Assembly (NCBI GenBank): GCA_963849505.1
Contig: CAWKHY010000003.1
Coordinates: 6,096-70,095 of the forward strand
DNA: 64,000 nt
Source: an uncultured Acidobacteriaceae bacterium
GTDB taxonomy: Bacteria > Acidobacteriota > Terriglobia > Terriglobales > Acidobacteriaceae
Direction of reading: 5' to 3'
Positions within the stretch are counted from its first letter, which is position 1, and each line of letters opens with the position of its first letter. Of this stretch, positions 1 to 64,000 are shown one piece after another. The notes below the pieces were generated by a model that saw only the letters and a list, made by a program, of their open reading frames with translations, made no database searches and was not told where the DNA came from. The position numbers were made by a program, and so were the translations under genes.

Positions 1-76
1 ATGGAACGCGTTCACCGTCATCCGGTGGAAACTGTCACCGCAAAGGTCTCGGGTTCGAATCCCGTCATCCCCGCCA
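1..76 (+). tRNA. Truncated tRNA-like 3' end (T-arm, acceptor 3' strand, encoded CCA); isotype unresolved
   Basis: T-stem/loop GGGTTCGAATCCC at 51-63, then an acceptor strand, a G discriminator and CCA ending at 76. The long region upstream suggests a class II (Ser-like) tRNA. The only good hairpin (12-28, TCACC/GGTGG) gives a non-canonical loop GTCATCC. The 5' part lies outside the window. Confidence 0.4.
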
Positions 77-149
77 TACATTCAGAATGAGTTCTAGGCT
101 GTGTGCCGATCCCCTCGTAGGTGCAGAAAGGTGCTGCGGAGTTCGCAGT

Positions 150-2700
150 TTAGCTGTCCGTGAACATGGCCTTTTGAGGATGTCCCTTTGCCAACGGAGC
201 AGGCGCAGCGGAATCGCTGAAGTCCGCTGTCCACTGCCAGTTCCTGATCTCGGGCATATCCTCAAGGTGCTCACGAATGTAGTCGTGATGTTCGGCCAGT
301 TTCTTGCCGAATAGCTGGATTGCTTCGGCAGCCTGCACACGAAGTCGGGGAATGTGCTTCAGAGCGTCCAATGCAAGATGAAAGCGGCTCATCTCATTCA
401 GCACGACCATGTCGAACGGGGTAGTGGTTGTTCCCTCGTCAATGTAGCCATGCACATGGAAGCGGCCCTCATTGGCGCGTCCATGAACGAGCGTATGAAT
501 AAGCCACCGATTGTTGTGGAAGGCGAAAATCACCGGCGCCTTTTCGGTGGAGAGCGCATTGAAAGACATCTCGTCCATCCCATGTGGATGCTTGTCTGGA
601 TACATCAGGGTCATCAGGTCAACTACATTGACAACACGAACCTTGATTCCCGGGACGTACTTCTGCAAAAGCCACGATATTGCGCAGATTTCGATCGTTG
701 GCACGTCGCCGGCGCAGGCCAGAACGACATCCGGCTCTCCGCCCTCGTCATTGGTGGCAAACTTCCACGTCGATGCGCCACGCGAACAATGCTCCAGAGC
801 TTCGTCCATGTTCAACCACTGCAGTTGCGGCTGCTTTCCGCAAGTGACGATGTTCACGTAGTTGCGGCTCCGCAGGCAATGATCGAAGACGCTCAGAAGG
901 CAATTGCTGTCGGGCGGATAGTAGACGCGAATGGTGTCGCTGCTGCGTGCCAGCGCGTTATCCACAAAGCCGGTGGCCTGGTGGCTGAAGCCGTTATGAT
1001 CGTTCCGCCACGCATGGCTTGTAAGCAATACATTCAACGACGCTATCGGCTTGCGCCATGAGTAATCGCGGCATTGCTCAAGCCACTTGGCATGCTGTGT
1101 CAGCATGGAGTCGACCACCTGCGCGAAGGCTTCATAGGAGGACCACTCCCATGCCGTCCGGTAAGCAGGTAGCCTTCCAGCCATCCCTCGCACAGATGTT
1201 CGCTCAGGACTTCCAAAACCCGGCCATCCGGGCCGAGTTCGTCATCGATCGAGACAAGCTCCGCCATGGAGCAGCGTTTTGTCGCCTCGAAGATGGAGTT
1301 CAGCCTATTGGAGTTGGTTTCATCCGGACAGAACATGCGAAAGTTCGTGAGATTCATCCTGAAAATGTCACGGAAGAATTCGCCAAGTTTGCGCGGAGCC
1401 TCGGCTAGAACCTCGCCCGGTCCCGGGATTTCGAGTGCATAATCTGTAAGTTCTGGCACTGCGAGCGTAATGAGCGATCGGCCGCCATTCACATGGGGAT
1501 TGCCGCCCATGCGTCGGTTGCCGCGGGGCGCGAGCATCGCCAATTCTTCAATGAATTTGCCATTCTCGTCGAAGAGTTCCTGGGGCTTGTAGCTTCTCAT
1601 CCACGCTTCAAGAACTTTGAGATGCTCGGGATTCTCGCGAACCGTTGCAAGCGGAACCTGGTGTGCGCGGAAGGTGCACTCGATTGGGATTCCATCCACT
1701 TCCTTGGGACAAGTCCATCCCTTGGGAGTGCGCAGAATGATCATGGGCCAGACGGGCTGCTTCTTGAATCCGTTCCCGCGCGCTTCCTGCTGAATCGACC
1801 GAATCTCCGCGTAGCAGTCGTCCATCGCCTGTGCAAGAACTTGGTGCACTACGTCGGGCTCGTCTCCCTCGACAAAGTAAGGCTTGTAGCCACGGCCGGT
1901 GTACAAGGCCTTCAGGTCCGCATCGCTCGTGCGCCCCTGTGCGGTCGGACCCGATATCTTGTAGCCGTTGAGATGCAGAATTGGAAGCACTGCTCCATCC
2001 CGTGTGGGGTTAAGAAAGTTTACCGACTTCCAGCTTCCCTCAAGTGGACAGGTCTCGGACTCTACCGTCACCAATGACACAGGCAACAATCAGATCGGGA
2101 TTGTCGAATGCCGCACCGAACGCGTGCACCAGCGAATAGCCAAGCTCTCCACCCTCATGCATCGAGTTCGGCACGTGCGGGCCGCAATGACTGGGCACTC
2201 CGCCCGGCGTAGAGAATTTGCGGAACATGAGCCGCATGTCGTCTTCATCGGCTGTAATCTCAGGATGGACTTCGGTGTAAGAGCCTTCCAGATAGGAGCA
2301 GGCCATTCAGCGACGGGCCACCATGTCCCGGGCCGGAGATATAAATAATGTCCACATCATGTTCTTTGATGAGGCGATTCAGGTGGATGTAAATGAGGTT
2401 TTGTCCCGGCGAGGTTCCCAAGTGACCGAGCAATCTAGGCTTGATCTGTTCCGCCTTGAGCGGTTCGCGAAGCAGCGGATTCTCGAACAGGTATATCTGA
2501 CCGATGCAGAGATGGTTCGCCGCACGCCAGTAGCGATTTATCCTGTCAAGCATTTCAGGCGAAAGCGGACCTCTCGGGACCAGCGCACGTCTTTCGGTTT
2601 TTCCATTTGCAGCAATCGCGGTGGACAGGGCGACATCAAAGATAAATGCGGAGGGTTTCACAGCCTGGTCAGTGCTTAGAGGGAGTTCTGTAGAAGCCAT
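150..2700 (-). pseudogene. xfp: Xylulose-5-P/fructose-6-P phosphoketolase, interrupted by at least 3 frameshifts
   Basis: Four abutting minus-strand ORFs (2260-2700, 2040-2306, 1100-2089, 150-1193) in different frames read through as one ~790-aa phosphoketolase. Motif strings by fragment: [12 protein letters not shown] and ISGPGHGGP; [13 protein letters not shown] and VIGDG; [25 protein letters not shown] and RTPKGW; SSYEAFAQVVDSMLTQHAKWL and DHNGFSHQ. Frame changes lie near 2295, 2068 and 1150. Confidence 0.85.
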
Positions 2701-2830
2701 TTTGTTGTTCCTTTTCTACTTCTCCGCAGCGATAAGAGACCAGCGGCGGCTTGCTACGTTGATTGCTGATGCGCCCACGACGCTGTCTGAAGTAGCGCTT
2801 CCAATATTTCCCTCGTGAACGCCCGGCCTT

Positions 2831-5470
2831 CTATGCGATCTTTTCCCTCGCCGCCGCGTCGCCGCGTGTTTCGCGCTCCGCTTCCAGCCAGTCCTGATCC
2901 TGCTGACTCTCGCCATTGACTCGCTGCTGATAAAGCCCGTAGGCGCGGGCTGCGATCTCTGAGGTACGATCCACGGGCTTCCTCGAAAGCAGTGCAGGCT
3001 TGGTCGGGTCGAAGATACGGTAGGCAATCAGCTTCACGCGGTCATTGATGAGAGCCCAGATCAGAGCGTAAGCCCAAACGAATCCTGCCCACTTCCAGCC
3101 GAGCGGGGCCATGAACAAGCCATAGACCGCAATCAGCGTCGCTATGGTCTGCGTTCCAAGCACAGCGATCCAGAGGATTCGAGCGGGGCGTATGGACCAG
3201 AAGGGGCCGCGCGTACGGGTGAGGAAGATGGTCAGATGTCCGGCTATCGAAAGCTTCAGGTACATCAATGTCTGGATGTGCAAGCGGTCCATGTGGAAGA
3301 CTCGCTCACCGAGATAGAAGAGAAGAAACGCAGCGGCAACCCCGATGACTCCGAGCACTGTGGAGATCGAAAGCACAAGCCGCATATCCCAGGATTCCGG
3401 CTTGTTCTTGTAGAGAACGTTGTCGTAGGCGATGGACAGGATGGCTCCATCGTTGAGCAGCGCCAGCATCACGATCATGACGGCAGTGAGGGGATAGAAG
3501 TTGAACACCAGGATTGCGAGCGTCATGAAGAACAGCACGCGCAGCGTCTCGGCAATGCGGTAAATCGCGTAACTGTTCATCCGCTGGAAGATGCGGCGGC
3601 TCTCCTTGATTGCATCGATGATCACCGACAGGCCCGACGTGAGCAGTACTATCGATGCGGCCGCCCGTGCTGCATCCGTGGCGCCCGAGACGGCGATTCC
3701 GCAATCGGCCTTCTTGAGCGCGGGAGCGTCGTTGACACCGTCGCCAGTCATGCCCACAATGTGGCCGCGACGTTGAAGAATATCGACAATGTGGTACTTG
3801 TGTTCCGGAAATACCTGAGCGAATCCGTCGGCTTTTTCGATGGCTTCCTCGGTTTGGGCCGACTCTTGCTTCTTCGTGTCGCCCAGGGCGCTGGCATCCA
3901 GAATGTTAGTACCCAATCCGAGTTGTTTTGAAGTCTCCCGGGCGATGGCGATCTGATCGCCAGTAACCATCTTGACGTCCACACCCATCTGCCGGGCGCT
4001 CGCGATGGTCGCCTTGGCCTGCTCGCGCGGCGGATCGAACAGCGGCAACATGCCGACAAACTTCCACTGGCCTTCCTGGTCGGCCCTCGCGACGCCCAGC
4101 GCGCGGAAGCCACGTCCCGCAAATTCATTGATGGCGTTCTCGACTGCTGCCTTGACTTCGTCTGCGTTGGTTGCCAGTTGCAGGATCGCTTGTGGAGCGC
4201 CCTTGGTTACGAAGAATTGATTTCCGTCAGGTCCTTTAACGGTGGCTTCCGTGCGTTTATGCACCGGATCGAATGGCTGAAAGTGGAGTACCTTGAAGCT
4301 CTTCAGCTCCTTGTCATCTTTCACGCCACCGATCACTGCCAGGTCAATCGTGTCCTTGTCTTCGGCGCGCGACGCGAGCGCGGCCCAAAGAATAACTTTG
4401 TCGGGAGGAATACCGTCCACAGTGAAGGGATCGCCCAGCGTCAGCTTGTTCTGGGTTAGCGTACCGGTCTTATCCGAGCACAGCACAACCACGCCTGCGA
4501 GTTCTTCGATCGCCGACAGCCGGGTGACAATGGCTTCTTTCTTTGCCAACAGACGGGCGCCCACCGCCATTGTCACGGAGAGCACCGTGGGCATCGCGAC
4601 AGGAATTGCCGCAACCAGGAGCACAAGGCAGAATTCCAGCGTAGTGAGAACCTTGTCGCCACGGAAGAGCGCGACGATCAGGATTAACACGACGAGAGCT
4701 ACGGCAAGGACGATGAGGTAGTCACCTATCTTCAACACCGCCTTTTGAAAATGGCTTACGGTATTCGCCTCTTGCACCATCTGCGCGGTCTTGCCGAAAT
4801 AGGTATTCGTTCCGGTGGCATACACCATTGCGTCGATTTCGCCCTGGCGGACAATCGATCCCGAGAACACGGCGTTACCTGGCTTGGCGGTTACAGGCAA
4901 GGATTCGCCTGTTAAGGCGGATTGGTCCACCTCGATGGGATCGCCATCGAGCAAGCGCGCGTCGGCCGGTACAATGTCTCCCAACCGCAGTCGGACAACA
5001 TCTCCAGGCACCAACTCACTTGCTTTGGGGTTCTGCCACTTGCCGTCACGCTTAACTTTAGCCAGGATTGCAAGGCGCGCTTTTAGAGCCGCGATGGCGT
5101 TACCGGCCTGGTGTTCTTCCCAAAATCCGACCACTGCGTTGGAACAGAGCAGCAGAAGAATGATGAAGAAATCCAGCCAATGCTGAACCAGCGCAGACAA
5201 GACCACCGCCCCTTCAATCATCCACGGAATGGGACCCCAGAAATAAGAGAGAAACTTTAAGAACTGATTGGTCTTCTTCTCAGTAATCTCGTTGGGTCCG
5301 TATAGTGCCAGCCGTTTCTCGGCTTCTGCCTGGCTCAGCCCGTCCGGGGTCGACCCCAACTTTTTCTGCAACTCCGGAATCGGAAGGGTCTTCAGATCAT
5401 CCTTGGATACTGGGTCGGGGTCGTGCTTTAGTTCAGGCTTCAACTCGGGCTTCTCTGCAATCGCTGTCAC
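2831..5470 (-). CDS. P-type ATPase, plasma-membrane H+-ATPase-like (P3A subfamily)
   Basis: 879-aa ORF with a GTG start and AGGAGA about 9 nt upstream. Contains TGES, DKTGTLT, MVTGDQ and TGDGVNDAPALKKA. Long strings (GDIVPADARLLDGDPIEVDQSALTGESLPV, FLKFLSYFWGPIPWMIE, VKMVTGDQIAIARETSKQLGLGTN) closely resemble plant AHA / fungal PMA1 pumps as I recall them. Confidence 0.9.
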   Translation of the reverse strand: MTAIAEKPELKPELKHDPDPVSKDDLKTLPIPELQKKLGSTPDGLSQAEAEKRLALYGPNEITEKKTNQFLKFLSYFWGPIPWMIEGAVVLSALVQHWLDFFIILLLLCSNAVVGFWEEHQAGNAIAALKARLAILAKVKRDGKWQNPKASELVPGDVVRLRLGDIVPADARLLDGDPIEVDQSALTGESLPVTAKPGNAVFSGSIVRQGEIDAMVYATGTNTYFGKTAQMVQEANTVSHFQKAVLKIGDYLIVLAVALVVLILIVALFRGDKVLTTLEFCLVLLVAAIPVAMPTVLSVTMAVGARLLAKKEAIVTRLSAIEELAGVVVLCSDKTGTLTQNKLTLGDPFTVDGIPPDKVILWAALASRAEDKDTIDLAVIGGVKDDKELKSFKVLHFQPFDPVHKRTEATVKGPDGNQFFVTKGAPQAILQLATNADEVKAAVENAINEFAGRGFRALGVARADQEGQWKFVGMLPLFDPPREQAKATIASARQMGVDVKMVTGDQIAIARETSKQLGLGTNILDASALGDTKKQESAQTEEAIEKADGFAQVFPEHKYHIVDILQRRGHIVGMTGDGVNDAPALKKADCGIAVSGATDAARAAASIVLLTSGLSVIIDAIKESRRIFQRMNSYAIYRIAETLRVLFFMTLAILVFNFYPLTAVMIVMLALLNDGAILSIAYDNVLYKNKPESWDMRLVLSISTVLGVIGVAAAFLLFYLGERVFHMDRLHIQTLMYLKLSIAGHLTIFLTRTRGPFWSIRPARILWIAVLGTQTIATLIAVYGLFMAPLGWKWAGFVWAYALIWALINDRVKLIAYRIFDPTKPALLSRKPVDRTSEIAARAYGLYQQRVNGESQQDQDWLEAERETRGDAAAREKIA

Positions 5471-5633
5471 GATGGACGCTCTCCTGTTCTGGCTCCTGCC
5501 ACCCGATGCGCTTCAGCGGGAGGCTTCGAAGACTGTCGAATGGCGGAGACGTACTACCGGTCCTGTGCCCGAGCGTTGGAATGTTGCGTACGTATGACAG
5601 ACCAATCACAGGAGAAATGTTGCGACGAGAAAA

Positions 5634-5798
5634 TTACTTCGAGAATATATTGTGATCGCTGTCGTACCTTTGTTCAGTTTTCGTGGATTTCTCCGCAGCT
5701 TCATCAGCCACGCGTTCAATCCTTTTCTCGGCAAGTGCGTCCGAGGTCGTCGTTTCTTCTGTTTTCACTGCATCTGAGTTTTCAGATTCTTTTGTCAT
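5634..5798 (-). CDS. Small acidic hypothetical protein (54 aa)
   Basis: ORF below the track threshold: MTKESENSDAVKTEETTTSDALAEKRIERVADEAAEKSTKTEQRYDSDHNIFSK. ATG at 5798 is preceded by AGGAG about 9 nt upstream, and the stop TAA is at 5634-5636. It is co-directional with, and 163 nt upstream of, the ATPase. Confidence 0.3.
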   Translation of the reverse strand: MTKESENSDAVKTEETTTSDALAEKRIERVADEAAEKSTKTEQRYDSDHNIFSK

Positions 5799-6322
5799 AG
5801 CGATTTACTCCTGTTGTCACCATGGACCCTCACTTGCTCAAATTCTGTGCTCTTTTGCTCTCATGGCTGACTGGCGCAAAGCCTGAACGCGTACGCGTCA
5901 GCATGGCATCTGGATTTGCTCGCAAAACCCACGGTGCGAACTCCGCCGTCCCCGCCGCACATTTAAAAAGACTTGCGAAACGTATGGGCCCAATGTGACA
6001 TCGAAATCCAGACACAATACGGGCACATTAAGCCTCTTAATTCTGCATTTCTGAGCCTGTTTTGCACCGTTTCGTTCCTACAGTCGAATACAACCCTCCT
6101 ATGGAGTATTGCCCTGTGCCTTTGCCTGGTCGCCCTCACGGCCTGGCTAGTTCCTGACGCCTAAGTCACACTTGTCCACCAATCTGTTGATTCGCCGGAC
6201 GGATCGCTGATCTGCACTTAAATCGCGGCTAATGGACGGGATTGGCCCCACTGGTCGCAGTCTCTTGCTGCGGCTGAACATGAATTTCAGCATGCCGTTC
6301 TGGCTTCCTGGCTCTGATGTCA

Positions 6323-6892
6323 TCATTGGCGTGAGCAACTGGTTCTAAAACCGTCCGTCTCGGAAATTTGCCGATCTCCGGATGCGCTCAAGACGCAGGT
6401 CCAAGGTGTGCCGCCAAACTTCGCCTCATTCAGGAAGGCAAATATTCCGCCACCAAGCAAACCTACCGCGGATGCGGAGAACGCAATCGCCTTGCGCATA
6501 AATGAACGGTCGATCCAATGAATCCTCCCGAAGTCGCAACTGGAGTGCGGGGATACCTGCTTCAGCCCCTTCCTCAGCACAACCCACTTTGGCTTAATGC
6601 AGAGGCCGCAATCTGGTCGGTTGAGCCGAGACACGGCGACCTTTTCAAACTCGTGGCTGTCGCGGTGCAAATATGTCCCCACGCTCGGTACGTTTTGTTC
6701 GGAGCCGCGAAAAACCGGGGCGCTCTGATCTTGTCGCATGCGCTCCTCGAAAAGGTGCTTCATATCATGAAGAAGTCCGCGGAAGGACGCCCACACCGGA
6801 GACAACAAGTGCGACTGAATTAACGACTGTGATTGTTGACCGCGTGCTTGACGGGCGTGTGTTGAAGACATCTCTTTCTCGGCATCGGTCAT
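6323..6892 (-). CDS. Hypothetical protein with one C-terminal TM segment
   Basis: 189-aa ORF with coding-like third-position GC. It has a hydrophobic stretch AIAFSASAVGLLGGGIFAFL. No family was recognised. Confidence 0.35.
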   Translation of the reverse strand: MTDAEKEMSSTHARQARGQQSQSLIQSHLLSPVWASFRGLLHDMKHLFEERMRQDQSAPVFRGSEQNVPSVGTYLHRDSHEFEKVAVSRLNRPDCGLCIKPKWVVLRKGLKQVSPHSSCDFGRIHWIDRSFMRKAIAFSASAVGLLGGGIFAFLNEAKFGGTPWTCVLSASGDRQISETDGFRTSCSRQ

Positions 6893-6951
6893 CTATTCGG
6901 AATCGGATCGAACCTTAACGGTTCTGCCCGATCTGACGAGAGGTTGAACTC

Positions 6952-7692
6952 ATGAGTATGGCCCCATGCGACGAAAACGACTACCCGCCGCCATGCGAGA
7001 GCGGGTCGGATCTGGCCGCTGGAGAAGCCCCGCCACAGTTTTCCAGACGATCGTTCCTGAAGACGGCTGGCGTGTTGGGCGCGGGGGTGGCCACTGGTGT
7101 GCCGCAGATGGTCGCAGCTCAGGTCGCACATGAGGCCGCCTCCACGTCGTCGCATCTGATCGATATCTCCCTGACGGTAAACGGCAAGCCTCATCAAATC
7201 GCGCTCGATACCCGTACCACTCTTCTGGACCTGCTTCGCGAGCATCTTGACCTGACCGGAAGCAAGAAGGGATGCGACCACGGCCAATGCGGTGCCTGCA
7301 CAGTGCTTGTCGACGGCAGGCGCGTCAACAGTTGTCTCACTCTCGCAGCATCGGCGAGCGGCTCCTCGGTTACCACGATCGAAGGTCTAGCCAGCGGCGA
7401 TACTTTAAGTCCTGTGCAAGCGGCTTTCCTCGAACATGACGGCTTCCAATGCGGCTACTGTACGCCCGGCCAAATATGTTCTGCGACGGCTCTCATCGGT
7501 GAGTTGAAAAATGGTGAGCTAAGCCAGGTATCCTGGCATGCCGGTATTAAGAATCCGCAGGGTCTCTCCGACAACGAGATCCGTGAGCGGATGAGCGGCA
7601 ACATCTGCCGCTGCGGAGCATATCCGAATATCGTCGCTGCCGTCCGAGCCGCGTCGCGCGGGATCTCCAACCACGCGCCGGAGTCGGCATGA
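6952..7692 (+). CDS. paoA: Periplasmic aldehyde oxidoreductase, 2x[2Fe-2S] subunit with Tat signal (PaoA/YagT-like)
   Basis: Twin-arginine motif SRRSFLKTAG. Cysteine motifs CDHGQCGACTV, GFQCGYCTPGQ and NICRCGAY. Its stop overlaps the next start (ATGA at 7689-7692). Confidence 0.85.
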   Translation: MSMAPCDENDYPPPCESGSDLAAGEAPPQFSRRSFLKTAGVLGAGVATGVPQMVAAQVAHEAASTSSHLIDISLTVNGKPHQIALDTRTTLLDLLREHLDLTGSKKGCDHGQCGACTVLVDGRRVNSCLTLAASASGSSVTTIEGLASGDTLSPVQAAFLEHDGFQCGYCTPGQICSATALIGELKNGELSQVSWHAGIKNPQGLSDNEIRERMSGNICRCGAYPNIVAAVRAASRGISNHAPESA

Positions 7693-8714
7693 ACCCATTT
7701 AGCTATCAGAGGGCAAAGTCGTCGGACGAAGCTGTTCGCGCGGTCTCGGTGACTGGAGCAAAGTTCCTCGGTGGCGGCACAAACCTTGTCGACCTGATGA
7801 AGCTCGATGTCGAACGCCCCTCAAGTCTTGTGGATATTACTCACCTAGACCTGACCAAAATTGAAGATACTCCCGGTGGAGGTGTTTTGGTCGGAGCGTT
7901 GGTACGCAATAGCGTCCTCGCAAACCATCCTCGTATCGTCGAGGGTTATCCTCTTCTCTCCCAGGCGCTGCTCAGTGGTGCTTCGCCGCAGCTTCGCAAT
8001 ATGGCCACAACCGGCGGCAACCTTCTCCAGCGCACGCGCTGCTACTACTTCATGGATACGTCGTTCCATGCGTGCAACAAGCGGAACCCAGGCACAGGCT
8101 GCGCTGCGCTCCAGGGCTTTAATCGCATCCACGCCATCCTTGGACAAAGCGACGGTGGACCGGCGGACCATAAATCCTGCATTGCAACCAACCCATCAGA
8201 CATGAGTGTAGCCCTGGCCGCGCTCAGGGCCACCGTTCACATGCTTGGGCCCAACGGAAAGCGCGCCATTGCCATTTCTGACTTTCATCGTCTCCCGGGA
8301 GACACTCCACACATCGACACAAACTTGAAGGCCGATGAACTTATCACTGGCGTCGAACTCCCGGCACCTGCATTTGCACAGCATTCCTGGTATCTCAAGG
8401 TTCGCGATCGGCAAAGTTACGCCTTCGCGCTTGTTTCGGTCGCGGTAGGTCTGCAGATGAATGGCGGTACCATCCGGTCTGCGGGCCTCGCGCTCGGCGG
8501 AGTCGCACATAAGCCCTGGCGATCCGTCGCAGCGGAGAACTCGCTCTCAGGCGTTACTCCTAATCCTGAAGCTTTTCGCAAGGCCGCCGATCTCGCGCTC
8601 GTCGGCGCGAAGGGCTATCAAGACAACGCTTTCAAGGTTGAACTTGCAAAGCGAAGCATAATCCGCGCATTTGCGATTGCGGCGCAGGGAACGCGAGAGG
8701 GAGATGATTCATGA
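7689..8714 (+). CDS. paoB: Aldehyde oxidoreductase FAD-binding subunit (PaoB/YagS-like)
   Basis: 341 aa with an FAD-binding CO-dehydrogenase-flavoprotein-type N-terminus (FLGGGTNLVDLMKL). It is translationally coupled on both sides. Confidence 0.8.
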   Translation: MNPFSYQRAKSSDEAVRAVSVTGAKFLGGGTNLVDLMKLDVERPSSLVDITHLDLTKIEDTPGGGVLVGALVRNSVLANHPRIVEGYPLLSQALLSGASPQLRNMATTGGNLLQRTRCYYFMDTSFHACNKRNPGTGCAALQGFNRIHAILGQSDGGPADHKSCIATNPSDMSVALAALRATVHMLGPNGKRAIAISDFHRLPGDTPHIDTNLKADELITGVELPAPAFAQHSWYLKVRDRQSYAFALVSVAVGLQMNGGTIRSAGLALGGVAHKPWRSVAAENSLSGVTPNPEAFRKAADLALVGAKGYQDNAFKVELAKRSIIRAFAIAAQGTREGDDS

Positions 8715-10966
8715 ACAGTCCATTCGAAGAGGCGCCCTCTATCGGGTCCGACGTACCTCTAGCCGCATCAAAGCAGTTGGCCACCCGCTATGACGGGCGC
8801 GCCAAGGTCACCGGCCAGGCCAAGTACGCGGTGGAGTTTAAGCCACCAGCCGAACCGGCATACGGCTATGTGGTCCAAAGTACAATCGCGAGCGGAAGCG
8901 TAAGGGCAATTGACCAGTCTGTCGCCGAGAGATCCGCTGGTGTGCTTGCAGTCATCACGCCGTTCAATGCTCCAAAACTTCCTCCGGCCAGCCCGCAACC
9001 TCCTGCCCGTCGTCACATTACTGTTCTTCAGGATACGGAGGTCTTCTATAACGGTCAGCCCATCGCAGTGGTGGTGGCGCGCTCGCTACCGCAGGCGATG
9101 CACGCCGCCAGCCTGCTTCGCATCTCGTACAACGAGACCCAGCCAAAGCTGCATTTTCACGAACGTCTTGCCGATGCCCGTCCTCCCAAATCTCCGGGAC
9201 GCCAACCTGCTACGCAGAGTCGCGGAGATCTAGCTGCAGCCATGGCAAAGGCCAGCGTCATGGTGGATGAAACTTACACAACGCCTTACCAGCACCACAA
9301 CCCCATGGAACCGCACGCCACGTTGGCATGGTGGGAAGGCGACAAGCTAAATGTCTACGACGCCACCCAGTACATCACCGGCGATAGGGCGACAATCGCC
9401 TTGACCCTGGGCATTCCTGTCGACAATGTTCATCTTCAGTGCCCCTACACCGGGGGAGGATTTGGCAGCAAGGGATCAACCTGGTCGCACGTGATCCTTA
9501 CAGCCATGGCCGCCAGAATAACTCAGAGACCGGTCAAACTCGCGCTCGAGCGTCCCCAGATGTGGGGACCAGTCGGCGGGCGTCCATGCACCGTTCAGCA
9601 CATCAAACTGGGTGCCGCCAGCGATGGCAAGCTTACCGCCATCCAGCACGATGTGATCGTACATACCTCGGTAATGGAGGACTTCCTCGAGCCTTCCGCT
9701 TATCAGACGCGAATGCTATACGCCAGCGAAGCCTGCCAGACTTCACATAAGCTGGTCGACATGAATCTCGGAGTTGCGACGTTCCAGCGCGCACCCGGAG
9801 AGGCAACAGGTACAGCGGCATTCGAAACCGCAATGGATGAACTCGCTGTCAAGCTCAACATAGATCCGGTTCAATTGCGACTGATTAACTATGCCGAGAA
9901 GGACCCTGGAAGCGACAAGCCGTGGTCCAGTAAGCATCTGCGCGAGTGCTACGCTCAGGCCGCCGAGCGCTTTGGCTGGTCGGCGCGCAATCCTAAAGCG
10001 GGAGCCACGCGCGAAGGCAGCAAGCTCATCGGCTCGGGCATGGCAACTGCAACCTATCCTGCCAACCGTTCCGCGGCCCAGGCCGTTGTGCGAATCTTTC
10101 CTACCGGGCGCGCGTTTGTTGGATGCGGTTCTCAGGATCTTGGCACGGGTACATACACAATCATGGCGCAGACCGCTGCCGATGTCCTCGGAATCGACCC
10201 AGCACTTGTCGAGGCGAAACTTGGCGATTCCGCGCTACCTAAGGCCCCGGTTTCGGGAGGGTCTCAATCGGCCGCAAGTATCGGGCCTGCGATCAAAGAT
10301 GCGGCTACGCAGGCAATTCTCAAGCTTGCGCAGCTTGCCATCGACGATCCGCAATCGCCTCTGCACGGCGCCGCAGCTGCGGATATACTCGCCAGTGACG
10401 GCAAACTCTATCTCAAGAGCGCTCCCACAAAATCCGAGAGCTTTTCGGGAATTCTCTCTCGCAATGGCGACAAGCCTGTCGAAGCAATGGGCTCTGCGGA
10501 GCCGTCCGAAGGGCAGACTGCAATGAGTTGCCACTCTTTCGGAGCCGTGTTTGCAGAGGTTGCCGTGGATGTTGATACCTGCATGGTGCAAGTGCGCCGC
10601 GTCGTTGCAACCTATGATATCGGAACGCTTATGAACAAAACAACGGGTCTTAATCAATTGATGGGTGGAATCGTTTGGGGCGTCAGCACTGCGATTCACG
10701 AGGAGTCACATCTCGACAACAACTACGGCCGCTTCGTCAACGCGAATCTTGCCGAGTATCATGTTCCGGTCAACGCGGATATCGGCACGCTGGATGTCAC
10801 CGTACTGGACATTCCCGATATCAAATTCAATCCTCTGGGTGCACGTGGCATCGGCGAGATTGGTATTACCGGTGCTGCCGCCGCAGTCGGGAATGCAATC
10901 TTTCACGCAACCGGCAAGCGCGTTCGCGATTTTCCCATCACGCTCGACAAGATCATGAAGGCTTGA
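8711..10966 (+). CDS. paoC: Aldehyde oxidoreductase molybdopterin-binding large subunit (PaoC/YagR-like)
   Basis: 751 aa with xanthine-dehydrogenase-family strings (GGGFGSKG, QRAPGE, GARGIGE). Gene order and subunit sizes match E. coli PaoABC. Confidence 0.85.
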   Translation: MNSPFEEAPSIGSDVPLAASKQLATRYDGRAKVTGQAKYAVEFKPPAEPAYGYVVQSTIASGSVRAIDQSVAERSAGVLAVITPFNAPKLPPASPQPPARRHITVLQDTEVFYNGQPIAVVVARSLPQAMHAASLLRISYNETQPKLHFHERLADARPPKSPGRQPATQSRGDLAAAMAKASVMVDETYTTPYQHHNPMEPHATLAWWEGDKLNVYDATQYITGDRATIALTLGIPVDNVHLQCPYTGGGFGSKGSTWSHVILTAMAARITQRPVKLALERPQMWGPVGGRPCTVQHIKLGAASDGKLTAIQHDVIVHTSVMEDFLEPSAYQTRMLYASEACQTSHKLVDMNLGVATFQRAPGEATGTAAFETAMDELAVKLNIDPVQLRLINYAEKDPGSDKPWSSKHLRECYAQAAERFGWSARNPKAGATREGSKLIGSGMATATYPANRSAAQAVVRIFPTGRAFVGCGSQDLGTGTYTIMAQTAADVLGIDPALVEAKLGDSALPKAPVSGGSQSAASIGPAIKDAATQAILKLAQLAIDDPQSPLHGAAAADILASDGKLYLKSAPTKSESFSGILSRNGDKPVEAMGSAEPSEGQTAMSCHSFGAVFAEVAVDVDTCMVQVRRVVATYDIGTLMNKTTGLNQLMGGIVWGVSTAIHEESHLDNNYGRFVNANLAEYHVPVNADIGTLDVTVLDIPDIKFNPLGARGIGEIGITGAAAAVGNAIFHATGKRVRDFPITLDKIMKA

Positions 10967-11098
10967 CTTCCGATCCTTCTATGCAACTGAGCGAGGAAGA
11001 AGACTGGACGGGATTCTGGATCACGCAGTGAAACCACATTGCTCAGCGCAGTCAGAAGGACTGGGGCCACGATACTTTAATTCCGAAAGGAGAAGTCG

Positions 11099-11335
11099 AT
11101 GAGCGAAGATAATTCCATACCAATCGCGCGGAGAAAGTTGGATCCACTCACCAGTTTTTGCGAGGAATTGTCGCATCCCCTTGAAGAGCTGTTTGGGCTG
11201 ATGTACCTTGCGGCCCACACTCCAGACAAAGCTGATTCGAATCGGCTCTTCAATTTGGCTGGTGAGAAGCTATCCGGTATCCGCGAAGTCGTACTGGCTC
11301 ATTGCTCCAATCCCGCGCAGCGGAAGGCTTCGTAA
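11099..11335 (+). CDS. Hypothetical protein (78 aa)
   Basis: ATG is preceded by AAAGGAGAAG. No family was recognised. Confidence 0.3.
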   Translation: MSEDNSIPIARRKLDPLTSFCEELSHPLEELFGLMYLAAHTPDKADSNRLFNLAGEKLSGIREVVLAHCSNPAQRKAS

Positions 11336-11360
11336 CCCAACACGATGAACCGATTAAGGC

Positions 11361-13696
11361 TTGGTGTATTTTTGTAGGATGAATGCCCGCCTTGGTCTTG
11401 TCGTGTTGTTTGCTTGTTCGCTTGCCGCCGCGCAAAGTCCAGATCCACTTAAGCTGGTCGATCCGATGATTGGCACTGGTCCCGAAGGCCACACGTTTCC
11501 CGGAGCCACGGCGCCCTTCGGCATGGTGCAGCTTTCGCCCGATACGCAGATTCGTCCTTTCAAGCAGAGTTATAAGTGGGCGGCAGGATATCGCTACGAA
11601 GACACGACAATTCTTGGATTCTCGCATACGCATTTCTCCGGAGCAGGCCATAGCGATCTGGGCGATGTGCTGGTCATGCCGGTCGAGCGGTGATAGTGTG
11701 CCGCTCGAGCCGGGCGATCCGGAGTAGCGCAGATCGGGATATCGCTCGCGCTTCTGCATAGTACCGAAACGCCGAGCCAGGCTATTACGCCGTGACGCTC
11801 GAGGACACCCATGTGCGAGCTGAGCTGACGGCTAGTGAACGGGTCGGCGTGCATCGTTACACCTTTGCTGCAGGCGCTAATCGCCACATCCTGCTGGACC
11901 TGCGCAGCAGCATCTACAACTATCCCGGCAAAGTGCTGTGGTCGCGCGTGCGCATCCGCAAGGACGGCACTGTAACCGGCATGCGGGAGACGCGCGGCTG
12001 GGCTCCCGGGCGTCAACTGTACTTTGCCATACGATTCTCCGCGACGGTATCCGGCCATGCGCTCTATAACCGCGAAGAGAATCCGCCTCCGTATCACGGT
12101 TTCAAGACGCCCGGCACCTCGCCCCAGGATACCCAGAGCATAGAGGGGCGCGGTCTCGTGGCAGTCTTCGACTTTGCGCCTGCATCAGATCCGCTCACCG
12201 TGAAGGTGGCGCTTTCGCCTGTTAGTGAAGACAATGCGATCGCGAATATGGACGCGGAGATGCCCGGCTTCGACTTCGACGGAGTCCGCGCAAAGACGCA
12301 GCAGACTTGGCGCAGGGAACTGAGCCGTGTGGAAATCGACGCCTCACCCGCGATGCAAAAGTCGGTATATACGGCGCTGTATCACGCCATGATGGCTCCG
12401 AGTACGAGCATGGACGTGAACGGCGACTATCGCGGACCCGATAACCAGGTGCATCATGCAGACGGCTTCCGCTTCGTATCCTCACTATCGCTTTGGGACA
12501 CGTATCGCGCCGAACAGCCGCTGATGACATTGCTGCAGCCCGAACAGCGCACCAACGATCTAGTTCGCTCTTTGCTGGCGTCTCGGCAGGAAAGCCCATT
12601 CGGCATTCTGCCGGTGTGGCAATTCGCGGGACTGGAGACGTGGTGCATGATTGGCTACCACTCGGTGCCGATTATCGCCGATGCCTATATGAAGGGAATT
12701 CGCGGCTACGATACTCAGGCTGCACTAAAGGCTATGGTGGCCAGCGCAACCTATGCCCCATATGGCAATCTCGGCGCTTACATGAAGCTGGGATATGTGC
12801 CTGTGGATCATGACGACGAAGCGGCCTCTCAGACAGTCGAGTACGCCTATGACGACTGGACGATTGCGCAGATGGCCAAGGCCATGGGTAACGTTGCGGT
12901 GGGCACAACTTTCCAGAAGCGTTCGGGCTTCTGGCAGAACAACTTCGACACAGCGGATGGATTTGTAGAGCCTCGGCTTGCTAATGGCGACTACCGCAAG
13001 CCCTTCGATCCAGCCAAGGCCGGAGCGGGAAGCGGATTTACTGAAGGCAACGCCTGGCAGTACTCGTGGTATCAACCACAGGACGAACAAGGCCTGATCG
13101 ACTTGCTGGGCGGCAACGAGAAATTGGTTGCGAAGCTGGATGAAATGTTCGACCAGAAAGTGGATCCTGCGAAATACGCTGACGTGGAAGACATCTCGGG
13201 CATGATTGGTCAGTACATTCACGGCAACGAGCCAAGCCATCACTTGGCATACCTCTACATGTACGCGGGTATTCCGGCAAAGACGCAGGCTCGGCTGAAA
13301 CAAATTGTGGACTCACAGTACAAACCGACGCCCGATGGGCTGGTAGGCAATGACGATCTGGGGCAGATGTCGGCGTGGCTGTTTTTCACAGCGCTGGGCT
13401 TCTACCCGGTGGCGCCCGCTTCGAACCAGTACGTGCTGGGTCGCCCCTTCGTAGATCGCGCGGTGCTTCATCTGCCGAACGGAAAATCCCTGGTAATTGC
13501 GACTGAGAACATGACGGTGAATCAGGCGTTTGTGAAGGACGTTCTGCTCAACGGCAAGTCACTGGATCGTACCTATGTCACTCATCAGGAATTGATGCAG
13601 GGCGGGGAACTGAAGTTTATCTTCAGCAGCGAAAAAAACGCGGCATGGTCGCATCGCAAATTGCGCGCTCCCTACTCGGAGAGCACCGCCCGCTAA
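11361..13696 (+). pseudogene. GH92 family alpha-mannosidase, disrupted between about 11680 and 11795
   Basis: The N-terminal ORF 11361-11693 carries a signal peptide plus VDPMIGTGPEGHTFPGATAPFGMVQLSPDT and GFSHTHFSGAGHSDLGD. The main ORF 11792-13696 carries AELTASERVGVHRYTF, GNAWQYSW and GNDDLGQMSAW. The intervening family-conserved peptide (SGDSVPLEPGDPE / SGYRSRFC / HSTETPSQ / GYYAVTLED) is spread over three frames and includes an in-frame TAG. Confidence 0.85.
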
Positions 13697-13739
13697 CGCG
13701 CCTCGTAGCGCCTTGTGCGTAGTCGCCCCCTACCAGTGT

Positions 13740-15980
13740 CTATTTAACGTAGTCTTCAGGGTTGACTGTCAACGATGCAGGCGGAAAACTGGAGACGTCA
13801 ACGCCCAACAACTTATTCGGCGAATTGCCCATCGTCAATTCCAGCGTGCCACCATTCGCAATGTCAGCGTGGCGGAACCAGACCTGATCAATGGCGTGTC
13901 CGTTTAGCCGGACGCTCTGGACATATTTGTTGTCATGAGAATTGTTGCGAGCGATAACGGAGAACTCCTTGCCATTTTTCAAGTGGATCGTCACTTTGTC
14001 GAAGGTGGGGCTGCCCACGTCGTAGATTGGAATCCCCGGTGTAACCGGGTAAAAGCCCATCATCGAAAACACGACAAAGGCGCTCATGCCACCGCCGTCC
14101 TCGTCACCCGGTATACCCTGCAGCGTATCCGTGAAAAACGATTCGAGCAGCATACGCACGCGCTTCTGCGTCTTCCAGGGTGCCCCGAGCCTGTTGTATA
14201 TGTACGGGATCGCGAAGCTGGGTTCGTTGCCCATTGAAAACTGTCCGGCCATTGACGTCGAGTCTGGAAGCTTTGCCTGAAACTCATATTTCGACCGGCC
14301 CAGCGGTTCGCGAAATAGCCGGTCAAGATTGGCCTCAGCCTTTGCCGGGCCGCCCATTAGCGTAACCAGGCCGTTGTAGTCATGTCCTACATCCCATGTA
14401 TAGGTGTAGCCATTGTTCTCGTCGTAATAGTCGCGTGCGCCCATCCCGCCGTCGAACTTCGGATCCATCGGTTCAATCCAGTGCCCGTCCGCATCCTTCG
14501 GCCACATCAACCCCTTCTCAGCGCGAAACACGTTCTTGTAATTCGCAGCCCGCTGTAGAAAGAGCTTCTCGTCCTCGGACCTTTTTAGTACACGCGCGAG
14601 CTGTGCGATATTCCAATCGTCAAAGCTATTCTCCAGCGTCACGGGTACAGGCTGGCGCTTCTCAAAGGGATGAACCCCCGGCACCGTTTCCACTTCTGCT
14701 GGACGCAACGCCGGCATATAACCATGCGCTGAATAAAAGTCATCCAATGGCCCCCTTGGACCAAGGCTCCAAGGGAGCATGGTCACTCCCAGAGACCTCT
14801 TGCGGACACCCTCATAAGCTACCGGCAGATCGAAGTTTCGCACGCCCTTGAACCATGCATCGGCAAGCCACGGCGCTGAGTGATTGCCGTTCATGCACGC
14901 ATATGGACCCGTTAGCACCGCAAACGTTGGCATTATGCCGGATTGCTGATACATGCGAACGTACGACTGGATCTTGTCCGCTTCCATCTCCGGATTCAGC
15001 AGAGTCTGGAGCGGTTCCAAGGCTCGATAGGTATCCCACAGCCAGTTGTCTACATAAAACGGTCGTGGATCCTGATGGACCTGGTGGTCAAACCCGCTGT
15101 AGTAGCGGCCATCTTCGGTAATGTTTACCATTCGTTCGAAGCAGCGATAGAGTGCGGTGTAAAAAATCCTGCGCTGGGTATCCGTGCCACCTTCCACCAC
15201 AATCTGTCCCAGCGTCGCGTTCCAGCGAGCCTTCCCCGCCTCCTTTACCTTCTCCAGGCCCCACTGCGGAATTTCGTGCTGCAGGTTTCTCCTCGCCTGT
15301 TCCGCACTAATGAACGAAATGCCGTAACGGAAGTCCAGCGACTTTGTCTCAATCGAGGTCGCGGTCACGCGCTTTCCGTTCCCAGAGTCTTCCATCTTGA
15401 AGCCGACCGGAGCGCTGAATTCGCCATATACGTACGCCTTCATGCCGTCGAATCGCTCCTCGCCGCTGACCGCGCTGCCGCTCTCGAAATGCAGGTCTCC
15501 CGGCAGCCGGTTGGATAGCGCAACACGGGCTTGGCCGTTCGGAAAAATGAATCGAAAGTAGCCGCTGCGTTCGCTTGCCGAAAACTCTGTCTGTATCAGG
15601 GAATCATCAAAGCGCGTGGAGTAGTAATAAGGAGTGGTCGTTTCCTGGTCGTAAGCTGCCGGGCCGCCTTCGCCCGGCATTATGCTAAATAGTTCCTGCA
15701 TTCGGTGCGAATTGATCGTCAGAGGAAACGACTCGATTTGATCATCCAGAGCATCTGCCCGGAGCGGGTAAAACCGGACCACACTGTTAGGCAAGAAGAC
15801 CGTCGGGCGGGTTGGCACCAGCAGAACGCCAACGTTGCCGATCGTCGGATCAACATACTGTACCTGCGCCACGGCCTGTCTTGCGAATACTGACAGGGAT
15901 GCTAACGCCCCGGCGAACAGGATCTTTCCGAGGCAAAATCTCTTCGCAGTAAGAGTCGCAATTCTCAAGAGAATCTCCAT
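13740..15980 (-). CDS. GH92 family alpha-mannosidase (secreted)
   Basis: The ORF extends to 16019, but the signal-peptide-like start MEILLRIATL... is at 15980. Contains VDPTIGNVG, GNEPSFAIPYIYN and PGDEDGGGMSAF. It converges on the other GH92 gene. Confidence 0.85.
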   Translation of the reverse strand: MEILLRIATLTAKRFCLGKILFAGALASLSVFARQAVAQVQYVDPTIGNVGVLLVPTRPTVFLPNSVVRFYPLRADALDDQIESFPLTINSHRMQELFSIMPGEGGPAAYDQETTTPYYYSTRFDDSLIQTEFSASERSGYFRFIFPNGQARVALSNRLPGDLHFESGSAVSGEERFDGMKAYVYGEFSAPVGFKMEDSGNGKRVTATSIETKSLDFRYGISFISAEQARRNLQHEIPQWGLEKVKEAGKARWNATLGQIVVEGGTDTQRRIFYTALYRCFERMVNITEDGRYYSGFDHQVHQDPRPFYVDNWLWDTYRALEPLQTLLNPEMEADKIQSYVRMYQQSGIMPTFAVLTGPYACMNGNHSAPWLADAWFKGVRNFDLPVAYEGVRKRSLGVTMLPWSLGPRGPLDDFYSAHGYMPALRPAEVETVPGVHPFEKRQPVPVTLENSFDDWNIAQLARVLKRSEDEKLFLQRAANYKNVFRAEKGLMWPKDADGHWIEPMDPKFDGGMGARDYYDENNGYTYTWDVGHDYNGLVTLMGGPAKAEANLDRLFREPLGRSKYEFQAKLPDSTSMAGQFSMGNEPSFAIPYIYNRLGAPWKTQKRVRMLLESFFTDTLQGIPGDEDGGGMSAFVVFSMMGFYPVTPGIPIYDVGSPTFDKVTIHLKNGKEFSVIARNNSHDNKYVQSVRLNGHAIDQVWFRHADIANGGTLELTMGNSPNKLLGVDVSSFPPASLTVNPEDYVK

Positions 15981-16165
15981 TTCGCTCAACGCTGGCACGG
16001 ATTTCGTGACTGTTCCCAATAGTCTATTCCTGGGCGCTCACTAACTCGATAGTTGGCACTCCTTTCCGATACAGAATGCAGGCGTAACCCAACTCAGCAT
16101 CTTGTAACGAAATAGCTTCGCTCGTACTATGAGTTCGGACCCACCGGAGTCAGAAAAGAGACGCG

Positions 16166-18439
16166 TTGAAAACCCTTGCTATAAGTGCTTTCATTTTGCT
16201 CGTGGCGACCGCAGGATATGCGCAGCCAAATCGGCCTAGCCCATCCTTTCCGCCCTACGTGAATGATCATTTCGACTACGCGACATTTACGCGTATGGAC
16301 GCACCGTCTCCACCGAGAACTCTTATTTATCAATCAAACGGATTTCTAGCGTTACAAGAGAATGGCTTCGGTGGGCAGAAAATAGTCATTCCAGTCTCCG
16401 GCCCAACAGCTCCCACGAATGAGAGCGAGCGATTGAGCGCACTCGAGATCGATGCTCCAACCATCACAGATGCGCAACATACTATCTACAGTTTTGTAGA
16501 CACTCCAGCCCGCCGCGATATGACGTATTTTGCCGACCGCACAGTCTACCGCGCAGCATTTGACCACGGGCCAACCGTGTCCCTGTCTGTCTATCCCGTC
16601 TATGGCAAGCCGTCTGCGATCATGCGTGTCAGGATCGAGAAAGCCAGCGGTCCCGTCGGTGTCACTTTCCAGAGCCACTCCAGCGGCTTTCAAAATCTCC
16701 CATCCGCAGACGCCGGGTCCCTTCACTATGGCAATATAAAGTGGCCGTATCGCATATTCCTCGCGGCCCGGCCATCTGTGCGGCTGGCGGACGGCGGCTT
16801 TCACTGGACATTGCGTGGCGGCGACCAGGCCGATCTGATGATTGCCCTTGGCGGAGACGAAAAAGAGGCGGCTGCAACGCTCGCTCAACTCAACGCTTCG
16901 CCTGATGCTTTTGATCGCTTTACCCACGAGCAATGGAACCAGTATTTGTCATCTGTGCCCCTGGTCGCGCCCGCGGATCCTGTTCGATTCACAGTCGGCA
17001 CCACCGGTAAGCAGGAGAGTATCGCGCCGCAGGAGCTTGTTCGCAGCGAGCTCTGGTTCTGGCGCGGAGTGCTCAATTCTTCCTGCCAGGTCAGCTATTT
17101 GCCTGCTTGTCCCATGATGATTGCGGATTGGAATGTCTTCATGGGCATGTGGAGCAACGATGGCATCGCTGAAGTATTAGCGGTGTCGGCCACTGGACGC
17201 AGCGACTTGGCACGCGCCGCTCTCTTGAACTGGTTCCGCTACTCGGTTAATGCAATGGGAGATGGAACCTCTGCCTGGACCATCTTTCCTTCCGGGAAAA
17301 ATACGTTTGCCGCCGAGGGTCCTGAGAAAGATACGCAGGGTGTTCCGGTGCAGGCCACCGTTGTTGGAGAGTATGTCCGCCTCACCGGCGATACCAGCAT
17401 CCTGAGTGAGAAACTCGGCGCCCCGGCGGGGGATCGCACTCTCTGGCAGGCTCTGCTGGCGTACCAACGCAATCTGCTGAAAATTCGCGACGCCAACCAC
17501 GACCACCTCATCGACTGGCTCCATACCTATGAAACGGGTTGGGACGACAAGAACTCGCCCTTCGTCGATCTTAAGGGACACGCTACCAGCGCTATTAACG
17601 AACAAGTCTTCAATCTCTGGAGCCTGAGAGAGATGGTCTACCTCTCCCGCTTGCAAGGCGAGGATCCTTCTTGCTGGGAGCACGAGTTTTCCGTGGCTCT
17701 CGCCGCGGTTCATGACAAACTGTGGGACGCACCGACTCAACGCTACTGGGATCTTGATGTCAATACAGGCAAGCTTTGGACGCGCGGCGAGAATCTCGAC
17801 GTCTATTACCTGCTCTATTTTGAGAACGACCCGGCGCGTGTGAATGCGATGATGCAGAGGCTGAACGACCCTGCCAAATTCAACGGCGCGCTTCTTCCCA
17901 CAATGGCGTTCGACACGCCAAAATGGGGCGGCTACTGGCGTGGACCAGCCTGGCCCAGAATATTCAGCTACGTATCTATGGGACTCTCCCGATCGGGCCA
18001 TGGCCAGGAAGGATTCGAATGGTTGGCGCGCGCGATTAACTCTAATCTCGGCCCACTGTTGCCTGAGACGGTTGATCCGAAGATTTATCCCCCAGGCGAA
18101 CATCCCGGCGGCCCCGTACGGATCATGGGCCACGACACCCTTGATGTCATGGTCTTTCCAGATGTCGCCGGTTTGAGAACCTGGGGAGGAGATGATCTGA
18201 CTATTGCTCCTCCATCCGTTAACGGACCCGTGTACGTGCGCAATCAGAAGTGGATGGGCGATTCCTACGATGCAGTCTTTGAGCCTGGACGCTCCACGCA
18301 GATCTGGCGTAATCGTCAGCCCTTAAAACCTCTGCCTTCTAATCAAACCTGGCACGCGCGCAAACATGGGCACAGCGTAGTCTTCGAGCCTGCAAAAGAA
18401 TCTCCAGCCATTACGCCGGCGCCATCAACCGCTCCCTGA
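16166..18439 (+). CDS. Secreted (alpha/alpha)6-barrel glycoside hydrolase, GH63/trehalase-like
   Basis: 757 aa with a TTG start and signal peptide MKTLAISAFILLVATAGYAQ. The motif YETGWDDKNSPF resembles the E-x-G-x-D-N-SP catalytic region of GH63/GH37-type enzymes. The family call is tentative. Confidence 0.55.
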   Translation: MKTLAISAFILLVATAGYAQPNRPSPSFPPYVNDHFDYATFTRMDAPSPPRTLIYQSNGFLALQENGFGGQKIVIPVSGPTAPTNESERLSALEIDAPTITDAQHTIYSFVDTPARRDMTYFADRTVYRAAFDHGPTVSLSVYPVYGKPSAIMRVRIEKASGPVGVTFQSHSSGFQNLPSADAGSLHYGNIKWPYRIFLAARPSVRLADGGFHWTLRGGDQADLMIALGGDEKEAAATLAQLNASPDAFDRFTHEQWNQYLSSVPLVAPADPVRFTVGTTGKQESIAPQELVRSELWFWRGVLNSSCQVSYLPACPMMIADWNVFMGMWSNDGIAEVLAVSATGRSDLARAALLNWFRYSVNAMGDGTSAWTIFPSGKNTFAAEGPEKDTQGVPVQATVVGEYVRLTGDTSILSEKLGAPAGDRTLWQALLAYQRNLLKIRDANHDHLIDWLHTYETGWDDKNSPFVDLKGHATSAINEQVFNLWSLREMVYLSRLQGEDPSCWEHEFSVALAAVHDKLWDAPTQRYWDLDVNTGKLWTRGENLDVYYLLYFENDPARVNAMMQRLNDPAKFNGALLPTMAFDTPKWGGYWRGPAWPRIFSYVSMGLSRSGHGQEGFEWLARAINSNLGPLLPETVDPKIYPPGEHPGGPVRIMGHDTLDVMVFPDVAGLRTWGGDDLTIAPPSVNGPVYVRNQKWMGDSYDAVFEPGRSTQIWRNRQPLKPLPSNQTWHARKHGHSVVFEPAKESPAITPAPSTAP

Positions 18440-18458
18440 TCAGCCACCGAACTTTTGC

Positions 18459-19754
18459 TTATCCCGGCGTACTCTTGAGCCGCTGATTCAACGGACGCAG
18501 GCCTAGAATAATTCCGCCTGACAGAATCAGGGATACTGACATCAGCAGAAAACCGGCTCGTGAATTGTGAGTGAGTGCCTGCAGCAATCCCACCAGCCAG
18601 GAGCCGGTGAAAGCGCCGAGTGCGCCGCAGGAGTTGACCAGGGCCAGCACTTCTCCCGCCACATTCCTCGGAAGCATCTCCGGAATAATGGCCCAGAACG
18701 GCCCGTAGGGCGCATACATACAGCCACCGGCCAGCACCAGGAAGCCGTATGCCCACCAGAAACTGTGAGCCGCAGTCAGGTAGGAACCAAGAAACGCCGC
18801 TCCGGACAACACGAGAAATGGCCAGACAAAACGCTTGCGGCTCAGCGTGCGGTCTGAAGCATGCGCCACCAGCAGCATCAGGATAATCGCAAGCAGATAG
18901 GGCACTGCGCTCAGCAAGCCCACCGTCTCAATACCTTGCGTGGCGCCCTCGTGGATGATCGTCGGCAGCCACAATACAAATCCATAGAGTCCCAGGCTCC
19001 AACAAAAGAATTGCACGCACAACAATAAAACGCTCGGTTGTCGCATGGCTGCCATGAGACCGCTGGTTTGCGGGATTGTTTGCTGCTCCAGAGCGATGGT
19101 GCTACTAAGTTGATCGCAGCAATCCTTGCTCAGCCACCCCACCTCTTCAGGGCGATCGCGAGCGATCAACAGCCAGACGAATGCCCACGCGACAGACGGA
19201 ACCCCCTCGATGATGAAGGCCATTTGCCAGCCAACAGCCTTGATCAAATACCCCGTGACAGCTGACATCCACAAGACCGTGATCGGATTGCCAAGGATAA
19301 GGATCGTGTTTGCTCGTGACCGTTCTTCCCGTGTGAACCAGTTGGTCAGAAGGATCAGCATGGCCGGGAAGATAAGGCTTTCAGCCACTCCCAGCAGCAA
19401 CCGGTCAAGGGCAAGCAGCCAGAACTCGCGTAGTATGCCGGTCAATGCTGCCAGCACGCCCCAGCAGATGAGCGAGAAGAAAATGAGTCGGCTGACACTC
19501 TTGCGCCGCGCGTAAGCCACGCCCGGCACCTGGAAGAAGAAGTATCCCAGGAAGAAAAGCGATCCCAGCAGTGCCGATTTTGAGCTGCTGATGTTCAGCG
19601 TCTTGGCAAGCCCTGCCGCGGCGCCAAACCCATAATTGGCCCGATCAAGATAGGCGAGGCTGTAGGTAATGAAGACTGCAGGCAACAGAAGAAACCAGCG
19701 TCGTCGCAGTCTCGTTTGCAGCAACGTCCGGCTCTCTGCCTGCCGATTCAGCAC
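18459..19754 (-). CDS. MFS transporter, anion:cation symporter (hexuronate/galactonate-type) family
   Basis: 431 aa with about 12 TM segments and the N-terminal motif YLDRANYGFG typical of the ACS subfamily. Confidence 0.8.
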   Translation of the reverse strand: MLNRQAESRTLLQTRLRRRWFLLLPAVFITYSLAYLDRANYGFGAAAGLAKTLNISSSKSALLGSLFFLGYFFFQVPGVAYARRKSVSRLIFFSLICWGVLAALTGILREFWLLALDRLLLGVAESLIFPAMLILLTNWFTREERSRANTILILGNPITVLWMSAVTGYLIKAVGWQMAFIIEGVPSVAWAFVWLLIARDRPEEVGWLSKDCCDQLSSTIALEQQTIPQTSGLMAAMRQPSVLLLCVQFFCWSLGLYGFVLWLPTIIHEGATQGIETVGLLSAVPYLLAIILMLLVAHASDRTLSRKRFVWPFLVLSGAAFLGSYLTAAHSFWWAYGFLVLAGGCMYAPYGPFWAIIPEMLPRNVAGEVLALVNSCGALGAFTGSWLVGLLQALTHNSRAGFLLMSVSLILSGGIILGLRPLNQRLKSTPG

Positions 19755-19887
19755 ACAAGATTTATAGCAGCTTCATCAACTGTGCGCGCCACTTTGTGGC
19801 CCTTCACTCGGATCCAGCCAACGCACGATGCCCGAGGCATGGCAAAATGAGACCCGCAGCTATACCACGCGCGGATCGGCTTTCATA

Positions 19888-20889
19888 ATGAGAATTCCAT
19901 TCAACGAATTGCACCAGGCACTCGCTCACGTGCTGCTGAAACTTGGCTTTACCCCCGACCGTTCCGCCATGTGCGCACGCCTCTTTGCTGAGACGACATG
20001 CGATGGCGTATACACCCACGGTGTCAATCGCTTTCCCCGATTCGCCGCCACGATTCAAAATGGCTGCGTCGACGTGCAGGCTGCACCAGAGAGGATCGCC
20101 TTCTTCGGCGCGTTGGAGCGTTGGGATGGGCGCAAAGGCCCCGGCAACCTCAATGCCTCGCTTGCAATGGATAGGGCGACCAGCCTCAGCCGCGAGTATG
20201 GCATTGGCTGCGTGAGCCTGCGCAACACCAACCATTGGATGCGAGGAGGGAGCTACGGCTGGCAGGCTGCCGAATTGGGATCGATTGCGCTCTGCTGGAC
20301 AAATACGCTTCCAAACCTACCTCCCTGGGGTGGGCTTGAACCTTGCATTGGCAACAACCCATTGGTCGTCGCAATACCACGAAGAGAGGGCCACGTCGTC
20401 CTCGATATGGCGATGTCGCAATTCTCCTACGGTGCGCTCGCCGGCTATCGCGCAAAGGGGGAGTTGCTGCCGATCGACGGTGGCTTCGATGCGGCGGGAA
20501 ATCTCACACGCGATCCTGCCGCCATCGAAAACTCACAGCGGCCCTTGCCCACGGGCTATTGGAAAGGGTCCGGCCTCTCCATCGTGCTCGACATGATCGC
20601 CGCAATGATGGCACTCGGCAATGCGACGCATCAACTGCCGACCGATCCCGTACTGGAGTCTGGCCAGTCTCAGACATTTATAGCCATTCATCCCGCGGCT
20701 CTTGGCTCGGAAGAAGAACTCAGCAGGATCGCAGACGATATCGTGAAATCGCTGCACACCTGCAGGCCCATTGTCGATGGGCAACCCATGCGCTATCCGG
20801 GAGAACGAACGATGCGCACACGAGCCGAGAACCTCGCGCTCGGAGTGCCCGTAGAAGTCGAAGTCTGGAATCAGATCCTCGCAATGTGA
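19888..20889 (+). CDS. dlgD: 3-dehydro-L-gulonate 2-dehydrogenase (YiaK/DlgD, Ldh_2 family)
   Basis: From MRIPFNEL onward there is extended similarity to E. coli YiaK as recalled (GVYTHGVNRFPRF, NHWMRGGSYGWQAAE, CWTN, GNNPLVVAIP, MSQFSYG, GGFD..GNLT, GYWKGSGLSIVLDMIA). The ORF opens at 19828, but 19888 fits the homologue's N-terminus. Confidence 0.85.
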   Translation: MRIPFNELHQALAHVLLKLGFTPDRSAMCARLFAETTCDGVYTHGVNRFPRFAATIQNGCVDVQAAPERIAFFGALERWDGRKGPGNLNASLAMDRATSLSREYGIGCVSLRNTNHWMRGGSYGWQAAELGSIALCWTNTLPNLPPWGGLEPCIGNNPLVVAIPRREGHVVLDMAMSQFSYGALAGYRAKGELLPIDGGFDAAGNLTRDPAAIENSQRPLPTGYWKGSGLSIVLDMIAAMMALGNATHQLPTDPVLESGQSQTFIAIHPAALGSEEELSRIADDIVKSLHTCRPIVDGQPMRYPGERTMRTRAENLALGVPVEVEVWNQILAM

Positions 20890-20972
20890 AGCCGGATGCC
20901 AGCATGTACTCGATATACCAACGTCAGGAATGATGACCAACAGCGTCTCCAGCGAATTGTTATGCTGAGAGC

Positions 20973-21950
20973 ATGGAGCACCCACTCCAATCCGAATCAT
21001 CCGATCTTATGGACCCACCCTCGCTCGATCCCCGCGGGTCACGAAAGCCCCTGATTTCCGATCTTCAGGCGATGGGTCTTGCCCTGGCCGGTTTCACCTT
21101 CTGGGTCTTTGCCGACACGACTATCAAAATGATCGGCCGGTCCGCTCTTCCCGCTTATGAAGTCATAGCTTTCATTGGTCTTGTCGTCTCTGCGTTCCTT
21201 ACTGTGTATGCATTGGCCCGCGGAGAGATCAGGGTGCTCCTGCCCACGCATCGCAAACGGCAAGCTCTGCGCTCCTGCCTCGATCTCATTAATAACATTT
21301 GTGTCGTAGTGGCTTTGCGCCACGTGCCTTTAACTCTCTTCTACATCCTCATCTTTACCGCGCCGATATCGATCACTCTGCTGGCAGCGCTGTTTCTCGG
21401 CGAGAAGCTCGAACTGCAGAAAACACTAGCAATTGTCACCGGCTTCGCAGGCGTGATCATAGCCGTCAATCCCTTCGGGAAGACCAGGCCAGGAGATTGG
21501 ATCGGCTATGTCGCTTGCATTACCTGCGTCGTGTGCTTCTCCATCAATATGGTTTGGTGCCGGGTGCTCACTCGCACTGAGACATCCGAAAGCCTCGCCT
21601 TTGTCTCCGGCATCGTAATGATGCTTGCAGGCTTCGGCGCAATGCTCTGGCATGCTGAACCACTGTCGGCCGGTCTGCTTGCGACGCTACTGGCAGCCGG
21701 GTGTTTTTGTGCCCTCGGAAGCATCTGCTTTTTTATAGCCCTCAAGCATACTTCCGCGGCCAATGTCTCCCAGTTTCACTACACCCAGCTACCCACTGGT
21801 GCGCTGGTTGCCTACCTCACCTGGCACGAAGTGCCTACACCCTTCATGATGCTGGGTGGCTCTCTCATCATTGCTGCTGGACTATACATCGCATTGGTGG
21901 CTACGCGGACCGACGCGGCAGCCGGCATCGTCCCCTCCGGCCCCCTGTGA
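20973..21950 (+). CDS. EamA/DMT family transporter
   Basis: 325 aa with about 10 TM segments and a duplicated EamA-like layout. Confidence 0.7.
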   Translation: MEHPLQSESSDLMDPPSLDPRGSRKPLISDLQAMGLALAGFTFWVFADTTIKMIGRSALPAYEVIAFIGLVVSAFLTVYALARGEIRVLLPTHRKRQALRSCLDLINNICVVVALRHVPLTLFYILIFTAPISITLLAALFLGEKLELQKTLAIVTGFAGVIIAVNPFGKTRPGDWIGYVACITCVVCFSINMVWCRVLTRTETSESLAFVSGIVMMLAGFGAMLWHAEPLSAGLLATLLAAGCFCALGSICFFIALKHTSAANVSQFHYTQLPTGALVAYLTWHEVPTPFMMLGGSLIIAAGLYIALVATRTDAAAGIVPSGPL

Positions 21951-22136
21951 ATTCGCCGGTTATTGCATGGCTCACCGATGACTTTTCGGCGACCGAGCAA
22001 CCCGGCAAAACCATGCGAAATGGTACCCTGTTGATGGTGCACTCTCACGGCCCTGCTCCCGTTTTACGACGAGGACGGCAACAACCTCAATCGGTGTGAG
22101 GAGTGATGATCGAGCGCAGCAACAGTAAAGCAACGT

Positions 22137-22213
22137 GGCCCCGTAGCTCAGGTGGATAGAGCAACGGTTTCCTAAACCGCAGGTCGGAAGTTCGAATCTT
22201 CCCGGGGTCACCA
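22137..22213 (+). tRNA. tRNA-Arg (anticodon CCU)
   Basis: 77 nt. Acceptor GGCCCCG/CGGGGTC, D-arm AGCTCAGGTGGATAGAGC, anticodon stem ACGGT/ACCGC with loop TTCCTAA, T-arm GGAAGTTCGAATCTTCC, and discriminator A plus an encoded CCA. Confidence 0.92.
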
Positions 22214-22423
22214 AACTACAATTATTCAGAGAGATAAGGGCATACGTTCACCCGGTGTACATCAGCAACATTGAGGGTGCCACCAATGGTGCCGCTTTGT
22301 TCCTGATTTGATAATCGATCGAAGTATCAGGATCCTGTCCGGTAGATTTGCGCTAAGTCCTCTTGGCTTAGTCCAGGATCTGCCGTGCTAGCTCAGCCCA
22401 CGACGTTGATCTAAACTTGCTCT

Positions 22424-22831
22424 ATGTCAAATTGGACACCGTATATGGCAAACACTCGGGGAATAGCGGTGAGCGTTGAGCCCACTTACCTTGAGACGAG
22501 ATCATCGCCGGACAGCTCGCGGTATTTTTGGGCTTATCGGGTGATCATCGAGAATCAGGGAAGAGAAACGGTGCATTTACTGAGCCGGCACTGGATGATC
22601 ACGAATGCGCGTGGCGAATTGACCGAGGTCAAAGGACCAGGTGTTGTCGGGGAGCAACCGGTCCTCAAGCCGGGAGAGAGTTTTGAGTATACGAGTGGCG
22701 CGCCTCTCAACACGCCGTCGGGGTTGATGGGCGGGGCTTACCAGATGGAGAGTGAGAGCGGTGAGCGTTTTGATATTGAGATACCGACATTCTCGCTCGA
22801 TCGCCCGGATCAGGGTGTGTTTCTGAATTGA
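22424..22831 (+). CDS. apaG: ApaG (DUF525) protein
   Basis: 135 aa with family-typical strings FWAYRVIIENQG, LLSRHWMITNARGE, GVVGEQPVLKPGESFEYTSG. Confidence 0.85.
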   Translation: MSNWTPYMANTRGIAVSVEPTYLETRSSPDSSRYFWAYRVIIENQGRETVHLLSRHWMITNARGELTEVKGPGVVGEQPVLKPGESFEYTSGAPLNTPSGLMGGAYQMESESGERFDIEIPTFSLDRPDQGVFLN

Positions 22832-23245
22832 GAAATGGATATCGTGGGTCAGGGATCGAAGACGAAGTTTCGCGCCTCGTGGGAATTCGCGTTAGTGCGC
22901 TGGCCGAAGATCGCCAGCACGTGGTCTGCCACGCGGCATCTTATTTCAACGGGCAACACCCCAATGCTTTCGACTGATCCACGTCATGCAGCGCATAATC
23001 GCAAACTCGCGTTTCTAGCCCGCCTGGACCTGGAAACGTGCTAAGGCCAGCTGTCTACGATTCTGCGAGTCCTCTTACTCATTCAATTGTCCGAGAAGCC
23101 GACTCCTCGGCAACTTGGACCGAAGCAGTCGACGAGTGCCTTGGCGATTTACCAACGACTGAGAATTGTTTGCAGAATCGCTTGCATCAGGTTGGTCCGG
23201 CGTGGCGCCCAAAGTCTTGATGGAGCCCGTCGTGGCAGGTCTAAT

Positions 23246-23962
23246 TCATTTGCGGGCGAGCTCGCCCGGGTTTGCCCACAAACGCAGGGCCCATGCCACG
23301 AATGCTCCTGCCGCGGCGCTCAAAGGAACGACAGCGGTGTGCCACACAAGGACGTGCGCTGCCTGGAAGTTCTGGCAGTGCAATTCCAGCATCGCAACAC
23401 CGGCCAAGCCCGCGAGTGTCCCTGTGACCAAGCCGGCAGATACGGGATTTACCGCGAAGCCGTGCCGAACCACCAGCCAAGCCAGCAACGCGGTGGGGAC
23501 GGCGAAGAGGAGGCCGGTGAGGAGACAAGCAATCCCCGCGGAGAAGTAGTGGCTGGTTTGATAATCGCGGAACAGCAGGGCAAATTCACCGACTAAAAGG
23601 CCACTGACGATCGCCAGAAGCGCGCCGGGAGCAACGCGGCGGCGGCTCCCCGGGACCATTGCGTGGACGATTCCGATTCCTGTCACCCAGGCGAGGACAA
23701 CCAGGGTCGAGAAGATCAGCACACGCTCCAAGATGTCCATTTTTGCGATCCCGTAGAATCCTGCCCGAGTTGCACCTGCCAGAGCAACGGCCGCGCAGAC
23801 GAGGACCAGGCTGCCGGCCAACACCCATGTGGGTGGCAGTGGGCGAACCGGACTAAGCGACGTTTTGATAGAGTCGGAGACGCGTTGCAGCGTCTCGACC
23901 TTCAAAACATGCGGACCTAGCGCGGTCTTTTTTAGGACATCGTCAATCTCTTCATCTTTCAC
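23246..23962 (-). CDS. Six-TM anti-sigma factor, NrsF/DUF1109-like
   Basis: 238 aa with six predicted TM helices and a conserved-looking LELHCQNFQAAHVLVWH segment. Its start overlaps the stop of the upstream ECF sigma gene (23959-23962). Confidence 0.65.
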   Translation of the reverse strand: MKDEEIDDVLKKTALGPHVLKVETLQRVSDSIKTSLSPVRPLPPTWVLAGSLVLVCAAVALAGATRAGFYGIAKMDILERVLIFSTLVVLAWVTGIGIVHAMVPGSRRRVAPGALLAIVSGLLVGEFALLFRDYQTSHYFSAGIACLLTGLLFAVPTALLAWLVVRHGFAVNPVSAGLVTGTLAGLAGVAMLELHCQNFQAAHVLVWHTAVVPLSAAAGAFVAWALRLWANPGELARK

Positions 23963-24525
23963 GACAGTCCTCCGCCGTTCCCCTTCTTGAACACCGTGGC
24001 GCTCATCGTTTCTCTCAACTTCTTATAGGCTCTGTGAGCCTTCTGCTTCACTGATCCCACAGTGGAAGACGTGGCCCTTGCTGCTTCTTCCAATGACATT
24101 CCCTCCACTTTCAACATTTCGATCACTTCACGTTCACCCTCAGAGAGCGGCGCCAAGAGCGCAGCAAGGTCGTCCAGCCGGCCGGACTCTGCTGAGACTG
24201 GCGCCGCAATCCGGGACATTTCGTCGAGTGCCTGTTGGTGGGCAGTCGTGCGGTCGGATTTTCGATAGTGGTCCACGCGAACGCGCCGGGCAATCGCGTA
24301 AAACCATGGAAGGAGCGGCTCGTTGGTGCGGTAGGTGTGCCTCACCTTGTGAATGCGAAGCCACGTTTCCTGCAACAAGTCATCAGCATCAGCACGACTT
24401 CCAAACTGCGCGGCAAAAAACCGATGCAACTGCGGGCTCAGCCGATCGATGAGAACTGCGGCGGCGTTGAAATCGCCCCCTTGATACTGGGCCATCAGCA
24501 CTTCGAGATTGCTGTCCACAGGCAT
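23959..24525 (-). CDS. ECF (sigma-70 family) sigma factor
   Basis: Region 2 (DADDLLQETWLRIHKVRHTY, LPWFYAIARRVRVDHYR) and region 4 (REVIEMLKVEGMSLEEAARATSSTVGSVKQKAHRAYKKL). The ORF opens at 24624. That start sits essentially at the predicted TSS (about 24627) of the promoter at 24634-24659, so it would have to be leaderless. The start at 24525 (MPVDSN, AGGAAG upstream) or 24495 is therefore preferred. Confidence 0.85.
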   Translation of the reverse strand: MPVDSNLEVLMAQYQGGDFNAAAVLIDRLSPQLHRFFAAQFGSRADADDLLQETWLRIHKVRHTYRTNEPLLPWFYAIARRVRVDHYRKSDRTTAHQQALDEMSRIAAPVSAESGRLDDLAALLAPLSEGEREVIEMLKVEGMSLEEAARATSSTVGSVKQKAHRAYKKLRETMSATVFKKGNGGGLS

Positions 24526-24633
24526 GCAATGGATCGTCTTCCTGCAATCTTGATCGATTACAACAGTTCGTGCAAACCGATTCCCGCAACCCTGCGCTCG
24601 CCCGCGGAGCACTTTCAATTCCAATGCCTTTAA

Positions 24634-24659
24634 TTCGCTGGAATGCGACCAAAAGTTAC
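24634..24659 (-). promoter_or_regulatory. ECF-type promoter GTAACT-N16-CGAA upstream of the sigma/anti-sigma operon
   Basis: The plus strand reads TTCG-N16-AGTTAC. On the minus strand this is GTAACT, exactly 16 nt, then CGAA, about 100 nt upstream of the sigma start. Confidence 0.6.
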
Positions 24660-24715
24660 ATCTCGCGGTTCATCTCCCGGATTTATTAATTTTTTGATGG
24701 CTTCGGCAACAGACC

Positions 24716-24741
24716 GTAACTTTTCGGCATTCCAAACCGAA
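24716..24741 (+). promoter_or_regulatory. ECF-type promoter GTAACT-N16-CGAA upstream of the beta-propeller gene
   Basis: GTAACT (24716-24721), 16 nt, then CGAA (24738-24741), 90 nt upstream of the ATG at 24832. The -35 and -10 elements are identical to those of the divergent promoter 56 bp away. Confidence 0.6.
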
Positions 24742-24831
24742 TACCCACCTAAACAGGCTCCTCTTCCTCGACGGCCCTTAGGGCCGTGACCCGGGGCACT
24801 CATTTCACCACGAACTCCAAGGAGAATCGCA

Positions 24832-25911
24832 ATGAACGTTCAAAATCCCCAGAAGTCCGGCCTGTGGCGCTCCGGCTTGATGCTGGCTGCCATCGGTTTC
24901 ACCAGCGCACTCGCGGCCGCGGGTGAACAAGATCGCGGCATACTGGTGCTAACAAGCACGAATAGCACAAGCGGCAACGCTGTCGCCGTTTTCGAACTCA
25001 AGACCGATGGGACCCCGTCGCTCTGGTTGAAGGACACGTTGCCCACGGGCGGCAAAGGCGGCGCGAGCACGAACGCCGGAATTCTGCAGTTTCAGAACGG
25101 ACTCGGCGCGGTAGCGAACTACGGATCAAACACCGTCACCCAGTTAGTGAGGTCTCACAATTCCATCGCCATCGGGAAAACGATCGGTTTGGCGAGTGAC
25201 TGCGTGAAGCCCGACTCTGTGGCCTTGAACCAGGGGCATCTTTTTGTCGTAGGAGCCAATTGTGCTGAGAGTCACTCGTGGCCCTGGGGCCATATAGACG
25301 GACCCGTTGTCAGCCTGTCCGATCCTTCGGCGGCGCAGATAGCGGTCGGCAGGAGTTGGGCGGCAGTCACCATGACTTCGGGATCTCTGCTGCAATTGCC
25401 GCTCACAGGGGAGGATGGGGTGTTGAGCGGAACTAGCACCGCCCTCGCGCTTCCCAGCGACGCGGATATGGTTCCACTGGGGGCTGCGTTCTGGGGAAAT
25501 ATCCTGGGCTTCACTCCGGCACACAGTCCCGACAGCTTCGCAATCGTGGACGAGAGCGGGAATGTCAATGCAATCGCAGGACCGACGCCGTCCTTTCCTA
25601 CTAATGCACCCTGCTGGGTGGCCAAAGGGCCGCTGAGCGTCTGGTACACGGGCAACTCTCCTGGCCAGGCCATCTCTGAATTTTTCAGCGACAGCAAAGG
25701 CGGAGTATTTTACAAATCCGTTCCTCTGCCAGGCTCGCCGACTGACATCACAGTGTCGCCCGACAAACGGTGGCTGGCCGTAATTTATACCTCCGGCGGC
25801 GAGGCTTATGTCGCTGTCTTCTCCATCGACGGACATGGAGATTTGACGCAAGTGGCGACCTCGAATTCCATTGGCGTGGCTTCATTTAATGGCGTCGCGA
25901 TCAGCGAGTAG
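24832..25911 (+). CDS. Secreted beta-propeller protein (lactonase / 3-carboxymuconate-cyclase-like fold)
   Basis: 359 aa with RBS GGAGAA and signal peptide ...GFTSALAAAGEQ. The repetitive beta-strand-rich sequence ends in SPDKRWLAVIY...AYVAVFSIDGHGDL, typical of 7-bladed lactonase-like propellers. The function is uncertain. Confidence 0.5.
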   Translation: MNVQNPQKSGLWRSGLMLAAIGFTSALAAAGEQDRGILVLTSTNSTSGNAVAVFELKTDGTPSLWLKDTLPTGGKGGASTNAGILQFQNGLGAVANYGSNTVTQLVRSHNSIAIGKTIGLASDCVKPDSVALNQGHLFVVGANCAESHSWPWGHIDGPVVSLSDPSAAQIAVGRSWAAVTMTSGSLLQLPLTGEDGVLSGTSTALALPSDADMVPLGAAFWGNILGFTPAHSPDSFAIVDESGNVNAIAGPTPSFPTNAPCWVAKGPLSVWYTGNSPGQAISEFFSDSKGGVFYKSVPLPGSPTDITVSPDKRWLAVIYTSGGEAYVAVFSIDGHGDLTQVATSNSIGVASFNGVAISE

Positions 25912-26288
25912 CCAATGGATCCTCTGTCGTTTTGCCCGGCGGGCGACGCCTGCCGGGCGGAGCGGAGTTGAAACAGATCAGAAGGTTGGACGGAAGCTGA
26001 TTCATCGGCGTAGAAACGCACCCTCAAGTGTTGCCAACAGGGCGAGTCGCTCATCGAGATTTGGGCGGCCTCGAAATGCGCGAAGGCGATAGTGCACAAA
26101 TCGAGAATCGTTCCTGGCTGTGCTCGACCGAGGAGCACGTAATCACAATTTGTCCAGAGAACATGGACTCCCGACAGTGGATTACATCGAAATGTATGAT
26201 CGAGGTACGACTTCGTGAATCGCCGAACACGTCGCAGTAAGCGCTGCCCACACTGTCTCGCGGATTCGGAACGGGATACAGGCGAAGG

Positions 26289-27105
26289 ATGTCAAATCGT
26301 GTTCAACAGTACCTGGATGCAGTCGCGCAATTGCACGCCGGTGGTGCGATTTCTCTCGTGAGCGTGATTCTCTTCGGTAGTGCAGCGAGCGGCGACTTCT
26401 CGGAGTCATCCGACGTGGATCTCATCATCGTGATCCCCGACGAAACATCCCAGAAGATTAGGCGCCTCCTTCGCGGTGCGGTGACAGATCTTGAAATCAG
26501 GCACGGTCTTCGATTTCCCGAAGAACGACCCAAGAACCCGCTGGAGAATGTTCGCCGAACACGCCGGGGGGCACGGGCACTCCTGCTTTTTCTGCACCCG
26601 CGGCGACCTTATTTCGGGGGACGTGGCGCGGATCTTCGGTCTGCGGGCAGCCGAAGAAGTGTTCCTTGAGCGCATGTTTCTTGCGAGCGTGATTGTTTCA
26701 GCCAAGACTGTCTGGGGCGAGGACCTGCTCAGCCTCGTGCCTTTGCCTTCTCTCCGCCGCCTCGACGTGTTCAAAGCACTTTTCCGATTAACAGGCTTGG
26801 TCCTGTTCAGCGCTGCCGCGTTCCCGGTGCTCTCCGACGCGACCAGGTATGCAATGGGTGCGCTCAAGCACTCGCTGCACAGCTGCTATTTCTGCTATCA
26901 CTTGAAGACGGTTCCCCTCGACGAAGAAGTTGCATTCTTCAACTCCCGACTGGGCCGAAGTAGGACGCTGTCGGAGTTGCTGAACCAGCGGCGAGAGTAC
27001 CATCGGTCATTCGCATTCGTGCTGCGCTGTGTGCCGATTCTCTTTCGGCTGCACCTGCGGACCGTGTTGGATAACCGTTTCCCTCGAGCCGTGATCAGGG
27101 CATAG
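26289..27105 (+). pseudogene. Nucleotidyltransferase-domain protein, one frameshift near 26540
   Basis: ORF 26289-26669 has the pol-beta NTase signature FGSAASGDFSESSDVDLIIV. ORF 26491-27105, in another frame, continues as a helical C-terminal domain. The two overlap around PLENV / MFAEHAGG. Confidence 0.65.
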
Positions 27106-27252
27106 ATATCAGGCCCAAATTCATCGAATGGGGAGTCGGGTTCCCAACTGTCGATAACAGGGCAACGCGCTCATTCACCCGGGCGGATTGGCTATGCCTC
27201 TGGCAAGTTGCCGTATAACCGGCTTGTCGGACCAAGTGGATGCCCATTGACT

Positions 27253-27288
27253 CGCAGGTCGGAAGTTCGAATCTTCCCGGGGTCACCA
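27253..27288 (+). repeat. 36-bp exact copy of the 3' end of tRNA-Arg(CCU) (att-like direct repeat)
   Basis: CGCAGGTCGGAAGTTCGAATCTTCCCGGGGTCACCA is identical to 22178-22213. The upstream sequence cannot form an acceptor stem, so this is a fragment and not a second tRNA gene. Confidence 0.9.
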
Positions 27289-27698
27289 TAGAATCAATAA
27301 GTTACTACCTTCTAGATATCCACTAAAAACGCAGGTGTCGGTTATGGCGCGAGTTTTGTGGGACTGCTGCCTAGGAATATTCCAGAACATTTGCCGACAT
27401 ATCGCTACTAATCGGTTTCTCGATGAGGGCACTGGCGATTTGGTACACATTGAGAAGGCCGCACGTCCATTAGTCGAAATCACGTGTCCATGAATCTGCT
27501 TATCATCCAAGTGGATCGCCTCGTTACCGCCATGCCGGGTTGAGTGTGAAACGTTGCAAGGCGAGGTCACTTCGCCCCGCTGCCTTCAGGCAGTCGGGCC
27601 ATAGTCGGTCGCAGGGTTGCATCTGTCGTCCGCGGTGAGGGAAGCCCGTCTGAACTGCATTTAGCTATAGTCCAGACGGGGCGGTCGCGGTTTGGGAG

Positions 27699-30600
27699 CT
27701 ACTCTTTCTCGGACACGAAGACTGCGGTTGTAAGGGCGGGGACGGTAACGGATCCAGCTTTGGAGTCGTAAGTGCTCTGGCGGGTTGCGGGGTCACTAGA
27801 GTTCTTCTGGACGGGGTGAAGCTTGAGCTTGAGGCCCTGGAGGCGTCCGTCGGTAAAAGTAGTTTGCGCGTTGGCTGCGTTGAAGACTACAACAATGTGC
27901 TTGTACTGGCCGTAGTCGCGGCCATTGGCGTCGAACTTCATAACAATGAGGCCGGGGATCTGGCTTTGCCCTGTGTTGAGGAAGGTGAGGTTCTGCTGGA
28001 CCTCATTGAATGTCGGCATGCGGAAGAGGTCAGAGCTGTAGCGGATCTGCAGCAGCTCCTGGAAGGCGTCGCTGCTGTAGGCGATGTTGACGGGCTGCGG
28101 AGTGTAGACGGCGTTGCTGAGCAGTGGCGTCATGATGGGCCACTGGCTCTGGTTCTGGCTGGCAATGGGCAAGCCGATACCCCAGTTGGCAGTCTTGCCG
28201 CTCCAGTCGATCTTGTTGAACCAGTCTCCGGAGTCGTAGCTGTTCTGGTCCATGTCTTTCGAGCGGAGGAGGTCGTCTCCGGCCTGGAAGAAGGGAAGGC
28301 CTTCGCCGAGGGTGACGAGCGCCATGCCCATGATCTGACGGCGCGCGCGGGTGGCGATGGAGTCATCGAAAGATGACTTCAACTGCACGGCGTCGAAGAA
28401 GTCCTGGTTGTCGTGAACAGAGCAGTAGTTGATGGCTTCGATGGGGCTCTTGGTGTATCCGGTGGGCTGGCCGTTGTAGCTGACTGCGGCTCCGGTAACG
28501 GTGGCTCCGGTATGGTCGGAGAAGGTGTAGTCGCGCAGGTTGCCGGTGAGGCCAACGAGGACCCAGTCGGAGTAGAGTCCAAGCTGCGCCAGCGGGCTGG
28601 GTGAGGGCGGATTGGCGTTGGTGTAGTCGCTGGAGTCGGTGAAGAGTCCGGTGGCAAACCCTTGCACGCGCTCGTCAGTGAAGGGGCTGCCGCCGCGGAT
28701 GCCGTCGCGGATGCGGTCGTTGAAGGAGCCGATGCCGTATCCATACAGATTGATCTGCGAGGCGTTGGGGCCGATCTGGTTGTTGGCTGTATCTCCGAAA
28801 TTGAAGCCTTCGCCATAGAGGTAGATCTTGGAGCCGTCGACGCCGTCCTCAGGCGTGAGCGCGGCGAGGGCCTGCTTGATGTGCTTCATGTTGTAGAGGA
28901 AGTGGAAGCTCATGATATCGAAGCGGAAGCCATCGATCTTGTACTCGGTAGCGTTGAGGACAATGGTGTCGATCATCAGCTTTTCCATCATGCGGTGCTC
29001 GCTGGCCGTGTCGGGGCAGCAGGAGCCTTCTTCGAGATTGCCGTTGGCGTCGAGGCGGTGATAGTAGTTCGGGACCACCTCATCAAGGTTGGAGTTGGGG
29101 CCTTCGCCGGCTGCGTTGGTGTGGTTGAAGACGACATCCTGCACGACGCGCAGGCCAGCGTGGTGCAAGCCTTCCACCATCGAGCGGTATTCGCGGACGC
29201 GGTTATCGGGATTGATGGCGTAGCTGCCTTCGGGCGTCATGTAGTGGACGGGGTCATATCCCCAGTTGTAGGCGTCGCTGCTCTGGATCGCAGCTACCGC
29301 TGCTTGCTGCTGGGTGCCATCGGGCGGGTATCCGGAAAGGTCGCCAGTGAACTGCCAGGTGCTCTTGTCTTCGTTGATGCTGGCGAAGTGGAAGGACGGG
29401 AGGATGTGGACGGCTTTGAGCCCGGCGTTGGCAAGCGAGCGGAGGTGCTTCATGCCGTCGGAGTTCTGGTCGGCGAAGGCGGCGTAGTATCCGCGGTGGG
29501 ACGCAGGAACGGTGAGGTCGTTCACGCTGAAGTCGCGGATGTGAAGCTCGTAGAAGCTGAGGTCACTGATGCTGCGCAGTGGCGGTGAGTCGTCGTGATC
29601 CCAGCCGGCGGGCTTGGTTTCGTCGGAGTCGAGATCGGTGATGCGGCTCTTGGTGCCGTTGAGGGCGATGTCGATGGAATAGGGATCGGTGGTGACGTTG
29701 GCATCGACGGCGGAGTCGGACGGTACCCACACTTTTACGCTGTAGAGGTAATACTTGTCGCGCCAGTCGGGATTGCCGCGTGCGACCCAGACGCCGTTGT
29801 GGTTATGCATGGGGATGACGGCGGAGGGTGAGGCGTCAGAGGCGTTGTTGAAGATTTCAAGCGAGACGCCTTGCGCGGTGGGCGCCCAGAGCTTTAGCTT
29901 CACGACGCAGTCGTCGTCGTCGGTCCAGTCGCGCCAGCCATGGCCGTCGTCGTGATGGAAGACTACGCCGAGGCGGCCGGGGTAGTAGTAGAGGTCGTCC
30001 AAGGCTCCGGCGAACTGGATGCCGGTCGCGTATTTCAGGGCTCCGGTCTGGTCGATTGCGGAGAAGGCGAGCTGTCCTTTGAGAGCGGTCTGGATTTCGG
30101 AAAGTTGAACGCTCGACGGAATGGTAAGGACCGTGTAGCTGCTGAGCTGCGGATACCGGAGGAGTTCGTCGGGAGTGAGGCTGCCCCCGGGAGCGAGCGG
30201 AATGTTGGTGCCTCCGGTGATGCCGGTTGGCGTGACTGAGAGGCCCCCGGTGAGACTGTAGCTGAGGGTGTAGGTGGATCCCGACTGTGCGAATTTCGGC
30301 TGGATGGCGAGCCGCTGGCGGTCAAGCCAATAGGCCTGCTCGACGCCGAGTAGGCTGGCGAGGATCTGTTCGGGAGTGGGCACGGTGGTGAATACCGTCG
30401 CGTTGCCGGAGATCACCCAGGCCTGGTTGTAGGTGCCGACGTTCAGGTGCATGTCGGGTCCGGGATCTTTCACGCCGGTTGAGGTGTTGTGCACGATGAA
30501 GCCGAGGTCGTGCGGGCTGGCGGAGAGCTTGATGTCGAAGTAGGCGCCGTAGGAGTCATAACTGGTGACGAAGGTCAGGCCGTCGTTGAAGTCGCCAGTG

Positions 30601-31139
30601 TATTCGGTGGTATCGGCGAAGGCGTAGACAGACCAACTGGAGTAGTTGCCGTCGGGGCGGAAGTAGTGGATGCGTGCGTATCCGGGGAGCAGAGCATTGG
30701 GATTGTTGACGTCGATGGGCTCGTTGTAGAGCTTGCCGATTCCGGAAAAAGCCCAGTATTCGTTGCCCATGGTGGAGGGGTTGACGAATTCGTTCGGGCC
30801 CGGATCTTTCTGATCGCCGCCGGCCGCGGTGGGATTGTGAATGATAAGGCCGACGTTCTGCGCGCCGGAGGTGACGCCGACGTCAAAGTACACCCCATAG
30901 CTGTCAGTTCCGCTGACCTGCACGGGTCCGCCGCCGTAGTTGCCGGTGTCTTCAGTGGTATCGAAGAAGGCGTAGACGGTCCATCCAGTATAGGTGGCAT
31001 CGGGGCGGTGGTAATGGATGCGAATGTGATTCGCAGGGATTTGGGCTGAGGCTGGAGTGGCTGCGAAGAAGCCAAGTAGAAGCACGAGAAGGGAAGACGC
31101 AGCCCTGCACACGAGGCGGCCTTTTTTATCGATACTCAT
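27699..31139 (-). CDS. pulA: Secreted pullulanase-type GH13 alpha-1,6-glucosidase with two N-terminal PUD/CBM41-like modules
   Basis: GH13 regions YNWGYDP, DGFRFDIM, YGEGFNFG and YCSVHDNQ. Two tandem modules begin IRIHYHRPDATYTGW and ARIHYFRPDGNYSSW. The start at 31139 (MSIDKKGRL..., signal peptide, AGGAG upstream) is preferred over the ORF opening at 31325. Confidence 0.9.
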   Translation of the reverse strand: MSIDKKGRLVCRAASSLLVLLLGFFAATPASAQIPANHIRIHYHRPDATYTGWTVYAFFDTTEDTGNYGGGPVQVSGTDSYGVYFDVGVTSGAQNVGLIIHNPTAAGGDQKDPGPNEFVNPSTMGNEYWAFSGIGKLYNEPIDVNNPNALLPGYARIHYFRPDGNYSSWSVYAFADTTEYTGDFNDGLTFVTSYDSYGAYFDIKLSASPHDLGFIVHNTSTGVKDPGPDMHLNVGTYNQAWVISGNATVFTTVPTPEQILASLLGVEQAYWLDRQRLAIQPKFAQSGSTYTLSYSLTGGLSVTPTGITGGTNIPLAPGGSLTPDELLRYPQLSSYTVLTIPSSVQLSEIQTALKGQLAFSAIDQTGALKYATGIQFAGALDDLYYYPGRLGVVFHHDDGHGWRDWTDDDDCVVKLKLWAPTAQGVSLEIFNNASDASPSAVIPMHNHNGVWVARGNPDWRDKYYLYSVKVWVPSDSAVDANVTTDPYSIDIALNGTKSRITDLDSDETKPAGWDHDDSPPLRSISDLSFYELHIRDFSVNDLTVPASHRGYYAAFADQNSDGMKHLRSLANAGLKAVHILPSFHFASINEDKSTWQFTGDLSGYPPDGTQQQAAVAAIQSSDAYNWGYDPVHYMTPEGSYAINPDNRVREYRSMVEGLHHAGLRVVQDVVFNHTNAAGEGPNSNLDEVVPNYYHRLDANGNLEEGSCCPDTASEHRMMEKLMIDTIVLNATEYKIDGFRFDIMSFHFLYNMKHIKQALAALTPEDGVDGSKIYLYGEGFNFGDTANNQIGPNASQINLYGYGIGSFNDRIRDGIRGGSPFTDERVQGFATGLFTDSSDYTNANPPSPSPLAQLGLYSDWVLVGLTGNLRDYTFSDHTGATVTGAAVSYNGQPTGYTKSPIEAINYCSVHDNQDFFDAVQLKSSFDDSIATRARRQIMGMALVTLGEGLPFFQAGDDLLRSKDMDQNSYDSGDWFNKIDWSGKTANWGIGLPIASQNQSQWPIMTPLLSNAVYTPQPVNIAYSSDAFQELLQIRYSSDLFRMPTFNEVQQNLTFLNTGQSQIPGLIVMKFDANGRDYGQYKHIVVVFNAANAQTTFTDGRLQGLKLKLHPVQKNSSDPATRQSTYDSKAGSVTVPALTTAVFVSEKE

Positions 31140-31566
31140 TTTGGAGTCTCCTAAAATCCCGTTCGGCTGGTTGTCTGGCGGCGCGGTCGTTCGGCGCTCG
31201 TCTGAAGGGCCTGGTTCAGCGGCGCACACATTATGTGAACAGAATGTGGAGGTGTCAAGGGACCAATGGACCGAATTCCGGCGGCTTGGCGCTGGTCCAC
31301 TGGCGAGACGACGATCCCGCCGCACTCAGTTGGCGATAACCAGACCTTGGCGCTCATTGAAGCAGGGCTTGCAGTGGGGCCGTACATAAGAAAAATACTA
31401 GTGAAGGACATGATGGGCGATGAACCGGGACGACCGGACGAGGGAATAAACAATGCAACTCCCGGCAGCATTCATTAGCCAAATTCGATCAAACGTCGCA
31501 GGCACGCTTGAACTGTATCGACTGGCATAATTGAGTGTACTCATCACCGGTTGAAAGGGCAGCTGG

Positions 31567-32136
31567 ATGAAGGTTCCCTACGCGAAGAAATGGCAGAAGG
31601 AAACAGCTAAGCTGCGCAAGATCGTGCTCGACTGTGACTTGACGGAAGAACTCAAGTGGGGAAAATGCTGCTTCACTTTTCTGAAGAGGAACGTGGCGAT
31701 CGTGATCCCGCTTAAGGAGTCCTGTGCACTTTCATTCTTCAAAGGCGCACTGCTCAAGGACCCGAAGCACATTCTCGAAAAAATCGGTGAGCACACGCAG
31801 GCGGGGCGGTGGATCAAATTTACGTCACTAAAAGAGGTTACGGCCTTGCAGGCGACCTTGAGGGATTACATCTACGAGGCGATCGAACTGGAGGAATCGG
31901 GCAAGAAAGTAGTCCTCAAGAAGCCTTCGGAGTATGCGATTCCTGAGGAGTTGCAGGCCCGACTAGATGAGGTTCCTGTGCTGAAGGTAGCGTTCGAAGC
32001 TCTCACTCCGGGACGAAGAAAGTCATACATCTTTTACATCTCGGGCGCGAAGCAGGCAAAGACGCGGGTGACGCGAGCAGAGAAGTGCGCACCGATGATC
32101 CTGACCGGGCGAGGGTTTAACGAACTGCCGGATTGA
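31567..32136 (+). CDS. YdeI/DUF1801-family protein
   Basis: 189 aa with LKWGKCCFTF, PGRRKSYIFYISGAKQAKTRVTRAEK typical of the YdeI/OmpD-associated family. Confidence 0.7.
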   Translation: MKVPYAKKWQKETAKLRKIVLDCDLTEELKWGKCCFTFLKRNVAIVIPLKESCALSFFKGALLKDPKHILEKIGEHTQAGRWIKFTSLKEVTALQATLRDYIYEAIELEESGKKVVLKKPSEYAIPEELQARLDEVPVLKVAFEALTPGRRKSYIFYISGAKQAKTRVTRAEKCAPMILTGRGFNELPD

Positions 32137-32341
32137 GACTGGATTCGGCTGCACCCGCTTTGATTGTGAACACCTTTCCACTTTCCAACCGTTCGTTCTC
32201 TACCTCGGACTTCCACTTGCTGCGATAGTGATAGATCCGCTCTGATGGGGCGCGAAAGTCCTGCGTCCGCGAAGGCCTTCGCACTGAGGCTTTGAGTTCA
32301 CGTGGCGCATCTCAATACAATTGCCTGCTCTCGGGAAGCCC

Positions 32342-32361
32342 GACTTTCAGCGCTGAAAGTC
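32342..32361. terminator. Perfect 20-bp palindrome GACTTTCAGC/GCTGAAAGTC between convergent genes (possible bidirectional terminator)
   Basis: It abuts the stop codon of the NifX-like gene. A second perfect 14-bp palindrome, GCGAAGGCCTTCGC, lies at 32269-32282. Neither has a clear T-tract. Confidence 0.3.
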
Positions 32362-32765
32362 TAACCGCAGCAATCTGAAGTAGCTGGAGAGTCGGCGCGT
32401 TTTTCACAGCAGCATTCGACGCAACCGTGTTTTTCTGCGGGTGAGTTTGCTGTGCGCAACCGCATGTGCTCAAACATTTGGAGCGCCTGTTGCCCATTGA
32501 TTTGCGCCGGCGCTAACCAGGAGTGGATGCCAGAGGTCTTTAAGTGTTCGAATGCACCTCTTCCGATCTCGGTGAAGATTACATCTGTGCAAACCTGGCT
32601 GATCAGCGTCTCGACGACACTCTTGCCGCTCTTCCCCTCATTTTTGAAAAACCTGAAGCTGCGGCTCTCTGTGTCCGCGACCATGATCCATTCGGTTTTG
32701 CCGAAATTCGAAGACATCTGTTCATCAGCTCGATCCGCTTTCATCATTACTGCTACTCTGCTCAT
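32361..32765 (-). CDS. NifX/NifB-type (dinitrogenase FeMo-cofactor-binding fold) protein with Cys-rich C-terminal tail
   Basis: 134 aa. The core FGKTEWIMVADTESRSF...VCTDVIFTEIGRGAFEHLKTSGIHSW fits the small NifX-NifB-like family. The tail HGCVECCCEKRADSPATSDCCG carries 7 Cys in 22 residues. Confidence 0.6.
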   Translation of the reverse strand: MSRVAVMMKADRADEQMSSNFGKTEWIMVADTESRSFRFFKNEGKSGKSVVETLISQVCTDVIFTEIGRGAFEHLKTSGIHSWLAPAQINGQQALQMFEHMRLRTANSPAEKHGCVECCCEKRADSPATSDCCG

Positions 32766-32825
32766 AATGCTCCTTAGCCCAGAAGACTAATAGTGCGATC
32801 ACAGATCTGGCTTAAGTTATGTTAC

Positions 32826-32844
32826 TAGATGTAATATACATCTA
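32826..32844. promoter_or_regulatory. Perfect inverted repeat TAGATGTA-ATA-TACATCTA (candidate PadR operator)
   Basis: An 8-bp arm palindrome containing the ATGT/ACAT half-sites known for PadR-family operators. It lies in the divergent NifX-like/PadR intergenic region. Confidence 0.5.
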
Positions 32845-33329
32845 TGAAGACAATCAATCCTCATTCAGAAAATAGTGCCAAACGTCTGAAGCCTGCGAGT
32901 CGCCGTGCCCGCACCAGTTTGGAGCCGGCGGTGAACGCGAGGAAGCGTCCCGGATGCAAGCAATCAGGCCAAACTCAGCCCTGCACCTGCGCAATGGGAA
33001 ATGTCTCGCGCTTCATTGAGCCGGTGGTACTCCGGATACTCAAGGAGAAGCAGAAATCATACGGCTACGAGATTGCGGAATCACTGCCCCAGCATGCGCT
33101 CACCGACGCCACGATTGAAGGTGCAGCGCTCTATCGGACGCTCCGAACTTTAGAGGCTAACGGTCATGTCGTCTCCACTTGGGATCCGGGAGAGGGACCG
33201 GCGCGGCGGAATTATTCCCTGACCAAAACAGGTCACACGCATCTGCGGGAATGGGTGAACCTATTAGAGTCATTAGGCAAGGCAATGTTGGTTTTTGCCG
33301 AACAAGTGACTGCTCTCGACAAGGAATGA
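32844..33329 (+). CDS. PadR family transcriptional regulator
   Basis: Winged-helix core FIEPVVLRILKEKQKSYGYEIAESL...LYRTLRTLEANGHVVSTW...RRNYSLTKTGHTHL. A canonical-length (111 aa) protein would start at ATG 32994. The ORF opens at 32844 inside the palindrome. Confidence 0.8.
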   Translation: MKTINPHSENSAKRLKPASRRARTSLEPAVNARKRPGCKQSGQTQPCTCAMGNVSRFIEPVVLRILKEKQKSYGYEIAESLPQHALTDATIEGAALYRTLRTLEANGHVVSTWDPGEGPARRNYSLTKTGHTHLREWVNLLESLGKAMLVFAEQVTALDKE

Positions 33330-33470
33330 ATCTTCGACGGCACCGGCGCATTGCTTTTTAGCGATACTCGCCACACGGGTTTCGCTGACATAGCCTTGTA
33401 GCGTGCAGTGAGTGAGAGTGCAGAATGCGGCAGTATCGCCCAACGTTGTGTGCGCAGAAAGTGATTTCTA

Positions 33471-33995
33471 GTGCAAGACAATCGAATGTCTGACTCTTCC
33501 GAATCAATTCCCAATGACCGTTCGAGCAAAAATGGGAATGGGAATGCGAGAGATCGGCTGCTTGCGGCCCTGAACGAGCGGTGCTTTGTTTGTGGTCCAC
33601 AGAACCCTAAGGGACTGCGGTTGTCTTTTGCTGTTACCGAATCCGGCTCAACCGCTCAATGGGTCCCGAAGGAAGGATGGGAAAGTTTCCAAGGGGTTAT
33701 TCATGGTGGAGTTGTCTCCGCTGTTCTCGACGAAGCGATGTCCAAGGCCATCATATCGAAAGGGTACGAGGCCCTTACTGCCGAACTCAAGATTCGCTTC
33801 CGAAAGAAAATCAGTGTCGATGAGAAGCTCTGTGTTCGCGGGTGGATGATCAGCGTCCAAAAGCGAAAGATTCTCGCTGAGGCCAGTCTTACCAACTTGG
33901 ACGGAGTTGAAAAGGCACATGCGTGGGGTGCTTTTGTGGTGGTCCGCGCTCTAGAGCCTGAACAGCAAATTGTAGGGATGGAAGAGATCACTTAG
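33471..33995 (+). CDS. Hotdog-fold (PaaI/4HBT-type) thioesterase
   Basis: CFVCGPQNPKGLRL and QGVIHGGVVSAVLDEAM are typical of PaaI-family thioesterases. The start may be at 33486. Confidence 0.7.
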   Translation: MQDNRMSDSSESIPNDRSSKNGNGNARDRLLAALNERCFVCGPQNPKGLRLSFAVTESGSTAQWVPKEGWESFQGVIHGGVVSAVLDEAMSKAIISKGYEALTAELKIRFRKKISVDEKLCVRGWMISVQKRKILAEASLTNLDGVEKAHAWGAFVVVRALEPEQQIVGMEEIT

Positions 33996-34116
33996 ACCTT
34001 TCCACTTGAGGTTTAGGCTGGCGTAAACGGGATCTTTAGTTCGGCCAGGATCAGCCGAAGAGATAACCACCGCAGGTACATGGGTCGCGACCACGAGAGG
34101 GGTCCATCCCAATAGC

Positions 34117-34144
34117 TTGCGGGAATTCGGCGGTCCAGTAAAAT
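34117..34144 (+). promoter_or_regulatory. Candidate sigma-70-type promoter (TTGCGG-N16-TAAAAT) ahead of the Rieske gene
   Basis: Found by pattern match only. It would place the transcription start near 34151, which favours the Rieske start at 34168 or 34189. Confidence 0.25.
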
Positions 34145-34167
34145 CATCGCAGCCCGTCCAAACGCAA

Positions 34168-34581
34168 ATGACATTACCCCAGCCAACCATGCGGCGTCTT
34201 TTTTTGAAGACAGCGCTAGCGCTGCTTTTCGCGCCGGTACTGTGGTTAATGAACAATCTGGCAAAGCGTGCCGGTTCGCTGCCCGAAAATTCTGATAACA
34301 CACTAACCGTACCCTTTGCTGCAGGCAGCGGGATTCATTTCTATAACAAGGTCATAGCCATCACCAGCGAGGAAGGAGTGGCTGTCTTCTCATCAGCCTG
34401 CCCGCATCTGGGCTGCCGTATCAACCGGGCGGAAGGCGGCGAACTGGTTTGCCCTTGCCACGGATCGAAATTCAACTCGCGCGGAGAGGTTTTGCGCGGG
34501 CCAGCCAGGCGCAATCTGCAACCGCTGAAGTTTGAACTTGACCGAGCTGGCGCAGTTTTGCGCATCACCCTTAGCGAGTGA
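34168..34581 (+). CDS. Rieske [2Fe-2S] protein (bc-complex type)
   Basis: Box I is CPHLGC and box II is CPCHGS, both with the disulfide cysteines. The N-terminal RRLFLKTALALL is a Tat-like signal/anchor. Its stop overlaps the next GTG start (GTGA at 34578-34581). Confidence 0.85.
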   Translation: MTLPQPTMRRLFLKTALALLFAPVLWLMNNLAKRAGSLPENSDNTLTVPFAAGSGIHFYNKVIAITSEEGVAVFSSACPHLGCRINRAEGGELVCPCHGSKFNSRGEVLRGPARRNLQPLKFELDRAGAVLRITLSE

Positions 34582-37313
34582 CTGGTGGTGGCCAGGTGAA
34601 CGATAAGCTTTGGCGCCGGATCCCGCCGTTGGGAATGCTCGCCTTGGCGGCCTTCGTCATCTGCGCGGTCACCGGTATCATGCTCGTACCCGCCTACAAG
34701 CCAAGTACACCGTTCGACTCGCTTGCTCTCCTGCTGCTGAAAAACCCCACCGGCGTTTTCGTCCGAAGCCTGCACTATTGGTCCGCACAGGCATTCTTTG
34801 CTTTCACGCTCGCACACATCGTGGATCATTTGCTTCGGAGCAGCGAGGTAAAGGTGCGCTTCGGCATCTGGCTCCGGCTCGGTCTTACTGTTCCGGTGAT
34901 TGTCGCCAGCATGCTCTCTGGCTTTCTTCTGCGCGGGGACGGAGCGGCTGTCCAGGCTTTGCCGATTCTGCGAACTCTCCTTGGCTTTGTTCCTTTGATC
35001 GGGGCAGCGCTCCCACGCTTGTTGACGGGTGCAGGCTCCGATCTCTCCACCATCTATCTTCATCACGCCTGTACAGCGACGCTCGTGATATGGCTGGTCA
35101 CGGTCGAGCACTCGCGGCGCATTGTGCCGGGAGCACGAGAGGTCTGGTGGACACTTCCGGTGGTGTTGTTGCCATCGTTGTTCCTCGTCCCGGGACTGGA
35201 ATGGCGTTCCTCGGAGGTTGAATTAGGGCCGTGGTACCTGGTCGGCTTGCAGGAGTTGCTGCGATGGTTGCCCCAACCCCGGGTAGCCGTCTGGCTCACG
35301 TTGGCCATTCTGCTTTCGCTGATCTTGTTGCCTAAATTGTTCCAGCCGCTGCGCTCCCGGCTCAAATGGACGATGGCTCTCGCGGTTCTTGCTTATACGG
35401 CTCTTACGACTGTGGGATTTGGCTTTCACGATAGCGGGCGGAGCTTGAGAATGCCCCTCAAGCTCTCAACTGCTCAGCTGAATTTTCTTTCATTTAGAGC
35501 CTACTATCCGCCCGATACATCACTCATAAATCAGGTCGTGCCGTCGATCGCAGGTCAGCGGGAGGGATGCCTCGCCTGTCATCAAAAAGTCTCCGGATTT
35601 TCGGCCGCGCACGATCCGCAATTGATCGGATGCGCTGCGTGCCACCTGGGGAACCCGCTCACTCTCAACAAAGCTCTCGCCCATTCGGGCATGACGCTCA
35701 CTCCGGGAAACTTATCCTTTGTCAATCAGACTTGCGGTACTTCAAACTGTCATGGCGGGGTGGCAGACCGGGTGCGTGGGTCGCTGATGAACACGATGAG
35801 TGGCGTAGTGGCGGTGGACAAATTCGTTTTCCGCGAGAGCATCGATCTGGATTCCCGGTTCGACGTTGCCGCCTTGAAGCATTCGCCAGCAGACACGCAT
35901 CTGCGCAATCTTTGCGCCTCTTGCCATTTGGGACAGAATAAGCCGCATCCTGGACCCATCGACGAATCGAGTCGGGGCGGCGGTTGCTCCGCATGTCATC
36001 TTCGATACGATCCCGCCGCAATAGCGGACCTGCAGCGCCCAGCAGGAGCGTCAGCGCTGCTGCACCACCCGGATATCTCAGTGGACGTGCCGAAACAAGC
36101 ATGCTTCGGATGCCACAGCCGATCCGGTCGCATCGCTACCAATTATGAGGGCTGGCATGAAACGCTGTTGGACGAAGCCTCGGTGAAGACCATGCCCGGC
36201 TTACCCAGTCAGTTTCGCCAACTGGCCGATGGGCGAATTTTTACAAAGCGTCCCGCTGACGTTCACTTTGAAAAAGGGATGACTTGCGTTGACTGCCACG
36301 TGGCTACCGAAGTCATGGGTGACGGCACGGCACACTCGCACGAGGGAAATGCGATCAAAATTGCCTGCATTGACTGTCACGCGACCGGGGCGACGGTTGC
36401 AGTGGAATTTGCACGACTGGATGCCGAGACGCAGGAAATCATTGCTTTGCGAAAGCTGAACGAGCCGGGAAGGGAATTCGTGGTCTCACAATCCGGCTCC
36501 GTCGCGTACCCGAATGTTTTCCTGGATGCCGACGGCCGTCCAGTGCTGGCAGTGAAAGGATCGGCAAAACTCCTGAAGCCCCGGCCCGCCGCATCCGTTT
36601 GCGCTCGCGCCGGTTCAGTTCACCAGCGACTGGACTGCGGCGCGTGCCATAGCGCGTGGGCGCCGCAGTGCATCAATTGCCATACCTCTTTCGACCCTGC
36701 CGCGCAGGGCTGGGATCATCTGGACGAGAAATTCGTCAACGGCGTTTGGCAGGAGCAGGCAACGGATTATCTGGGAGATGCTCCCGCACTCGGGGTCGAC
36801 CGCGTCAGAGCGCCAAATGGTAAAACTGCGGAACACATCACTACTTTCGTTCCGGGAATGATTCTGAGTCTCGAACTACCGAATGGAAGGAATCAATTTC
36901 ACCGGCTATTTGCGCCGACATCTCCACACACTACCGTCACCAAGGCCAGAGACTGCGGTTCCTGCCACGCGAATCCAGTGGCTTTGGGCTATGGCCGCGG
37001 GACTCTGACGTATGTGGTCACAGGCAATACGAGGGAGTGGCGATTCAAACCGGCATTTTCCGCTAGCCGCCAGGATGGACTGCCGTCGGATGCCTGGATT
37101 GGATTCCTGCAGGAGCCGGCGAACCAGTCGACGACGCGCAAGGACGCCCGTCCTTTCACATTGCACGAGCAGCAAAGGATTCTACTGGTGGGGGCTTGCC
37201 TCGAGTGCCACAACGAAAAGGATCGTCGCCTCGCTCGTGTATTCGAAGATTTCAAAAACTACCGCGCCGCCCTGAGCCGAAAATGCCGAATTCCGGTCTG
37301 GGCCGTCGATTAA
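34578..37313 (+). CDS. Cytochrome b6 + subunit-IV-like membrane domain (7 TM) fused to a 12-haem c-type cytochrome domain
   Basis: Haem-b ligand pairs are H66/H80 (13 residues between) and H163/H178 (14 between, b6-type). Also present are VTGIML in helix A, RSLHYWSA, and GPWY at 217-220 in place of PEWY. There are seven hydrophobic helices. From aa 331 on come 11 CxxCH motifs (CLACH, CAACH, CASCH, CSACH, CFGCH, CVDCH, CIDCH, CGACH, CINCH, CGSCH, CLECH) plus one CGTSNCH (Cx4CH). Confidence 0.85.
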   Translation: MTGGGQVNDKLWRRIPPLGMLALAAFVICAVTGIMLVPAYKPSTPFDSLALLLLKNPTGVFVRSLHYWSAQAFFAFTLAHIVDHLLRSSEVKVRFGIWLRLGLTVPVIVASMLSGFLLRGDGAAVQALPILRTLLGFVPLIGAALPRLLTGAGSDLSTIYLHHACTATLVIWLVTVEHSRRIVPGAREVWWTLPVVLLPSLFLVPGLEWRSSEVELGPWYLVGLQELLRWLPQPRVAVWLTLAILLSLILLPKLFQPLRSRLKWTMALAVLAYTALTTVGFGFHDSGRSLRMPLKLSTAQLNFLSFRAYYPPDTSLINQVVPSIAGQREGCLACHQKVSGFSAAHDPQLIGCAACHLGNPLTLNKALAHSGMTLTPGNLSFVNQTCGTSNCHGGVADRVRGSLMNTMSGVVAVDKFVFRESIDLDSRFDVAALKHSPADTHLRNLCASCHLGQNKPHPGPIDESSRGGGCSACHLRYDPAAIADLQRPAGASALLHHPDISVDVPKQACFGCHSRSGRIATNYEGWHETLLDEASVKTMPGLPSQFRQLADGRIFTKRPADVHFEKGMTCVDCHVATEVMGDGTAHSHEGNAIKIACIDCHATGATVAVEFARLDAETQEIIALRKLNEPGREFVVSQSGSVAYPNVFLDADGRPVLAVKGSAKLLKPRPAASVCARAGSVHQRLDCGACHSAWAPQCINCHTSFDPAAQGWDHLDEKFVNGVWQEQATDYLGDAPALGVDRVRAPNGKTAEHITTFVPGMILSLELPNGRNQFHRLFAPTSPHTTVTKARDCGSCHANPVALGYGRGTLTYVVTGNTREWRFKPAFSASRQDGLPSDAWIGFLQEPANQSTTRKDARPFTLHEQQRILLVGACLECHNEKDRRLARVFEDFKNYRAALSRKCRIPVWAVD

Positions 37314-37428
37314 AGGGATGCGCGGGTTTCCTCCTGAGTAAATCCCGAAGATTCCTCAACAAAGGTGATGCAGGTCACTGTGTGCAGTTTACACCTACGT
37401 GTATCTCTGTCAGTGGAGAATGGCTGAC

Positions 37429-39617
37429 ATGCACAACCTGTCTCGCCGGCGTTTCTTGAAGATTACCGCGGGCACCCTGGCTGCGGTGGGCGCGCTCGAC
37501 GGCGCTGGCCGGGTGTTGGCGGGAACCGGCAAGTCGGCGCAAAGCGGCCTGCGGGCTGTTCCAACCTTTTGCGACATCTGTTTCTGGAAATGTGGCGCAA
37601 TCGCTACTGTTCGTGATGGCCAGCTCTGGAAGATTGAAGGTAATCCGCTCGATCCGCTCTCCCGTGGACGTCTCTGTCCTCGCGGCACTGGAGGCGTTGC
37701 TGCGCATTCTGATCCGGATCGTTTGCGGACGCCGCTCATCCGCGTGAGTGAGCGCGGCGAGGAAAAATGGAAGGCTGTGTCTTGGGACGAAGCGCTGACC
37801 TTCACTGCGGAGAAAATGCAGAAGATCAAGGCAGACTATGGCCCTGAATCCTTTGCCGCGTTTATTCACGGGCTCGGCGGTACGTTCTTGAAACACACTC
37901 TCAAGGCGTATGGCGCGATCAACATTGCTGCACCTTCATTTGCGCAATGCCGCGGCCCGCGCGACGTTGGTTTCCGGCTTACTTATGGTGACGACGTGGG
38001 CTCGCCGGAGCGGACGGACATTGAGAACGCGAAGTGTCTGGTGCTGATTGGCGCGCATCTCGGCGAGAACATGCACAACACCCAGGTGCAGGAATTCGCA
38101 ACCGCAGTCGAACGCGGCGCCAGCATTATCGTGGCGGATCCACGCTTCTCCGTTGCGGCCAGCAAGGCGAAATTCTATCTGCCGGTCAAGCCCGGCACTG
38201 ACCTCGCGCTGTTGCTCGCCTGGATGAACGTAATTGTTAGCGAGAACCTTTACGACAAGGATTACGTCATCAAGTACGGCTTCGGCTTCGAGCAGTTTGC
38301 CGCCGAAATTCAACCGTTCACGCCGGAATGGGCGTACCCGGAAACTGGTATTGATCCCGACATTATCCGCGCCACCGCACGCGAAATGGCGCGTTACCGT
38401 CCGGCCACCCTGATTCATCCAGGCCGGCATTCGAACTGGTATGGCGACGACACCCAGCGAAGCCGTGCCATTGCTCTGCTCAATGGGCTCATGGGTAGTT
38501 GGGGTCGTAAGGGCGGCTTCTACGTACCATCAAGCATGGAAGTGCCAGCCTATCCGCACCTGCCTTATCCCAAGCCAGTCAGGCCCAAGGTTGACAATCC
38601 AGATAATAGGTTTCCTTTCGCGAACGAAGGCATCAGCACAGGCATTCGCGACGCTACGCTGACGGGCAAGCCATATCCAGTAAAAGGCTGGATGGTCTAT
38701 GCCACCAACCTGATGAACGCCCTGCCGAACCAGGCGGAAACCATTCGAGCCATCCAACAGCTTGATCTACTCGTAGTTGTCGATGTGATTCCCAGCGAGA
38801 TCGCCGGCTGGGCAGATGTCGTCCTACCCGAGTCTGTCTATCTCGAACGCTATGACGAGCTGAATCCAGAGCTGTTCAAGAAGCCGTTCATCGCGTTACG
38901 CCAACCGGTGGTCGAATCTCCGGCCGACCAGAAGCCGAATTGGTGGATCGCCAGGAAGCTGGCAGATAAACTCGGCCTCGGAGCCTACTATCCGTGGAAC
39001 GACATCGAGGAATACCTCGCGACTCGGCTCAGGGCCGGAGGCTATAGTTTTGACGATTTGAAACGCGATGGCATCCTGCCTGGCAAACAGCCGCCGATTT
39101 ATTTTGATGACGGCGCGCCCGCCGAATTCGATACACCGTCAAAAAAAATCGAATTCTATTCCACGCAGTTGCAGCAGGCCGGGTTTGATCCGGTGCCAAA
39201 ATACACGCGGCCTGAGCCAGGACCGCAGGGATCCTACCGGCTCCTATTTGGTCGCGCACCCATGCACTCTTTCAGCAGGACCCAAACCAATCGTCTTCTC
39301 TCCGATTTGATGAGCGAAAATTCCGTGTGGATCAACGCAAGGGAGGCCAGCCGCATCGGTTTGAAAAGCGGCGACTACGTTCGGCTGCGCAATCAGGACG
39401 GCATGGTGAGCAACCGCGTCCTCGTTAAAGCCACGGAGCGCATCCGGCCTGACTGCGTCTATATGGTGCACGGCTTCGGCCACACCTCCAAGGAGCTTCG
39501 CCACGCTTTCGGCAAAGGCGCCAGCGACGCGGGTTGATAACGCGCTACAAGACTGATCCGCTGATGGGCGGCACCGGCATGAATGTGAACTTCGTAACCG
39601 TTGAGATGGAGGCCTGA
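37429..39617 (+). CDS. Tat-exported molybdopterin (bis-PGD) oxidoreductase catalytic subunit, PsrA/PhsA-like; apparent -1 frameshift at about 39531
   Basis: Tat motif SRRRFLKITAG. FS0 motif CDICFWKC-x27-C. Candidate Mo-ligand region SFAQCRGPR. The annotated ORF stops at 39537 (GKGASDAG*). The family-typical C-terminus LITRYKTDPLMGGTGMNVNFVTVEMEA* continues in the -1 frame to 39617. One extra G in the GGG run at 39531-39533 would restore the frame. Confidence 0.85.
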
Positions 39618-39619
39618 CG

Positions 39620-40159
39620 ATGTCACGCTTTGTCATGGTGATTGATACCCGCAAATGCGTGGGCTGCCATGATTGCGTCGTAGCCTGCAAAACCGAGAAC
39701 GGCGTGCCGGAAGGCTACTGCCGCGATTGGATCAGCGAAGAGTTGCATGGTGCCTTTCCTACCGTGCAGCTTGAGATTCGCTCTGAGCGGTGCAATCATT
39801 GCGCAAATCCGCCCTGCGTGGATTGCTGCCCGACAGGCGCCAGCCACGTGCATGAGCGGGGCGGCGTGGTGCTCGTCACGCACGACAAATGTATCGGCTG
39901 CAAGGCCTGCCTGGCTGCGTGCCCCTATGACGCGCGCTTTATCCATCCGGATGGCTACGCGGATAAATGCACGTTTTGTATCCACCGCGTCGAACAAGGT
40001 TTCGACCCTGCCTGCGTTTCTGTCTGTCCGACACACTGTATGCACTTTGGCGACATCGATGATCCGGAAGCTGAAGTCAGCAGCCTGCTGAATTCGCGCC
40101 CTCATCACGCGCTGTTACCTGAAGTGGGAACCAAACCCTGCATCTTCTATTTGACTTGA
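39620..40159 (+). CDS. 4x[4Fe-4S] ferredoxin-type electron-transfer subunit (PsrB/NrfC/DmsB-like)
   Basis: Cys clusters CVGCHDCVVAC, CNHCANPPCVDCCP, CIGCKACLAACP and CTFC...CVSVCP. Confidence 0.9.
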   Translation: MSRFVMVIDTRKCVGCHDCVVACKTENGVPEGYCRDWISEELHGAFPTVQLEIRSERCNHCANPPCVDCCPTGASHVHERGGVVLVTHDKCIGCKACLAACPYDARFIHPDGYADKCTFCIHRVEQGFDPACVSVCPTHCMHFGDIDDPEAEVSSLLNSRPHHALLPEVGTKPCIFYLT

Positions 40160-40170
40160 GATGAATTCGG

Positions 40171-41220
40171 ATGAACATGATTGAACTGACTGTCTCGCGC
40201 CACAATCCGCTCGTTGATCCGTACCTCCATGTTTGGGAGTGGCAGATCCCCGTGTACCTATTCCTTGGCGGATTGGTGGCCGGACTCATGATCATCGCGG
40301 GCATCCGACTCCTCGCCTTCCGCCCGCAAAAACGGGAGGCGCTGGTCTGCTGCACGATCGGGCCGTTGATCGGTCTGGCACTTTTGAGCCTTGGCATGTT
40401 CGTGCTGTTTCTCGACCTCTCCCATAAACTCTATGTGTGGCGGCTGTATACCACCTTCGAAATCACCTCGCCGATGTCGTGGGGATCGTGGATCCTCCTG
40501 CTCGTATATCCCGCTCTGCTGGCCAACGCGCTGGCGCATCTGCCCGAAGCAATTCCTGCGCTGGCCAAACGCGTTCCGGTGTTATTTACATGGAGTGATT
40601 TTATTCTTGCGCGGGCCAGGTTGGTGTTGGCCATCGGGATTGCCAATATCGCCGTCGGCGTTGCGCTGGGCATCTACACGGGAATTTTGCTGGGCACACT
40701 CAGTGCTCGTCCTCTTTGGAATAGCGCTCTCCTCGGCCCGCTGTTTCTTGTTTCGGGACTTTCAACTGCGGCAGCCTTGTTGCACGGCATTCTGTTGCTC
40801 AACACACCCGACGAGGAACGCCCCGCCTTTGCCGACTTTCTGCTTTCGGCGCTTACCAGGCTGGCACAGGCGCGGCCACTTGATAAAAGCGTCGAACCCG
40901 TGATGGCCCGTGCTGACAACAGCTTCTTGACAATCGAACTGGCACTACTCGGCCTGTTCTTCATCGGCCAACTGAGTTCTTCCGCGGTTCACCAACAGGC
41001 TGCCACCCTTCTGTTGACCGGTTCCTACGCGGCAGTCTTTTGGGTTTTCGTTGTTGGAATGGGTATTGTTCTGCCGCTCTTGTTGCAATTTCTCGAACTT
41101 CACAACCGCATTCGTCATACCCTGGCACCAGCGGTGCTGGTAGTCTTTGGCGGAATCGCGCTCCGATTCATCCTCGTATACGCCGGCCAGGCAAGTAACT
41201 GGCTGCAGGCTTTGAACTAG
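40171..41220 (+). CDS. NrfD/PsrC-family integral membrane quinol-interacting subunit
   Basis: 349 aa with 8-10 TM helices. The N-terminal W-x-W-x-IP-x-YLFLGG motif (VWEWQIPVYLFLGG) is typical of the NrfD family. Confidence 0.85.
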   Translation: MNMIELTVSRHNPLVDPYLHVWEWQIPVYLFLGGLVAGLMIIAGIRLLAFRPQKREALVCCTIGPLIGLALLSLGMFVLFLDLSHKLYVWRLYTTFEITSPMSWGSWILLLVYPALLANALAHLPEAIPALAKRVPVLFTWSDFILARARLVLAIGIANIAVGVALGIYTGILLGTLSARPLWNSALLGPLFLVSGLSTAAALLHGILLLNTPDEERPAFADFLLSALTRLAQARPLDKSVEPVMARADNSFLTIELALLGLFFIGQLSSSAVHQQAATLLLTGSYAAVFWVFVVGMGIVLPLLLQFLELHNRIRHTLAPAVLVVFGGIALRFILVYAGQASNWLQALN

Positions 41221-41235
41221 AGAAATGGATATTCC

Positions 41236-41766
41236 ATGAGTAATGTTGAGCGATCTTCAAAACCATACTGGAATCCCTACCTGGCCGGATTCGGTCTCGG
41301 CCTGGTGCTGCTGGCATCGTTTGTGATCATGGGTCGCGGCCTCGGTGCGTCGGGAGCAATGACAACGGCAGTCGCAACCGCCGTGCACCATCTTGCCCCG
41401 ACTCATGCCGAGAACAATGCCTTCTATTCCGAATATCTGGGCGACGGCTCACGCAGCCCGCTCAAGGACTGGTTGATCTTCGAGGTGTTGGGCGTCTTCG
41501 TTGGCGGCTTTCTCTCTGGAGCGCTGGCCAATCGGTTGAGCTTCAAAGTTGAGAAAGGGCCACACATTACGACTCTGTGGCGCCTGATCTTCGCTTTTGT
41601 AGGTGGCGCTCTGATGGGCATCGGGGCAAAGATCGCGCTTGGCTGCACCAGTGGTCAAGCCCTAACCGGTGGCGCGTTGCTCAACGTTGGCAGTTGGGTC
41701 TTCATGATGTGCGTGTTCGGCGGCGCCTACGCTCTGGCCTATTTCTTTAGAAAGGAGTGGATCTGA
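41236..41766 (+). CDS. YeeE/YedE family sulfur-compound transport protein
   Basis: 176 aa membrane protein with the conserved GCTSGQ motif. Confidence 0.8.
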   Translation: MSNVERSSKPYWNPYLAGFGLGLVLLASFVIMGRGLGASGAMTTAVATAVHHLAPTHAENNAFYSEYLGDGSRSPLKDWLIFEVLGVFVGGFLSGALANRLSFKVEKGPHITTLWRLIFAFVGGALMGIGAKIALGCTSGQALTGGALLNVGSWVFMMCVFGGAYALAYFFRKEWI

Positions 41767-41767
41767 G

Positions 41768-43024
41768 ATGAACGCCCCTTTCTACAAATTTGGACTCTTC
41801 GGTGACGAAACCAGTCTCATCATCGCTTTTGCAATCGGTATTGGCTTCGGGTTTTTCCTTGAGCGTGCCGGCTTTGGCAGCGCGCGAAAACTCGCGGCGC
41901 AGTTCTATCTAACCGACTTGAGCGTTCTGAAAGTAATGTTCACGGCCATCATCACTGCGATGACGGGGCTTTATATGCTGTCGCGCCTGGGCTTGGTGGA
42001 CTTGTCACTCGTCTATCTTGTGCCGACATTTCTGGTGCCGCAGATTGTGGGCGGGCTCCTGCTCGGTGTCGGTTTCGTCATCGGTGGTTATTGTCCCGGC
42101 ACTTCGTGTGTTTCCGCCGCGACAGGCCGGATTGACGGCATGGTTTACTTGGCCGGAATCGTCGCTGGGCTATTAGGCTTTGCGGAGGTTTATCCCCATG
42201 TGCAAGGCCTCGTTCACGCCACGCCGATGGGACAGATCACGTTGCCTAAATTCTTCAATATTCCGTACGGCTTGCTCGTCTTCGCTGTCGTGCTCATGGC
42301 TCTGGGTGCATTTATGGCGGCAGAATGGGCTGAGAAAATGGTCGGAGGCAAAGAGCCAGACCCCAAGGGGTCGCTCATTGGCCAGCCGTGGCGGCTCACA
42401 CCCGTTCGCGTCCTCGCGTTGGGTCTGGCTGTTGTCGGGTTTGTTGCCGTCTTCGCAGGCGACCCTTATCGCGGTAGCCGTGTGACAATCGACACCAGGG
42501 ATCTGGCGATCCGAGCCGGTAAGGGCGCGGATTCAATCCAAGCGGGGCAGCTCGCGGACTGGATCATCCAAGGCCGCAACGATTTCAGGCTAGTCGACTT
42601 GCGGGACGCTACGCAATTTGCCATCTACCACATTCCCACAGCCCAAAATGTGCCGCTCGCATCTCTAGCACCCGATTTTGCGGCGCACAACGAGAAGATC
42701 ATTCTTTGCTCTGATGATGGGACGCAAGCTGCCAAAGCCTGGTTCCTACTTGAGGCGCAAGGTTTCAAATCCGTTTATCTGCTGGACGGCGGACTGCACA
42801 CATGGCAGGACGCGATTTTGTTTCCAAAGAAATCCGCCGACACCGATGCAGCCTCATTTGAAAGACGGGTGCAGATCGCGAAGTACTTCGGCGGCACACC
42901 ATCGGTGGACACCACTGCCGCCCCAGCATCCGCATTTCTGACGATGCCAAAACTGGTGCCACCGGCAAGTGCCGATACAGCCGTTTCAAAGTCGCAGCCC
43001 AAGAAGAAAAAGGAAGGTTGCTGA
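41768..43024 (+). CDS. YeeE/YedE family membrane domain fused to a C-terminal rhodanese domain
   Basis: The N-terminal half has GGYCPGTS. The C-terminal half (RLVDLRDATQFAIYHIPTAQNVP...KIILCSDDGTQAAKAWFLLEAQGFKSVYLLDGGLHTW) is rhodanese-like with a Cys active-site loop. Confidence 0.8.
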   Translation: MNAPFYKFGLFGDETSLIIAFAIGIGFGFFLERAGFGSARKLAAQFYLTDLSVLKVMFTAIITAMTGLYMLSRLGLVDLSLVYLVPTFLVPQIVGGLLLGVGFVIGGYCPGTSCVSAATGRIDGMVYLAGIVAGLLGFAEVYPHVQGLVHATPMGQITLPKFFNIPYGLLVFAVVLMALGAFMAAEWAEKMVGGKEPDPKGSLIGQPWRLTPVRVLALGLAVVGFVAVFAGDPYRGSRVTIDTRDLAIRAGKGADSIQAGQLADWIIQGRNDFRLVDLRDATQFAIYHIPTAQNVPLASLAPDFAAHNEKIILCSDDGTQAAKAWFLLEAQGFKSVYLLDGGLHTWQDAILFPKKSADTDAASFERRVQIAKYFGGTPSVDTTAAPASAFLTMPKLVPPASADTAVSKSQPKKKKEGC

Positions 43025-43171
43025 AACTCGCCATCGAAGGTTGTCCTCACAGTTGATGCGGCCAACCTGATTCGCAAAGCGCTTGTCGAGCGGATCAGCG
43101 AAAGAACCAGCAAGTATCCCGTATACAAGAATTCAAACGCGAAATTGTAGTTTCAGATATCAGGAGGAAAA

Positions 43172-43384
43172 ATGTCATTCAATGTCGGTGGTGTCGATCG
43201 CGCTGTGCGCGTTGTGATAGGGGTTGCACTCATTGCTGTTGCGTTCTTCCATGTCTTTACTGGAACCGTTGCTATCATCACGTACGTTGTAGCAGCAATC
43301 GCTCTAGTAACAGGTGCCTTCGGTTTCTGCCCGGCGTGGGCTCTATTCGGGATCAATACAAGGGCTGCAAGGGCCAACAGGTAG
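43172..43384 (+). CDS. DUF2892 (YgaP C-terminal-like) small membrane protein
   Basis: 70 aa with AGGAGG RBS. Contains N-terminal GGVDRAVRVVIG and C-terminal FGFCPAWALFGI. Confidence 0.8.
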   Translation: MSFNVGGVDRAVRVVIGVALIAVAFFHVFTGTVAIITYVVAAIALVTGAFGFCPAWALFGINTRAARANR

Positions 43385-43455
43385 AAGTCCGCGGACGAGT
43401 TTCAGGAGGAACGACGGCGCGCGCTCCGCGACCGACGACTGTTAAGGAGATCTGA

Positions 43456-43545
43456 ATGAAAGATATGCTGTCATTCGGCTTATTTGTGATCGCCTACCTG
43501 GTGATCACACAATGGTTATTGCCCAAGCTGGGAGTGCCAACCTGA
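43456..43545 (+). CDS. 29-aa single-TM peptide (MKDMLSFGLFVIAYLVITQWLLPKLGVPT)
   Basis: Below the ORF-track threshold. It has an AAGGAG RBS 6 nt upstream and is followed by the hairpin TCCGTCG-ggtct-CGACGGA. Confidence 0.35.
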   Translation: MKDMLSFGLFVIAYLVITQWLLPKLGVPT

Positions 43546-43667
43546 GGAAGCAAATGCTCCGTCGGGTCTCGACGGAATGAACGTCCTAAGTAAGCATGGC
43601 TGATGAAGCTCGTGCTGGGCAGAATTACACGCTGATTCGCGTGGTCAGTTAGAGAACGCCGACTAAC

Positions 43668-44600
43668 TCAAAGCGTAAAGAGGCCATGCCAGATTGCAAA
43701 AAGGGAAGCGATCGCGACAATAACCCACAGGAGCAATCCCTGGAGCATGGGCCGGATACCGACCTGCTTGAGCACCTTGCGTGAGATTCCCGTACCGATG
43801 AGAAAAAGCGTAACTGACAGGCCAATTTTCCCAAGCCTGCTCAGCTCCACAAATACAGAGTGAAGCCGCGGCGCATAGGTGCTGAACACGGTGGCCGCGC
43901 AGAATAGCCCAATGAACCATGGCCATTGGATTCGGGCCGAGCTCTTTCGCATCGTGGCAAGAGTCAGGGTTACCGGCACGATCCACATAGCTCGCGCCAG
44001 CTTCACGGTTGTTCCTACCGCCAGTGCTGTGGGCCCGAATCGTTGAGAGGCGCCCACTACAGAACTTGTGTCGTGGATGGCGAGCGCTGCCCACAACCCA
44101 AACTGGGTCTGACTTAAGTGCAGCCACCACCCCACGAGGGGAAACAAGAACAAGGCAATGGAATTGAGGACAAACACGGTGCCGAGCGAGACCGTCATTT
44201 CTTCTTCGTCAGCGTTGAGTACAGGGCCGATGGCGGCGATCGCGCTGCCCCCGCAGATGGCTGTTCCCGCGCAGATCAGGAGAGACTGCACCTTTCCCAC
44301 GCGAAAGACACACCCCAGGGAAAGACCAATGACCATGGCAAAGGTGATACTCAGGGCGGTAAAGAGGAATCCGGAGCGCCCGACCTTGATTACCTGCTCG
44401 AGATTCATCCCAAATCCCAAGAGCACGACAGATGCCTGTAGCAGGAACTTCGATAGTTCTCTGCTGGCTACCTGAAAGGGATGGATGAACGTGAGTCCGT
44501 AAATGATACCCGCGCTGAGGGCGAGAGAGGAGACAGAATTCCGGCGGCCGCTAGAATGATACCAAAAAAGAACAATTTCTTGGACATGCATCTCTAGCAT
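43668..44600 (-). CDS. yeiH: YeiH/UPF0324 family putative sulfate exporter
   Basis: 310 aa polytopic membrane protein with a YeiH-like layout. It sits directly downstream of a YeiE-like LysR regulator. Confidence 0.65.
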   Translation of the reverse strand: MLEMHVQEIVLFWYHSSGRRNSVSSLALSAGIIYGLTFIHPFQVASRELSKFLLQASVVLLGFGMNLEQVIKVGRSGFLFTALSITFAMVIGLSLGCVFRVGKVQSLLICAGTAICGGSAIAAIGPVLNADEEEMTVSLGTVFVLNSIALFLFPLVGWWLHLSQTQFGLWAALAIHDTSSVVGASQRFGPTALAVGTTVKLARAMWIVPVTLTLATMRKSSARIQWPWFIGLFCAATVFSTYAPRLHSVFVELSRLGKIGLSVTLFLIGTGISRKVLKQVGIRPMLQGLLLWVIVAIASLFAIWHGLFTL

Positions 44601-44636
44601 GTGCTGGACCTCATCTTCGAGTCCAAGTCTTTGTTC

Positions 44637-45578
44637 TTATCGGCGATTTGTTTTTGTAATGACTTTCGGACTGTTCGCTTTCTGCATTCCCATCTGTTCA
44701 AGTGCGAATTGCCAGAAGATACCTATGATCCCAGAAGGTCTGGGACCCAGCGGGCGAACAAGCGTGAATTGTCTGCGCACATCAAGCCCCTTCACTTGGA
44801 TCTGCACGACGGTGCCAAGAATCAGCTCCTTGCGAACCGCCCAGTTGGAGACGAATCCTACACCCAGACCCGCCTCAACGGTTGAAACGATCGCCTCTGT
44901 CGAATCCAGTTCCATTTCAATTCGCAATTCACTCAGGGCCAGCCCGCTCGCCTGCAGAGCCTCTTCCACCACGCGTCGCGAGCCTGAACCATGTTCGCGC
45001 ATCAGCATAGGCAGATTCGCGAGATCCTTGAGAGAGATCATCGACGTTCCAGTCCACTCCTCGGAGGCAGGCGCAATCAAGACCATGGAATCTTCGAGGA
45101 AAGGCTCGAGATGGAGATCCTTTTTAAGCGCAGGACCTTCGATCATCCCCACGTCGATGCTCTCACTGGCCAGCCTGGCCACGATGTCTTCCGTGTTTCC
45201 GCTGACAACCGAAACCCTGACGTGTGGGTGTACTTCCTGAAACAACCCTAGCATCCTCGGCAGCACATATTGAGCAACGGTGGTAGAAGCCCCAAGACGC
45301 AACTCCCCCTGTGATTTGCCACTTAACTCTGCTAATGCCGCGCGTGTCTCTTGAGCCAGCCGGGAGCTCTTGTGGGCGAACTCCAATACGATGCGTCCCG
45401 CGTCCGTCAATTGAACGCGGTTTCCACCACGGTCAAACAGGCGAACCCCAAGTTCCTCTTCCAGAGCATGCACTTGCTGACTGACCGCTGGCTGGCTGAG
45501 GTGAAGGTGCTCGGAAGCCTTGCGAAAACTTGCCTGCTCGGCCACCGCGCGAAATACTGTGATTCTGAAATTCTCCAT
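44637..45578 (-). CDS. LysR family transcriptional regulator (YeiE/CysL-like)
   Basis: N-terminal HTH FRAVAEQASFRKASEHLHLSQPAVSQQVHALEEELGVRLFDR plus a substrate-binding domain. Confidence 0.85.
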   Translation of the reverse strand: MENFRITVFRAVAEQASFRKASEHLHLSQPAVSQQVHALEEELGVRLFDRGGNRVQLTDAGRIVLEFAHKSSRLAQETRAALAELSGKSQGELRLGASTTVAQYVLPRMLGLFQEVHPHVRVSVVSGNTEDIVARLASESIDVGMIEGPALKKDLHLEPFLEDSMVLIAPASEEWTGTSMISLKDLANLPMLMREHGSGSRRVVEEALQASGLALSELRIEMELDSTEAIVSTVEAGLGVGFVSNWAVRKELILGTVVQIQVKGLDVRRQFTLVRPLGPRPSGIIGIFWQFALEQMGMQKANSPKVITKTNRR

Positions 45579-45674
45579 CTGAATTCTTAATGCACCTCGA
45601 CAGAGTGGCGATGAGCCCGAAGATACCAGATCTACTCAGCGTGTAGGGAAGTGTTTCTGCAAGCGACGGCATCA

Positions 45675-47513
45675 TCATTGTGCGATGACGCCCTTGCCCT
45701 CTTCGATCGTAAAGATTCGGTCGATCGCGGGGAGGGAAACCTTCTCCTTCTGTCCGCTCGGCCAATGAATTTCAATCTCATCGACCGCCATAGAGTCTCC
45801 TAGTCCGAAGTGAACTCTAAAGTCGTTCGAGGACAGATAGCTTCCGCCGCTAAGGACATCGCCACGCTGGCGAATTCCGCCAGAGCTCAGGTAAACTGTG
45901 GCTCCCACTGCATCGCGAGGGCTCTTCAGTCCCCCAACAAGCTTAAGTTCCACCCAGTGGTGATGATCCTGGTTGACGTTGCGCAACAGGGCCGGAACCC
46001 CATCCATATTGCTGATCACCACATCGATCTTGCCATCATTAAACAGGTCGCCAAACGCGGCGCCTCTGCCAACGCTCACTACTGCGAGCCCAGTGCCCTC
46101 TACCGGCGGGACGACCTCGAACTTCCCATTCTTTAAATTGTGAAAGAGCAGCGGACGCTCCGCATAGGTGTATCCCCATTCCGGGAATTTATCCACTACC
46201 GGATAGACGTGTCCGTTTGCAATAAGGAGGTCTTTCCAACCATCGTTATCATAATCAAGGAATCCGTCTCCGAAACTGACGAAGGGGATACTTACAGTCG
46301 CAACGCCACTCTCCATGCTGACATCCGTGAAGCTGCCAGTTCCGTCGTTTTGGTAAACAACCTTGTAGTCATCGGAGAATGTGGTGTTCACAATATCCAT
46401 GTGCCCGTCGTTTTCGTAATCGCCGGCCGCGATCCCCATCGACGCGGTCTCATGGCCATCCGCTGCAACGGCATAGCCACCCTCGAGGCTTTGATCTTCG
46501 AAGGTACTGTCTCCCTTGTTTATGTAGAGGTAGTTTGGCGTCGAGTCGTTGGCTACTAACAGATCAGGTTTGCCGTCGTTGTTGACATCGACAAAGAGTG
46601 CCCCCAGGCCGTAGTAGCCATTATGATCGCCAACCCCGGCTTTCTCACTTACATCCGTGAAAGTCCCATCGCCATTGTTATGGAATAGATGATCGGGCTC
46701 ACCCGGTAGCCCACGCGGCCCACATAGAACTGTCTGGCCCCGAAACTGACAGGTACCCGATGCGGCGGAGCGTGCTTCTGGAAGTGGTGGATGCTCCACG
46801 TCATAGTGAACATATCCAGCTACGAAGAGGTCCAGACGCCCATCTCCGTCGTAATCGCCAAACGTGGCGGCAGTGGACCAGTTGCCAAGTGTGACCCCAG
46901 CCTTTTCTGCGACATCCGTAAAGGTGCCATTGTGATTGTTGTGGTACAGGCGATTCTTTCCATAGTTGGAGACGAATATATCGGGCCAGCCATCATTGTC
47001 ATAGTCTCCCACCACCACGCCATAGCCCCATCTGTCGTTTGTCACGCCCGCCTTTGCGGCAACATCTGTGAATGTGCCGTCGTGATTGTTGTGAAACAGC
47101 GCGGAGTGTGGCGGTTCTGCTTTGCCGTTGAGCGCATCGTACGTCGTTCCATTCACGAAATAGATATCGAGCCAGCCATCGTTGTCGTAGTCCAGTAGCG
47201 CAACTCCTGGTCCTTTCGCTTCCAGGATGAAGCGTTTGTTCTTGCTTCCGCCAATGTGCTGCCAGCGAGTGAGGCCGGCTTGCTCGGCTATATTCTGGAA
47301 GACCACTGGACCAGTCTTGACAAAGCCTCCGGCAGTAATCGGCCTGTGTTGACGATCCATCTGTGCGGCATGAGATTCTCCAGTCGCCATGCCCGGAGAC
47401 GTCGAAGCCTGCATTGGAACTGGCGTCGTACCTGTGGAAGGATTTTGAGAGTATGCGCAAGCGGAAGCGAGCAGCACAAGTAACGCAAGATGATTGACAA
47501 CGATGGGACGCAT
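45675..47513 (-). CDS. CRTAC1-family protein (FG-GAP/VCBS repeats + ASPIC/UnbV C-terminal domain), secreted
   Basis: Repeated FHNNxDGTFTDV..KAGV and DYDNDGWxDI units. The C-terminal GGSYLSSNDFRVHFGLG is an UnbV_ASPIC signature. The start at 47513 or 47531 gives a signal peptide; the ORF opens at 47648. Confidence 0.85.
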   Translation of the reverse strand: MRPIVVNHLALLVLLASACAYSQNPSTGTTPVPMQASTSPGMATGESHAAQMDRQHRPITAGGFVKTGPVVFQNIAEQAGLTRWQHIGGSKNKRFILEAKGPGVALLDYDNDGWLDIYFVNGTTYDALNGKAEPPHSALFHNNHDGTFTDVAAKAGVTNDRWGYGVVVGDYDNDGWPDIFVSNYGKNRLYHNNHNGTFTDVAEKAGVTLGNWSTAATFGDYDGDGRLDLFVAGYVHYDVEHPPLPEARSAASGTCQFRGQTVLCGPRGLPGEPDHLFHNNGDGTFTDVSEKAGVGDHNGYYGLGALFVDVNNDGKPDLLVANDSTPNYLYINKGDSTFEDQSLEGGYAVAADGHETASMGIAAGDYENDGHMDIVNTTFSDDYKVVYQNDGTGSFTDVSMESGVATVSIPFVSFGDGFLDYDNDGWKDLLIANGHVYPVVDKFPEWGYTYAERPLLFHNLKNGKFEVVPPVEGTGLAVVSVGRGAAFGDLFNDGKIDVVISNMDGVPALLRNVNQDHHHWVELKLVGGLKSPRDAVGATVYLSSGGIRQRGDVLSGGSYLSSNDFRVHFGLGDSMAVDEIEIHWPSGQKEKVSLPAIDRIFTIEEGKGVIAQ

Positions 47514-47681
47514 CGATACCACACTCGGCATGGAGTTGTTAATTAGGCGATCGTCACAAAGGTACGCCCTTATGCCCACAACTACATCCATCGAGAGATG
47601 TACCCTGCAATTAAAATTGGAAGGTTGAGGGTGCTTGTGATCTAGCACACACCACCTATCCTTTTGTACTCGATCGCCCGG

Positions 47682-48431
47682 TCACTGCAGGAGCAGTTTC
47701 TCCGGCGTATTCAATTCGATTGAAATTTCCGGTTGCGAGGTGAGGGTGTTGTGAACAATGCACTGATGCACGGAGCGCATCATCGCCAGTCTCTGTTCTT
47801 CTGTGAGCGGCACCGGACAATCCACTTGAACGCGAAAATCTCCCATTCTTGCTGGCTGCTTGAGTTTAACGGCAGTGACTGAAACGTCTACGCCCGACTC
47901 TGAGAGATTGCGCGTTTTCAGATATTGTGTGGCGTAGTAAGCCGCACAGGAACCAAGAGAAGCGAGCAGCAATTCAGGTGGCGTGAATCCAGTATCCTGT
48001 CCGCTGTTGTCGGTGGGTTGATCGCTGATGATAGAGTGTTCACGGGCCTGAATTGAAAACCTTACATTATCAAGATGACTTACTTTTACTTTCATGTTCA
48101 TCCCCACTTCTTTCTGGTCACGATGTCTGGTCTCCAGAAGCGTGAGCTGCTCCTGGGGAGCACGGGAGTCATCGAGTTCAATTGAGTCAGAAACCATCGA
48201 AAGACAAATTGGCGTCACTTTTCGCAACCAATCGTCGAACTCTTTGGGTTTCTCCATGGTGCCGGCCGCGTTCCATGCACTCACCAGGGCACGGCACAGG
48301 GATAAGCCGGCGCCCTCTTTGCCTGCTTCCAGCCGCAGCATCGAACGGTACATTTCGTCCTGCAGACCATTCATGGTCAGTCGAATGGGCCGTCGATGCG
48401 GAGTTCTTTCGGAACGCTTGGGTATCTCCAT
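47682..48431 (-). CDS. OsmC-family protein with an unrecognised ~110-aa N-terminal extension
   Basis: The C-terminal 139 aa (from MNMKVKVSHL at 48101) has an OsmC/Ohr fold (TPPELLLASLGSCAAYYA, HQCIVHNTL). The reading frame stays open to 48431, only 3 nt after the upstream gene's stop in an otherwise gap-free operon. Confidence 0.65.
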   Translation of the reverse strand: MEIPKRSERTPHRRPIRLTMNGLQDEMYRSMLRLEAGKEGAGLSLCRALVSAWNAAGTMEKPKEFDDWLRKVTPICLSMVSDSIELDDSRAPQEQLTLLETRHRDQKEVGMNMKVKVSHLDNVRFSIQAREHSIISDQPTDNSGQDTGFTPPELLLASLGSCAAYYATQYLKTRNLSESGVDVSVTAVKLKQPARMGDFRVQVDCPVPLTEEQRLAMMRSVHQCIVHNTLTSQPEISIELNTPEKLLLQ

Positions 48432-48434
48432 GCC

Positions 48435-49037
48435 TCAGGACACCGATCTGCCCGCTACATTCGCAAGTACGAGGTAGGAAAATGGCCCAATCTCGACGGT
48501 CGAGCGCACTTGGAATCCCGCCGCAGCGAGCGCCTTCCCAACACTCTCCTTTGTAAGACGATGCTCGAGAGGTGGTCCAGGTGGCTGTTGTACATCGGGT
48601 CGCCAATCCAGGATCGCAATTCGGCCTCGCTCCTTGAGGATCCGAGACATCTCGGTGAGTACCGCCGGGATGTCTTCCAGTTCGTGCCAGATGTTTGCCA
48701 GGAGTGCCAAGTCACAACTCTCAGGGGAAAGCCCGGTTGCGGATGCCTCCCCAACCTTGCACTCGACATTTGCAATCCCGGACGCAGCCAACTTGACTCG
48801 AAGATGCGAGAGCATCTCGGGTTCAGCATCGACAGCGAATACTTTGCCCATAGTGCCAACAGCGTCGGCCATGGGCAGAGCGAAATATCCCGTGCCCGCG
48901 CCCACGTCTGCAACCGACCATCCACGATGAAGTTCCAGAGCGCTTAGCACCGCGTCGACTGGCAGCCATGTTTTGCGCTCGGGAGCATCGAGCCTGTGGG
49001 CCTGAGAGGGAGAAAACCTGCGATCGTTCATCGTCAT
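48435..49037 (-). CDS. Class I SAM-dependent methyltransferase
   Basis: Motif I is VADVGAGTGYFALPMA, with post-I VFAVDAEPEML. Confidence 0.8.
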   Translation of the reverse strand: MTMNDRRFSPSQAHRLDAPERKTWLPVDAVLSALELHRGWSVADVGAGTGYFALPMADAVGTMGKVFAVDAEPEMLSHLRVKLAASGIANVECKVGEASATGLSPESCDLALLANIWHELEDIPAVLTEMSRILKERGRIAILDWRPDVQQPPGPPLEHRLTKESVGKALAAAGFQVRSTVEIGPFSYLVLANVAGRSVS

Positions 49038-49040
49038 CCT

Positions 49041-49250
49041 TCAGCGAGTGGATTTAGCAGCGTTGTCTTTCAGACCCATGGCGCGGAAGATCGCCATGGC
49101 GGGGCACCAGTTGGTGAACGCTGACTGAAGCAGGTTGAGTCCCACGAACGCCGTCAGAAAATACCAGTACGGCGATACATAATGACCAAGAGCAACGGAT
49201 ATGAGGATGATGACACCAGCCATCATGCGGACTGCACGTTCAACGGTCAT
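49041..49250 (-). CDS. DUF2892 (YgaP-like) small membrane protein, second copy
   Basis: 69 aa with [10 protein letters not shown]...NWCPAMAIF. Its start overlaps the RND stop (49247-49250). Confidence 0.8.
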
Positions 49251-52200
49251 AGGTTCTCCTTGTTAGTTAAGACTTTCTCCGGTACATCGCACAACGGAGT
49301 TTCGCACTCGGCGATGTTTTCGGGCGAGTGAATGTGATCGCCCATCCCTGTCTCTGGCATCCGACTGTGGATCATGTAGTAGAGGACGGGAATGGTCGGC
49401 CAGGAGAGCAGCGTCGAAGCCACTGCACCTGCTATCAATGACAGCGCGAGACCCTGAAAGATCGGGTCTGGCAAAATTACGCTTGCCCCCACCACTACTG
49501 CGGCGGCGGTCAGTAGCATGGGCCGGAAGCGAACGGTGCCTGCGTCAATGACGGCATCGGCCAGCGGCACGCCATGCGCGCGGCGAAGTTCGATAAAGTC
49601 CACCAGGATGATTGAGTTGCGAACGATGATGCCTGCTCCGGCGATGAAGCCGATCATGGATGTGGCTGTGAAGAATGCGCCCATCATCGCGTGCGCCGGC
49701 AAAATGCCCACCAGCGTAAGCGGAATAGGCGCCATGATAACCATTGGCACGACGAAGGAGCGGAACCATCCAACTACCAGAACATAGATCAGAACGAGCA
49801 CTGCCGCGAAAGCCAGGCCGAGATCTCGAAACACCTCCAGCGTGATCTGCCACTCGCCGTCCCACTTCATTGCAAAGTGATCGGTCGATTCCGGCTGAAT
49901 GGAGTTGTACCGCGCGAGCGTGTAGCCGGCTGGAAGTTGCAGATGATCCAAAGCACTATTCATTCTGAAGATCGCATAAACGGGACTTTCTTCTGCGCCG
50001 GAGACATCTCCGGTTACATAAACCACCGGCCGCATATTCTTGCGGTAGATGCTCGGTTCCAGGACGCCATGCTCCACCTGGGTCAGTTCGAGCAACGAGA
50101 TCAAACTGCCATCAGCGCCGTTCAGTTTGATTCCCTCCAAAGCTTCTAAGGAAGATCGGTCCGTGCGCTCCATTTGTACCGCGACCGGAATTGCCTCGCG
50201 GGACGTTTCATCGTGTACCAGGCCGGCTTCCGCGCCGGACTCGGCGATCGTCAGTGCGCGAGCGACGTCTGCGACTGCGATGCCATGAAGTGCCGCTTTC
50301 GTCTCATCTACCTTGAAAGTGACTTTTGGTTGAGCGTCTTCCACATACCAGTCCACGTCGACCACGCCTGGAGTTTCCTGGAAAACCTTCTTCACTTGGC
50401 GTGCGACGTTCAACTGGCCGGAGGGATCGGGCCCATAAATCTCGGCTACGAGAGTCTGGATCACTGGGGGACCCGGGGGCACCTCACTCACCTTGATGCG
50501 AGCGCCAAAAGGCAATCCCAGCTTTACGAGTTCCGGTCTCATTCGCTTTGCAATCTCATGGCTCTGAGCGCTGCGCTCTTTGATGGGAAGAAGATTTACC
50601 TGGATATCAGCCTGATTTGGCTGATGGCGAAGATAGTAATGGCGAACCAGTCCATTGAAGTTGTACGGGCCAGACAGGCCGGCGTAGACCTGGTAGTTCG
50701 CAACTTCTGGCTGTCGTGCGAGATAACGTCCAAGCAATTGCGAGACCTGCGCAGTCTGTTCGAGCGTGGTCCCATCCGGCATATCGACAATCACCTGGAA
50801 CTCGCTCTTGTTATCGAATGGCAGCATCTTCACGCGCACGAGTTTCAGCGGGACCAGCGCACATGCAAGCAGGAAGAGAACGACGACTCCGGCAAGAAAG
50901 AGCAGCCGATTGCGATGAGACTGGATCAGCGGCGTCATGATTCGCTTGTAGAGACTCGCAGTCGACCCCCCTTCAGAGGAGTGCTTCTTGTGCTTCTCGG
51001 AGGTATGCGCCAGCAGATGCATTGCGGCCCAGGGCGACACCACGAAGGCGACGATAAGCGAGAACACCATGGCGGAAGAGGCGCCAACGGGAATGGGGCG
51101 CATGTAAGGCCCCATCAGTCCACGCACAAATGCCATGGGCAGGATTGCGGCGATGACGCCAATGGTTGCAAGGATGGTTGGATTGCCCACTTCCGCGACG
51201 GATTCAATGGCCACTTCATTCAGCGGCCGTCCATGATTCTCTGGCAGACGGAAATGCCGCACCATGTTCTCGACTACCACGATGGCGTCGTCCACGAGGA
51301 TGCCGATACTGAAGATCAGCGCAAACAAGGTGACGCGATTCAGCGTGTAACCGTAAAGGTAGAAGACCGCCAAGGTGAGAGCCAGCGTTACGGGAATGGC
51401 CAGCAGAACCACCCCAGACTCTCTCCATCCGAGGAAGAGCGCGATCAGCAGCGTGACTGAGAGCGTGGCGAGCAGCAGGTGCTCGAGCAATTCATCAGAT
51501 TTCGCCTTGGCTGTTTCACCATAGTTGCGCGTCGTCGTGATGTTCACGTCCCCCGGGAGCGTGGTCTTGCGCATCTCCGTAATGCGTTCCAGGACAGCAT
51601 TCGCGATATCGGTCGCGTTCGTTCCCTTGCGCTTTGCAACCGTAATGGTGACGGCAGGATACTCGGCTCCAACTGGATTGTTGGTTTGCGCGCTTCCCGC
51701 ACCGGTCCCAAAAACAACATAATCGGTGGGATCTGCCGGACCATCGACGATTTCCGAAGCAACGTTTCGAAGATAGACGGGACGCCCATGATCAACTGCA
51801 ACAACTACTTCTCCTACGTCTTCTTTAGTACGCAGGAAGTCGCCAGCGTCAACTCGGATCTGTTGGTTGTTAGCAGCGTATTCGCCCGCCTGCACAAGCG
51901 CATTTGCAGCCTGTAATCGCCCAACAACCGTGCTCGGTGAAATGGAGTAGGAAGCCAGGCGGTCCTTGTCGAGCACTACGCGCATCGCTCGGGGCTGTCC
52001 TCCTAGGATGCGCGTCTCCGAGACATCGTCGACCTGCTTGATACTGTGATTCAACTCTGCTGCGATCGAGCGCAGTTGGTAGGAAGAATAGTTTTTCCCC
52101 CATAGAGTCAAAGAGAGAATGGGAACGTCGTCGATGGACCGGGCCTTGATCATGGGTTGCGATGCACCCTGAGGAATGCGGTCCATATTCGAATAAAGCT

Positions 52201-52552
52201 TGCTGTAGACCTTGATCAGCGCGTCTTCTTGACTTGTCCCAACCAGGAAGCGCGCAATGACAAGGCTCGATCCCGGGGCGGATGTTGAATACACAAATTC
52301 AACTCCAGGAATTTCGCGCAGGAGCGTCTCGATTGGAATCGTGATGCGCTGCTCCACCTCGCTAGGGGATGCACCTGGCATCGCGGTCATCACATCGAGC
52401 ATCGGTACCACGATTTGCGGCTCTTCTTCGCGAGGGATCACCATCACCGCAAATGCTCCCAGGGCAAGGGAAGCGACGATGAACAAGGGTGTCAGCTTGG
52501 AGCTGATGAAGGTCGCTGCGATCCGGCCGGCGATGCCGAGGTGCTGCTTCAC
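49247..52552 (-). CDS. RND efflux transporter permease (AcrB/CzcA superfamily)
   Basis: 1101 aa with 12 TM helices plus two large periplasmic loops and typical N-terminal [18 protein letters not shown]. Confidence 0.9.
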
Positions 52553-53664
52553 TGGCGCACCTCGATCTTCTTGCCGCCTAGCTCACGATCGCCAGGGGAC
52601 AGCACAATTGTTTCGCCTGCGTTGAGCCCCGAAAGAACTTCCACACTGGTGTCGTGTTTCGTGCCAACAGTGATGTAGCGCAAAGATGCAATATGATTTC
52701 CGTCAACAATCCATAAGCTGTTCAAAGAGCCATGACTCACCACCGCTGCCAGTGGAACCAGAAGTGCAGCGTGGTTCCCTGTCTCGATGCTGGCGGTGCC
52801 GAACATGCCTGGGTGCAACCCCGTCATTCCGGACAGATCGATCTTCACCAGAAAACTATGGCTCGTCGGATCCGCAGCAGGAACTATCTCGGAAATATGT
52901 CCACTGAGCGGTTGCGGAGCCGCGGCGATCGTGACCATAAGCGTCATTCCACGATGCACCAAGGGAAGAAGCGATTCGTCGATCGTTGCCTGCAACTGCA
53001 GGGGGCCTGACTTATCTACTTCAAGCAACGGCATACCCGGTGTTGCCATGCTGCCCGGATCGGCGTGGCGAGCGGTCACGTAGCCCGCGAAGGGAGCATG
53101 CAGACGGGCATACCCCGCAACTGCACGCGCACTGTCCTCCGAGGCCTTCGCGGCCAGCATCATGGATTTGGCAGATTCCACGCGCGCCGCGGCAGACTGT
53201 GATCGACGCTGCACTTCGTCGAACTCCTGCGGGCTGACGCTCTTCTTTTCGCGAAGCACCTCGTAACGCGCCAGAGTTGATTTGGCTAATGCTGACTCGT
53301 TCTCGGCGCCTTTGACTTCGGCCTCGCTGCTTGCAACACTTGCGTGCGCGCGCTCAAGATCGGAAAGTGCTTGCGCTCCATCGAGAACAACCAAAAGCTG
53401 GCCAGCCTGTACCTGGTCGCCTTCCCGTACGAGCACCGAAGTTACTCGCCCCATCATTTGAGCCGAGAGTGAGGCCGACTCTCTCGCGTGCACTGTACCT
53501 GCGGCATCCAGCGTCTTTGGTACCTGCTTTTCCTCAACTTGAGCCACCGCTAGACCGGACACAATTGGAGGCTCGGTGGGACGTACATCCGTTTTGGAAC
53601 AGCCAGTCGCTGCGATCAGAAGTGAAGCGACAAGTATGGCAAGGTAATTTCGACGATCGTTCAT
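52549..53664 (-). CDS. RND periplasmic adaptor (membrane fusion protein)
   Basis: 371 aa with lipoprotein-like N-terminus [10 protein letters not shown], a coiled-coil hairpin and beta-barrel regions. It overlaps both neighbours by 4 nt. Confidence 0.85.
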
Positions 53665-55022
53665 TGAAGGTCCTCTACGCTGTCCGCAGTCAGCGTTCCG
53701 GTGGCGAATCTAAGGTTTGCGTAGGTCAACGTGTTCTGGAAGACAGCGTGCCAGTAGTTCACGCGGCTTTGCCGTTCTGCATCCTCGGCGCGCAAGGCCT
53801 CGGTTATCGTTGTCAGTCCGGCTTCATACCGGTCTTTCAGAATGCGCAGGCTCTCTTCTGTTTGCGCGGTGGAGGATCGGGAAGCGTCAAGCATCCTGCT
53901 CGCTGCCTGATGTTCGTAGTAGGCACGAGTCACCTCAAGCTGGATCTGCTGATCCGCAGAATCTGTAGCTGCCTGAATCCGGCGCTGCGCAATTTTTGCT
54001 GCGGCAAGATTGTCTCGTTTGCCCAACGGCAGAATGTCCAGCCTGAGCTCCGCTCCAGCAAGCCAGTTATTCCCACCCGCGCCGCCAATCGATGGCCTGT
54101 CAGTCTCCCAATTGCCGAACGCACTGATTTGCGGGCCGAAGGATGATTTGGCGGATTTCACCGCTGTATCACCGGCTTCCTTTGCCAGGCCGAGACTTTG
54201 CCTGTCTGCTCTGGTCTTGATCGCGAGCGCGACCGAATCGGCGAGTGGTGCTGGTTCGAACTTGCGCTCGGTTAGGGGCTGTAGTTGGCGTTGATCCCGG
54301 GGGATCGATTGCCCTATCGACGCCTCCAGTTCCGCCCAGGCGATCTCAACTCCTCCGGCTGCCGCAATCTGATCTTGTTGCCGCTCTGCAAGATTCGCCG
54401 TGGCCGTGAGTTTGTCGGAATCAACCGCTATTCCCGCCGCCACCCGGCTGTTACTCGATTCGAGAAGGGCCTTCGCAGTTTCCACTGCGTGGTCCGCCAC
54501 TTCTGCCTGGCGAATGGCAATGAGCACGGCTTCGTACGCTCCCACGACTCGATGGATGATCTCCTCGTCTGATTGTGCGGAGGCGGCAGAGGTGCTCTTT
54601 GCGAGTAGATCCGCCCTGTGAATCTCAAACTGAGTATGCCAGGAATCAAACGCCATCCAGTTGCCCGAGAAGCGAGTGACGAAGTTGTTGAGTGGTGTGG
54701 GGCGGTTCAGGCTGTCCAGCGAAAAATCCTTCGACTGGAAATTCTGTTGGCGAAGCAGTGAGCCGAACACGTACACGGGATCATTTCCGCGGGTTACCGA
54801 TTGGCCGAAATACAGATTTGGCAGTAGGGCGGTGCGCGCCAATTGAGAACCGATCTTCGCAGAGTCCACATCGGCTTGCGCGATCTGCCTGCTGGGGCTT
54901 TTTTCAAGGGACAACTTGACCGCTTGCCCCAACGAAAGCGGCACAGCCTGCTGCCCGGATGCTGCAGCCCAGGGGATGGCGATGAAGAAAAATGCGAGAT
55001 AAGCTCGCAGACGAATGCCCAT
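53661..55022 (-). CDS. TolC-family outer-membrane efflux protein
   Basis: 453 aa with a signal peptide and two TolC-type repeat halves. Confidence 0.85.
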   Translation of the reverse strand: MGIRLRAYLAFFFIAIPWAAASGQQAVPLSLGQAVKLSLEKSPSRQIAQADVDSAKIGSQLARTALLPNLYFGQSVTRGNDPVYVFGSLLRQQNFQSKDFSLDSLNRPTPLNNFVTRFSGNWMAFDSWHTQFEIHRADLLAKSTSAASAQSDEEIIHRVVGAYEAVLIAIRQAEVADHAVETAKALLESSNSRVAAGIAVDSDKLTATANLAERQQDQIAAAGGVEIAWAELEASIGQSIPRDQRQLQPLTERKFEPAPLADSVALAIKTRADRQSLGLAKEAGDTAVKSAKSSFGPQISAFGNWETDRPSIGGAGGNNWLAGAELRLDILPLGKRDNLAAAKIAQRRIQAATDSADQQIQLEVTRAYYEHQAASRMLDASRSSTAQTEESLRILKDRYEAGLTTITEALRAEDAERQSRVNYWHAVFQNTLTYANLRFATGTLTADSVEDLQ

Positions 55023-55117
55023 GTTTGCTTAGTGCCTTCCTTAAAAAGGACGCATTGGAATGTGCTCTCATTAGAAGAAAGACATGGAATCGGGAATTGT
55101 TACACTTTGGCGAAGTT

Positions 55118-56032
55118 TTATTTTGCGGACGGGATATCGAGCAGGCGAAGGTATTCGATCGTTAGCAGAGAACGCAGATGAGATGAGACGCTTGGATCAC
55201 ACTTCAGATCGAGCTTACGGCAGCGGTCGATAGCTTGACGCAGGTTGCGAATGAATGAGATACATGCAGGACAAGCTTCGATGTGCTGCCGCATCTCTTC
55301 GCAGGTCTGAGGTTCGACATTGCCATCCAAATACTCGGAAAGATTCTTGAACAGGTCGTGACACTCTGGCGCACGGCGTGAAGCGCCTGACCCCTTTCTC
55401 GCTTTCTTTCGTACTTCCTTCCGAATCTGCATCGTGTCTGGCAGTTCTCTGAGGAGCCGATTCATTTCCTTGCGAACACGAAGCCGGGCGCGATGGAGAC
55501 GAACCCTGACGGTTCCGGGCTGAATATCGAGAATCTGAGCAATCAGGTCCGGATCGAGGTCTTCCATATCGTGCAGCACCAGTACCATTCGGTATTGCGG
55601 AGGAACCCCGAGGATGGCCTTACGAACTAATTCTTCCTGTTCGTCGCTGAGCAAGCGACTTTCGGGACTTGGAGCAGAATCCTGCAAAAGAAGCGCCAAT
55701 TCGAAATCATCGGGCATCAACTCTTCGAGTGAAAGTGTTTCCTTGGGCGCGTCCGCCGTCCGTCGCCGCATGCGCCAGCAACGATTTCGCGTAGCCGTAT
55801 AGAGCCAGACCGCCAGCGCCTGGGGATCCTCGATTTTGACAAGGTGAGACAAGGAGCGCACGAGCACTTCCTGCGTCGTGTCTTCTGCGTCCTCCGTATG
55901 GCCACAAACCTTCATGCTGAAGGAATACACAGTGCCTTGAAGGAGCCTGATCGCTTCACTCACTGAATCAGGCTCTGCGCTACGCAACAACTTTGCTGCC
56001 TGAATGAGCTCGGGGCGCATGCAACATTCCAA
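55118..56032 (-). CDS. ECF sigma factor with C-terminally fused zinc-binding anti-sigma (ZAS, RsrA-like) domain
   Basis: Region 2 is EDTTQEVLVRSLSHL...WLYTATRNRCWRMRRR. Region 4 is VLVLHDMEDLDPDLIAQILDIQPGTVRVRLHRARLRV. A basic linker follows, then C-x27-H-x3-C-x2-C (ECHDLFKNLSEYLDG...MRQHIEACPAC). An alternative start lies at 56020. Confidence 0.8.
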   Translation of the reverse strand: MECCMRPELIQAAKLLRSAEPDSVSEAIRLLQGTVYSFSMKVCGHTEDAEDTTQEVLVRSLSHLVKIEDPQALAVWLYTATRNRCWRMRRRTADAPKETLSLEELMPDDFELALLLQDSAPSPESRLLSDEQEELVRKAILGVPPQYRMVLVLHDMEDLDPDLIAQILDIQPGTVRVRLHRARLRVRKEMNRLLRELPDTMQIRKEVRKKARKGSGASRRAPECHDLFKNLSEYLDGNVEPQTCEEMRQHIEACPACISFIRNLRQAIDRCRKLDLKCDPSVSSHLRSLLTIEYLRLLDIPSAK

Positions 56033-56480
56033 TCAAAGAGGAGTTTTTAGGAGCCGTTTATCCAGTATAACTGGCCTCCCGCTTCGAAACAGCGGACCGG
56101 ACTCCCACGGCTATGCGACAAAGGAACGGTCTCTGGAAAAATCAATCCCATCAATCCCATTCTATAAACCCGATGGAACGTTGCCTCGATTGCCAGGTCC
56201 ACGGATGCAGTTGTAATGGATCGCAATGGCTCCGAATTCGGCGCTTCGGGCATTATCGAAGACTATGACGCAAACAACGTTTTGATCTCTACCGGCTGCT
56301 TCACTCACCCAGCAAAACGGCTGAGTGATCCCGGACTCGGTGGGGAATAACGCGCTCGATAGCCCGCCGAAGGATGAAAGACTGTAGTCGCCTTGGTTCG
56401 ACTCGACATGAATGGAGCAGCGTACTTTGCTCCCATTCACTATTTCTCTAGCGCAGACATTCAGATTCGGGCCGCGTCAA

Positions 56481-57461
56481 CTAATTAGAATTCCTCAACG
56501 CTTCAGTCCTTGCCAACACCAGCCCTTTGTCACGTTCAGTGAGAGTCGCCCGAAGAAACTCAACCACCTCTTCAAACGTGGGAAGCGCGTCCCATCCACG
56601 GCGCTTTCCTCCACCAGCAATAGCCTTCAGAGCCGCCGCTGCCGAAGCAAACGTAACAGCATCCTCTACAGCAAGATTGCGCGCAACCGCCAAAGCGAAG
56701 GCTCCATGAAATGTATCTCCACATCCATTGGTATCGAAAGCCTCAACCTTGAAAGCAGGGAAGTGACGCACCGCAGCATTTGTTTGCGTTTTCACGTAGC
56801 AGCCTTCAACGCCGGCCGTCACAATGGTTGCCAACCGTTCCGTGCGTGCCAGAAATGCGCACGAATCGCGCGGATCCTCGGCGCCGCTGGCCCACGCAGC
56901 AAAGGCCCTCGGGACAATCAAATAATCCGACAGCCCCGCTAGAGTCAGAGAAGACTCTGTCTGGCCCTCAATATCTCCCAATATCGGCACGCCCAGTCTG
57001 TGCACCTTCTCCGCCAGCGGTGCCAAAGATGGCTCGGTGATGTGGTCGAGAAGAATCAGCGATGCGGATTGAATCAGCGAATCGGGTAGATCATCCGGGC
57101 CCACCAATCGATACAGTGCCGAATTGTAAAACACGTTGCGACGTCCCAATCCGTCCACCACAATGAAGCTGTGGTAGGGCCCACCCGCAGGATCCTGCAC
57201 GATGTGCGACACATCTACTCCGTGGCATTCAAGCGCGGATTTGATGAATGCGGAGAGTTCATTCTCTCCAAAGCGTGCTGTGTAGGCGGCCCGTGCCCCA
57301 AGCGAACCGGCCGCGGATATCGCGGTGCACGCTGGTCCCCCACCTTGGCGAGTGCTGCCGAATACCGGTATCTTGCAATCCACCGGCGGAAACTCCGAAA
57401 CGTAGCACAGATCGTCTACGGCCGCGATCCCCGCTCCGAGCACGTCATATCGCTTCTTCAT
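56481..57461 (-). CDS. PfkB-family sugar(-phosphate) kinase
   Basis: 326 aa with the C-terminal ribokinase-family motif DTNGCGDTFHGAFALAV. Confidence 0.85.
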   Translation of the reverse strand: MKKRYDVLGAGIAAVDDLCYVSEFPPVDCKIPVFGSTRQGGGPACTAISAAGSLGARAAYTARFGENELSAFIKSALECHGVDVSHIVQDPAGGPYHSFIVVDGLGRRNVFYNSALYRLVGPDDLPDSLIQSASLILLDHITEPSLAPLAEKVHRLGVPILGDIEGQTESSLTLAGLSDYLIVPRAFAAWASGAEDPRDSCAFLARTERLATIVTAGVEGCYVKTQTNAAVRHFPAFKVEAFDTNGCGDTFHGAFALAVARNLAVEDAVTFASAAAALKAIAGGGKRRGWDALPTFEEVVEFLRATLTERDKGLVLARTEALRNSN

Positions 57462-57499
57462 TCACGTCTTCCGCACGTCATGCTGCACCGATACTCATA

Positions 57500-58522
57500 T
57501 CAGTTCCCATAGTTCGCGAACACGGGAGTCAGCTCCAAATCGTTCGCGAGACTGCGGCGTGGCTTCAATTGCATCACCTCGAGCGCGGCGTGATACGCCT
57601 TCACCGCTTCCGCCGGTTTCATCTGATCATCCGCCACCAGCCGCAGGCAATGAACGAAAGATAGCTGGTCCTCAGCCGCGTTGATCTTTCTCCCAAACAG
57701 CGCGACGCGAGCCCCATACCGCTTTGCTTCGTAAACCAGCGAGAATGCATCGTGGGTTGTGCCTGCCGATCCGCCCAGCACCCCCACGATCAGCGACGAA
57801 TCATATCCGCACAGCTCTTCCATTGCCCTTGGACCACCGTAGGGAATTTTCAGGAAAAGCGGGCGCCCAGATGAGGGAACTCCCGCCAGAAGTCGCACGA
57901 TGTGGTCGTTCACAAAGTGCGGCACATCCTCCGGCGCGATACCATGCACGCTGGCAGGCACATTCGGATAGAACACCTCGAGAAAATGTCTGAACTTCTT
58001 TTCTTCAGCCTCAAGCCGAAACGCCTTGTACGCCTCAAGCGTGTTGAGATCGCGTTCCGGATCGTTGTTAAAGGTGATGGAATACAGCCCAAGATTCGCG
58101 CCCACACCCCGCTCAGCATCTGTACATGGATACTTCCCAGCTTGTATGTGCTCCAGCGTGGTGCTTGCAAATGGTTTCGACGGTGCCGAAGCATACTGGC
58201 TGCCGCGAACAATATGCACGTCGGTCGTATCGTTGGTGCGCACAGCCGGAGTCACGGAAGAAGAATCAAAAATCCGTTCTCGAATCGTCAGTATCTCCGA
58301 TGTGCTGGCTGACATCAGCGTAATATCCACCAGGCCCTGAGCCACCACCCCGCGAAGCTGCTCTCGAAATTCGCTCAGCGATCGCAGCCTTTCGTTGTGT
58401 GCCTTTCCTGGGCATGCGATGCCAAACGCCATATCGGCATCCTTCGCGTCCGCCAGAATGAACGCACGGGAAGTGGAGTCGTTCCTCAATGCTGCAAGTT
58501 TCACGTCAAGAGTCTTTTCCAT
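57500..58522 (-). CDS. Putative class-I-aldolase-like (beta/alpha)8 protein; function uncertain
   Basis: 340 aa. LFLKIPYGG resembles the Schiff-base lysine strand of LacD/YihT/DhnA-type aldolases. It is positioned between a kinase and a DeoR regulator. Confidence 0.4.
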   Translation of the reverse strand: MEKTLDVKLAALRNDSTSRAFILADAKDADMAFGIACPGKAHNERLRSLSEFREQLRGVVAQGLVDITLMSASTSEILTIRERIFDSSSVTPAVRTNDTTDVHIVRGSQYASAPSKPFASTTLEHIQAGKYPCTDAERGVGANLGLYSITFNNDPERDLNTLEAYKAFRLEAEEKKFRHFLEVFYPNVPASVHGIAPEDVPHFVNDHIVRLLAGVPSSGRPLFLKIPYGGPRAMEELCGYDSSLIVGVLGGSAGTTHDAFSLVYEAKRYGARVALFGRKINAAEDQLSFVHCLRLVADDQMKPAEAVKAYHAALEVMQLKPRRSLANDLELTPVFANYGN

Positions 58523-58587
58523 CTATCTCCCTAAGTTCTATGCAGAAGCTGCGAACCCTATGCGGGCACGCTGCAATCCTGCATTGT

Positions 58588-59376
58588 TCATTCCTCAGCC
58601 AACCGGTTCACGTCCACCACCACCACTTCCACACCGGCATCGCGAAGGCCCGCAATCTGCTCCGGATCAGTACCGGAATCGGTGATGATTGTCGTGAAGT
58701 CACTCACAGGCCCCACGCGAACAAATGCCTGCTTACCAAACTTCGTGTGATCCACCAATCCGATGCACTGCTTACCGGCCTCGACCAGCATCCTCTTCAC
58801 TTGGGCCTCAGCCTGGCTCGCGCAGGAATGTCCGTATCGGAAGTCGATCGCGGTGATACCGAGGATGGCCTTGTCGACCCTGATCTCAGCCAGCGCATGT
58901 TGCGCCCACAAGCCCGACAGATAGAACTGGTCCCGTTGCAGATCGCCACCCGTGCAAACAACGTTCACGCCCGCCCAGCGTTGCAACTGGCAAACGATCG
59001 GTGGGGAATTCGTCGCGACGGTCAGACGGCTCAGGCTGCCGAGGCGCCGCGACAACTCGAAAACCGTCGTGCTGCCCTCCAGAAACACGGTATCTCCGTC
59101 CATCAGCAGCGATTCTGCGGCGGTAGCGATAGCCACTTTCTCCGCCCGATTTTCCCGCTGCAGCACCTCATACGAAGGCTGAAAGTTCGTGCTGGATGTT
59201 CGCGAAACAGCGCCGCCATGCGAACGCACCAGCACCCCCTCTTTCTCCAGCGCTGCCAGGTCGCGTCGGATCGTTGCCGCCGTTGCGCCGAGAGCCTCGA
59301 TCAGGTCCGAAGCCGAGACACTCCTCTGCAGGGTGAGAATCTCGCGAATTCGGAACCGGCGTTCATCGGCAAGCAT
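58588..59376 (-). CDS. DeoR family transcriptional regulator
   Basis: From MLADERRFRIREIL the protein has an HTH (VSASDLIEALGATAATIRRDLAALEKEG) followed by a DeoR sugar-phosphate-binding C-terminal domain. The ORF opens at 59412. Confidence 0.85.
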   Translation of the reverse strand: MLADERRFRIREILTLQRSVSASDLIEALGATAATIRRDLAALEKEGVLVRSHGGAVSRTSSTNFQPSYEVLQRENRAEKVAIATAAESLLMDGDTVFLEGSTTVFELSRRLGSLSRLTVATNSPPIVCQLQRWAGVNVVCTGGDLQRDQFYLSGLWAQHALAEIRVDKAILGITAIDFRYGHSCASQAEAQVKRMLVEAGKQCIGLVDHTKFGKQAFVRVGPVSDFTTIITDSGTDPEQIAGLRDAGVEVVVVDVNRLAEE

Positions 59377-59577
59377 TTTTACAAAACTAGCTCCAGCGCT
59401 CCACAGTGTCAACTGATTTCGTGCAAATTACTCCAAAACAGATCACTTCCACTAGGAATACGCTCATATCCAATCAGCGTTTGAGCCTTCATGTCCCTCG
59501 GCGGCCTAGCCGACCTCGAGGTTAAGAACATTAATATGCGTAGTTTGTATGCACTTTCAGAACTCCAGCAAATATCC

Positions 59578-59606
59578 TTGACATCGCTGGACCCCCGGCA
59601 TAAAGT
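59578..59606 (+). promoter_or_regulatory. Candidate sigma-70 promoter TTGACA-N17-TAAAGT
   Basis: A perfect -35 hexamer, a 17-nt spacer and a 4/6 match at -10, 28 nt upstream of the FGGY kinase TTG start. Confidence 0.45.
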
Positions 59607-59633
59607 TACATTTTCAATCATAAAGGTTCAATA

Positions 59634-61118
59634 TTGTCGTTCTTGACGCTAGATCTCGGATCGTCGGAGTTAAAAGCCGCTGTCTATGATGTAGACGGAA
59701 GCTGCTTGTCTGCTATTACTTCCGAGGCGAAAGCTCATGTAGTACATGGCGATCGAGCCGAACTGGATCCCGAATCCCTCTGGACATCGGTTTGCCAGGC
59801 AATTTCCGCCATCTGTAAGCCCCTGCGCGTCCCCCTCAAGGCAGCCGCAATTTCCAGCCACGGCGAAAGCTTCCTGCCCCTCGATCACGACGGCAAAGCG
59901 ATAGGCAACATCATCCTGAATATCGATTCGCGGGCCGCGACGGAGATGGACGAGTTCTCCTCCGCTTTCGGCAAGACATCGCTCTACCAGCGCACCGGCC
60001 TCCCGCCCCACCCCATGTACACCCTGCCGAAGATCGCCTGGCTGCGAAAGCACCAGCCCGAAGTCTTCAGCAAAGCCGCCCGTTTTGTATGTCTCGAGGA
60101 CTACATCCTGGGCCGCCTCGGCATGGAACCGACGATCAGCAGCCCGCTAGCCTCTCGCACCCTTGGCCTCGATATCAACCGCAATGCATGGGCCGACGAC
60201 CTGTTGGAGTTCGCCGGCATCCATTCAGGACAGCTTTCGCGAGTGCAGCCCTCAGGCACCGCCGTCGGAGAGGCCGCTCCCAAAATTGCTCAGCTGCTCG
60301 GCCTGCCCGCGGGCGTGACTTGGTCTTCCGGCGGCCACGATCAGGTCTGCGCATCCATCGGTGCTGGCGCGAGCGAACCCGGCACACTCGCCGACGGAAC
60401 CGGCACCTTCGAATGCATCAGCGTTCCCCTCAATGCGCCTCTTCTATCGGACGCCAGTCTTGCAGCCAACTTCCCTTGCGAAAGACATGCGATTGCCGAG
60501 CAGTTCCTCTCGCTGGCTTACATCCCCGGCGGCATAGCTTTGAAGTGGCTGCGGGACAACTGCAATCGCGATCTGGTAGCCCAGGCGAAAGCCTCAGGTG
60601 AATCCGCCTACGAACTCATGCTGGCAGATTTACCGGAAGATCCCACCGGCCTCTTTTTCTTTCCCTATATGCTCGGAACCGGAACCCCCTGGCTCGACAG
60701 TGAAGCGTGCGCCACCATCTGGGGCCTCACCAGCACCACCAGCAGCCAGCAACTCATCAAGGCTGCCATCGAAGGAGTCTGCTACGAAATGCGCGCCAAC
60801 CTTGAGATATTCAAAAGTCTCGGTATTCAGGTGGACCGCATCCTCGCCGTTGGCGGCGGCGCAAAGTCTGAGCATTGGCTCCAGCTTAAGGCCGACATCT
60901 TCCAATGTCCCGTAGTTGCCGTCTCAGGCGAAGCCAGCTCAAAAGGTGCCGCCATCTGCGCCGGTATGGGTGCAAACATATATCGGAATTGGAGTGAGGG
61001 CATCGCCGCGATGGTCAAGCCCGGCCGCGTCTATGAACCACGCTGCAAAACCGAACAGCAGTATCAAGACTTATTCGAGAAATACAAGGAACTCGCACAT
61101 AGGATCTACGGCCATTAA
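59634..61118 (+). CDS. FGGY-family carbohydrate kinase (xylulokinase/fuculokinase-like)
   Basis: 494 aa with a TTG start, N-terminal LTLDLGSSELKAAV, and later GGHDQVCASIGAG and LAVGGGAKSEHWLQLKADIF. Confidence 0.85.
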   Translation: MSFLTLDLGSSELKAAVYDVDGSCLSAITSEAKAHVVHGDRAELDPESLWTSVCQAISAICKPLRVPLKAAAISSHGESFLPLDHDGKAIGNIILNIDSRAATEMDEFSSAFGKTSLYQRTGLPPHPMYTLPKIAWLRKHQPEVFSKAARFVCLEDYILGRLGMEPTISSPLASRTLGLDINRNAWADDLLEFAGIHSGQLSRVQPSGTAVGEAAPKIAQLLGLPAGVTWSSGGHDQVCASIGAGASEPGTLADGTGTFECISVPLNAPLLSDASLAANFPCERHAIAEQFLSLAYIPGGIALKWLRDNCNRDLVAQAKASGESAYELMLADLPEDPTGLFFFPYMLGTGTPWLDSEACATIWGLTSTTSSQQLIKAAIEGVCYEMRANLEIFKSLGIQVDRILAVGGGAKSEHWLQLKADIFQCPVVAVSGEASSKGAAICAGMGANIYRNWSEGIAAMVKPGRVYEPRCKTEQQYQDLFEKYKELAHRIYGH

Positions 61119-61158
61119 CCATGGCTGAATCGGAAACTTGTCAACAGGAGATCGTGTT

Positions 61159-62592
61159 ATGACTCGCAATACCCTGGGTGTAATCGTTGGAAATCGGGGA
61201 ATCTTCCCCGACAGCGTGGCTCGCGATGGGCGCGAGGAAATTCTTGCTTTGCTCGAAAGGGAAGGCTTCAATACAGTCTGCCTTACTCCGGAAGACACAA
61301 AGTTTGGCACCGTGGAGACGCTCACGGACTCGAATGCATGCGCGGAATTCTTTCGCCGCAATGCCGATAAGATCGATGGCATCCTCGTCTCTCTGCCTAA
61401 CTTTGGAGATGAGCGCGGCATCGCAAATGCGATTCGTATGTCCGGCCTCAGAGTCCCTGTGCTGGTCCAGGCCTTCCCCGACAAGCTCGATCGAATGGCG
61501 ATGACCTATCGCCGCGACGCATTCTGCGGCAAATTCTCCGCCTGTTCCAACCTCTCGCAGTACAACATTCCATTCACCCTCACCACCAAGCACACCGTCT
61601 CGCCAGATGCTCCCAGCTTTCTCGACGACCTGCGCAACTTCGGCGCAACCTGCCGCGTCGTGCGAGGCATGAAGGATGTTCGCTTCGGCCAGATCGGCGC
61701 GCGCCCCGGACCCTTCAATTCGGTTCGCTACAGCGAAAAACTCCTCGAGTTCGCTGGCATCACTATCGACACGCTGGACATGGCTGACGCACTCGGCAGA
61801 GTAGGCCGCATGAAGGACAGCGACTCCCAGGTACAGACCAAGCTGCAAGCCATCCAGGGATACACCAACGTTGGCAAGGCCCCGGCAACCGCACTCATGA
61901 AGATGGCCAAGTTCGCCGTCGTGGTCGAGAACTGGATCGCCGAGGATCAACTCGTCGGCACGGCAATTCAATGTTGGAACGCTCTGCAGGATGAGCTGGG
62001 CATAGTTCCATGCACCATCATGAGTATGATGAGCAACGGCCTGCTCCCCAGCGCCTGCGAGGTCGACATGGTGGGAGCCATCTCCATGTACGCGCTGCAA
62101 CTCGCATCACAAACTCCGAGCGCCATCGTCGATTGGAATAACAACTATGAAGATGATGAGGACAAGTGCGTCATCTTCCATTGCTCCAACTTTCCTCAGC
62201 ACTTCTACGGCGAGCCCACCGCGATGGATGCCCACGAAATGCTAAAGATCGTCTCCGGTCGCGAGAACACGTGGGGCACATTGCAGGGAAGAATCAAGAC
62301 CGGGCCAATGACCTTCCTGCGCTTGAACACCGACGACGTCATTGGCAAATTGACGGCGTACGTCGCCATGGGCGAGTCGCTGCCTGACCCAGCTCCTACA
62401 TGGGGAGGCATCGGTGTCGTGCGCATCACGAACCTGCAGGACCTGCTGCGCTACATCTGCGAAAAGAATTTCGAACACCATGTCTCCGTCAGCCTAAGCT
62501 CGGTCGGCCCAGGCCTGGTTGAGGCATTGCAGCACTATCTAGGCTGGAGCGTCTACGCTCACGAAATCGGACGAAACAAAAGCAGAGGCTAA
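61159..62592 (+). CDS. L-fucose/L-arabinose isomerase family protein (short form)
   Basis: The N-terminal LGVIVGNRGIFPD...DGILVSLPNFGDE pattern is typical of FucI-like isomerases. The ORF opens at 61138. Confidence 0.7.
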   Translation: MTRNTLGVIVGNRGIFPDSVARDGREEILALLEREGFNTVCLTPEDTKFGTVETLTDSNACAEFFRRNADKIDGILVSLPNFGDERGIANAIRMSGLRVPVLVQAFPDKLDRMAMTYRRDAFCGKFSACSNLSQYNIPFTLTTKHTVSPDAPSFLDDLRNFGATCRVVRGMKDVRFGQIGARPGPFNSVRYSEKLLEFAGITIDTLDMADALGRVGRMKDSDSQVQTKLQAIQGYTNVGKAPATALMKMAKFAVVVENWIAEDQLVGTAIQCWNALQDELGIVPCTIMSMMSNGLLPSACEVDMVGAISMYALQLASQTPSAIVDWNNNYEDDEDKCVIFHCSNFPQHFYGEPTAMDAHEMLKIVSGRENTWGTLQGRIKTGPMTFLRLNTDDVIGKLTAYVAMGESLPDPAPTWGGIGVVRITNLQDLLRYICEKNFEHHVSVSLSSVGPGLVEALQHYLGWSVYAHEIGRNKSRG

Positions 62593-62624
62593 ATCGTCGA
62601 CCACTATGAGCAGCGGGAGGAAAG

Positions 62625-63692
62625 ATGCATCTGTGGGGCAGGGACTGGTCGCGGGCAGAGTTGAGGAAGCGAGTCGGTGCGCTTTCCCAACTCGGCGGAA
62701 TCACGCGCTTCGAATATAGCGATGGCAAGGCCAAAGGAGTAACTGCCCTGCGCGTGCGAACCGCGGCCGGCCTCGAATTCTCCGTGCTCCCTGAAAAGGG
62801 TCTTGATGTATTCGAAGCCACCTATCTCGGCAGGTCTTTGACCTGGCACTCTCCCGCAGGCGTCGTGCATCCCGCCTACTATGACTTCCGAGGCGTCCAA
62901 TGGCTGAAGACATTCGCCGGCGGATTGGTAACGACCTGCGGAAGTTCCTCCGCCGGCCTGCCCTCTGAGGATCAAGGTGAAGAATTCGGCCTGCACGGAG
63001 CCGTTTCGAATACTGCCGCCGAACACGTGAATTATTTCGAAGAGTGGCAGGACGACGAGCTACTGCTGACCATCACTGGAACCGTCCGCGAAAGTAGCGT
63101 CTTCGGACCCAATCTCGTAACCCATCGCACCATCCAGACCTCGCTCTCCGGCCGCTCCATTTCCCTCACAGATCGCGTCGAAAACCAAGGCTACGACTCC
63201 GCCCCTCTCATGAAGATCTATCACTGCAACTTTGGCTTTCCACTTCTAACAGACACCAGCCGGATCTATTGCCCGTCGCGCAAGGCGGAAGGGCGCAACG
63301 AATTCGCAGCACGCCACCTGGAGAGTTGGAGCGTATTCGAGTCGCCCTGCAACGGCATCGCGGAGCGAGTCTATTTTCATGACATGGCGCCAAACCAGCA
63401 TGGAAATGTCCGCGTCGTTCTGGTCAGCGACGACGCCCGCAACTTCGCCGTGCAGATGGACTACAAGTCAGCGACGCTGCCCCGCTTTGTCGAATGGAAG
63501 ATGACCGGGGAAGGCCATTTCGTGCTCGGACTGGAGCCGGCAAACTGCGGTCTCGCAGGACGAAAAGCAGAACGCGCCGCCCAGACCCTGCACTTTCTCG
63601 AGCCCGGCCAGCAGGAAGAATTTCGTCTGGAATTACGCGTCCTCGACGGAGTGGAGGAAGTGCAGAACTCCATCGCATCGCTCACCGATTAA
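62625..63692 (+). CDS. DUF4432 / aldose-1-epimerase-fold protein
   Basis: 355 aa with N-terminal RAELRKRVGALSQLGGITRFEYSDGKAKGV...LEFSVLPEKGLD, typical of the DUF4432 family. Confidence 0.65.
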   Translation: MHLWGRDWSRAELRKRVGALSQLGGITRFEYSDGKAKGVTALRVRTAAGLEFSVLPEKGLDVFEATYLGRSLTWHSPAGVVHPAYYDFRGVQWLKTFAGGLVTTCGSSSAGLPSEDQGEEFGLHGAVSNTAAEHVNYFEEWQDDELLLTITGTVRESSVFGPNLVTHRTIQTSLSGRSISLTDRVENQGYDSAPLMKIYHCNFGFPLLTDTSRIYCPSRKAEGRNEFAARHLESWSVFESPCNGIAERVYFHDMAPNQHGNVRVVLVSDDARNFAVQMDYKSATLPRFVEWKMTGEGHFVLGLEPANCGLAGRKAERAAQTLHFLEPGQQEEFRLELRVLDGVEEVQNSIASLTD

Positions 63693-63785
63693 CCCTCAAC
63701 TTACCAATTTCTACAAATCGTTACAAATTGTGACAGACACACAGGCGACAAATCGGAACAATGATTTGTTCGAGGATTTTCAAAG

Positions 63786-64000
63786 ATGAATTGCATGAAA
63801 GCTTTTGTTGCGTACTTTGTGTTCTCCGCCGCGGCGATTGCGCAGACCCCCGCCTCCGCCCCCAAAATAGTGACTTTCAATCTCGCCGATAAGGAGCATT
63901 GCAAGGCCGTCGTTTCCAATGGCAAGCCACTGCTCGAATCCACCTACAACGGCACCACCGTGGCCATCACCATGCCGCAGAACTGGGGGAACGGTGAGTT
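63786..64000 (+). CDS. Secreted hypothetical protein, 5' fragment (runs off the window)
   Basis: An ATG at 63786 gives MNCMKAFVAYFVFSAAAIAQTPAS... (signal peptide). The frame stays open to the window end. Confidence 0.4.
   Translation, partial: MNCMKAFVAYFVFSAAAIAQTPASAPKIVTFNLADKEHCKAVVSNGKPLLESTYNGTTVAITMPQNWGNGE

Follow-up and report, generated by a model that had tools for sequence, protein, structure and literature searches.

The window (the whole stretch of 64,000 nucleotides that was analysed) carries a gene in which a cytochrome b6-like part, a subunit IV-like part and a 12-haem cytochrome c domain (c12) are encoded as one polypeptide. A gene for a Rieske protein lies directly before it, and genes for a PsrABC-type molybdoenzyme and for a split YeeE/YedE-type transporter with a rhodanese domain follow on the same strand (Table 1). 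The GTG start codon of the fusion overlaps the TGA stop codon of the Rieske ORF (as GTGA), and the two genes are translationally coupled.

Table 1. Features of the locus, with positions in the window and residue numbers of the fusion protein.
Feature	Position	Strand	Residues	Remarks
Rieske [2Fe-2S] protein, ExtO/PetC-like partner	34117..34581	+		Pfam Rieske 1.2e-10
Complete fusion gene, from the b6-like part to the 12-haem domain	34578..37313	+		911 aa
Cytochrome b6-like four-helix part, helices A-D	34629..35114	+	18-179	Pfam PF00033 at residues 18-160
Haem ligands in b6-like part				bL, H66/H163; bH, H80/H178
Subunit IV-like three-helix part, helices E-G	35133..35423	+	186-282
GPWY Qo motif	35226..35237	+	217-220
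Periplasmic linker, helix G to first haem motif	35424..35567	+	283-330
12-haem cytochrome c domain, ExtM-like	35568..37310	+	331-911	11 CxxCH and 1 Cx4CH
Beta-rich subdomain inside 12-haem domain			~703-825
PsrA/PhsA-type Mo-bisPGD catalytic subunit, periplasmic	37399..39537	+		Tat motif SRRRFLK
PsrB-type four-cluster ferredoxin subunit	39620..40159	+		Pfam Fer4_11 7.6e-25
PsrC/NrfD-type integral membrane quinone-interacting subunit	40171..41220	+		Pfam NrfD 1.2e-37
Split YeeE/YedE-type sulfur/selenium transporter, first half	41236..41766	+		Pfam Sulf_transp 3.4e-22
Second YeeE/YedE half and rhodanese domain	41768..43024	+		Pfam Sulf_transp and Rhodanese

The Rieske ORF, whose true start is likely Met18 or Met25, also matches the NCBIfam profiles for b6f/bc1 Rieske proteins; it contains two cluster boxes, CPHLGC and CPCHGSKF, together with the pair of disulfide cysteines and a Tat motif (T-M-R-R-L-F-L-K). 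The PsrA-like protein (likely start, Met11) aligns over its full length with the Thermus thermophilus Psr (PDB 2VPW; 3.2e-205), matches NCBIfam PhsA at 4.2e-152, which is under the equivalog cutoff, and has the Pfam domains Molybdopterin, Molydop_binding and Fe4S4. The PsrB-type subunit matches NCBIfam NrfC, DsrO, ArrB and TtrB, and about 8–9 hydrophobic segments are present in the NrfD-type subunit. Of the two transporter halves, the first matches NCBIfam YedE/FdhT and TsuA, and the second has a Lys-rich tail ending in EGC, a C-terminal [KR]EGC being found in all 16 of 16 family members.

An earlier sequence-only reading had described the fusion as a single polypeptide with two bis-His haem-b pairs of b6-type spacing, a GPWY variant of the Qo motif and 12 c-type haem sites, and all of these were located where it had placed them. 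The ORF is unbroken (911 aa; calculated mass 99.2 kDa as apoprotein and ~108 kDa including 14 haems), the haem-b pairs are H66-x13-H80 and H163-x14-H178, and the 11 CxxCH motifs are at residues 331, 352, 446, 470, 509, 570, 597, 687, 698, 793 and 874, with the single Cx4CH (CGTSNCH) at residue 386. In the C-terminal 611 aa, 24 of the 26 cysteines are part of haem motifs. Based upon the haem domain's own composition only 0.05 CxxCH would be expected by chance, the highest count in 20,000 shuffles of this domain was three as against the 11 observed, and the fusion is the sole ORF in the window with two or more such motifs. The score for Pfam Cytochrome_B (39.5) is above the gathering score of 27.2. 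The hidden frameshift or stop that the same reading had named as a possible flaw was not found: the ORF is continuous in 80 genomic loci (median 920 aa), the alignments of homologues span 96–100% of the query, and the b/c junction is free of gaps in an alignment of orthologues (A1). The fusion gene is hence genuine and conserved, and neither an artefact nor a one-off.

In the AlphaFold2 model, seven transmembrane helices are predicted with confidence (pLDDT 83–95), namely A (residues 18–39), B (57–86), C (95–118), D (157–179), E (186–202), F (234–249) and G (256–282), and an ef helix extends from residue 219 to 230. In a structural superposition, the model matches the complete cytochrome b of bc1 complexes (probability 1.0; 320–400 aligned columns), the b6-like part matches cytochrome b6 entries of the PDB (1.8e-7), and the subunit IV-like part has a weak sequence match to subunit IV (1vf5_B). 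The membrane part is of the cytochrome b6 plus subunit IV type with seven transmembrane helices. The cytoplasmic loops are short and K/R-rich, which places the haem domain on the periplasmic side, as the earlier reading had proposed, and not in the cytoplasm; the linker (pLDDT <50 at residues 286–300) is assigned to the outer side by loop alternation. Among 44 aligned orthologues, which extend down to 42% identity, H66 and H163 are invariant and H80 and H178 are present in 40; within the Qo motif, P218 and W219 are invariant, Y220 is found in 43 and G217 in 36. In one subclade of the fusions, both the ligands of haem bH and the neighbouring Rieske gene have been lost. No cysteine occupies the haem cn position, residue 17 being Pro or Thr.

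The haem domain is collinear with nearly the entire NCBIfam ExtM profile (NF040943; 3.7e-71, residues 324–895 against profile positions 15–593 of 599), and none of the 36 haem-motif residues varies among the 44 fused proteins or among 53 stand-alone 12-haem relatives (27–46% identity). The alignment provides eight candidate distal His ligands (H345, H369, H441, H497, H563, H588, H682, H784) and four candidate distal Met ligands (M372, M404, M580, M761). The apo model of this domain is only moderate (pLDDT 69.8), and a PDB structural search with it gave no match.

The sequence-only reading had also stated that larger fusions are reported only sporadically, which does not hold for this family. 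Full-length orthologues of 40–72% identity were counted in no fewer than 573 species genomes, which belong to the Acidobacteriota, Ignavibacteriota, Bacteroidota and other phyla, and the proteins form >100 clusters at 90% identity. The most informative feature of the locus, which that reading did not contain, is the linkage of the fusion to the PsrABC/YeeE/rhodanese module. Of the 46 loci whose flanks reach at least 6 kb in both directions, 40 have a PsrA-like gene no more than 8 kb from the fusion (the other six are without such a partner). This linkage is seen in three different gene arrangements, with co-varying identities (r = 0.79). The split transporter and rhodanese are usually beside the fusion and the molybdoenzyme, both transporter halves being co-located with the fusion in 43/80 loci, and the Rieske gene adjoins it in 73/80. 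In a reciprocal test starting from PsrA, a 12-haem gene was found inside the psr-yeeE operon in two of three unbiased contexts, one of them the complete O. terrae genome; one Chlorobiaceae psr-yeeE cluster has no 12-haem partner. Such a near-constant molybdoenzyme neighbour suggests that the family takes part in the respiration of sulfur (or of selenium/arsenic). Two published observations concern related loci. In M. roseus, the psrA orthologue just downstream of that species' fusion (with a MerR gene between them) is strongly induced in anaerobic arsenate respiration and negligible in aerobic growth (PMC5492636), and the gene directly upstream of G. sulfurreducens extM encodes a periplasmic polysulfide reductase that is essential for S0 respiration (preprint 10.1101/2025.11.18.688581).

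On balance we favour the view that the fusion is the combined b/subunit IV/c subunit of a Rieske/cytochrome b complex encoded by two genes, whose 12-haem domain serves as the electron exit for chalcogen respiration. In this scheme, the GPWY ef-loop and the product of the upstream Rieske gene, exported by the Tat system, would together form the Qo pocket in which (mena)quinol is oxidised. One electron would pass via the [2Fe-2S] cluster to the tethered periplasmic domain, so that the connection between the Qo site and the c-haems would run through the Rieske cluster and not be the direct wiring of a long conduit that the earlier reading had proposed; the other would cross the membrane from haem bL to bH and the Qi site in the manner of a Q cycle. 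The 12-haem domain, with probably ~8 bis-His and ~4 His/Met haems, may act as an electron-transfer hub, whose physiological partner would be the co-encoded periplasmic PsrABC-type molybdoenzyme together with the YeeE/YedE-rhodanese sulfur-trafficking proteins. The locus would then constitute a respiratory module for oxidised chalcogen/pnictogen species, the candidate substrates being polysulfide/S0, tetrathionate or thiosulfate, selenite and possibly arsenate. The analysis itself shows that the gene is intact, and establishes the residues that bind the cofactors, the topology, the homology of every part, the size of the family and the linkage of the genes; we infer the Q-cycle operation, the transfer from Rieske protein to c12, the exchange between c12 and Psr, its direction and the substrate.

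Several observations count against this reading. PsrABC has its own quinol-interacting NrfD subunit, and hence a second quinol oxidase is not obviously needed. In the Opitutaceae (O. terrae and loci L071 and L086), the c12 module is kept in the psr operon without Rieske protein or cytochrome b and is thus independent of a Qo site, and the subclade described above is without bH ligands and an adjacent Rieske gene. Further, all 60 of 60 scorable Rieske partners have the S-F or S-Y signature, for which a 'Mid+' to high potential is predicted by the rule quoted in PMC4122944. From a Rieske protein of this kind, transfer via c12 to polysulfide (about -260 mV) would be steeply uphill, which implies an acceptor of higher potential or a different electron flow.

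A different flow is provided by an oxidative chain, which we consider possible, though clearly less probable than the respiratory scheme. Here the Psr-like enzyme would work as a dehydrogenase that oxidises sulfide, polysulfide or other reduced species and reduces menaquinone via NrfD, and the Rieske/cytochrome b-c12 complex would re-oxidise the menaquinol by a Q cycle, delivering electrons to a high-potential sink (e.g., a haem-copper oxidase, nitrite or metal oxides). This arrangement suits the predicted Rieske class and the probable His/Met haems, and accounts for the encoding together of a quinone-reducing and a quinol-oxidising complex. Some loci also contain a persulfide-dioxygenase-like MBL protein, a CoADR-rhodanese and ArsR/BigR-type regulators, which are typical of sulfide/persulfide oxidation and detoxification, and many of the hosts (Acidobacteriaceae, Ignavibacteria) are aerobic or facultatively so. 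However, it gives no reason for the retention of c12 in the psr operon after the loss of Rieske protein and cytochrome b in the Opitutaceae; the M. roseus psrA transcripts were negligible in microaerobic as well as aerobic growth and were induced with an electron acceptor (PMC5492636); and T. thermophilus Psr and Geobacter MccSep (preprint 10.1101/2025.11.18.688581), the nearest relatives that have been characterised, are reductases.

The mismatch with polysulfide would likewise be removed if the chemistry at the Qo site were non-canonical, with the low-potential electron of haem bL, or else both electrons, passing to c12 at the periplasmic face, so that menaquinol oxidation yields a low-potential periplasmic reductant (e.g., for polysulfide) without a Q cycle. 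In the subclade without bH ligands and adjacent Rieske gene, the bL ligands, PWY and the 12 c-haems are retained and any bL electron needs another exit; moreover, unusual bifurcating uses of Rieske/cytochrome b have been proposed in anammox bacteria (PMC12954380). Nevertheless, this possibility is unlikely, as all four b-haem ligands are present in the window protein and in 39 of the 44 aligned orthologues, a Rieske partner is usually present, which is characteristic of an ordinary Q-cycle enzyme, and the bH-less forms may be mere degenerate anchors.

Quite unlikely, too, is that c12 is more than a wire and itself converts sulfur or selenium as a multihaem enzyme. Of 54 family members, 13 have Cys in place of M761, and His/Cys haems are a mark of sulfur-converting cytochromes (preprint 10.1101/2025.11.18.688581). 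A conserved non-haem beta-rich subdomain, weak local profile matches to NrfA (2e-4) and the constant presence of rhodanese and YeeE neighbours would also fit a catalyst. Against this, residue 761 of the window protein is Met, the conserved His and Met residues suffice as sixth ligands for all 12 haems, and no significant match in structure or sequence to any catalytic multihaem enzyme was detected. Cx4CH motifs, moreover, are known in plain electron-transfer cytochromes c3. Lastly, a merging of two genes by frameshift or mis-assembly, or a cytoplasmic, non-functional CxxCH domain, found no supporting point and was rejected in view of the identical layout in 80 independent loci and >100 protein clusters at 96–100% coverage, the gap-free junction, and the seven helices with their positive-inside pattern.

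In complexes of the b6c type, a c-cytochrome is fused to the membrane core. In the QcrABC complex of Firmicutes, subunit IV is fused to a cytochrome c. In Kuenenia Kuste3096-3097, a cytochrome b is combined with a dihaem c (PMC12954380). Both resemble the window fusion in that the C-terminus of helix G is on the p-side and bears the acceptor for the Rieske cluster, but they contain one or two class I haems in place of 12 haems of a different, structurally unsolved fold, and in the window b6 is fused to subunit IV and the haem cn cysteine is absent. The statement of the sequence-only reading that known complexes use a mono- or dihaem partner is nonetheless too strong, since many-haem partners have been published for Geobacter and anammox bacteria. 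The anammox complexes Kustd1480-85 and Kuste4569-74, for which non-standard energetics were proposed, have a b6-like cytochrome b, a subunit IV-like protein and hexa-/octahaem partners replacing cytochrome f (PMC12954380). These partners are separate subunits unrelated in sequence to ExtM, and the complexes possess NAD(P) oxidoreductase subunits and haem cn, both absent from the window. Geobacter CbcL is likewise a single polypeptide, in which a dihaem b membrane domain that oxidises quinol is linked to a long multihaem c domain. Its membrane part is HydC/FdnI-like and not a Rieske-type cytochrome b; with neither Rieske partner nor Q cycle, it is analogous to the fusion and not homologous. The periplasmic domain of CbcL has 9 haems (PMC13591261).

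The fusion architecture is not categorically new: based upon its motif and its orthology to the Ignavibacterium album protein (YP_005846642), it is a member of the 'GPWY clade' of cytochrome b, in which Kao and Hunte (2014; PMC4122944) placed that protein and with which it shares the Qo motif and the predicted Mid+ to high-potential Rieske partner. The appended I. album domain was called a 'triheme cytochrome c7 domain' (PMC4122944). This is an under-count, as the orthologue (L061) has the identical architecture, with GPWY, H-x13-H, H-x14-H and 11+1 haem motifs, and carries 12 haem sites. The molybdoenzyme resembles T. thermophilus PsrABC in its PsrA alignment and in having PsrB and NrfD subunits, and differs in scoring below the PhsA cutoff and in its setting among genes for c12, YeeE/YedE and a rhodanese; the operon induced by arsenate in M. 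roseus is orthologous (PMC5492636).

One of the closest parallels is the Geobacter 'bc complex' cluster with its 12- and 10-haem cytochromes (PMC2825233, PMC5877670), where ExtM is a separate 12-haem protein that has as neighbours a Rieske protein, a cytochrome b of 23 kDa and a membrane protein of 17 kDa. G. sulfurreducens ExtM-N-O-P-Q-S (Cbc6/CbcMNOPQR; GSU2935-2930), whose role is given as unknown in PMC13591261, contains the same parts as the window Rieske and fusion genes, namely the Rieske protein ExtO, the b6-type four-helix cytochrome b ExtP, the small membrane protein ExtQ and ExtM; the fusion's N-terminus matches ExtP. A rhodanese-like protein and a polysulfide-reductase-type enzyme are common to both clusters (PMC5877670; preprint 10.1101/2025.11.18.688581). 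In Geobacter, however, the genes are separate, a 10-haem ExtN, ExtS and a porin (ExtI) are added, and a haem/selenocysteine polysulfide reductase takes the place of the Mo-PsrABC. The window scores are far under the NCBIfam equivalog cutoffs (ExtM, 240 against 800; ExtP, 53 against 290), which indicates homology and not orthology. Judged from these sequence comparisons, the fusion appears to be the fused counterpart of ExtO-ExtP-ExtQ-ExtM. The GPWY-clade paper (PMC4122944) is without gene context or the distribution in Acidobacteriota, Bacteroidota and Verrucomicrobiota; the new point here is the gene context of a fusion family that is widespread but has been overlooked.

The open reading frame (ORF) encoding the fusion of cytochrome b6, subunit IV and a 12-haem cytochrome c domain (c12) was found to be uninterrupted, comprising 911 aa with no stop inside, and a script search recovered its 11 CxxCH motifs, a single CGTSNCH, two bis-His pairs and the GPWY motif at the positions listed in the table below. 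These results confirm the sequence-only reading of this gene, which had described an intact ORF with exactly these elements. The same reading had allowed that a hidden frameshift or stop might separate the b and c parts; none was found, and a continuous ORF of the same kind (median length 920 aa) is present in every one of the 80 homologous loci that were fetched, so that a frameshift or mis-assembly is rejected. The composition of the haem domain itself predicts 0.05 CxxCH motifs, as against the 11 that are observed and a maximum of three in 20,000 shuffles, and no other ORF of the 64-kb window contains two or more such motifs. The calculated mass is 99.2 kDa for the apoprotein and about 108 kDa with 14 haems. 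Two further ORFs overlapping the cytochrome b part (see table) are most likely shadow ORFs of this GC-rich (56%) gene, as the frame of the fusion is strongly conserved.

Coordinates of the fusion, its motifs and helices, its neighbours, and related features in homologous loci (nucleotides are those of the window unless a locus is named; residues are those of the fusion)
Feature	Position	Strand	Remarks
Rieske ORF	34117-34581	+	TGA stop overlaps GTG start of fusion as GTGA
Fusion ORF	34578-37313	+
CxxCH (n = 11)	residues 331, 352, 446, 470, 509, 570, 597, 687, 698, 793, 874
CGTSNCH	residue 386
First bis-His pair	H66-x13-H80		haem bL, haem bH
Second bis-His pair	H163-x14-H178		haem bL, haem bH
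GPWY (Qo motif)	residues 217-220
TM helix A	residues 18-39		AlphaFold2 model
TM helix B	residues 57-86		AlphaFold2 model
TM helix C	residues 95-118		AlphaFold2 model
TM helix D	residues 157-179		AlphaFold2 model
TM helix E	residues 186-202		AlphaFold2 model
TM helix F	residues 234-249		AlphaFold2 model
TM helix G	residues 256-282		AlphaFold2 model
Met761 codon	36858-36860	+
Overlapping ORF, 256 aa	34341-35111	-
Overlapping ORF, 203 aa	34610-35221	+	another frame
PsrA-like molybdoenzyme	37399-39537	+	Tat-exported; 3.2e-205 to T. thermophilus Psr, 2VPW
PsrB		+	downstream of PsrA-like gene
NrfD/PsrC		+	downstream of PsrB
YeeE/YedE, first half		+
YeeE/YedE, second half, fused to rhodanese	41768-43024	+
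MerR-type regulator, M. roseus MAG	L040 10913-11353		Cys-rich tail (CW..C...C....CW...C...C..C); fam8, in 18 loci
MerR-type regulator, Chlorobiaceae MAG	L085 9553-10017		upstream of psrA
FadL/TodX-type channel, Opitutaceae	L084 8578-9984		directly upstream of psrA
FadL/TodX-type channel, Opitutaceae	L086 8554-9996		directly upstream of psrA
FadL/TodX-type channel	L083 20410-21855
P0087, fusion lacking haem bH ligand(s)	L083 10001-12721		no adjoining Rieske gene

The identity of the membrane domain is supported by both profile and structural comparisons. Residues 18-160 matched the Pfam Cytochrome_B model (PF00033) with 39.5 bits (gathering score 27.2), and the top PDB sequence matches were cytochromes b6 (1.8e-7). 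An AlphaFold2 model derived from 44 homologues, with pLDDT of 83-95 across residues 10-280, contains seven TM helices and an ef helix that starts from residue 219, i.e., at the PWY motif. In Foldseek searches this model matched the full-length cytochrome b of many bc1 complexes with a probability of 1.0 over 320-400 aligned columns, indicating that the domain spans both the b6 and the subunit IV parts. The cd and ef loops are interleaved with short K/R-rich ones, a pattern that puts the N-terminus on the inner side and the chain beyond helix G on the outer side, as c-haem attachment demands; the seven TM helices and the periplasmic C-terminus proposed earlier are thus upheld, and a cytoplasmic location of the haem domain is ruled out. 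All four axial histidines of a cytochrome b are present in helices B and D, and their spacing agrees with the 13 residues on helix B and 13 or 14 on helix D of Rieske/cytochrome b complexes. In the 44-sequence alignment of fusions (A1), H66 and H163 are invariant, and H80 and H178 are found in 40 of the 44. The GPWY sequence, a recognised variant of the Qo motif (PMC4122944), lies where the ef helix begins, and its P218 and W219 are invariant. A b6f-type haem cn is rejected, as the position of the CxGG cysteine is occupied by Pro17 here and by Pro or Thr across the family, and helix A has TG instead; hence, although the His spacing is of the b6 type, the protein is no three-haem cytochrome of the b6f kind. 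With the NCBIfam model for cytochrome b6 the score was 40, the cutoff being 325.

The ORF preceding the fusion has the characteristics of a Rieske protein, viz. a Tat export motif (TMRRLFLK), the boxes CPHLGC and CPCHGSKF, which conform to CxHxGC and CxCHG, and both disulfide cysteines. A Rieske gene adjoins the fusion in 73 of the 80 loci. The signature following box II, determined for 60 related loci, was S-F in 43 and S-Y in 17, and in none of them was it G-F. By the Ser/Phe-Tyr rule for predicting Rieske potentials quoted in PMC4122944, these signatures correspond to a predicted "Mid+" to high potential.

The c12 domain is related to ExtM, a component of the Geobacter Cbc6 "bc complex". 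Residues 324-895 are collinear with positions 15-593 of the 599 in the NCBIfam ExtM profile NF040943 (3.7e-71). The score of 240 bits lies below the equivalog cutoff of 800, as does that for the match of the N-terminus to ExtP (53 vs. 290), and c12 is therefore regarded as a homologue of ExtM rather than an equivalog. A HMMER search with the haem domain identified 257 representatives at E <= 1e-30; among the best 150 of these, 33 are fused to cytochrome b, 56 are stand-alone proteins of 560-700 aa, and nearly all carry 12 motifs. The Qo motif of the fused representatives is GPWY in 18 and GPWF in seven. Of the candidate distal haem ligands, H369, M404, H563, M580, H682, and H784 occur in all of 53 stand-alone relatives (27-46% identity), H345 and H497 in nearly all, and H441, H588, M372, and M761 are kept within the fused family. 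The conserved His and Met residues would suffice for 12 six-coordinate haems, of which roughly eight might be bis-His and four His/Met ligated. Position 761 is always Met in the fused family, and 13 of 54 family members have Cys there; some members of the ExtM family may therefore possess a haem with His/Cys ligation that reacts with sulfur.

Regarding the fold of this domain, a separate AlphaFold2 model (pLDDT 69.8) had no match in the PDB at E <= 0.001, those above this limit being chance matches to beta-barrels. A profile-versus-PDB search detected only local similarity to NrfA-type haem packing (2e-4) and c7 cytochromes at E >= 0.1, and the Pfam c7/c3 matches were only partial, covering residues 439-516 and 560-613. 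With no fold match and such c7 E-values, a c7 polymer of the GSU1996 type, with four tandem trihaem c7 domains, is rejected. On the present evidence from the structure and profile searches, membership in the MtrA/OmcS-like or NrfA/HAO groups is likewise rejected.

A search of 5.8 billion proteins gave 1584 matches, with more than 100 clusters of 895-943 aa aligning over 96-100% of the query at identities from 72% down to 42%. In the 44 aligned sequences all Cys and His residues of the 12 haem motifs are invariant, and each sequence has exactly 11 CxxCH and one Cx4CH. In a scan using one genome per species, at least 573 encoding loci were found. The encoding genomes include those of Acidobacteriaceae and Terracidiphilus (64-71% identity), Ignavibacteriota (including the cultured Melioribacter roseus, Ignavibacterium album, and Rosettibacter primus), Bacteroidales, Calditrichaceae, Opitutaceae, and Gemmatimonadales. 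What the earlier interpretation had observed in the sequence therefore stands, but its view that large fusions of this kind are reported only sporadically was overstated, given these numbers and the multihaem partners of Rieske/cytochrome b complexes already published, including those of anammox bacteria (PMC12954380). The family itself is essentially undescribed, and its members are annotated as "hypothetical" or "DUF4405".

The main new result of this work is the gene context. What makes the system valuable is not so much the fusion as its association, across phyla, with genes for a polysulfide-reductase-type Mo enzyme (PsrABC), YeeE/YedE, and rhodanese. Downstream of the Rieske and fusion genes are six genes on the same strand, separated by 1-85 nt, and they encode all the parts expected of a PsrABC/PhsABC enzyme, viz. 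a Mo-bisPGD subunit with an FeS motif and a Tat signal, a four-cluster ferredoxin, and an NrfD anchor. The PhsA equivalog model gave a score of 508 against a cutoff of 694, the nearest structure being the T. thermophilus polysulfide reductase. When the 80 loci were searched by tblastn, PsrA was detected in 53, PsrB in 50, NrfD in 42, and each YeeE half in 43. Among the 46 loci with at least 6 kb of flank on both sides, PsrA is located within 8 kb in 40 (87%); it is downstream on the same strand in 27 of these, upstream and divergent in nine, and downstream on the opposite strand in four. Identities to the window proteins covary between c12 and PsrA (r = 0.79). Apart from this block, a census of families near the fusion adds only Moco-biosynthesis, molybdate-uptake and regulatory genes and, in some lineages, a FadL/TodX outer-membrane channel; a gene for a second cytochrome c, or one resembling ExtN, ExtI or MccSep, was neither conserved near the fusion nor present in the window. 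A scan for promoters and terminators gave matches at chance level.

The reciprocal analysis, starting from PsrA, revealed the genes for a FadL-like protein, PsrA, PsrB, NrfD, YeeE, YeeE-rhodanese, a 12-haem cytochrome, and a MOSC protein in one array in Opitutus terrae and another complete genome; the cytochrome is of 709/737 aa, and the array lacks a Rieske gene. The psr-yeeE-rhodanese genes were also found without the 12-haem cytochrome in a Chlorobiaceae MAG. The PsrA-like proteins are 73-89% identical among Acidobacteriota, Verrucomicrobiota, Chlorobiaceae, Ignavibacteriales, and Bacteroidota (window protein vs. P0272-P0391), compared with 40-72% for the fusion, and this higher conservation suggests lateral spread of the psr-yeeE block.

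Several other features of these clusters were observed. The active-site Cys of the rhodanese is not conserved (Cys in 10, Tyr in seven), and all 16 members of the YeeE-rhodanese family end in a Lys-rich tail with a terminal EGC ([KR]EGC); it may be this last Cys that actually carries sulfur or selenium. A MerR-type gene, situated between the fusion and psrA in Ignavibacteriota, may encode a redox- or metalloid-sensing regulator of the locus; elsewhere, a sigma-54-type activator is found in acidobacterial loci and an ArsR/HTH_5 protein in Opitutaceae. The FadL/TodX channel occurs near the cluster in 11 acidobacterial loci (fam13) and is absent from the window. Elemental sulfur or another hydrophobic substrate could enter through it, which would make it a parallel to the porin-like ExtI of Geobacter.

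The anchoring of c12 was observed to vary, from a full cytochrome b, through a bH-less cytochrome b without a Rieske protein, to anchors of three TM helices and of one. In five homologues (P0080, P0084, P0087, P0091, and P0092) one or both haem bH ligands are lost (H80 to Y/W; H178 to Q/R), and the haem bL ligands, PWY and all 12 c-haem motifs are retained. The one context from this subclade that was checked, that of P0087, lacks an adjoining Rieske gene and is still next to psrABC-yeeE; CoADR-rhodanese, MBL-fold, TehB-like, and ArsR-type genes are found in this locus as well. The cytochrome of O. terrae shares 45% identity with residues 329-906 of the fusion, and its anchor consists of three TM helices that are not related to cytochrome b; an Opitutaceae MAG (L071) has a one-TM c12 beside the psr-yeeE genes. 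Proteins resembling intermediate subunit IV-c12 forms (P0138, P0145) are on contigs of about 2 kb and may be truncated calls, and they were not accepted as such; the three-TM anchor of the genuine 709/737-aa forms from complete genomes has no similarity to subunit IV. The loss of bH ligands and the Rieske gene suggests a decay of the Q-cycle machinery with retention of c12. As the Opitutaceae proteins and P0087 remain beside psr, the association of c12 with Psr does not depend upon the Qo machinery.

Two sets of published observations bear upon the function of this system. In M. roseus, where the fusion and Rieske genes are immediately upstream of the MerR gene and psrA, in agreement with the gene order described for Mros1773-1776 (PMC3534657), the orthologous psr/phsA (Mros1774) was almost silent under aerobic, microaerobic, and fermentative conditions and was strongly induced with arsenate (PMC5492636). 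In G. sulfurreducens, the genes GSU2937-2936, directly upstream of extM, encode the periplasmic five-haem selenoprotein MccSep, a polysulfide reductase that has weaker activity on selenite and cannot be dispensed with in S0 respiration (preprint 10.1101/2025.11.18.688581). Hence, depending on the lineage, the module of Rieske protein, cytochrome b and c12 is found in a cluster with one or other of two polysulfide-reductase-type enzymes that are not homologous, and both types of cluster include a rhodanese-like protein.

In the most economical reading, the fusion and its Rieske partner would form a Q-cycle-type quinol oxidase, the high-potential branch of which would end in the tethered 12-haem domain, and this domain would exchange electrons with the periplasmic Psr-type system. 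Two points call for caution: PsrABC has an NrfD quinol site of its own, and the Rieske signature predicts a potential far above that of the polysulfide/sulfide couple, which is about -260 mV. The resolution that we rank highest is that the real acceptor would be one of higher potential (tetrathionate, selenite or arsenate), because the closest enzymes are reductases, the induction in M. roseus is anaerobic and acceptor-dependent, and c12 is kept in psr operons without cytochrome b. It is possible instead that the Psr-like enzyme works oxidatively, with the Rieske/cytochrome b complex re-oxidising the quinol, or that the haem domain taps the low-potential haem bL. A further reading, to which we assign a low likelihood, is that c12 and not the fusion is the conserved unit and that, in at least five phyla, it is a redox partner dedicated to a chalcogen module of Psr, YeeE/YedE and rhodanese. 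Rieske/cytochrome b would then be an exchangeable front end for quinol oxidation that is discarded in some cases, and the fused Qo site would pass low-potential haem bL electrons to the haem chain in the periplasm, either in addition to those from the Rieske protein or in their place. If such a bL feed is true, menaquinol could drive the reduction of polysulfide or S0, and the purpose of Geobacter Cbc6 would be explained.

The pairing of a high-potential Rieske signature with low-potential sulfur acceptors presents a real bioenergetic puzzle, and it concerns a Rieske/cytochrome b complex that has been overlooked in hundreds of soil, sediment, and subsurface species. According to the genome and multi-omics studies of I. 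album and M. roseus, these organisms lack cytochrome b-Rieske or bc1 complexes (PMC3362086, PMC3534657, PMC5492636), the genome papers reporting ACIII to be present (PMC3362086, PMC3534657), and orthologues of both the Rieske protein and the fusion occur in MAGs assigned to these species (L061 and L040, respectively). Together with the uninformative annotation of the family, these statements indicate that respiratory reconstructions of Acidobacteriota, Ignavibacteriota, and Bacteroidota miss a putative quinol oxidase. The linkages to Psr and in Geobacter provide a concrete hypothesis for the role of the 12-haem Rieske/cytochrome b system, a question open since 2010 (PMC2825233, PMC13591261). 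As M. roseus and O. terrae are cultured, the prediction is testable in them, and the fused form, with its two genes, offers structural work a minimal natural model of electron handover from a Rieske cluster to a multihaem chain.

[quoted passage not shown] The I. album orthologue carries 11+1 haem motifs, so that "triheme" is an under-count. The fusion shares with this clade the GPWY/GPWF motif and the prediction of a Mid+ or high-potential Rieske partner, and full-length similarity and a common architecture argue for its orthology to the I. album protein. In Geobacter, ExtM (GSU2935) is a 68-kDa protein with 12 haems, and its neighbours are ExtN (10 haems), ExtO (Rieske), ExtP (23-kDa cytochrome b), and ExtQ (17-kDa membrane protein) (PMC5877670, PMC2825233), the ext cluster being the same as Cbc6/CbcMNOPQR (PMC13591261). 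The protein described here is best regarded as a fused variant of the Geobacter Cbc6-type or GPWY-clade Rieske/cytochrome b complex and represents a large conserved family.

Follow-up and report, generated by a model that had tools for sequence, protein, structure and literature searches.

The 64,000-nucleotide stretch of DNA analysed here (the window), from an uncultured Acidobacteriaceae bacterium, encodes a protein which, judged by its sequence, is an ECF sigma factor and a soluble class-I ZAS anti-sigma domain in a single polypeptide, an arrangement that is conserved across Terriglobales. The gene occupies 55118..56020 on the minus strand, as do all features described below, and specifies 300 residues plus a stop codon (55118-55120). 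The fused sigma factor probably switches on an adjoining efflux pump and a peroxidase-like gene under thiol stress. The first-pass annotation had placed sigma regions 2 and 4 and a zinc domain in one ORF and had seen no separate anti-sigma gene downstream. Both statements are borne out: Sigma70_r2, Sigma70_r4_2 and zf-HC2 all score above the Pfam gathering cutoffs, and the sigma gene is followed by a 95-nt gap and then by the gene of an outer-membrane efflux protein.

In the ORF list, the reading frame is unbroken over 55118..56032 and has 304 codons for amino acids when counted from a TTG at 56032. Four codons inside this TTG lies an ATG, at 56020, at which the database copy (P0001; 300 aa, 100% identity to the window protein) and all homologues start. 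In the alignments MRPEL is the N-terminus of all homologues, and the ATG at 56020 is the likely start of the fused sigma gene. An internal restart that would yield a free anti-sigma protein was also considered and was rejected because the methionine in the linker varies among homologues.

Sigma region 2 covers residues 25-88 (55757..55948; Pfam Sigma70_r2, 37.3 bits, cutoff 24) and sigma region 4, the −35-binding domain, covers residues 130-181 (55478..55633; Pfam Sigma70_r4_2, 49.2 bits, cutoff 25.7), with a spacing of ~40 residues between the two. A Pfam search of the window protein for regions 1.1 and 3 returned no Sigma70_r3 or r1 match at E values up to 1, and the NCBIfam model TIGR02937 (sigma70-ECF; cutoff 42.9) matches with 83.6 bits. 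By these features the protein qualifies as an ECF (group IV) sigma-70 factor. Among solved structures its sigma part is nearest to SigW (E 3.4e-17). Region 2 also carries a pair of family-invariant cysteines, C39 (55904-55906) and C81 (55778-55780).

Region 4 is joined to the anti-sigma domain by a linker (residues about 193-217; 55370..55444) that is basic, as had been noted at the outset, with 11 K/R versus 4 D/E in residues 187-219. The linker has no conserved columns when the homologues are aligned; across 131 homologues it varies in length between 18 and 34 residues and has a median net charge of +5. It is probably disordered, as suggested by predicted pLDDT values below 50 for residues 195-216. 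The following soluble class-I anti-sigma domain (residues 218-293; 55142..55369), with four predicted helices, is recognized by profile matches and by Pfam zf-HC2 (32.7 bits, cutoff 22.2, E 7.9e-8). The chain ends 47 residues past the CxxC, the whole extension being about 106 aa long, and a transmembrane (TM) anchor was rejected, since within residues 190-300 the Kyte-Doolittle profile (19-residue mean) peaks at 0.65.

The CHCC zinc motif of this domain consists of C220 (55361-55363), H246 (55283-55285), C250 (55271-55273) and C253 (55262-55264). Its first gap had been counted as C-x27-H; the correct spacing is C220-x25-H246-x3-C250-x2-C253, which agrees with the ZAS signature H/C-x23-26-H-x3-C-x2-C and equals the spacing of C11/H37/C41/C44 in RsrA. 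Further conserved cysteines are C240 (55301-55303), C267 (55220-55222) and C274 (55199-55201). A profile search of the PDB with the C-terminal domain retrieves RsiW (2.9e-9) and RsrA (1e-7), and also DdvA, RslA and ChrR. The plant resistance protein that came up as the top PDB match in a single-sequence search is spurious, the profile search being the informative one. On the strength of these profile matches the C-terminal domain is homologous to RsiW/RsrA-type anti-sigma domains.

Calling it RsrA-type is justified in part. TIGR03988 (antisig_RsrA) is the top NCBIfam match of the domain (E 9e-9), and the cysteine spacing agrees, including a residue equivalent to RsrA C31. However, the match, at 35.3 bits, stays below the cutoff of 62.5 and its alignment covers profile positions 1-37 of 77 only, so that the protein is not an RsrA equivalog, and the closest solved pair is SigW/RsiW. 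It shares with RsrA a cysteine as the first zinc ligand (CHCC), but is fused to its sigma factor instead of being a separate trans-acting protein. In RsrA, the first zinc-ligand cysteine is essential for oxidation-triggered release (PMC4960319).

Structure prediction by AlphaFold2 with the 120 closest homologues as input resulted in a pLDDT of 64.6, with values below 50 in the C-terminal domain. A more diverse alignment of 131 sequences raised the pLDDT to 71.7, with a pTM that stayed at 0.35 (0.35-0.38 across models), which makes the inter-domain arrangement unreliable. Region 4 is predicted with a pLDDT above 80. The C-terminal domain, for which the profile search shows homology to ASDs of solved structure, is predicted to adopt their four-helix fold, with helices of moderate confidence at residues 218-231, 238-249, 251-269 and 276-293. 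When the 131-sequence model was submitted to Foldseek, ECF sigma chains were the only matches, with a TM-score of about 0.24; at this TM-score the rmsd is 14-15 Å to anti-sigma-bound forms versus about 24 Å to holoenzyme forms.

The fusion is widespread. At least 80 species-representative genomes from the Acidobacteriaceae/Terriglobales have homologues that align over residues 1-300, the cultured Acidipila rosea DSM 103428 (NZ_SMGK01000003.1, locus L009) also has the fused form, and the wider fused family comprises 7833 metagenome clusters. Region 2, region 4 and zf-HC2 are all found in 120/120 of the closest homologues. The zinc ligands C220, H246, C250 and C253, whose conservation had been named as decisive, are invariant in these 120 proteins as well as in the set of 131 sequences (35-86% identity); in the latter C39 and C81 are invariant too, C240 and C267 are conserved in at least 90%, and in the close family eight cysteines are invariant. 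Moreover, neither a stop codon nor a frameshift separates the two parts, be it in the window or in 80 independent genomes. Since the frame is unbroken and the ligands are invariant, neither of the two outcomes that would have spoken against the first-pass annotation, an interrupted chain or variable Cys/His residues, has materialized.

Other Acidobacteriota have the same system in two genes. There, unfused pairs of a sigma gene and a small ZAS gene, with the same cysteines, lie beside the same neighbour genes: the ZAS protein of 90 aa is encoded at +1 with its own RBS, and the pairs adjoin OsmC and OEP-MFP-RND genes. The two-gene form is devoid of the ~25-30-residue linker, and the C39/C81 pair is also found in the unfused sigma factors of two of these loci (L088/L089). 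Because unfused pairs with the same cysteines adjoin the same target genes, we consider the window protein to be a gene fusion.

The predicted target operon next to the fused gene begins with the outer-membrane efflux protein of the TolC/OEP family (OMF; 53661..55022; Pfam OEP, 126.8 bits). Then follow an RND periplasmic adaptor, or membrane fusion protein (MFP; 52549..53664; TIGR01730 RND_mfp, 208 bits, above cutoff; Pfam HlyD_D23), an RND inner-membrane permease (49247..52552; Pfam ACR_tran, 518.7 bits), a small YgaP-like (DUF2892) membrane protein (49041..49250; its homologues in L002, L003 and L085 match PF11127, YgaP-like_TM) and a SAM-dependent methyltransferase that is weakly ArsM/UbiE-like (48435..49037; the top NCBIfam matches, to arsenite methyltransferase with 59.9 bits and to UbiE/MenG, do not reach the cutoffs). 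The last gene encodes a peroxiredoxin-like protein with OsmC-domain matches (47682..48431), the N-terminal ~110 aa of which have their homologue, in other loci, in an ORF of its own with 102 aa (L003:7586-7894, 42% over 67 aa). The permease scores 438 bits with the multidrug RND model versus 284 bits with CusA/CzcA (NCBIfam, both below cutoffs), and its TM4 carries an AcrB-like DD motif. A heavy-metal (HME) RND pump was rejected, since the multidrug-type models outscore CusA/CzcA.

In a comparison of 84 loci, most show linkage of the OMF gene with the sigma gene, the YgaP-like gene comes after the RND gene in nearly all and the methyltransferase gene is found in about half. In 52 loci OsmC immediately follows the sigma gene. 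The neighbourhood as such is kept in about 70/84 loci and in relatives with 43% identity. An oxidant/electrophile regulon fits, because OsmC is a protein of the thiol-peroxidase family. Two other genes lie nearby: a LysR that just passes the 'selenium metabolism-associated' model (251 vs 250 bits) and YeiH, a putative sulfate exporter.

We also identified a conserved promoter motif, which is a new finding of this analysis. Its cross-locus consensus is TGTAAC-N16-G(T/A)CTTT, which, based on its linkage and its ECF-like form, is the predicted target promoter of the fused sigma factor. The site in the window, GTAAC-N15-GTCTTT (55078..55103), is located between the sigma gene and OMF, 15 nt past the stop codon of the former and about 55 nt ahead of the start of the latter. 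It is the single strict match in the window and has a PWM score of 27.4, compared to 6.3 for the next best site and at most 13.1 in shuffles. The motif is present upstream of OMF in 64/64 loci and between sigma and OsmC in 52/52 loci (strict in 46), and across loci 116 sites were observed versus 11 expected. In the distant or unfused loci L085-L090 the strict regular expression has zero matches; relaxed inspection reveals TGTAAC-type −35 boxes in L085 and L087 and no convincing motif in the unfused loci.

The sigma gene itself is apparently not autoregulated. In the window the ECF-type motif is absent upstream of it. Instead there is a candidate sigma70-like −10 box, TATACT (56064..56069), which is supported through cross-species conservation only: TATA[CA]T is found upstream of 74/82 orthologues, in most cases at a distance of exactly 26 nt from the ATG, compared to 43 nt in the window. 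A generic sigma70 promoter scan of the region upstream of the sigma gene did not find a full −35/−10 pair.

The combination of a CHCC motif with an invariant first cysteine, an OsmC/efflux regulon and an apparently non-autoregulated sigma gene makes a one-component redox switch a reasonable inference. We think it somewhat probable that the protein is a self-inhibiting, constitutively made sigma factor which, once freed by thiol oxidation or alkylation, drives the efflux/OsmC promoter. The steps would be as follows. The fused protein would be produced constitutively, and in its reduced, zinc-loaded state the anti-sigma helices would cover regions 2 and 4 of their own chain, in cis, and thereby hold the sigma factor away from core RNA polymerase. 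Thiol-reactive stress, be it by oxidants, organic peroxides or electrophiles, would hit the zinc-thiolate site and expel the zinc, and a C220-C250/C253 disulfide or an adduct would form, as in RsrA. The anti-sigma domain would then collapse and the sigma factor would be freed to drive the efflux/OsmC promoter, until the switch is reset by cellular thiol reductants.

Besides the zinc ligands, the fused Terriglobales proteins and the two-gene relatives have C39/C81 and C240/C267 conserved in common, with C274 added in the close family. Conceivably, although we are doubtful, these residues build a second inter-domain metal site or a disulfide relay that clamps region 2 to the anti-sigma domain. 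If so, the switch would have two sites, and the sigma factor would contribute sensing thiols of its own; we know of no characterised sigma/anti-sigma pair with such a two-site clamp.

Not all CHCC/ZAS domains are redox sensors, and the weakly ArsM-like methyltransferase, LysR and YeiH might instead speak for a metalloid or sulfur signal. A metal(loid) sensor would bind thiophilic As(III), Cd, Cu, Hg or selenite/tellurite through its Cys-rich domain, possibly together with the sigma2 cysteines, which would displace the zinc, free the sigma factor and induce an export/methylation detoxification operon, analogous to CorE/CorE2 or to CnrH-controlled efflux. The eight invariant cysteines of the close family would suit such a role, as would an OMF-MFP-RND gene order that resembles czcCBA, arsenite methyltransferase as the top, albeit weak, match of the methyltransferase, and the nearby selenium-type LysR and YeiH. 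Yet we regard this reading as unlikely: the RND permease is multidrug-like in both its scores and its DD motif, the methyltransferase matches fall far short of the cutoffs and about half of the loci lack the gene, and the always-linked OsmC suggests peroxide/electrophile chemistry. Moreover, what the window protein carries is a genuine anti-sigma domain and not the short Cys-rich tail of the CorE type.

We give little credence to activation by proteolysis, in which the zinc site is structural and a cytoplasmic protease (Clp/Lon) removes the tethered domain. The long disordered basic linker could serve as an accessible cleavage site, a soluble ZAS protein that is turned over is already known in ChrR, and a review table lists fused ECF270 members (ECF270*) under 'proteolysis', although as a guess, without data (PMC8999054). 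However, the neighbourhoods of the loci compared lack a conserved protease gene, and the alignments show no conservation in the C-terminal residues or the linker, so that neither a degron nor a cleavage motif stands out as conserved. Furthermore, a purely structural site leaves the invariant first-ligand cysteine unexplained.

Even less plausible is a C-terminal domain that does not inhibit its own sigma part, but is a required positive or partner-binding module or acts in trans within dimers. The extensions of ECF41/ECF42 act positively as well as negatively (PMC8999054), and the AlphaFold model is unreliable as to docking in cis (pTM 0.35). Against this, homologous domains are known for sigma sequestration, and the unfused relatives are small proteins encoded right after the sigma gene, the classical sigma/anti-sigma layout. 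Finally, an assembly or sequencing artefact, by which a missed stop or frameshift joins a normal two-gene pair, can practically be dismissed: two-gene versions do exist in other lineages, but the same frame, with linker, recurs in thousands of metagenome clusters and in 80 or more genomes that come from many independent projects, one of them that of the cultured Acidipila rosea DSM 103428.

How does the self-inhibiting sigma factor that we propose relate to known systems? In ECF classification 2.0 (Casas-Pastor et al., 2021), ECF270 is described as an ECF sigma factor with a soluble ZAS encoded at +1. That work lists soluble-ZAS fusions in ECF270s2, without experiments, and soluble zinc-finger extensions in ECF48s2; its description of ECF270 gives Deltaproteobacteria, Planctomycetes, Ignavibacteriae and Nitrospirae as hosts and states neither a conserved context nor a conserved promoter. 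One Acidobacteria member of ECF270 is cited in a review. The window protein has ECF270(s2)-type traits, namely the fused soluble ZAS and the region 2 cysteine pair, and its unfused relatives have the soluble ZAS at +1; its membership is argued from these described traits only. It differs by belonging to a very large Terriglobales clade in which both the efflux/OsmC neighbourhood and the promoter are conserved. The novelty that the first-pass annotation implied was overstated: the fusion type is already catalogued in ECF270s2 and ECF48s2, and the window protein, instead of founding a new kind, is a good example of a known one. Our literature search found ECF270 named by no paper beyond one review, and no paper on Acidobacteria sigma/efflux/OsmC systems.

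SigR-RsrA and SigH-RshA (ECF12) resemble the window protein in the C-x25-H-x3-C-x2-C motif, the redox-critical first cysteine and the soluble domain; RsrA in particular shares the extra cysteine at its C31 position and is the top NCBIfam and second-best PDB match. In contrast to the single chain found here, they are two separate trans-acting proteins, and the window protein scores below the RsrA equivalog cutoff. Moreover, its host lies outside the actinobacteria and lacks a mycothiol context, its sigma gene is apparently not autoregulated, and its predicted regulon comprises an efflux pump and OsmC instead of thioredoxin/mycothiol genes. SigW-RsiW of Bacillus subtilis (PDB 5WUQ/5WUR) provides the nearest solved structures for both halves; RsiW, however, is a membrane protein that is freed by regulated intramembrane proteolysis, whereas the domain in the window protein has no TM helix and is covalently attached.

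A sigma factor and an anti-sigma-like zinc finger in one polypeptide are also seen in ECF48, ECF52 and ECF53 of Actinobacteria and in IutY (ECF243). Except for ECF48s2, these proteins have TM helices and long extracytoplasmic extensions, and their activation is presumed to be proteolytic. The window protein shows neither the TM helix nor the long extension of such membrane anti-sigma domains, and is short, cytoplasmic and from Acidobacteriota. CorE/CorE2 (ECF238, formerly ECF44) are likewise regulated in cis by a Cys-rich C-terminal extension, without an anti-sigma partner, and have cysteines in the sigma core. Their extension, which measures about 20-40 aa and is unrelated to anti-sigma domains, acts by binding metal directly, whereas the window protein has a 106-aa extension with a four-helix ZAS instead of a short tail of the CorE type.

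If the proposed model is true, the window protein is a natural one-component thiol-sensing sigma factor that unites sensor, inhibitor and transcription factor in one soluble protein of 300 residues, with one well-defined target promoter. It would then also offer synthetic biology a compact, orthogonal redox-responsive part. Fused and two-gene forms that adjoin the same genes constitute a natural experiment on what tethering does to stoichiometry, noise, reset kinetics and absent autoregulation. Terriglobales dominate acidic soils and peatlands, and the fused sigma factor is widespread among them. Were the model correct, control of an RND efflux pump and an OsmC-type peroxidase would be the first function for ECF270-type systems.

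One open reading frame, located at 55118..56032 on the minus strand and 304 amino acids long when counted from the TTG, encodes both the ECF sigma factor and the zinc anti-sigma (ZAS) domain. An ATG at 56020 (MRPELIQ...), four codons past the TTG, is the start in all homologues and in an identical database copy, and the protein, termed sigma-ZAS, is therefore most likely 300 amino acids long. Sigma70_r2 (37.3 bits) and Sigma70_r4_2 (49.2 bits) score above their Pfam gathering cutoffs, as does zf-HC2 (32.7 bits, cutoff 22.2), and the general ECF model of NCBIfam, TIGR02937, reaches 83.6 against a cutoff of 42.9. The interval between region 4 and the zinc motif is indeed basic (11 K/R vs 4 D/E). 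The CHCC signature is present as C220-x25-H246-x3-C250-x2-C253; the spacing of x27 counted in the first-pass annotation was wrong. Residues 190-300 lack transmembrane hydrophobicity (maximum 19-residue Kyte-Doolittle mean of 0.65). The next gene in the 3' direction, 95 nt on, encodes an outer-membrane efflux protein and not an anti-sigma factor. Domains, linker, motif and this neighbour together confirm the fusion.

Among NCBIfam models, the C-terminal domain alone matches TIGR03988 best ('mycothiol system anti-sigma-R factor', RsrA; E 9e-9), but its 35.3 bits lie below the cutoff of 62.5. In a structure search, its profile, built from 83 relatives, matches RsiW (5WUQ, 2.9e-9), RsrA (5FRF, 1e-7) and the solved anti-sigma domains of DdvA, RslA and ChrR. 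The closest solved match of the sigma half is SigW (3.4e-17), which makes SigW/RsiW the nearest solved pair. The cysteine pattern, C-x19-C-x5-H-x3-C-x2-C, equals C11, C31, H37, C41 and C44 of RsrA, as positioned from the 5FRF alignment and PMC4960319. In RsrA it is the first ligand cysteine (CHCC, not HHCC) that lets oxidation dissociate RsrA from SigR (PMC4960319), and its counterpart, C220, is invariant in the sigma-ZAS family. Thus, 'RsrA-type' is fair as a description of resemblance, although the domain does not qualify as an RsrA equivalog.

Searching protein databases gave 3672 homologues; the top 120 are 62-100% identical, measure about 300 amino acids and all carry the three domains. 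Scanning one genome per GTDB species gave at least 531 relatives; in the best 80 the alignment covers residues 1-300, and all 80 belong to the Acidobacteriaceae/Terriglobales, including Granulicella, Terracidiphilus and the cultured Acidipila rosea DSM 103428. A profile built from more distant fused members recovered 7833 clusters, nearly all fused, including Candidatus Sulfotelmatobacter. This recurrence across homologues, species genomes and clusters excludes a frameshift artefact, and the stop or frameshift between the halves that had been considered earlier is absent from the best 80 genomes. Conservation of the zinc ligands in orthologues was borne out as well. The 120 close homologues share without exception H246 and all eight cysteines, namely C39 and C81 in sigma region 2 and C220, C240, C250, C253, C267 and C274 in the C-terminal domain. 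Across 131 sequences with identities as low as 35%, the residues still invariant are C39, C81, C220, H246, C250 and C253; conservation of C240 and C267 reaches at least 90%. The linker (18-34 residues, median net charge +5) is not conserved and is predicted to be disordered.

Contrary to what the annotation had implied, the architecture itself is not new, since ECF classification 2.0 already catalogues it. ECF48s2 is listed there with a zinc-finger extension without transmembrane helices, and ECF270 is a group with a soluble ZAS at +1, fusions in s2 and a region-2 cysteine pair, whose group description includes no conserved context or conserved promoter. Judged by that description, the window protein has both of the traits given for ECF270. 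A 2022 review (PMC8999054) places ECF270 with the groups whose mechanism is unknown and mentions a member from Acidobacteria; our literature search turned up no experiments on it.

With the last 106 amino acids as query, a search of 1.8 billion representative proteins gave 508 matches. Of the top 150, about 26 are fused proteins or pieces of them and about 105 are small stand-alone proteins (76-135 amino acids) with the same cysteines, an approximate count since it includes some gene fragments. When these stand-alone proteins were made into a profile, it found 85-112-residue proteins annotated as anti-sigma or zf-HC2, several from Bryobacteraceae. On three long contigs an ECF sigma gene (172-198 amino acids) is followed after 2-12 nt by the small ZAS gene, which has a ribosome-binding site of its own. 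The unfused sigma has 30% identity with the sigma half of the window protein and shares its region-2 cysteine pair (MCGQ...NACLM) and the unusual inter-domain motif AP-x3-LSL-E/D-E-x-x-P; the two-gene loci also hold OsmC and a divergent OEP-MFP-RND operon. The contigs of L087, L088, L089 and L090 (ENA ERZ250395xx) contain many broken gene calls, with RND permeases in 3-4 pieces and the L090 sigma gene readable only over three frames, a pattern often seen in long-read assemblies that were not corrected. In L088 and L089 the separation of sigma and ZAS is real all the same, since a stop codon, ribosome-binding site and ATG separate the genes and hundreds of independent stand-alone ZAS clusters exist. 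Thus, the Terriglobales protein is, judging from these relatives, a fusion of a pre-existing sigma/soluble-ZAS pair that retained its putative target genes.

In the window, sigma-ZAS (55118-56020) is followed on the minus strand by genes for the outer-membrane efflux protein (OMF, 53661-55022), periplasmic adaptor (MFP, 52549-53664), RND permease (49247-52552), a YgaP-like small membrane protein (49041-49250), a SAM methyltransferase (MT, 48435-49037) and an OsmC-domain protein (47682-48431). By tblastn, about 70 of 84 related loci have the sigma gene next to OsmC and/or OMF-MFP-RND-YgaP_TM, the methyltransferase gene being present in some and absent in others, and the association extends to 43%-identity fused relatives. 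The commoner order is OMF-MFP-RND-YgaP-(MT)-sigma-OsmC-(LysR-YeiH). The permease scores 438 bits with multidrug-type models versus 284 with CusA/CzcA, and its TM4 has an AcrB-like stretch of ten residues. A minority of orthologues have lost these neighbours (L001/L005, an orthologue of 78% identity; L006; L086), a 435-residue protein without family following sigma in L001 and an IS110 transposase in L086; the linkage is therefore strong, not universal.

The N-terminal ~110 residues of the 249-residue 'OsmC' ORF (47682-48431, minus) are 42% identical over 67 residues to a separate 102-residue ORF (u102, L003:7586-7894) without Pfam family, which has a conserved C-P-x-C-L-like patch and lies just upstream of the sigma gene in most other loci. 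Either the two are fused in the window or OsmC starts at an internal Met near residue 111-113. Between OsmC and the LysR gene lies a gene (45675-47648, minus) for a 657-residue secreted FG-GAP/VCBS-like repeat protein, which has no Pfam/NCBIfam match at the thresholds used and homologues in a few related loci (L044, L065, L078). The LysR regulator (43668-45578, minus, in a region with YeiH) narrowly exceeds the cutoff of NCBI's 'selenium metabolism-associated LysR' model (251 vs 250 bits). In many related loci LysR and a YeiH-family putative sulfate exporter directly follow OsmC, a hint that the whole cluster may be tied to sulfur or selenium. A sugar-catabolism cluster (56481-59412, minus; DeoR regulator, 340-residue protein without Pfam family, PfkB kinase), which lies upstream of the sigma gene across a 460-nt gap, is apparently unrelated, and this context differs in other genomes.

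In 64/64 loci OMF is preceded by the motif tTGTAACGaAt-(16 nt from GTAAC)-G[T/A/G]CTTTaTTc, and in 52/52 the motif falls between the stop codon of sigma and OsmC (46 by the strict pattern, six near-matches). The strict pattern occurs 116 times in 1.45 Mb of loci, almost always at these two positions, compared to about 11 times in shuffles. The window has exactly one site (55078-55103, minus), which starts 15 nt past the sigma stop codon and has a PWM score of 27.4 (next best in the window 6.3, shuffle maximum 13.1). ECF promoters typically combine an 'AAC' -35 element, a 'GTC' -10 element and a 16-nt spacer, and this site has that form. Sigma gene and motif are adjacent in both gene orders: sigma-promoter-OMF-MFP-RND-YgaP-MT-OsmC in the window, Acidipila and Acidisarcina, and promoter-OMF-MFP-RND-YgaP-(MT)-u102-sigma-promoter-OsmC in most genomes (L003-L084 compared). 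Apparently the sigma gene and the promoter 15-18 nt past its stop codon moved together. No such motif precedes the sigma gene itself; instead, 74 of 82 loci have TATA[CA]T there, in most cases at a distance of exactly 26 nt from the ATG (56064-56069, minus, 43 nt before it, in the window), with no conserved -35 element in the 82 loci. A generic scan found no full sigma70 promoter upstream of the gene in the window, so it is conservation that supports the element. From linkage and conservation we infer that a housekeeping-type promoter supplies the fusion protein, that this protein is controlled post-translationally, and that it drives the efflux/OsmC promoter.

The evidence best supports a model in which an RsrA-type switch acts in cis. 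With its thiols reduced and zinc bound, the anti-sigma domain would sit with its helices on regions 2 and 4; thiol oxidation or alkylation at the CHCC site would expel zinc, collapse the anti-sigma domain and free sigma to transcribe the efflux pump and the OsmC-family peroxidase-like protein. Homology to inhibitory anti-sigma domains, the invariant first cysteine, the classical +1 layout of the unfused relatives, a sigma gene that appears not to be autoregulated and the antioxidant/detoxification character of the linked genes argue for it. Two AlphaFold runs (pLDDT 64.6 and 71.7; pTM 0.38 and 0.35) left the inter-domain arrangement undefined, and Foldseek gave a weak hint of a compact sigma conformation in the model. 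Among the less likely rival readings, a metal or metalloid as the signal is suggested by the nearby ArsM-like methyltransferase, selenium-associated LysR and YeiH. Another would give the C-terminal domain a non-inhibitory role, and a third, removal of the anti-sigma domain by proteolysis, is an undocumented guess of the review.

This analysis contributes the size and taxonomic home (Terriglobales) of the fused clade, its two-gene relatives, a conserved putative target operon with its promoter, a sigma gene apparently free of autoregulation and the extra cysteines co-conserved in both halves. Sigma-ZAS is of value mainly because it is a clean candidate for a one-component, thiol-sensing sigma factor and lends itself to experiments.
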